Origin: a virus
Taxonomy: Duplodnaviria > Heunggongvirae > Uroviricota > Caudoviricetes
Strand: one strand, 5' to 3'
Length of the DNA stretch: 14,887 bases
Virus record (IMG/VR): IMGVR_UViG_3300012269_000002
Location: 146,407 to 161,293 of that record
The position numbers were made by a program, and so were the translations under genes. Under the pieces are notes generated by a model. The model had not been told where the DNA came from and searched no databases. It saw only the letters and a program-made list of their open reading frames with translations. Of the stretch, positions 1 to 14,887 are shown piece after piece (position 1 is the first letter of the stretch; every line of letters starts with the position of its first letter).

Positions 1-388
1 ATGATTTTCTATTTTGGTGGTATGAGGTAATTTTATCTTTATTATCTTGATAATATAACTTCATTTTAGTTAATATCTCATTCTTATTTTTCTGATAATG
101 TACTTTTTTATATGAAATTAATTCTTCTTTATTATCTTGATAATATAACTTCATTTTAGTTAATATCTCATTTTTATTATTTACATAATATTTTTTTTTA
201 ATTTCTTTGTCGTAAGAATCTCTATCCACTTTTAAAATTTCATTTTTATTCTCTTGATAATATTTTTTGCATTCCTTTTTTCTACACATTTTACATGTAC
301 CATGGTGACCATCTTTTTTCTTTTTATTTTTATGAAATTCCGTTACTGATTTTAGTTCACCACACGTACCACATTTTTTACTCACCAT
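1..388 (-). CDS. Partial CDS (runs off window start): CxxC...CxxC zinc-finger protein with 15-aa helical repeats, probably the N-terminal half of a homing-type (HNH-like) endonuclease
   Basis: Not in ORF track. Manual translation from ATG 388: MVSKKCGTCGELKSVTEFHKNKKKKDGHHGTCKMCRKKECKKYYQENKNEILK...YYVNNKNEILTKMKLYYQDNKEELISYKKVHYQKNKNEILTKMKLYYQDNKDKITSYHQNRKS, open to base 1. This kind of N-terminus is typical of phage nuclease genes, but the catalytic domain is not in the window. Confidence 0.7.
   Translation of the reverse strand, partial: MVSKKCGTCGELKSVTEFHKNKKKKDGHHGTCKMCRKKECKKYYQENKNEILKVDRDSYDKEIKKKYYVNNKNEILTKMKLYYQDNKEELISYKKVHYQKNKNEILTKMKLYYQDNKDKITSYHQNRKS
36..172. repeat. 47-bp perfect direct repeat (36-82 and 126-172; 90-bp period), coding repeat within the minus-strand CDS
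   Basis: tctttattatcttgataatataacttcattttagttaatatctcatt occurs twice and encodes NEILTKMKLYYQDNK twice. Confidence 0.95.
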
Positions 389-527
389 TTTTAAATTCTT
401 TTTCTATTAGTATCTTAATTAATTTATTCATTGAATAACCATTATCATCACAATGTTTTTTAAATTTATTCTTTAATTCTTGTGACATTCTAATTGGCCA
501 TACCACATCTTTTTTTTCTTCTTTCAT
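378..527 (-). CDS. Small ribbon-helix-helix (CopG/Arc-like) DNA-binding protein, 49 aa
   Basis: Manual translation MKEEKKDVVWPIRMSQELKNKFKKHCDDNGYSMNKLIKILIEKEFKNGE: alternating beta strand (WPIRM), helix, G-x-S turn, helix. Its 3' end overlaps the next ATG (388) by 11 nt. Confidence 0.75.
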   Translation of the reverse strand: MKEEKKDVVWPIRMSQELKNKFKKHCDDNGYSMNKLIKILIEKEFKNGE

Positions 528-567
528 AATGTATAATATTTGTTATACAAATAAATATGTGAAATTC

Positions 568-598
568 TTGTAGAAGTCATTTTTTTATTCTATATTTG
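568..598 (+). promoter_or_regulatory. Bacteroidota-type housekeeping sigma promoter (-33 TTG / -7 TATATTTG)
   Basis: TTG 568-570, 20-nt spacer, TATATTTG 591-598, just upstream of ATG 603. Confidence 0.75.
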
Positions 599-602
599 CA
601 TC

Positions 603-1106
603 ATGAATATAATTAAACTAGTTGGTGTCATAAAATTTGATGTACCAGACAGAACCAAAAAACATAAAAACCAATCAAGTTGGAAGAAGGTTGCTATGGT
701 AATCTTTAAGGGTGATGTTCCAGAATATTATGCTTGGTTTATTAATAGGAGATTTAATTTAAAACTAAATAAACCATTAAGAGACGGTCACATTACATTT
801 ATTAATGACAGAGAATCAGATACCAACGGTAAATGGGAAGAAATTAAAACCAAATGGCACGGTAAGGAAATAACTGTTGAAATCGATTTAGAACCAAGAA
901 CCGATTCAAATGATGAAGGTAGTACTGGTCATTGGTGGTTAAGAGTCCCAGAAGAGGCTAGGGAGAGCTTACACGCAATTCGAACCGAGTTAGGTCTTGG
1001 TAGACCTTATTATGGTTTACACATGTCTATAGGTCATTGTAACGATAAAGTAATAGACCATAGTAAATACTTACATAGGTTGATTGAAAAAGGTATAATA
1101 AAATAA
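603..1106 (+). CDS. 2H phosphoesterase superfamily protein
   Basis: Two H-x-[T/S] motifs (GHITF and LHMSI) about 77 aa apart in a 167-aa protein. Confidence 0.7.
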   Translation: MNIIKLVGVIKFDVPDRTKKHKNQSSWKKVAMVIFKGDVPEYYAWFINRRFNLKLNKPLRDGHITFINDRESDTNGKWEEIKTKWHGKEITVEIDLEPRTDSNDEGSTGHWWLRVPEEARESLHAIRTELGLGRPYYGLHMSIGHCNDKVIDHSKYLHRLIEKGIIK

Positions 1107-1130
1107 AAGCCCCGAATTGGGGCTTTTATT
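1102..1130. terminator. Bidirectional intrinsic terminator
   Basis: aataaaagcccc-gaatt-ggggcttttatt perfect inverted repeat between convergent genes. Confidence 0.9.
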
Positions 1131-1308
1131 ATTTTTCGATTCTAGTCTTAATTATATTTCTTATCACAACATAATTGTGACAAGCAAATATTCCCAAACA
1201 GAACCCAGCAATAATTGGCCAACCAATAGCCAAACCAACTATAAAACCACCAAGCCAACCTAAGTTGGTAATTCCAGTTTCATTAAGCCACTTTTTAATT
1301 TCTTCCAT
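1129..1308 (-). CDS. Small glycine-rich membrane protein, 59 aa
   Basis: Not in ORF track. MEEIKKWLNETGITNLGWLGGFIVGLAIGWPIIAGFCLGIFACHNYVVIRNIIKTRIEK has a hydrophobic core (1-2 TM), a basic tail, and ends at the terminator. Confidence 0.7.
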   Translation of the reverse strand: MEEIKKWLNETGITNLGWLGGFIVGLAIGWPIIAGFCLGIFACHNYVVIRNIIKTRIEK

Positions 1309-1342
1309 AATATAAATGTTTTTTAATAAATATTAAAAAAAC

Positions 1343-1373
1343 TTGTGTAGTTTAAAAAATATTAGTATATTTG
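1343..1373 (+). promoter_or_regulatory. Bacteroidota-type promoter for the PARP-like gene
   Basis: TTG 1343-1345, N20, TATATTTG 1366-1373. Confidence 0.8.
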
Positions 1374-1391
1374 TAACTTAATATAAAAATT

Positions 1392-2690
1392 ATGATAACA
1401 AGGGATAATGGTCTTAGGTATGCAAAGCTTATTCACGTATCAGTTGATAATGGTTCAACGGCACAGAGTAATAAAGTATACATCATGGAAGAGGAAAGTA
1501 CTGGCAAAATCAAGTGTGAATACGGTCGTGTAGGTCAATCTATGACTACAGTGTATAAGAGTTCGCATGAGTGGAACAAAGTATATAAATCTAAAGTTAA
1601 CCCAAGAAAGGGTTATACCGATGTTACAGATATGATAGTTGAATCAGTTTCAGACCCAACGATTAATTCCACCTCAAATAGTAAAACCGTTGATATTAAA
1701 TGCCAAAAGGTAAGGTCTTTATTTAATGACTTAATGTCTTTTGCGAATAAATCTATTCAGAAAAATTATAAAGTTACGCAAGAATCGGTAACCGAGACCC
1801 AAGTTAATGCGGCCCAGGAAGTTATTGATAGGGCATCAGCTATGGTTGTTAAAGGTATGGATGTTAAGGGTTTCAATAAAGTATTAATCGAATTATATAC
1901 GATTATACCAAGAAACATGAAAGATGTACGTGATTATCTAGCTAATTCAAGTGATACCGATGCCGATATTAAATGGGTAAACGAATTTTTAAGTAGTGAA
2001 CAAGATACATTGGACACTATGGCTGGTCAGGTTAAATTACTTAAACAACAAAAATCGGTTACGGTTAATGACGATACTAAAGACACTCAAAGAGGTGATG
2101 AAATTACAATATTAGAACAAATGGGTCTTGAAGTATCCGAGGAAACTGATTCAGAAAAAATTGCGTTGATTAACAAATTGGCTGGTAGTAACGCACATAA
2201 AATTAGACAAATTTACAAAACAATTAATAATGAAACTCAGTTACTTTTTGATAAAGATTTAAAATTAGCTAAGAATAAAAAACGTAGATTATATTGGCAT
2301 GGGTCTCGCTCAGAAAATTGGTTCAATATTTTACAGAGTGGATTGCTAATTAGACCTTCAGGTGCTGTTCATACTGGGAGCATGTGGGATGATGGAATAT
2401 ATTATGCGTCATCAGCCGATAAATCATTGGGTTATACTAATGGTGGCCGATGGGCTAGTGGTAGTAATAGGACTAGTAGTGTATATTTAGGGTTGTTTGA
2501 TGTGCGTGTCGGTAAACAATTAGTTAAAGATAAACACGATTCTAGTTGTTATAGAATTAATGAACAAGTTAAAAAGGGTGGTTATGATAGTGTTCATGCT
2601 AAAAAAGGTCCTAGTCTAAGAAAAGATGAGTTCATTGTTTACAATTCAAAGCAAAGTACTATTGCGTATTTAGTTGAATTTGAATATTAG
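1392..2690 (+). CDS. PARP-like ADP-ribosyltransferase with WGR-like, helical regulatory and catalytic ART domains
   Basis: WGR-like segment (NKVYIME...EYGRVG), regulatory-domain motif LYTIIP, and catalytic WHGS...GSMWDDGIYYA...KDEFIVY (H-Y-E triad of PARP1/2/3-type enzymes). Confidence 0.88.
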   Translation: MITRDNGLRYAKLIHVSVDNGSTAQSNKVYIMEEESTGKIKCEYGRVGQSMTTVYKSSHEWNKVYKSKVNPRKGYTDVTDMIVESVSDPTINSTSNSKTVDIKCQKVRSLFNDLMSFANKSIQKNYKVTQESVTETQVNAAQEVIDRASAMVVKGMDVKGFNKVLIELYTIIPRNMKDVRDYLANSSDTDADIKWVNEFLSSEQDTLDTMAGQVKLLKQQKSVTVNDDTKDTQRGDEITILEQMGLEVSEETDSEKIALINKLAGSNAHKIRQIYKTINNETQLLFDKDLKLAKNKKRRLYWHGSRSENWFNILQSGLLIRPSGAVHTGSMWDDGIYYASSADKSLGYTNGGRWASGSNRTSSVYLGLFDVRVGKQLVKDKHDSSCYRINEQVKKGGYDSVHAKKGPSLRKDEFIVYNSKQSTIAYLVEFEY

Positions 2691-2780
2691 AAATTCCACA
2701 TTTCATTTTATTGGTTTTGGTTTTACCCCTATAAAAATTAGTTAAAGTTTGTGGACCAACAATTATCCCTAGTTCTTCTT

Positions 2781-2897
2781 TTAGTGTTCGGTAAGTAGTG
2801 AGTCGATTAATTTAGATTTATTGTAATTACCTTCTTCTAATTTATTTAGAAGGTCTTTATCTAACGCCACTGATATTTTAGTTTTTTCATGTTTCAT
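2781..2897 (-). CDS. Small ribbon-helix-helix protein, 38 aa
   Basis: Not in ORF track. MKHEKTKISVALDKDLLNKLEEGNYNKSKLIDSLLTEH: KISVAL strand, helix, N-K-S-x-L-I helix. TATTTATT motif at 2908-2901 lies upstream. Confidence 0.7.
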   Translation of the reverse strand: MKHEKTKISVALDKDLLNKLEEGNYNKSKLIDSLLTEH

Positions 2898-2941
2898 AAT
2901 AATAAATATAGGTAAAACGGTTAATAAAGTCAAGTAAAAAC

Positions 2942-2972
2942 TTGTATCTTAGATAAATATTTAGTATTTTTG
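2942..2972 (+). promoter_or_regulatory. Bacteroidota-type promoter
   Basis: TTG 2942-2944, N20, TATTTTTG 2965-2972. Confidence 0.75.
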
Positions 2973-2989
2973 TATAAAATTTAAATTAA

Positions 2990-3355
2990 ATGGAAGAAAA
3001 TATAATTAAAGCGTTATATGAAATAATATATGATGATAATGAAGGAAAATATATTATGTTAACAAAAAAATACGTCGAAGTGGGGTATTTTTATAAAAGT
3101 GAACTTAATTTTGAAAAACCTGATAAATTAAAAACTTTAGATGTGGATATTTTGAGTTCTAAGTTAATGTTCTATTGTTCTGGTGAATATAATATTAATA
3201 AACCAGAAAATAAAATTATAATTGATTTAACATGGTTTAGTACAGTTATAATTTTTAAAGAATTGGGTCGTGACCCAATTTCATTTGACGATGCTGACAC
3301 AATAGTTAAAACATATATAACTTCACTAGCTAATAAATTGTGTGAAAACTTATAA
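2990..3355 (+). CDS. Hypothetical protein, 121 aa
   Basis: ORF directly after a promoter with an A-rich leader; no recognisable motif. Confidence 0.75.
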   Translation: MEENIIKALYEIIYDDNEGKYIMLTKKYVEVGYFYKSELNFEKPDKLKTLDVDILSSKLMFYCSGEYNINKPENKIIIDLTWFSTVIIFKELGRDPISFDDADTIVKTYITSLANKLCENL

Positions 3356-3410
3356 AATTCGGTGATAGTAGTCAATGTACCATTACATATATAATTGAAA
3401 TGAAATAATT

Positions 3411-3743
3411 ATGAATTTTAAAAGACGTACCATATTTGGTCTAACTTGTTTCTATCTGGCTTTAATCTGGATGGCGATAGGTTCTGAACTATATTATTAT
3501 CATCATTCATCGGAGTATTCAAAATATACTATCGAGATTGAATTAATGAATGGTTCAAAGGATACTATTGTGGTCAGTCAACCTAAGGATATACACTTCC
3601 AAATTAATTGTCATTCAAGTAAACGTGAATTTCAGGATTGCGACTTACAATATGTTTCTGGTGATTTATTCATGGGGATAGGTGGGTATTGGAACACTCA
3701 GATAAGTGGTGTGATTAATTTTAAAATTTTAAAACAGGAATAA
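3411..3743 (+). CDS. Hypothetical protein with N-terminal transmembrane anchor
   Basis: Basic N-terminus, then hydrophobic IFGLTCFYLALIWMAIG. Confidence 0.75.
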   Translation: MNFKRRTIFGLTCFYLALIWMAIGSELYYYHHSSEYSKYTIEIELMNGSKDTIVVSQPKDIHFQINCHSSKREFQDCDLQYVSGDLFMGIGGYWNTQISGVINFKILKQE

Positions 3744-3758
3744 TAAAAATTTTTAATT

Positions 3759-3971
3759 ATGAAATTTTACGAAAATAAAGTATTTCACGCTTGTATAATG
3801 GATAACGAATTCTGGATAAGGTTAAAATTCTTATCTAATAAAAAATTTGATGGGTTTAGAATTATCAGAACCGATAAAAAAGTATTAAGATTTTCTGAAA
3901 GAATTAAAAAAGTTAAATCAGTACAAATATTTAATTATAATTTTAAAAGATTAAGACCATTTAAAATATAA
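3759..3971 (+). CDS. Hypothetical basic protein, 70 aa
   Basis: Co-oriented ORF filling the gap, with a typical aattATG context. Confidence 0.65.
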   Translation: MKFYENKVFHACIMDNEFWIRLKFLSNKKFDGFRIIRTDKKVLRFSERIKKVKSVQIFNYNFKRLRPFKI

Positions 3972-3992
3972 ATTAAAAAACTAAACTTTTAT

Positions 3993-4023
3993 TTGTGTAC
4001 CAAAAAATAAATTAGTATATTTG
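3993..4023 (+). promoter_or_regulatory. Bacteroidota-type promoter
   Basis: (T)TTG 3992-3995, N20, TATATTTG 4016-4023. Confidence 0.8.
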
Positions 4024-4085
4024 TATAACTTAAATCAATTAAAAATGGTTGAAAAAGAAAAATTATTAAAATAATAATAAATAAA

Positions 4086-4706
4086 ATGAAAATAGTCTTA
4101 AAAATAATTTTAATGGTCTTAATGTTGGGCTGTACACCAGAAGATGGTAAAGATGGTATAGATGGTTTAAGTTGTTGGGATTTAAACGCTAACGGTGATG
4201 GCGATACAAATGAGGACATCAATGGTGATGGTCAATATAATACTCTTGATTGTAACGCCCCCCAAGGAGTTCAAGGCCCAGAAGGTACTGATGGTCCACA
4301 AGGCCCAGAAGGCCCAGAAGGTACTGATGGTCCACAAGGTTCACAAGGTCCACAAGGTCCACAAGGTCCACAAGGTCCACAAGGTCCACAAGGTGATAAT
4401 GGTTTATCAGTAATATATAAAGAAGAACTTCTACCATCCGAAATCACTTGTACTGGTCGTTTAGTTTCGGTTACTTGGGGTTTTGACGTAAATTTAAATA
4501 AAATTATAGAATCATCGGAAGTTAAGGGGGTATTTAGATTTTGTTTAATTAATATCAATTCTAAACTTGTAAGTATATCAAACAAACCAACACCCGAAGA
4601 ATGTCCTAACGGGGGTAATGTAATAATATTCGGAATAGATAAAGATAATAGCGACACGTTAACAGATGGTGATGAAGTCGTATTTACATCGAGGTTATGT
4701 AATTAA
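4086..4706 (+). CDS. Collagen-like (Gly-X-Y) lipoprotein
   Basis: Signal peptide with lipobox MLG-C16, acidic post-Cys segment (CTPEDGKDG), Asp-rich [10 protein letters not shown]...DC motif, about 16 consecutive GXY triplets, and two C-terminal C...G-x-D-x-[N/D] repeats. Confidence 0.85.
4275..4394 (+). repeat. 9-bp tandem repeats encoding GXY triplets
   Basis: ggtccacaa x5 perfect at 4347-4391, plus a 27-bp duplicated unit ggcccagaaggtactgatggtccacaa at 4275 and 4311. Confidence 0.95.
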
Positions 4707-4848
4707 AATATATAATATTAATTTATTAAAAGATATCCGAGAAATAAAGTCAAAAAGATTTTAATCTCCAATGGAGTATCCACTAAAAGAGTTAAGTGAT
4801 GAAAAAATTAATTAAATACGAGGGCCTATCCGAGAGGGGGTTAATGTC

Positions 4849-5859
4849 ATAGGGGGCGCAGCACTAAAAAATACGTTCACAAGACGTTACGAAAGAAAAG
4901 AGTTTGAGGAAGTTTGTGAAGAACTTTTTCAAATCATGTCTTTTACGTTCGATAAATATGACATCCCAAGATTCTACCATAAAAAAGAAACCTTCGGAGA
5001 TATCGACATTATCGTATCAATGGAATCGTTCAACCAAAACATGAACGAATATATCAAAAAGACTTTTAACCCTAATGAGATTTTTCATAATGGAAATGTT
5101 TGGTCATTTGATTACAAGGAAATCCAGGTTGATTTCATTACTTGTGCACCAGAAGATTTTGATTCAAACTATCATTATATGGCCTTTAATGACCTTGGAA
5201 ATTTTATTGGTAGATTAGCGCAATCAATTGGTTTAAAATATGGGCAAGAAGGTCTTTGGTATAACCATTACAGTGATAATAAAGCCACCAAGACCAAGAT
5301 TATCATAAGTAAGGACTATCCAAAGATATTTAAATTTTTGGACTTGAATTATAATAGATGGATTACTGGTTTCGATACCCTAGAGGATATCTTTGAATAT
5401 GTAATAACATCCAAGTATTTTAACGCACCAATGTTCCAGTTAAGCGAACTCAATAAGATTAACCGAGAACGTAATGTTAAGCGTAAATCTTATATGTCAT
5501 TTCTTGAATATATCGATGGAAAGGATTCACACCCCGAATATGATAAAGGTAGGATTAAGTTAATTAAGAACAATATTATCAATGTGATTCGTACTGAATT
5601 TCCATTAGCTAATATTGACCTTCACTTAGCTGAAATCGAATATAATACCGCTAGAAAAAAGTTAATCAGCCTTAAATTCAATGGTCAAATCATCAAGGAT
5701 AAGTATAACCTTAATGGTAAGGATTTAGGTGAAAGTATTATTAACTTTAAACTTTACGTAGATAAGGTTCATGAGATAAGTTTTAATGAGTTTATAGTAG
5801 CCTCATCAATTGACTATATTTATGGGACTTTTGAACAGGCAAATAATATTGTTAAATAA
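4849..5859 (+). CDS. Pol-beta superfamily nucleotidyltransferase; true start uncertain (ATA 4849, ATG 4936, or frameshift from ATG 4799)
   Basis: FGDIDIIV motif (G-D-x-D) and a later QVDF acidic strand. The frame is open upstream of ATG 4936 as IGGAALKNTFTRRYERKEFEEVCEELFQI-M. Confidence 0.7.
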   Translation: MGGAALKNTFTRRYERKEFEEVCEELFQIMSFTFDKYDIPRFYHKKETFGDIDIIVSMESFNQNMNEYIKKTFNPNEIFHNGNVWSFDYKEIQVDFITCAPEDFDSNYHYMAFNDLGNFIGRLAQSIGLKYGQEGLWYNHYSDNKATKTKIIISKDYPKIFKFLDLNYNRWITGFDTLEDIFEYVITSKYFNAPMFQLSELNKINRERNVKRKSYMSFLEYIDGKDSHPEYDKGRIKLIKNNIINVIRTEFPLANIDLHLAEIEYNTARKKLISLKFNGQIIKDKYNLNGKDLGESIINFKLYVDKVHEISFNEFIVASSIDYIYGTFEQANNIVK

Positions 5860-6172
5860 AGGGGTTGCCAGATTTCACCAATAATTGAAAGTTATCGTGT
5901 AATTTTTGGCAATCAACCACGAATGATTTCACTTCCTCATTGGTTAGTTCAAACCATTCACCCTTTGCCCGTTTATTTACGTATCTGTTATGCAGTGCAC
6001 GTTCTATTTTATTGTTAAATTTAGATTGAAAGGTTTCTATAACCGTGATTTCGTTACCGTTACCTGTTTTAAGACTTTTCAATCTTTTATCGGCATTACT
6101 ATATTTTGTGATTCCTATTTTATGTAAATCACAATCACCGTTATCAGCTCTTAATAAATATACTATTCCCAT
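5852..6172 (-). CDS. T5orf172/MUG113-type GIY-YIG-like domain protein
   Basis: GIVYLL...KIGIT...RLKSLKTGN...IERALH...GEWF pattern. Confidence 0.85.
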   Translation of the reverse strand: MGIVYLLRADNGDCDLHKIGITKYSNADKRLKSLKTGNGNEITVIETFQSKFNNKIERALHNRYVNKRAKGEWFELTNEEVKSFVVDCQKLHDNFQLLVKSGNPFI

Positions 6173-6228
6173 GTTTAAAATATAACCCTGGGATAGTAAT
6201 TAGTAAAGGCGTAACTTAAATATTAATT

Positions 6229-6942
6229 ATGAAAATTATATCTAAATTTAAGGATTATTATGACATAGGTATGTCTTTGGGTATTGACAAATCAATACAT
6301 TACGTTAGGACCTCAAATAGTGAAAGGGCGAGTAAAGAAATGGATGATTTATTATCACCCCCTGGTTGGGTAACATTAAAACAAAGTTATTCTTATACGG
6401 ATAAGAATACATTATTTAATGGTCATAATTTAGAATCCTATCACACCAGATTCTTATTTTTTTGTGGTAAAGTATATCCAGAGGTAATTTATACCTATAA
6501 AAGCAAAAAGAAATTTAATTCTGAGTTAATAACCAAAAGAATAATAGGGGTTGACGAGTGTTTAGAGTTCTTCAAAGAGATAGAATATGATTTCAAAGTA
6601 AATTGGAGTAAGTGGAATAGAGTTGAGTTATTTAATTTAGTTATTTCATCATTAACTGATAAAGTAATTCTTGATGAACATATTAAATACCAGTCACCCA
6701 CACTATATTATTATGAAACGGGGGTTTGGGAAGTTAATATTAACAAAAAATTAAGTGATATCGATTTTTATAGGAAAGTCGGTGAGTATCAGGCATTCCA
6801 AGAGATAAGCATGTTTCTAGGTTCAACATTAGTTGACGTATCAACCCCAAAGATGCCAGTAGGTGACGATAAAGTGATTATTAACAGCAAGGGTTTTGAC
6901 CCTAAATATGGTTTCAGGACCAGACCTAAAAAAACAAAATAA
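6229..6942 (+). CDS. Hypothetical phage-type protein, 237 aa
   Basis: Long ORF with MKIISKFKDYYD start and FQEISMFL...KGFD...FR end, a pattern I recall from phage hypothetical proteins. No function assigned. Confidence 0.75.
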   Translation: MKIISKFKDYYDIGMSLGIDKSIHYVRTSNSERASKEMDDLLSPPGWVTLKQSYSYTDKNTLFNGHNLESYHTRFLFFCGKVYPEVIYTYKSKKKFNSELITKRIIGVDECLEFFKEIEYDFKVNWSKWNRVELFNLVISSLTDKVILDEHIKYQSPTLYYYETGVWEVNINKKLSDIDFYRKVGEYQAFQEISMFLGSTLVDVSTPKMPVGDDKVIINSKGFDPKYGFRTRPKKTK

Positions 6943-6943
6943 T

Positions 6944-7066
6944 ATGGAACAACCAGTTAGAATTTTTAAATGCCCATGTAGGGGCAACAAGTACAAATTG
7001 GCTGGAAAGCCAAACGACAATCCAACGCTAAAAGAAAAATGGGAGTGGTGCGATAAGCATCTTTAA
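6944..7066 (+). CDS. Small hypothetical protein, 40 aa
   Basis: Not in ORF track. MEQPVRIFKCPCRGNKYKLAGKPNDNPTLKEKWEWCDKHL starts 1 nt after the previous stop and fills the gap. Confidence 0.55.
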   Translation: MEQPVRIFKCPCRGNKYKLAGKPNDNPTLKEKWEWCDKHL

Positions 7067-7077
7067 AATATAAATGT

Positions 7078-7395
7078 ATGGAAAGATTAATTGAACTAAC
7101 AAAGAGACATAAGGTGATAATGGACACTAAGAATATTATTGTCTCTATTTATACTAACGCATCAGGATTCCTTTGGAGTATGTGTATGGTGGATAGTGGA
7201 ACCGATTTAGGTTATTCCGAGTTTAATGGTAATTGTGAATCTTCAGGTTCATTTATAGAATATGAAGATGCCCTTGAAGATGCTTTGAATATGATAGACC
7301 TATGTGATTTGGATAAATTCAGGAGTGAAGTTACCGATAGGTTCCATTGGGGCAATTATACACACCATTTAGACTCCAATTATAGAAATAAATAA
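7078..7395 (+). CDS. Hypothetical protein, 105 aa
   Basis: Co-oriented ORF; no motif recognised. Confidence 0.75.
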   Translation: MERLIELTKRHKVIMDTKNIIVSIYTNASGFLWSMCMVDSGTDLGYSEFNGNCESSGSFIEYEDALEDALNMIDLCDLDKFRSEVTDRFHWGNYTHHLDSNYRNK

Positions 7396-7413
7396 AAATA
7401 ATTATAAAAAAAC

Positions 7414-7456
7414 TTGACTAATAAGAATACTTTTACTATATTTGCTTATATTTAAT
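7414..7456 (+). promoter_or_regulatory. Promoter region of tRNA array 1: Bacteroidota-type promoter plus TATTTAAT motif
   Basis: TTG 7414-7416, N20, TATATTTG 7437-7444; TATTTAAT 7449-7456. Confidence 0.8.
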
Positions 7457-7493
7457 AACAAAGGGTTAAACCTTTAATAAAATAAAAATAAAA

Positions 7494-7577
7494 ATGAAAA
7501 CAATTAATAACATACTATCTGTCCTTTGTTTATGTTTACTAGTCTTAGTGAGCGTGTCGGGCTGTGGAATTAATTGA
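7494..7577 (+). CDS. Putative attenuator leader peptide 1 (Leu/Val/Cys-rich), 27 aa
   Basis: MKTINNILSVLCLCLLVLVSVSGCGIN; lies between the promoter and a terminator directly preceding tRNA-Cys/Val/Leu. Confidence 0.75.
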   Translation: MKTINNILSVLCLCLLVLVSVSGCGIN

Positions 7578-7598
7578 ACTAAATTTTAATTAATATAC

Positions 7599-7632
7599 AA
7601 AGTCCGATACTGTAAAGCATCGGACTTTTTTT
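7599..7632 (+). terminator. Intrinsic terminator (attenuator) immediately before tRNA array 1
   Basis: aaagtccgat (7599-7608) / atcggacttt (7619-7628) stem plus a U-tract to 7632; tRNA-Cys starts at 7635. Confidence 0.88.
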
Positions 7633-7634
7633 AT

Positions 7635-7717
7635 GCCTAATTGCCAGAGTGGCCGAATGGGGCGGTCTGCAAAACCGCTAGAGAAATCTCACGTTGGTTC
7701 GAATCCAACATTAGGCT
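7635..7717 (+). tRNA. tRNA-Cys(GCA) with long variable arm
   Basis: Acceptor gcctaat/attaggc, anticodon arm gcggt-ctGCAaa-accgc, T arm gttgg-ttcgaat-ccaac, U73 discriminator, variable hairpin gaga-aa-tctc; no encoded CCA. Confidence 0.85.
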
Positions 7718-7730
7718 CAAATAGTGAAAT

Positions 7731-7805
7731 ACCTTTATAGCTCAGTTGGTTTAGAGCAACATTTTTACAAGGTGAAGGTCGGGGGTTCGACTCCCTCTAA
7801 AGGTA
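7731..7805 (+). tRNA. tRNA-Val(TAC), weak anticodon stem
   Basis: Acceptor accttta/taaaggt, D arm gctc/gagc, loop ttTACaa, T loop ttcgact. The anticodon stem has two G-U pairs and one mismatch. Confidence 0.8.
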
Positions 7806-7811
7806 CAAATT

Positions 7812-7897
7812 GGGCCAGTGGTGGAACTGGTAGACACGCAGGGTTTAAGCCCCTGTGCTCCGTAAGGGGCGTGAGGGTTCGAATCCCTCTTGGCCCA
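7812..7897 (+). tRNA. tRNA-Leu(TAA)
   Basis: Acceptor gggccag/ttggccc, caggg-ttTAAgc-ccctg, long variable arm, gaggg-ttcgaat-ccctc, A73. Confidence 0.92.
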
Positions 7898-7903
7898 CAA
7901 ATT

Positions 7904-7947
7904 GCCCCTATAGTGTAATAAAACCATGCATAAAGCATTAGTTCGAG
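7904..7947 (+). pseudogene. Degenerate tRNA 5' fragment; matching 3' acceptor strand at 8646-8652, at the far end of the endonuclease gene
   Basis: gccccta-ta-gtgtaa... and gttcgag remnant; tgggggt-acaaa at 8646-8657 is complementary to gccccta and carries the acaaa trailer seen after most tRNAs here. Confidence 0.5.
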
Positions 7948-7969
7948 TATTTATAATTAAAAATATAAT

Positions 7970-8662
7970 ATGAAAAATTGTGAAAATTGCGATAAATTAC
8001 AAAATAGTTCTTATGGTTCTGGGAGGTTTTGTGATTCTAAATGCGCTAGAGGTTTCTCAACTAAAAATAAACGAGGTGAAATTAATAAAAAGATTAGTAA
8101 AACCTTAACAAGAGAAGACTCTTTATTCAATAGAAAATGTAGATTTTGTAGTGAAGAATATAAGAGTTATAAAAATAAAAATGTTTTATATTGTAGTAAT
8201 AAATGTAGGGCTAAATATAACTGGAGTGATGAAGACTACCGAAAGCGTCAGATAGCCATTATTAGAGAGCGATGTGATAATGATGAAGAGAGAGAACGAC
8301 TTAAGGAAATAGGTAGAAAAGGTGGTTTTGGTAAAAAGGGATATACTAAAAATGGTGTTTATTTTGAATCTAATTTTGAAAAAAAATGTTTTGAGTTTTT
8401 AGATTCAAAATCAATTAAATTTATACCACATAAACCAATACCTAATTCTAGTAAAATTAGTGATGTTTATTTAAATGATTTTGAATTATGGATTGAATTA
8501 GATGGGGTTGATAGAGAAAAGAGAAAAAAATGGTTAGGTGAAAATTATAAGTATTGGTTAAATAAATTAGAAATATATAAAAGAGAGGGGATAAATGTAA
8601 AAATAATTAAAACTTATGATGAGTTTGTTAGATTTATAATAAAATTGGGGGTACAAAATTAA
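7970..8662 (+). CDS. Zinc-finger + PD-(D/E)XK (Vsr/DUF559-like) putative homing endonuclease
   Basis: CENC...GSGRFCDSKC and CRFC...YCSNKC fingers; FESNFEKKCFEFL...SDVYL...WIELDG nuclease core; located inside the tRNA array. Confidence 0.75.
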   Translation: MKNCENCDKLQNSSYGSGRFCDSKCARGFSTKNKRGEINKKISKTLTREDSLFNRKCRFCSEEYKSYKNKNVLYCSNKCRAKYNWSDEDYRKRQIAIIRERCDNDEERERLKEIGRKGGFGKKGYTKNGVYFESNFEKKCFEFLDSKSIKFIPHKPIPNSSKISDVYLNDFELWIELDGVDREKRKKWLGENYKYWLNKLEIYKREGINVKIIKTYDEFVRFIIKLGVQN

Positions 8663-8721
8663 TGATTATGTATGTAAAAATTTACGGTTTTGGTTAGTGC
8701 AAATAAAAGCACATCAAAACT

Positions 8722-8895
8722 ATGGGAAGACACAAAATAATTGTCGAAAACACAACAGATAGTCGTGTGTATAAAATGACTATGAGAAAAGTACATTTAC
8801 ACTGTGATTTTTGTCCACCTAATAAAGGGTGTAATGGAAAGAAATATGGTATAGATGATAACTGGAAGAATTATAAAAATAAACAGTGGGGTTAA
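8722..8895 (+). CDS. Small Cys-containing hypothetical protein, 57 aa
   Basis: Not in ORF track. MGRHKIIVENTTDSRVYKMTMRKVHLHCDFCPPNKGCNGKKYGIDDNWKNYKNKQWG contains H-x-H-C-x-x-C-P-P...C, a possible metal site. Confidence 0.65.
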   Translation: MGRHKIIVENTTDSRVYKMTMRKVHLHCDFCPPNKGCNGKKYGIDDNWKNYKNKQWG

Positions 8896-8907
8896 CCCCC
8901 ACAAATT

Positions 8908-8993
8908 GCCCTAGTGGTGGAACTGGTAGACACACAGGGTTTAAGCCCCTGTGCCTCGTAAGGGGCGTGAGGGTTCGACTCCCTTCTGGCCCA
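8908..8993 (+). tRNA. Second tRNA-Leu(TAA) copy with mismatched acceptor stem (possible pseudo-tRNA)
   Basis: Near-duplicate of 7812-7897, but the 5' strand is gccctag against 3' ctggccc (two C-C mismatches). Confidence 0.65.
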
Positions 8994-9001
8994 CATATTA
9001 T

Positions 9002-9027
9002 GGCTTAGTGGTGGAATGGTAGACACG
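9002..9027 (+). pseudogene. 5' fragment of a tRNA-Leu (acceptor strand + D arm)
   Basis: ggcttag-tg-gtgg-aatggtaga-cac-g, then abruptly non-tRNA sequence; can pair (with 3 G-U) to ctaggtt at 9663-9669. Confidence 0.6.
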
Positions 9028-9035
9028 TTTAAAAT

Positions 9036-9118
9036 AGCTCAGTGGGTAAAAAAGCGAACGGCAGAGCATTGGTCCTTAGAAGGCCAGACCTTTAAGGGTT
9101 CGAATCCCTTCTGAGTTA
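9036..9118 (+). tRNA. Atypical tRNA-Leu(TAG)-like gene
   Basis: Acceptor agctcag/ctgagtt, tggtc-ctTAGaa-ggcca, aaggg-ttcgaat-ccctt. It has an extra ~9-nt A-rich insert before the D arm and only a ~7-nt variable region. Confidence 0.55.
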
Positions 9119-9172
9119 CAAATTATTATACACTAAAGTAGCCTTTCATTAATGTGTACCGTATTTATTAAT

Positions 9173-9622
9173 ATGAGAATAGATATATTAGAAAGAAAAG
9201 ATGAAATTAATGGGTGGATTGATATTAATCAATCTAAAGCGTTTATATGTAGAGAATTAAAGTGTAAACCAGAAACATTAAATTCTTATTTAGATAAAAT
9301 GGGTATTATTTATGGTGGTAATAAAGGTGGTAAAAATATTAAAATTAGTAACGATAGAAAAACAGCTCTAGAATATTCAAAGTCAACATGTGTTAAAAGT
9401 AATTTATTAAAAAATAAGTTAATAGAAGATAATGTAAAAAAACATAAATGTGAAAATTGTGACTTACATATGTGGATGGGTAAATTAATACCTATAGAAT
9501 TACACCACATTGATGGTAATAAATATAACAATAAATTTACTAATTTACAGATTTTATGTCCTAATTGTCATTCATTAACAGAAAATAATTCTGGTAAAAA
9601 TAAAGGAAACTATAATAAATAA
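9173..9622 (+). CDS. HNH endonuclease (start probably 9173 rather than 9152)
   Basis: KCENC...IELHHIDGNKYNNKFTNLQILCPNCH motif; TATTTATT at 9162-9169 precedes ATG 9173. Confidence 0.9.
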   Translation: MRIDILERKDEINGWIDINQSKAFICRELKCKPETLNSYLDKMGIIYGGNKGGKNIKISNDRKTALEYSKSTCVKSNLLKNKLIEDNVKKHKCENCDLHMWMGKLIPIELHHIDGNKYNNKFTNLQILCPNCHSLTENNSGKNKGNYNK

Positions 9623-9670
9623 GAAACCAATGCTCGAAAGGGCGTGTGAGTTCGAATCTCACCTAGGTTA
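9620..9670 (+). pseudogene. 3' half of a tRNA-Leu starting in the anticodon loop, overlapping the HNH stop codon
   Basis: taagaa-accaa-long variable arm (gctc-gaaa-gggc)-gtgag-ttcgaat-ctcac-ctaggtt-a-caaa. Confidence 0.7.
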
Positions 9671-9700
9671 CAAAGGATGATTACAGCAAAAGAAAACGGA

Positions 9701-9774
9701 TAAAAAAGCGAATGGCAGAGCATTGGTCCTAAGAAGGCCAGACCTTTAAGGGTTCGAATCCCTTCTGAGTTACA
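9701..9774 (+). repeat. 74-bp copy of 9047-9120 (5'-truncated Leu-like tRNA, anticodon AAG)
   Basis: Identical to 9047-9120 except two positions, one of which is the wobble base (T9077 vs A9731); the acceptor 5' strand is missing. Confidence 0.9.
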
Positions 9775-9776
9775 TT

Positions 9777-9804
9777 AAAAGGTTGGTATTTACCAGCCTT
9801 TTTT
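9777..9804 (+). terminator. Intrinsic terminator closing tRNA array 1
   Basis: aaaaggttggt-attt-accagcctttttt hairpin with U-tract. Confidence 0.85.
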
Positions 9805-9833
9805 GTTTTATAAAGTATTTATAAATAAAACAA

Positions 9834-10247
9834 ATGCAGTTAAGTATAATGAAAAATATGGAAGCCGCTGAATACCACGGTTCCGAATTTGGACAGGATG
9901 TGGAACCTAAGGGTACATATGTGTTAGAATGGGACCGAAACATCAAACTATTTCCAGGTTGGATAGGTGGTATGGCCAATTTAACCAAACCATTATACAT
10001 TGACTTAGATGAATACAATAACCCAATTGACTATAAGATGGATTTATCCACTAAATTTAAGGCAAAGGGTGCAAATTTAACTAAAAAATTAATGTCACAA
10101 GGTTATGATTCAATTATAACTAGAGATAAAAAGTATGGCACTGGGGAAATAGTATTATTTCCTAATTCAAAATTTATGTTGGATATAGGTGAGGGTAAAT
10201 CAATAATTATAAAATTGCTCAAAGAATCTAATTTATATGAAAGATAA
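9834..10247 (+). CDS. Small ADP-ribosyltransferase-fold protein (ART-PolyVal-like pattern)
   Basis: YHGS...GTYV...KPLYIDL...LMSQGYDSII...GEIVLF pattern; TATTTATA at 9816-9823 upstream. Confidence 0.55.
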   Translation: MQLSIMKNMEAAEYHGSEFGQDVEPKGTYVLEWDRNIKLFPGWIGGMANLTKPLYIDLDEYNNPIDYKMDLSTKFKAKGANLTKKLMSQGYDSIITRDKKYGTGEIVLFPNSKFMLDIGEGKSIIIKLLKESNLYER

Positions 10248-10905
10248 TATAAAAAAGTTACTAAGTGAATCCTTGGTTTTTGAAGTACTAGAAAACATGA
10301 TAGGTGAAGATTACCCATCTAGCTTTAATATGGATGAGTTTAAAAAACTAAACTCTTTTAATGCTAGGATAAGATATTGTCAAGAAAATTTACAAAGAAT
10401 ATCATCTGGTTCTGGTAGGATAGTTTATAAAATAGATGATGAAAAAGTTTTAAAGTTAGCCAAAAATAAAAAAGGTGTCGCTCAAAACGAAATAGAAATA
10501 TCACACTCACAATATCACGATATAGAAGATGTGGTTGCACAAGTATTCGATTATCATCCACAAGACTTATGGTCGGAAATGGAGTTAGCAAGAAAAGTTA
10601 GACTTAATGACTTTAAACGTATAACTGGTTTTAGTTTTGAGGATTATTCTTCGGTACTTCTTAGTTATAGTGATAGGGATAAACCTAGACCCACATATCC
10701 TAAGGTAGACCCAGAATTATCTGATGCCATGTGGGACGATGAGTTTGTTAGCGGTATTTTGGATTATGTGGGTAATTACGACTTACCCGTTGGCGATTTA
10801 GTTAGATTAAATTCATATGGTATTGTACAAAGAAATGGTGAAGATACTATTGTAATAATAGATTATGGATTAGATAAAAATACATATACCTCATATTATT
10901 CTTAA
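10237..10905 (+). CDS. Protein-kinase-like fold protein
   Basis: Gly loop SGSGRIVY, VLK lysine, QNEIE helix-C Glu, GDLVRLNSYG catalytic loop, IIDYGL (DFG-like). Confidence 0.8.
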   Translation: MKDNIKKLLSESLVFEVLENMIGEDYPSSFNMDEFKKLNSFNARIRYCQENLQRISSGSGRIVYKIDDEKVLKLAKNKKGVAQNEIEISHSQYHDIEDVVAQVFDYHPQDLWSEMELARKVRLNDFKRITGFSFEDYSSVLLSYSDRDKPRPTYPKVDPELSDAMWDDEFVSGILDYVGNYDLPVGDLVRLNSYGIVQRNGEDTIVIIDYGLDKNTYTSYYS

Positions 10906-10909
10906 AAAT

Positions 10910-11476
10910 ATGAAACAGCTATCAGAAACAAAAACATTAATTAAAAAGTTAATCAGGGAAAACCTGTCAAACGATTGTGACTGTTGTAAGTACTTTGATA
11001 TGAACACAGTAAACGATTATATTGAAATTGAAAAACCACTTTACTCCATTGTGGCTAAAAGAAGGGTTGGTATCATTGAATACATATCACCAAAACAATA
11101 CATATATAGAATAGCAAACGGTTTCGGAATATCTTATGAGGATGCCTTAGGTGGTGGTTATGATAAGGAAAGAGCTGCTAAGTATGCCGAGAGAATGAGA
11201 AACGGTGAGAAGGCCCCAGTTGGTTTCTACACTCACGATAACTCAAGTCAGGAAGGTAGACACAGAGCTATGGCGGCAATGATGAACGATTGTAGTCTTA
11301 TTCCAGTTGTTAAGATTAAACACTTGAACAATGATGAGTTCTTAGAATATGTAAACCAGTTCAAGGACATGGACTATGACGAATTAAACCAAGACTTCAT
11401 GGCGGTTGGGTATCCAAACGGTATAAGTAAGCTGGGTTACAATGACTTAAAACGTTTCGTAGAGTACAATATGTAA
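10910..11476 (+). CDS. ParB/Srx-like N-terminal domain protein
   Basis: KAPVGF...QEGRHRAMAA...IPV matches the ParB-N (D/E)GxHR motif. Confidence 0.65.
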   Translation: MKQLSETKTLIKKLIRENLSNDCDCCKYFDMNTVNDYIEIEKPLYSIVAKRRVGIIEYISPKQYIYRIANGFGISYEDALGGGYDKERAAKYAERMRNGEKAPVGFYTHDNSSQEGRHRAMAAMMNDCSLIPVVKIKHLNNDEFLEYVNQFKDMDYDELNQDFMAVGYPNGISKLGYNDLKRFVEYNM

Positions 11477-11565
11477 AAACTTTATTCAAAATTATTTGGT
11501 TTTACCGTTTATTTAACGGAGCGTAAAACCCACCCATCGTTTTTACGTGGGTGGGATGTAAGCGA

Positions 11566-11976
11566 CTAACCCTGATTAAGGATATACTCACGAATAGTAT
11601 CAGGTGATGCTTCACCTATTGAACAAACGAAATACCCATCACTCCAAAACATATCTTTGTACCAATATTCTTTACGAAGTGATGTAGAGTGTAACAACCA
11701 TATTTGACGAGTAGATTCTTGTTTTAACCTACGAACTAATTGTGAAACAGACAAACGAGGAATGTATTGAATTAAGAAATGGATATGGTCAATATCAGAC
11801 TCCATTACCTCAATTTCAAAATCCGAATTATCAGCTATTGATTGAAATATTTGTTTAATATCATTATTTAATTGACCTATAAGTAACTTTTTACGATACT
11901 TGCAGACAAAGATTAAATGACATTTTAAGTAATGTTTAGAGCGATTTGTACTGATGTAATTAGATTTTTTAGACAT
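11566..11976 (-). CDS. tnpA: Y1 HUH transposase
   Basis: HLIFVCKYRK, DHIHFL (HUH), FWSDGYF, IREYILNQG (catalytic Tyr). Confidence 0.97.
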   Translation of the reverse strand: MSKKSNYISTNRSKHYLKCHLIFVCKYRKKLLIGQLNNDIKQIFQSIADNSDFEIEVMESDIDHIHFLIQYIPRLSVSQLVRRLKQESTRQIWLLHSTSLRKEYWYKDMFWSDGYFVCSIGEASPDTIREYILNQG

Positions 11977-12092
11977 ACGAAGTAATTTTTTTTGTAAGTG
12001 TTTCTCAAAATGAATGGAAACACTTACAAAAAAATTGCGTAATTGTAAAAATAATTGTATCTTTACAAAATATTAGACTATTTAATAATAGA

Positions 12093-13295
12093 ATGAAGTT
12101 AATACATAAGTCATATAAGTTTAGAATTTCTCCTGACAATGAGCAGAAGATACTTCTCTCCAAACATTTTGGAGCAACTCGATTTGTGTTTAATCGTTAC
12201 CTGAATAGTAGAAAAGAAACTTATCTTGAAGAAAAGAAATCACTTAACTACTATGATAATGCGAATGACTTAACAAAACTTAAAAAAGAAGAAGAGTTTG
12301 TTTGGTTGAAGGAAATCAATAGTCAAAGTTTACAATCTTCTTTGAGAAATCTTGATACGGCTTACAATAAATTTTTCAGAAAGCAAACCCAGTTCCCAAG
12401 ATTTAAAAGCAAATACGACAAGCAAAGTTTTACCATACCTCAATCAGTATCTATTGAAGAGGGTAAATTGTGTATTCCTAAATTTAATAAAGGAATTGAT
12501 ATTAATATTCACAGAGAAATTGAAGGCAAACTTCTATTCGCCACAATATCTAAATCAACAACAGGGAATTACTATGTGAGTATAACCTGTGAGGTAGAAT
12601 ATACACCATTTGAAAAAACAAACTCAAAGGTTGGTATTGATACAGGGATTAAGGATTTGGCAATACTTTCAGATGGCAAGGTGTATGAGAATATTAAAAC
12701 ACTCAAAGCCAATTTAAAGACTTTAAAATACGAACAAAGACAATTATCTAAAAAAACAAAGGGAAGCAATTCCAGATTAAAACAAAAATCAAAACTTGCA
12801 AGAGTACACGAAAAAGTAACCAATATCAGGAAAGACTATTTGCATAAGGTCAGTACAGAAATCATCAAAAATCACGATGTAATTTGTATTGAAGATTTAG
12901 CTGTTAAGAATATGATGAAGAATCATAAGTTGGCACAAGCATTTTCTGATGTTTCGTTGGGTACTTTTTACACAATGCTTGAATATAAAGCTAATTGGAA
13001 TGATAAAGTAGTTGTTAAAATTGACAGATTCTTTCCGAGTAGCAAAAACTGCAACGTGTGTAATTACATTAACCAAGACCTAACTCTAAAAGATAGAGAA
13101 TGGACTTGTCTAAGTTGTAATACAATACACGACAGAGATTTTAACGCAAGCATTAATATTAAAAAACAAGGTTTAAAAATACTATCTGGTTCAGGAACTG
13201 ACTCGGATATAAAACAAAAACGGAGTAAGGCGTTGCCATTAGGTGAGTCTATGACCTCCGAAGCCCATCCCATGGGCTCTGCCGTGGGTGGGTAG
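12093..13295 (+). CDS. tnpB: TnpB RNA-guided endonuclease
   Basis: HTH start YKFRISPDNEQ, RuvC-I GIDTG, RuvC-II IEDL, Zn finger CNVC...CLSC, RuvC-III DRDFNASINI; all catalytic acids present. Confidence 0.97.
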   Translation: MKLIHKSYKFRISPDNEQKILLSKHFGATRFVFNRYLNSRKETYLEEKKSLNYYDNANDLTKLKKEEEFVWLKEINSQSLQSSLRNLDTAYNKFFRKQTQFPRFKSKYDKQSFTIPQSVSIEEGKLCIPKFNKGIDINIHREIEGKLLFATISKSTTGNYYVSITCEVEYTPFEKTNSKVGIDTGIKDLAILSDGKVYENIKTLKANLKTLKYEQRQLSKKTKGSNSRLKQKSKLARVHEKVTNIRKDYLHKVSTEIIKNHDVICIEDLAVKNMMKNHKLAQAFSDVSLGTFYTMLEYKANWNDKVVVKIDRFFPSSKNCNVCNYINQDLTLKDREWTCLSCNTIHDRDFNASINIKKQGLKILSGSGTDSDIKQKRSKALPLGESMTSEAHPMGSAVGG

Positions 13296-13320
13296 TTCAC
13301 TAGAGCATTGAAACAAATTA
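13150..13320 (+). ncRNA. Predicted TnpB omegaRNA (scaffold overlapping the tnpB 3' end and right end; guide = flank 13301-13320); 5' boundary approximate
   Basis: Established architecture of IS605 TnpB loci; right-end hairpin and TCAC terminus visible. Confidence 0.6.
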
Positions 13321-13339
13321 AAAATAATTTCAAAAAAGC

Positions 13340-13420
13340 TTGATTATTACATTTTAATGTAGTATATTTGCAGTGTATTAAAAAATAAATGTACTTTTAA
13401 AGAAAAAGCACATATTTAAT
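13340..13420 (+). promoter_or_regulatory. Promoter region of tRNA array 2: Bacteroidota-type promoter plus TATTTAAT motif
   Basis: TTG 13340-13342, N20, TATATTTG 13363-13370; TATTTAAT 13413-13420. Confidence 0.8.
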
Positions 13421-13464
13421 TAAAAAGGATATTAATATCCATTAACGAATAAATAATAGAAATT

Positions 13465-13554
13465 ATGAAAACATTTAACAACATATTTGATTTTGCTATA
13501 GAAGCAGCCGAGGCGGATTTTAGCCTGGGGAGGTCGAGTATTGATAAAAGTTAA
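13465..13554 (+). CDS. Putative attenuator leader peptide 2 (Phe/Ala/Glu/Asp-rich), 29 aa
   Basis: MKTFNNIFDFAIEAAEADFSLGRSSIDKS; lies between the promoter and a terminator preceding tRNA-Ala/Phe/Phe/Glu. Confidence 0.75.
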   Translation: MKTFNNIFDFAIEAAEADFSLGRSSIDKS

Positions 13555-13585
13555 GTGTTCTAAAAAAACTAAATAACTAATTAAT

Positions 13586-13614
13586 AAACTCGATAGAAAT
13601 ATCGAGTTTTTTTT
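13586..13614 (+). terminator. Intrinsic terminator (attenuator) before tRNA array 2
   Basis: aaactcgata-gaaa-tatcgagttt plus U-tract. Confidence 0.9.
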
Positions 13615-13629
13615 GTTTTAATAATTAAT

Positions 13630-13702
13630 GGGGCTATAGTTTAATTGGCTAAAATAGGGGTTTTGCAAATCCCAGTCCTGAGTTCGATTCTCAGTAGCTC
13701 CA
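13630..13702 (+). tRNA. tRNA-Ala(TGC)
   Basis: Acceptor ggggcta/tagctcc with G3-U70, loop ttTGCaa, ctgag-ttcgatt-ctcag. Confidence 0.92.
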
Positions 13703-13717
13703 CTAAAGTAATAAATT

Positions 13718-13963
13718 ATGAAAGGAATTATAGATTGGAATGGTTTAACGATAGAACAATATATCGAACATTTAGAAGAAAAATTTATGTACGATTCAAG
13801 TGGTACAGCAAAAGCCGTATTTGAATTAATAAGTGCTTACAAAGTATTAGCTGAGTCACCTATTGTAGATTGTAAACATAAATCTGATTACACACCTTGT
13901 TATAATTCACAAGGGGAACTTATGTTCAAGCAATGTGATATTTGTGGGGGAGAATTTGATTAG
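13718..13963 (+). CDS. Hypothetical protein, 81 aa, C-terminal Cys cluster
   Basis: ORF between tRNAs; C-x-H...C...CDIC. Confidence 0.7.
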   Translation: MKGIIDWNGLTIEQYIEHLEEKFMYDSSGTAKAVFELISAYKVLAESPIVDCKHKSDYTPCYNSQGELMFKQCDICGGEFD

Positions 13964-13969
13964 TAATAA

Positions 13970-14042
13970 GGGGGTATAGCAAAGATGGTCTATGCGTTCG
14001 GCTGAAAACCGAAAGATGTTGGCTCGGTACCAACTGCCCTCA
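13970..14042 (+). tRNA. tRNA-Phe(GAA) with non-canonical T loop
   Basis: Acceptor gggggta/tgccctc, ttcgg-ctGAAaa-ccgaa; T loop CTCGGTA instead of TTCRANY. Confidence 0.78.
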
Positions 14043-14050
14043 CAAAACAA

Positions 14051-14076
14051 GGTACCTTAGCTCAGTTGGTAGAGCA
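14051..14076 (+). pseudogene. tRNA 5' fragment (acceptor strand + D arm) upstream of HNH gene
   Basis: ggtacct-ta-gctc-agttggta-gagc-a, D arm identical to that of tRNA-Phe at 14640; no downstream T arm. Confidence 0.65.
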
Positions 14077-14133
14077 CTTTGTAAAGATTAGTGTCACTTT
14101 TTTGTTTTTGTGATATTTATATAAAAAAGTATT

Positions 14134-14637
14134 ATGAAAATCGAAAAAGAAAAAATTAAAAATTTAGTAGAAGAGGGTCTTAATAATTCAGAGATTGCTG
14201 AAATAATAAATTGTCACAGGACAACTGTTCCAAAGAAGATGAAAAAATATGGAATAGAAAGACCAGAGAGTGATAACATTTGTTTGATTTGTGATAATGA
14301 AACCACATCGAGAAGAAATAGGTGTGATACATGTAACACTAAAATAAGAAGATACAGAGCTAAAAAAGCTGGTGTTGAATATTTGGGTTATAAGTGTAAT
14401 AGATGTGGTTGGTCTGGAGATTTATCTGGTTTTGATTTTCATCATATAGATGAAAAGAATTTTAATTTAGGTGCAGCTAAAATGGCGAACACAAAGTGGA
14501 AAGAAATTAAAAAAGAGTTAGATAAATGTGAGTTATTATGTGCATTATGTCATAGGTTAGAACATAGTGATTATGATAATGAAGTATTTTTGAAGATTGC
14601 CAATAAAAAAAGTGAAGATTTAATCTTCAAGGAATAA
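14134..14637 (+). CDS. HNH endonuclease with N-terminal HTH and zinc fingers
   Basis: GLNNSEIAEIINCHRTTV (HTH), CLIC/CDTC, KCNRCG...FDFHHID...CELLCALCHRLEH; TATTTATA at 14114-14121. Confidence 0.88.
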   Translation: MKIEKEKIKNLVEEGLNNSEIAEIINCHRTTVPKKMKKYGIERPESDNICLICDNETTSRRNRCDTCNTKIRRYRAKKAGVEYLGYKCNRCGWSGDLSGFDFHHIDEKNFNLGAAKMANTKWKEIKKELDKCELLCALCHRLEHSDYDNEVFLKIANKKSEDLIFKE

Positions 14638-14639
14638 TT

Positions 14640-14712
<73 letters not shown>

Positions 14713-14714
14713 CA

Positions 14715-14826
14715 AGTAGTTGTCGAAATGCCTTAGGGTAGTGATAATTAAGTTTATCGGCATTAGTGAGTTTTGCACAAAGTCGTGCATGTAATAAGGG
14801 CAAAAACAAATCCCTTTCCACCTACT
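14715..14826 (+). ncRNA. Candidate structured non-coding RNA between tRNA-Phe and tRNA-Glu
   Basis: Nested helices by eye: agtag/ctact, aatgcc/ggcatt enclosing gataa/ttatc, tgcac/gtgca, aaggg/ccctt. Confidence 0.4.
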
Positions 14827-14832
14827 AATTAT

Positions 14833-14887
14833 AGCCCTATCGACAAGCGGTTAAGTCATCACCCTTTCAAGGTGAAGTCACGGGTTC
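14833..14887 (+). tRNA. tRNA-Glu(TTC), truncated by window end
   Basis: agcccta-tc-gaca-agcggtta-agtc, tcacc-ctTTCaa-ggtga, start of T arm acggg-ttc. Confidence 0.85.

Follow-up and report, generated by a model that had tools for sequence, protein, structure and literature searches.

Phage tRNA genes are usually seen as spare parts that are supplied constitutively, and several roles are debated for them, including codon-usage matching, compensation for host tRNA decay and escape from tRNA-cleaving defences. The locus described here raises the question of whether a phage may place the transcription of such genes under the control of a short translated leader. It lies in a window of 14,887 nucleotides (the whole stretch of DNA that was analysed), which represents the final 14.9 kb of a phage contig of 161,293 bp (30.8% GC, 19 tRNA-type genes plus a tmRNA), the DNA of which came from lake-water metagenomes according to a sequencing-run match in which no RNA run was listed. 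When positions 6900-9100 were used as the query in a phage database search, only tRNA-to-tRNA matches were obtained and no cultured relative was found.

A previous sequence-only reading of this DNA proposed that the tRNA array is preceded by a ribosome-mediated attenuator. Our analysis supports this proposal, as the elements are present and are conserved or co-vary over 27 non-identical units. With a probability of roughly 85%, the first such unit in the window (unit 1) is a transcription attenuator of the ribosome-mediated (leader-peptide) type that controls a phage tRNA array, and the Cys, Val and Leu tRNAs behind it are probably made only when ribosomes read the matching codons slowly. This reading is based on the match between sensor codons and tRNAs, the frame specificity of that match, the co-variation between the leader tail and the 5′ arm of the terminator, and the geometry of the ribosome footprint. 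From these comparisons of sequences we infer that the leader is translated, in which direction the switch operates and what triggers it physiologically.

Promoter, leader and terminator of unit 1

The following elements precede the tRNA genes:

7414-7444, plus strand: Bacteroidota-type promoter, with TTGACT at 7414-7419 (TTG at 7414-7416) and the TAnnTTTG box TATATTTG at 7437-7444
7460-7475, plus strand: small 5′-UTR hairpin (AAAGG/CCUUU) found by folding, followed by an A-rich tract
7494-7577, plus strand: leader open reading frame (ORF) of 27 codons, comprising the head MKTINNI (7494-7514), sensor codons 8-18 (7515-7547) and tail codons 19-27
7554-7563, plus strand: putative antiterminator 5′ strand (codons 21-24), which could pair with 7601-7610
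7599-7632, plus strand: intrinsic terminator with a stem at 7599-7628 (dG -14.0 kcal/mol) and a run of seven T at 7626-7632

The promoter follows the TTG...TAnnTTTG pattern known for Bacteroidota, and this motif is found no more than 120 nt upstream in 19 of 28 homologous units, compared to a background of 0.02 per 120 nt. The leader ORF begins 50 nt past the -7 box and has its own start and stop codons between the promoter and the tRNA genes. No Shine-Dalgarno sequence precedes its ATG, where an A-rich tract is present instead. A 5′-UTR hairpin similar to that of unit 1 also occurs in a paralogous unit of the same window (unit 2, see below).

Sensor codons 8-18 of unit 1 specify L S V L C L C L L V L. 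Residues 8-21 consist of six L, four V, two C and two S, so that 12 of 14 are L, V or C, and A, F, E and D are all absent from the peptide; its Leu codons are TTA (three), CTA (two) and CTT (one). A recount in the ORF translation gave the same composition as the sequence-only reading, and the codon counts agree as well. The order described in that reading, in which a promoter is followed by an ORF of 27 amino acids, a strong terminator and, 2 nt further on, tRNA-Cys, was also recovered at identical positions. The antiterminator strand is situated in the leader tail (codons 19-27), and the 5′ arm of the terminator (7601-7610) is common to both alternative structures. The terminator had been missed by a simple scan because of its loop limit of 8. 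A candidate FopS sRNA at 7564-7635, suggested by Rfam in E-value mode, was rejected as an artefact of the terminator hairpin (24.3 bits, compared to a gathering score of 56).

The tRNA array

Behind the terminator, the following tRNA genes and remnants were identified:

7635-7718, plus strand: tRNA-Cys (GCA) of 84 nt, 2 nt past the T-run; its variable arm is long
7731-7806, plus strand: tRNA-Val (TAC)
7812-7898, plus strand: tRNA-Leu (TAA)
7904-8655, plus strand: relic of a second tRNA-Val (TAC), of which only the ends are left (7904-7919 and 8645-8655), recognized by comparison with contig L006
8908-8994, plus strand: second copy of tRNA-Leu (TAA)

The core of the tRNA-Val relic has been replaced by a 725-bp segment with an ORF at 7970-8662 that has no Pfam match; the gene is intact in L006, a contig with a leader ORF identical to that of unit 1. 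A further tRNA-like relic at 9001-9117 has a CUUAGAA loop (TAG-type) and was not called as a tRNA. The sequence-only reading had listed three Leu anticodons in the array (TAA, TAG and AAG), which did not hold: ARAGORN and Infernal detect two Leu genes, both TAA, even at E≤5. The CTA and CTT codons of the leader therefore have no tRNA partner in the window, and the leader codons that lack a cognate tRNA in the detectable array are the two CTA codons, the CTT codon and three Ser codons. All three Leu anticodons (TAA, TAG and AAG) are present in the relatives L135 and L144.

Since tRNA-Cys begins 2 nt past the T-run, the array can be transcribed only through the terminator hairpin. A gap of no more than 30 nt separates the first tRNA from the T-run in 16 of 28 units and leaves no space for a separate promoter.

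Other units in the same genome

Two more leaders were found in this phage, the second of which lies outside the window:

13340-13614, plus strand: unit 2, paralogous to unit 1, with a promoter of the same kind, a leader at 13465-13554 and a terminator with a T-run at 13586-13614
121591-121689 of the genome: unit 3, with a promoter at 121509 and a leader rich in H, M, S, N, W and R

The leader of unit 2 combines the head MKTFNNI with a sensor rich in F, A, E and D, and the heads of the two window leaders have 21 nt in common. It is followed by tRNA-Ala, two tRNA-Phe genes and a truncated tRNA with TTC (Glu) in its loop. The Asp codons of this leader predict a tRNA-Asp past the end of the contig, and relatives with a leader of the unit 2 type carry tRNA-Asp. 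Codons 5-17 of unit 3 include AAC, CAT, ATG, AGT, TCG, AAT, TGG, AGA and CGT, and the typed tRNAs behind its terminator are His-gtg, Trp-cca, Ser-tga, Asn-gtt, Ser-gct, Met-cat, Arg-tct and Arg-acg, eight of these nine codons being distinct, one for each of the eight typed tRNAs. Thus, the tRNA set of the phage is divided among three leaders. A search with the head of unit 3 gave no matches.

Homologous units in public contigs

The 21-nt head was scanned in IMG/VR and JGI metagenomes, a looser head scan was also carried out, and duplicates were removed. These head scans gave at least 27 units that are not identical to each other and represent 10 or more sensor classes. The matches listed for the looser scan were mostly chance ORFs without terminator or tRNAs, and L035 was the one unit added from among them; in the full records of five relatives, the head occurred only in units that were already known. 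The homologous leaders have 22-34 codons and are followed by tRNAs, and a hairpin with a T-run is present in all 33 true units, 18-32 nt past the stop codon except in the frameshifted L182 (5 nt). Three chance ORFs that have the same head and precede tRNAs (L049, L050 and L129) lack a terminator. A head scan of the genome_contigs set mainly returned ordinary proteins that begin with this sequence, often lipoproteins of Bacteroidota, and no further cellular leaders; the head alone is therefore not diagnostic.

Leaders of the L/V/C class were found before Cys, Val and Leu genes in L002, L133, L135, L139, L144, L148, L170, L175, L178 and L181, and leaders of the F/A/E/D class precede Phe, Glu, Asp and Ala genes. 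In L193, seven Gln codons are followed by four tRNA-Gln genes, and in L199 a Ser run (TCT, TCG, TCA, AGT) is followed by Ser-tga, gct, tga and gga. An S/L/R/H block precedes Ser, His, Arg and His genes in L177. The R/L/Q sensor of L169 has 12 codons, each of which is read by one of nine downstream anticodons (Arg cct, tct, gcg and tcg; Leu gag, cag and tag; Gln ttg and ctg), and all 11 sensor codons of L135 are read by its own array. The correspondence has exceptions in both directions: some arrays contain tRNAs that are missing from the sensor (Asn in L001, Gln in L008), and L181 has a Val-rich sensor, yet tRNA-Val is absent within 10 kb.

These comparisons bear on a quite different view of the locus, in which the leader would encode a small lipoprotein, be a relic of a signal peptide or have arisen by chance, the hairpin would serve ordinary termination or processing, and the likeness to the tRNAs would be a coincidence. 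Several features of the peptide agree with such a view: the class A peptide resembles a lipoprotein signal peptide, with a lipobox-like VSGC after a hydrophobic stretch, MKTxNNI opens many secreted proteins and lipoproteins of Bacteroidota, and signal peptides are commonly rich in L, V and C. However, only four residues follow the lipobox Cys, and homologs with the same head replace the hydrophobic block by non-hydrophobic sensors (poly-Q, poly-S, R/L/Q and F/A/E/D) that track their own tRNA arrays, for which reasons an assignment as a bacterial lipoprotein (signal peptide II substrate) was rejected. The frame specificity of the match between sensor and array, described below, and the position of the first tRNA of unit 1 directly behind the T-run, which forces transcription of the array through the hairpin, also speak against a coincidence. 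The sequence-only reading had named the retention of a hydrophobic signal-like peptide whatever the downstream tRNAs as an observation that would contradict it; the homologs display the reverse, as the sensor block varies with the downstream tRNAs. The comparison of homologs thus largely refutes the lipoprotein or chance explanation, which we regard as very improbable.

Correspondence between sensor codons and tRNA arrays

The match to the arrays was quantified over the sensor classes. With one representative per class, a mean of 0.52 of sensor residues 8-21 is served by the unit's own array, a value that was reached in none of 200,000 permutations in which arrays were reassigned to leaders. 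Of the 209 sensor codons that specify an amino acid carried by tRNAs of the array, 169 can be decoded directly by one of its anticodons under strict wobble rules. In frame 0, the unit's own array can read 0.45-0.54 of the sensor triplets; this fraction falls to 0.10 in frames +1 and +2, and to 0.19 when the arrays of other units are used. The confinement of the match to the frame set by the ATG argues for translation and against complementarity at the RNA level.

The latter would be the basis of a ribosome-free mechanism, in which the leader RNA senses tRNAs directly through T-box-like codon-anticodon pairing, and which might explain why sensor triplets are exact complements of downstream anticodons. 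Such a mechanism is hard to reconcile with the arrangement of the matching triplets, which stand in the single frame set by the ATG, with a stop codon at a fixed distance from the terminator, and which provide many different specifiers in series rather than one. Models of the T-box and other riboswitches have no match even at E≤5, and the same architecture is found before a cellular ilv operon (see below). Direct sensing by the RNA is the least probable of the alternatives considered here, and translation of the leader, as expected of an attenuator, is the preferred reading.

The proposed antiterminator and terminator switch

The 10-bp alternative helix between 7554-7563 and 7601-7610, which the sequence-only reading had pointed out, is present and belongs to the unconstrained minimum free energy (MFE) fold of 7460-7640 (z = -4.96; none of 200 shuffled sequences was as stable). 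It consists of eight Watson-Crick and two G-U pairs, with a duplex energy of -16.7 kcal/mol. The two states of unit 1 are close in energy, with -38.0 kcal/mol for the antiterminator and -35.7 kcal/mol for the terminator. When the full RNA is folded, the terminator is the MFE structure in 26 of 27 units, and the antiterminator is the MFE structure instead in unit 1, which may be leaky according to these models.

Evidence for the pairing comes from the way in which its two strands change together. Because the antiterminator strands fall out of register in a MAFFT alignment of class A, co-variation was tested by comparing the pairing of each leader with its own arm and with the arms of other units. 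For the leader tail (last 42 nt), the mean pairing energy is -10.4 kcal/mol with the 5′ arm of its own terminator and -6.8 kcal/mol with the arms of other units, which are equally GC-rich, and this advantage was reached in none of 20,000 permutations (p<5e-5). Matched changes are illustrated by GUGUCGGGCU with AGUCCGAUAC in unit 1 and AUGUCGGGCU with AGUCCGAUAU in L144, where the G7554-C7610 pair is changed to A-U, as well as by GAAUCAGGU with GCCUGAUUC in L148 and ACUGGGC with GCUCAGU in L002. In addition, folding of nascent RNA that lacks the 3′ arm places the partner of the 5′ arm inside the ORF, 10-24 nt upstream of the last base of the stop codon, in 21 of 27 units.

The placement of the ribosome was modelled with a 28-nt footprint on nascent RNA from which the 3′ arm was withheld. 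In this model, an A-site position at codons 6-18 permits the antiterminator, a position at codons 19-27 prevents it, and the full transcript folds into the terminator when the ribosome is at the end of the ORF. The footprint-constrained folding suggested in the sequence-only reading thus fits in its geometry, with the antiterminator available for a stall up to codon 18. At equilibrium, full-length RNA with a ribosome at codons 13-18 still favours the terminator; the switch model therefore rests on the kinetics of co-transcriptional folding. A local hairpin at approximately 7531-7556 overlaps the antiterminator strand by 3 nt only, and no conserved anti-antiterminator helix of the 1:2 type was identified among the folds of unit 1 and the 27 units.

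Some of these observations would also be compatible with a translated leader that affects tRNA output without the proposed antiterminator helix, for example by Rho-type polarity, by translation-dependent stability or processing of the precursor, or by a nascent MKTxNNI peptide that acts on the ribosome. In favour of such routes are the equilibrium folds with the ribosome at codons 13-18, the lack of an anti-antiterminator helix among the folds, and the head, which is conserved over sensor classes and whose role is unexplained, its conservation being partly built in because the head was the search pattern. On the other hand, the co-variation of the leader tail with its own terminator 5′ arm, the fixed position of the pairing site and the conserved gap between stop codon and terminator are expected of an antiterminator and are not needed by any of these routes, which argues against them. 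We consider an effect of translation without the helix unlikely.

In the attenuator model that we prefer, transcription would start at the host-type promoter (7414-7444), and a ribosome would translate the 27-codon leader, codons 8-18 of which are nearly all Leu, Val and Cys. If these codons were read fast, the ribosome would reach codons 19-27 and the stop codon and mask 7554-7563, the terminator (7599-7632) would fold, and termination would then fall 2 nt short of tRNA-Cys. If charged Leu, Val or Cys tRNA were scarce, the ribosome would stall in the sensor and leave 7554-7563 free to pair with the emerging 7601-7610; this antiterminator would allow RNA polymerase to read through into the Cys, Val and Leu genes, and the transcript would be processed into tRNAs. 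Candidate triggers are a late loss of host tRNAs, a host tRNA pool that does not suit the codon use of the phage, and tRNA-cleaving defences. Given that the controlled product is the molecule sensed, the unit would act as a negative-feedback regulator of the tRNA pool.

Relation to known regulatory systems

The nearest relative of the phage units in design, and possibly in descent, was found in a cellular Bacteroidota contig (L137), where two tandem Ile-rich leaders, each with a terminator, precede ilvE-ilvD-ilvB. The first of these leaders has the exact 21-nt head that was searched (MKTVNNI) and the second begins with MKTN; the genes behind them were assigned by Pfam to a branched-chain aminotransferase, a dihydroxy-acid dehydratase and an acetolactate synthase, and a HmuY gene adjoins. 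As in the phage units, the sensor of these leaders is short and their tail GC-rich, and they have a hairpin with a T-run and the same spacing; they differ from the phage units in preceding amino-acid biosynthesis genes in a bacterium, their function being suggested by the layout. As this is the classical layout of an ilv attenuator, the phage units have the same chassis as a genuine type of attenuator of amino-acid operons that is present in the likely host phylum, and the phage chassis may derive from host attenuators of the ilv type.

In Escherichia coli, ilvGMEDA (leader ilvL) and ilvBN are branched-chain amino-acid operons with multivalent leader-peptide attenuators. Like these, the phage unit has a short leader with several regulatory codons (Leu, Val and Ile in E. 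coli) and a terminator 5′ arm that can pair alternatively with an upstream strand, and a stalled ribosome, which favours read-through in the E. coli systems, is proposed to do so here. Unlike them, it targets tRNAs rather than enzymes, senses Leu, Val and Cys, and belongs to a phage with Bacteroidota-type signals, and no counterpart of the 1:2 protector helix was found in the folds of the phage units. The trp, his, leu, thr and pheA leaders (RF00513, RF00514, RF00512, RF00506 and related families) likewise have runs of codons, comparable to those of L193 and L199, and a choice of structure set by the ribosome, whereas they are different sequence families, their classical members have four segments, including a pause or protector hairpin, and they control enzymes. 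The Rfam leader families (Trp, His, Leu and Thr) and the T-box gave no match in 7400-9800 at E≤5 and none in the whole window at the gathering score.

Regulation of a component of the translation apparatus by tRNA status is a feature that the proposed leader has in common with the pheST leader (pheM) and the T-box. However, pheM controls a synthetase and not tRNA genes, and the T-box binds uncharged tRNA directly without a ribosome. The array itself resembles the tRNA clusters of phages such as T4 in its grouped genes, precursor transcripts, and interspersed small ORFs and homing endonucleases, and a role of phage tRNA arrays against defences that deplete tRNAs has been discussed. The locus is set apart from those clusters by the proposed leader-peptide attenuator ahead of its array, a control for which no published account was found.

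Implications for phage biology

In a full-text literature search, leader-peptide attenuation was not found to be described for tRNA genes of phages or cells, and a search on Bacteroidota leader peptides found no account of ilv leaders from this phylum. The mechanism is of a known kind, and what is new is the tRNA-gene target, the feedback logic and the modular phage family. More generally, the units may be modular and retargetable sensors of the tRNA pool in Bacteroidota phages, in which the head and the switch stay constant, the codon block can be exchanged, and transcription of each array requires slow reading of its own codons, a generalization to which we assign even odds. The codon block predicts the tRNAs that can be expected in an array and is thus a tool for functional annotation, and such short, modular and codon-specific sensors could be reused as reporters of tRNA availability.

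If correct, tRNA genes would for the first time be seen to be controlled by leader-peptide attenuation, with the product itself exerting the feedback, and a textbook mechanism would be extended to a new class of targets and to Bacteroidota, a phylum in which gene-control signals are poorly known. The phage would gauge the decoding speed of exactly those codons that its array serves and supply the tRNAs on demand, so that it could respond to a loss of host tRNAs, including cleavage by anticodon nucleases, within minutes, and the debate on the roles of phage tRNAs would be turned into a testable circuit.

Leader peptides beyond the window and the common head

Outside the window, the phage contig (C1, 161,293 bp) carries a third unit:

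C1:121509-121742, promoter-leader-terminator unit 3

Its leader is 32 aa long with the N-terminus MKTGNI, and the leader codons correspond one for one to the downstream array of His, Trp, Ser, Asn, Ser, Met, Arg and Arg tRNAs. In relative G005 (L200:4039-4140), a 33-aa ORF begins with another head, MNFIIDI..., and is enriched for H, F, E, Q, S, P and D; the tRNAs of the array that it precedes are Pro, Gln, His, Arg, Pro, Ser, Phe, Glu and Asp. Therefore, the leader family probably extends past the MKTxNNI head that was required in our scans.

Related heads also occur in the cellular Bacteroidota contig L137, in which two Ile-rich leader peptides, beginning with MKTVNNI and MKTN, respectively, and each followed by a terminator, are arranged in tandem upstream of ilvE-ilvD-ilvB (L137:4230-4560, minus strand). 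These leaders appear to represent a host-type ilv attenuator whose head is common to the phage leaders.

The minus strand of L132 carries an E/R-rich leader (position 9181 in reverse-complement numbering) that has both a promoter and a terminator. Behind it lies a tRNA-like sequence whose loop reads CUUUCAA (Glu) and which was not called by ARAGORN. Non-canonical tRNAs may be present in the arrays and depress the apparent match between sensor and array.

An unusual tRNA and a tRNA-like element of the first array

The tRNA-Cys(GCA) at 7635-7718, 84 nt in length, owes a long variable arm to an 11-nt insertion and has U as the discriminator base, which is atypical of tRNA-Cys.

A tRNA-like element of 117 nt, whose acceptor stem closes, is located at 9001-9117. 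Its D arm is Leu-like, its anticodon loop reads CUUAGAA (TAG) and a T arm is present, but approximately 43 additional nt separate the D arm from the anticodon arm, and neither ARAGORN nor Infernal called the element as a tRNA.

Mobile-element and putative endonuclease genes in and around the arrays

The following features accompany the two arrays of the window:

7970-8662, Cys-rich ORF (230 aa), carried by a 725-bp segment replacing a tRNA-Val core
9152-9622, HNH-endonuclease-like ORF within the first array (weak match, under the Pfam cut-off)
12093-13295, TnpB-type ORF (400 aa) with OrfB_IS605, Cas12f1-like TNB and HTH_OrfB domains, between the arrays
14044-14090, tRNA 5′ half (acceptor and D arm only), immediately upstream of the next ORF
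14134-14637, HNH-endonuclease-like ORF within the second array (weak match, under the Pfam cut-off)

Comparison with L006, a relative in which the second tRNA-Val(TAC) is complete, revealed that only the two ends of this gene (7904-7919 and 8645-8655) are left in the window, the 725-bp segment standing in place of the core. A Pfam search with the 230-aa ORF gave no match; the segment is probably a mobile endonuclease-type insertion. Considering that HNH-like ORFs are found in both arrays and that a tRNA 5′ half adjoins one of them, our results suggest that the tRNA arrays have been remodelled repeatedly by endonuclease genes.

Follow-up and report, generated by a model that had tools for sequence, protein, structure and literature searches.

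Candidate leader-peptide attenuators preceding the tRNA operons of a large AT-rich myophage

Genomic setting and cassette anatomy

The window analysed here comprises the last 14,887 nucleotides of a 161-kb contig from lake water that is AT-rich and belongs to a myophage. It contains two tRNA arrays, each of which follows a promoter, a short ORF and an intrinsic terminator (Table 1). This order is common to all three leader-bearing tRNA clusters of the genome. The tRNA genes begin 2 nt (cassette 1) and 15 nt (cassette 2) past the terminator T-runs, and cassette 1 has no space for a second promoter. Array 1 is closed by its own terminator (9777–9810) and also holds irregular copies that resemble tRNAs and have a UAG anticodon loop, together with two endonuclease-type ORFs; array 2 extends in a close relative to Asp(GUC) and Glu. 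The sequences downstream of the leaders comprise tRNA genes, homing-endonuclease-type ORFs and, in group 3, one small ORF. The ATG starts of leaders 1 and 2 lie 50 and 95 nt downstream of the -7 box. In a comparative set of 49 distinct cassettes the ORFs, which are presumably translated, are 24–41 codons long, and the spacer from stop codon to terminator stem is 23–38 nt in every group. Terminators have stem-only energies of -7 to -14 kcal/mol, followed by 5–8 T; with flanking A/U pairs included, those of the three cassettes in this genome range from -11 to -17 kcal/mol.

Table 1. Features of the two tRNA cassettes in the window (positions are those of the window)
Feature	Position	Strand	Details
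Promoter, cassette 1	7414–7444	+	TTGACT, 17 nt, then TATATTTG; -7 box of TAnnTTTG type
5′ UTR module, cassette 1	7449–7475	+	TATTTAAT at 7449–7456; small hairpin at 7460–7475
Leader ORF 1	7494–7577	+	MKTINNILSVLCLCLLVLVSVSGCGIN; 27 codons; stop codon 7575–7577
Leader ORF 1, head		+	Codons 1–7
Leader ORF 1, Leu/Val/Cys sensor	7515–7556	+	Codons ~8–21
Antiterminator strand (region 2), cassette 1	7551–7564	+	Codons AGC GTG TCG GGC TG
Intrinsic terminator 1	7602–7632	+	10-bp stem, GTAA loop, seven T
tRNA array 1	7635–9775	+	tRNA-Cys(GCA) first, start 7635; Val(UAC), Leu(UAA) x2
Promoter, cassette 2	13340–13370	+	TTGATT, then TATATTTG at 13363–13370; TAnnTTTG -7 box
5′ UTR module, cassette 2	13413–13440	+	TATTTAAT at 13413–13420; perfect 14-nt palindrome at 13427–13440
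Leader ORF 2	13465–13554	+	MKTFNNIFDFAIEAAEADFSLGRSSIDKS; 29 codons
Leader ORF 2, head		+	Codons 1–7
Leader ORF 2, Phe/Asp/Ala/Glu sensor	13486–13521	+	Codons 8–19
Candidate region 1, cassette 2	13481–13494	+	Ile-Phe-Asp-Phe codons; could pair with region 2
Antiterminator strand (region 2), cassette 2	13532–13540	+	GG TCG AGT A
Intrinsic terminator 2	13589–13614	+	7–10-bp stem, GAAA loop, eight T
tRNA array 2	13630–14887	+	Ala(UGC), Phe(GAA), Phe(GAA), Glu(UUC); Glu truncated by contig end

Leader heads and 5′ untranslated regions

The first-pass annotation of this DNA described two leaders with a common head, each preceded by a host-type promoter, a short motif and a palindrome; all of these are present where it placed them, and its statements about the sequence are correct. 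The palindrome of cassette 2 is perfect and that of cassette 1 is imperfect (5-bp stem, 6-nt loop). The first 21 nt of the two leaders agree at 19 positions, and MKT.NN, searched in all six frames of the 161-kb genome, occurs at leaders 1 and 2 alone, which places the shared head above chance. The head follows the pattern M-[KR]-[TN]-x(0-3)-N-I in 42 of the 45 leaders of groups 1–3, whereas group 4 leaders have neither this head nor TCG. The promoter type is general and not cassette-specific because it occurs about ten times in the genome. The element ATATTTAAT has 22 genomic occurrences against about 20 expected, which is chance level taken alone, and only the fact that relatives conserve its position within their cassettes gives it weight. 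Almost every distinct 5′ UTR listed carries the motif ATATTTA[AT]; by eye, a hairpin follows it in roughly half to two thirds of them, with stem sequences that differ.

Further cassettes in this genome and its relatives

The expectation that more such cassettes occur elsewhere is borne out. A third (head MKTGNI) lies at 121.5 kb in this genome before a His/Trp/Ser/Asn/Met/Arg array, and a fourth precedes a Pro/Gln/Tyr/Lys/Thr/Gly array in a near-identical relative (93% identity), past the end of this contig. The same relative has the tRNA-Asp implied by leader 2. The same four-way partition is found again in 205-kb and 360-kb relatives, each part with a promoter, leader, terminator and tRNAs, and relatives with the same four groups and orthologous leaders have tail sheath proteins that are 63–68% identical. 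Leader 1 has orthologues in five other phage contigs, and leader 2 is represented by 14 distinct orthologous cassettes. In a more distant relative the partition differs and the leader matches it: a G..GCDWQQE block precedes Gly, Trp, Cys, Gln, Glu and Asp tRNAs. The evidence supports the structural side of the picture: the cassettes are paralogues that share a front end, carry sensors specific to each group and divide the tRNAs into separate amino-acid groups. Their function would be regulatory.

The proposal that re-tuning to each array was confined to the sensor codons does not hold. The terminator module is exchanged as well, and the fastest-evolving part comprises the antiterminator and the terminator. 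Comparison of this phage with its close relative shows an exchange of the terminator and first tRNA as a block immediately after the leader stop codon, and pairing of the relative's swapped terminator with the leader is weaker (-7.9 to -11 kcal/mol).

Correspondence between leader codons and tRNA arrays

The predicted match between leader composition and downstream isotypes is confirmed. Coverage of its own array places each leader in the top 0.2–2% of same-length windows drawn from the long ORFs of the phage, and a 4x4 leader-by-array table has its maximum on the diagonal. Family-wide, 92–100% of array isotypes are found in their own leader compared to 28–59% for the arrays of other groups. 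Isotypes of the own array make up only 38–65% of leader residues, and some arrays encode further tRNAs (His, Tyr, Pro) whose isotypes their leader does not contain. The sensors also separate isoacceptors, with AGA/CGY for two Arg tRNAs, TCG/AGT for two Ser tRNAs and ATA/ATT for Ile; in leader 3, AGA adjoins CGT and the array encodes tRNA-Arg UCU and ACG. Conservation extends to the codon level. In group 3, third-position identity is 0.78 in the sensor versus 0.49 in the neighbouring conserved ORF in these genomes, and eight codons of the sensor show no variation at any of their three positions.

Antiterminator pairing and folding

GC-rich, TCG-containing codons in both leaders pair with the 5′ arm of the terminator, as the first-pass annotation had claimed (7551–7564 with 7600–7613 in cassette 1, -16.9 kcal/mol; 13532–13540 with 13586–13596 in cassette 2, -9.9 kcal/mol). 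Its description of this strand as centred on TCG fits the three cassettes of this genome and fails for the wider family, in which TCG occurs in the antiterminator strand of 13 of 49 cassettes. Leader tails vary (GQGM, MSG, TRSG, LES, ENS and others), and each resembles the 3′ arm of its own terminator. The segment at leader codons ~18–24 covaries with its own terminator 5′ arm: in a permutation analysis of the 49 cassettes the cognate duplex has an energy of -12.8 kcal/mol versus -9.1 ± 0.32 kcal/mol for permuted pairs (p<5e-5). Covariation also holds within groups 1 (p=0.017), 2 (p=0.019) and 3 (p<5e-5).

Folding was modelled on nascent transcripts with a ribosome footprint. Predicted sequestration of the cassette 1 terminator 5′ arm is 0.97–0.98 with the A site at codons 2–16 and 0.15–0.66 at codons 17–28; for cassette 2 it is 0.49–0.69 at codons 2–16 versus 0.09–0.24 from codon 20. 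The modelled contrast between stalling and run-through is weak in cassette 3 (0.76 versus ~0.5, and again 0.76 at the stop codon). In group 3, the antiterminator strand ends 15–51 nt upstream of the stop codon, so that a ribosome at the stop leaves the strand uncovered. Cassette 1 without a ribosome folds into the antiterminator, and its default is therefore unlike that of cassette 2. In equilibrium folds of cassettes 2 and 3 the terminator prevails at every ribosome position; antitermination there would therefore need to be kinetic. Candidate upstream pairings between regions 1 and 2 comprise a 12-bp duplex in cassette 2 (-9.5 kcal/mol) and ACAUAC:GUAUGU in group 3. Anti-antiterminator pairs average -9.7 kcal/mol with their own partner versus -8.5 kcal/mol with those of other groups, values that are not separable from background.

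Proposed mechanism and alternative explanations

These cassettes are probably ribosome-mediated (leader-peptide) transcription attenuators that precede phage tRNA operons and sense decoding speed. The analysis establishes their anatomy, codon match, codon-level conservation and antiterminator covariation. We infer that the ORF is translated, that stalling leads to read-through and that decoding speed is the signal sensed in the cell. A strong host-type promoter would start a transcript of ~190 nt, and the leader ORF of 25–36 codons would be translated while RNA polymerase heads for the intrinsic terminator just 5′ of the first tRNA gene. The central part of the ORF lists the codons decoded by the downstream tRNAs. 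With fast decoding, the ribosome would enter the 3′ part of the ORF and mask the antiterminator strand, which would allow the terminator to form and leave the tRNA genes silent. With slow decoding, when a cognate tRNA is scarce, uncharged or cleaved, the ribosome would stall in the sensor block; the free downstream strand would then capture the terminator 5′ arm and polymerase would continue into the tRNA genes. The predicted outcome is negative feedback on four tRNA groups separately: Cys/Val/Leu; Phe/Ala/Glu/Asp; His/Trp/Ser/Asn/Ile/Met/Arg; and Pro/Gln/Tyr/Lys/Thr/Gly. We found no published account of these cassettes.

A broader idea, which we consider doubtful, is that the four cassettes constitute one self-balancing network for the entire tRNA pool of the phage. 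Each operon would be induced only on slow reading of its own codons, for example after the action of host anticodon nucleases or other tRNA-depleting defences. Cross-coupling of the operons would come from the codons of the shared head (Lys, Thr, Asn, Ile), whose tRNAs are encoded in arrays 3 and 4. If this is true, decoding-speed sensing could be a general principle of counter-defence and homeostasis in large phages.

The cassettes could also be real attenuators that report host amino-acid starvation through tRNA charging rather than phage tRNA supply or tRNA cleavage. A stalled ribosome cannot distinguish a missing tRNA from an uncharged one, and classical systems such as trp and his attenuation sense charging. 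Extra tRNA would not relieve an amino-acid shortage, however, which would make for weak regulatory logic, and discrimination among isoacceptors seems to fit tRNA species rather than amino acids; this explanation is unlikely.

We consider it very unlikely that the same RNA switch is set by a trans-acting factor, either uncharged tRNA in a T-box-like manner or a phage or host protein on the 5′ UTR motif and hairpin, with the ORF incidental. The conserved ATATTTA[AT] motif and the frequent small hairpin would suit such a factor, and the equilibrium preference of cassettes 2 and 3 for termination means that some factor must tip the balance. Yet frame, length, start codon and specific codons, including third positions, are kept across 49 cassettes although a binding site needs none of these; the amino-acid roll-call agrees with the arrays, and the hairpin is absent in a sizeable minority of cassettes. 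At cut-offs of E<=1 and E<=0.1, Rfam scans of the window and the third-cassette locus gave nothing beyond tRNA and noise, with no T-box or other family.

That the small ORFs encode functional peptides, with the terminator as a leaky stop between two units, is highly improbable. The peptides are conserved in relatives, and leader 1 looks membrane- or signal-like: it resembles a lipoprotein signal peptide, with a hydrophobic core followed by Ser-Gly-Cys. A secreted lipoprotein precursor was rejected for leader 1 because its ORF stops three residues past the Cys; three of five orthologues end at the Cys (G002/L421, L427 and L443), L368 ends two residues past it and G003 lacks a Cys near its end. 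With only 0–4 residues after the Cys there is no mature part. The four groups also differ in peptide chemistry, yet they share geometry and genomic place. Tail residues change freely while terminator complementarity is kept, and synonymous sites of the sensor are more conserved than those of a neighbouring real gene, which therefore argues for selection on codons and RNA rather than on protein.

Short ORFs, and AT-rich motifs of the kind of TATTTAAT, do occur at chance frequency. That the short ORFs and terminators came together by chance in this AT-rich DNA is nevertheless refuted in practice by the comparative data (conservation over 49 cassettes, covariation at p<5e-5), by a head that is unique in the genome and by per-leader tail probabilities of 0.002–0.02.

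Comparison with known regulatory systems

Classical leader-peptide attenuators include trpL, hisL, pheL, leuL, thrL and the multivalent ilvGMEDA leader. As in these systems, a short ORF that is rich in diagnostic codons, and that is probably translated in the phage, precedes an intrinsic terminator; the 3′ part of the ORF can pair alternatively with the terminator 5′ arm, and ribosome position would likewise set the output. The ilv and thr leaders also sense several amino acids together. The phage sensors cover up to seven amino acids, distinguish isoacceptor codons and mostly devote one to four codons to each, in contrast to the long runs of classical leaders, and unlike in these systems, a single phage genome carries four paralogues that have their front end in common. 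The phage leaders also lack a Shine-Dalgarno sequence and have an A-rich UTR, as in Bacteroidota, to which the phage host presumably belongs.

T-box riboswitches are similar in that they switch between terminator and antiterminator according to tRNA status and govern genes with roles in translation. They differ in that they bind uncharged tRNA directly and do not need translation, whereas the phage cassettes have a conserved ORF and no T-box match. The pheST attenuator (pheM leader) of the Escherichia coli phenylalanyl-tRNA synthetase, which responds to the availability of the cognate charged tRNA, is another leader-peptide attenuator over a component of the decoding machinery. It controls a synthetase gene and senses a single amino acid, whereas the phage targets are the tRNA genes themselves, which would provide direct autoregulation. 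Classical attenuators control biosynthetic enzymes; the phage cassettes would work like leader-peptide attenuators but have tRNA genes downstream, rather than biosynthesis, transport or synthetase genes, and they would therefore extend the class to a new type of target.

Leader cassettes ahead of the tRNA arrays

Both tRNA arrays of the window are preceded by a cassette of promoter, 5' UTR, leader ORF and terminator, and all of the parts described in the first-pass annotation were found in place (see table). The heads of leaders 1 and 2 have 19 of 21 nucleotides in common, and MKT.NN is unique to them in a six-frame scan of the whole genome. A complete IS200/IS605-type element (window 11566-13310) lies inside the phage genome directly upstream of the cassette 2 promoter.

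Features of the two cassettes, the insertion element and the recombination breakpoint (window positions unless another stretch is named)
Feature	Position	Strand
Cassette 1 promoter	7414-7444	
Cassette 1 TATTTAAT motif	7449-7456	
Cassette 1 hairpin	7460-7475	
Leader 1	7494-7577	
Terminator 1	7602-7632	
tRNA-Cys, first gene of array 1	from 7635	
Y1 transposase of IS200/IS605-type element	11566-11976	minus
TnpB with Cas12f-like TNB domain, IS200/IS605-type element	12093-13295	
Cassette 2 promoter	13340-13370	
Cassette 2 TATTTAAT motif	13413-13420	
Cassette 2 palindrome	13427-13440	
Leader 2	13465-13554	
Terminator 2	13589-13614	
tRNA-Ala, first gene of array 2	from 13630	
Sharp recombination breakpoint, 6 nt past leader 2 stop	13555-13720 vs L011 12490-12900	L011: minus

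More cassettes of this kind had been predicted, and two were found. The third lies ahead of the other tRNA cluster of the same genome (121,509-121,742; 509-742 of stretch L001), with the same promoter, leader MKTGNIHMSSINIWRRNSPGGSGMSNTVQGVI and a terminator, followed by a small ORF and tRNAs for His, Trp, Ser, Asn, Ser, Met, Arg and Arg. The fourth occurs in G001, a close relative with 93% identity across cassette 2, whose array 2 runs on with Asp and Glu; the 5' UTR of this fourth cassette is the same as that of cassette 1, its leader is MKNYTTTYQGKQYPQGQKPSRLGMLCITSSKTETGI, and its array comprises Pro, three Gln, Tyr, Lys, Thr and Gly. Two further relatives, G002 (205 kb) and G003 (360 kb, complete), have the same four tRNA groups (group 1, Cys/Val/Leu; group 2, Phe/Ala/Glu/Asp; group 3, His/Trp/Ser/Asn/Ile/Met/Arg; group 4, Pro/Gln/Tyr/Lys/Thr/Gly), every one with its own promoter, orthologous leader and terminator upstream. 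In group 3, a conserved ORF of about 56-69 aa (L001 760-930; genome 121759-121929) separates the terminator from the first tRNA in most family members; it has no protein family match and would be co-regulated with the group 3 tRNAs.

Relatives were reached through the tail sheath protein, which has thousands of homologues, and IMG/VR members with long contigs were taken. Pattern scans built on the leaders of groups 3 and 2, and then a generic search for a short ORF with a terminator and a tRNA after it, in that order, yielded 49 distinct cassettes. Of their leaders, 5 of 6 in group 1, all 14 in group 2, 23 of 25 in group 3 and none of the 3 in group 4 carry the head M-[KR]-[TN]-x(0-3)-N-I. Direct searches reached less far: an exact-pattern scan of IMG/VR for MKTxNNI returned the near-identical relative and chance matches only, a pattern of 5' UTR motif and hairpin matched AT-rich DNA mostly by chance and had a single genuine hit, in the same relative, the neighbouring 237-aa protein as query matched that relative only, and blastn against GenBank phages found no match to cassette 1 or cassette 2.

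Match between leaders and arrays

Each leader contains the codons that its own array reads. The four arrays comprise 19 isotype classes, every one of which is present in its own leader, rare His and Trp included, and the codon pair AGA CGT stands in the leader of the third cassette for its two Arg tRNAs. Coverage of a leader by the anticodons of its array ranks within the top 0.2-2% when set against windows of equal length from the phage's long ORFs, and in a 4x4 leader-by-array table the own array scores highest for each leader. Across the family, 0.92-1.00 of array isotypes occur in the own leader, compared to 0.28-0.59 for arrays of other groups. The covariation expected between leader composition and downstream isotypes is borne out by the more distant relative G008, in which the tRNAs are partitioned otherwise and the leader fits: its block G..GCDWQQE precedes Gly, Trp, Cys, Gln, Glu and Asp tRNAs. 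Tuning is imperfect, and some group 2 arrays carry a His, Tyr or Pro tRNA with no codon in the leader.

Conservation extends to the codons themselves. Among 17 group 3 cassettes, AAC, ATA, CAT, TCG, ATT, TGG, AGA and AAT are invariant, and third-position identity is 0.78; for the conserved small ORF that comes next in these genomes it is 0.49. Residues in the leader tails vary widely. This pattern in the aligned sequences argues for selection on codons and RNA, not on protein.

Antiterminator pairing and folding

Around codons 18-24, each cassette has a segment that complements the 5' arm of the cassette's own terminator, effectively duplicating the 3' arm; where the terminator is altered, this segment is altered too. 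Group 3 provides the pairs GGUCAAGG with GCCUUGAC, GUCGGG with CCCGAC, and GAAUUCGG with GCCGAAUUC. RNAalifold found no useful structure in a MAFFT alignment of group 3, in which the variable tails misalign, so cognate and non-cognate duplexes were compared by permutation. Mean duplex energy is -12.8 kcal/mol for cognate arms and -9.1 ± 0.32 after permutation of arms among cassettes (p<5e-5); groups 1 (p=0.017), 2 (p=0.019) and 3 (p<5e-5) each show the effect when taken alone. The pairing joins 7551-7564 with 7600-7613 in cassette 1 (-16.9) and 13532-13540 with 13586-13596 in cassette 2 (-9.9).

Equilibrium folding with a ribosome mask produced no switch in cassettes 2 and 3, in which terminators always win, and the nascent transcript was therefore modelled with a 30-nt ribosome footprint. 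In this model, sequestration of the 5' arm in cassette 1 is 0.97-0.98 with the ribosome stalled anywhere in codons 2-16 and drops to 0.15-0.66 from codon 17; the values for cassette 2 are 0.49-0.69 at codons 2-16 and 0.09-0.24 from codon 20. The antiterminator of cassette 1 also forms in folding without a ribosome. In cassette 2, a 12-bp candidate for the 1:2 helix (an upstream anti-antiterminator pairing) is plausible but lacks statistical support.

Modular evolution of the cassettes

In the front module, common to paralogues and orthologues, the promoter is followed by an ATATTTA[AT] motif, in many cases a small hairpin of variable stem sequence, an A-rich spacer and the head. The middle module, or sensor, is group-specific and very stable, and the rear module, formed by the antiterminator strand and terminator, evolves fastest. 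The view of a modular family with a shared front and a group-specific sensor thus stands, but the proposal that the sensor alone was re-tuned does not, because the rear module changes fastest and the terminator block has been swapped. Nor is a TCG-centred antiterminator strand a family trait: the rear module contains a TCG codon in just 13 of 49 cassettes, which makes it a local feature. The swap is evident between the window and G001, whose identity is about 99% from the promoter to the breakpoint past leader 2 and then collapses; spacer, terminator and tRNA-Ala have been exchanged as one block, so that the last two differ wholly between otherwise near-identical cassettes. The swapped terminator of G001 keeps ACUCGA, which is complementary to UCGAGU of the leader.

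By itself, TATTTAAT occurs in the genome at chance frequency (22 seen, about 20 expected), which rules it out as a genome-wide phage promoter.

tRNA genes and irregular copies

The tRNA-Cys gene (anticodon GCA; window 7635-7718) is 84 nt long; its variable arm is long and its discriminator base is U. Array 1 of G002 and G003 likewise begins with a Cys tRNA, of 82-85 nt. An HNH-type ORF (9152-9622) is flanked by two near-identical tRNA-like 3' parts (about 9046-9118 and 9703-9775, within window 9000-9775). Their acceptor stem has 8 bp, and their anticodon loop is CUUAGAA, in which UAG would decode CUN Leu; neither ARAGORN nor Rfam calls them. Were they functional, they would serve both CTA and CTT in leader 1. 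Further on, a 5' tRNA fragment (14055-14100), an HTH-HNH ORF (14134-14637) and a complete tRNA-Phe (14640-14713) form a stretch (window 14055-14713) that looks like the scar of a homing-endonuclease insertion. Array 3 includes four tRNA-shaped genes with 6-nt anticodon loops (L001 1020-1090, 2545-2624, 4962-5053 and 5122-5195). In one of these the variable arm is long, and a CGA-like triplet would fit the TCG codon conserved among the leaders.

The initiator tRNA has a cassette-type promoter and no leader. At genome 111245-111400 (11245-11400 of stretch L136), this promoter drives an apparent 5' half, broken in the anticodon loop by an intron-like insert with an endonuclease-like ORF. ARAGORN also predicts a phage tmRNA (genome 109033-109394) with a 26-residue tag ending in ALA.

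Phage genome and host

The source is a single contig of 161,293 bp with 30.8% G+C, of which the window is the last 14.9 kb, and belongs to a tailed phage with a contractile sheath. It is probably about half of a jumbo-phage genome, because CheckV puts the completeness of a 119-kb relative at 34% and a 360-kb relative has terminal repeats. Phage promoters consist of TTG, about 19 nt, then TAnnTTTG, and no Shine-Dalgarno sequence precedes the leaders. This resembles Bacteroidota promoters and suggests a Bacteroidota host. Sequencing runs listed with this phage are ten DNA runs from lake and salt-lake water, with no RNA runs among them. Cultured relatives reach less than 42% tail sheath identity, and the nearest Flavobacterium phage (Immutovirus) has four tRNAs with neither terminator nor leader ahead of them; no isolate of the group is therefore at hand. 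Upstream of the tRNA region, the window encodes a 206-aa collagen-repeat/DUF7151 protein (4086-4706) and, at 1392-2690, a 432-aa protein with a PARP-type ADP-ribosyltransferase domain (E 8e-20).

Comparison with known attenuators

The role of phage tRNAs is debated between codon compensation, replacement of a degraded host pool and evasion of tRNA-cleaving defences (PMC10264068, PMC11555353, PMC11464382). Coupled to a terminator, a translated list of codons would read out decoding capacity directly, tRNA group by tRNA group. To our knowledge, essentially nothing is known of how phages control their tRNA genes, and full-text literature searches turned up no account of tRNA genes, phage or other, under the control of a leader peptide. 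The cassettes match no Rfam family, T-box included. A short ORF plus terminator ahead of tRNA arrays, at present unannotated, would be a useful annotation signature, and a large family (49 cassettes) with codon-level conservation and natural covariation opens the idea to direct reporter tests.

Judged by sequence features, the cassettes are putative attenuators that would act like the trp/his/ilv-type leader-peptide systems, with the short ORF, the diagnostic codons, the intrinsic terminator and the antiterminator pairing of that class present. Classical attenuators, in which the choice between terminator and antiterminator is kinetic, resemble cassettes 2 and 3 in that the terminator wins at equilibrium. 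The cassettes depart from the class in their targets, which are tRNA genes, whereas trp/his/ilv-type attenuators control biosynthetic or synthetase genes; if true, an old attenuation mechanism has here been turned into an autoregulator of tRNA supply.
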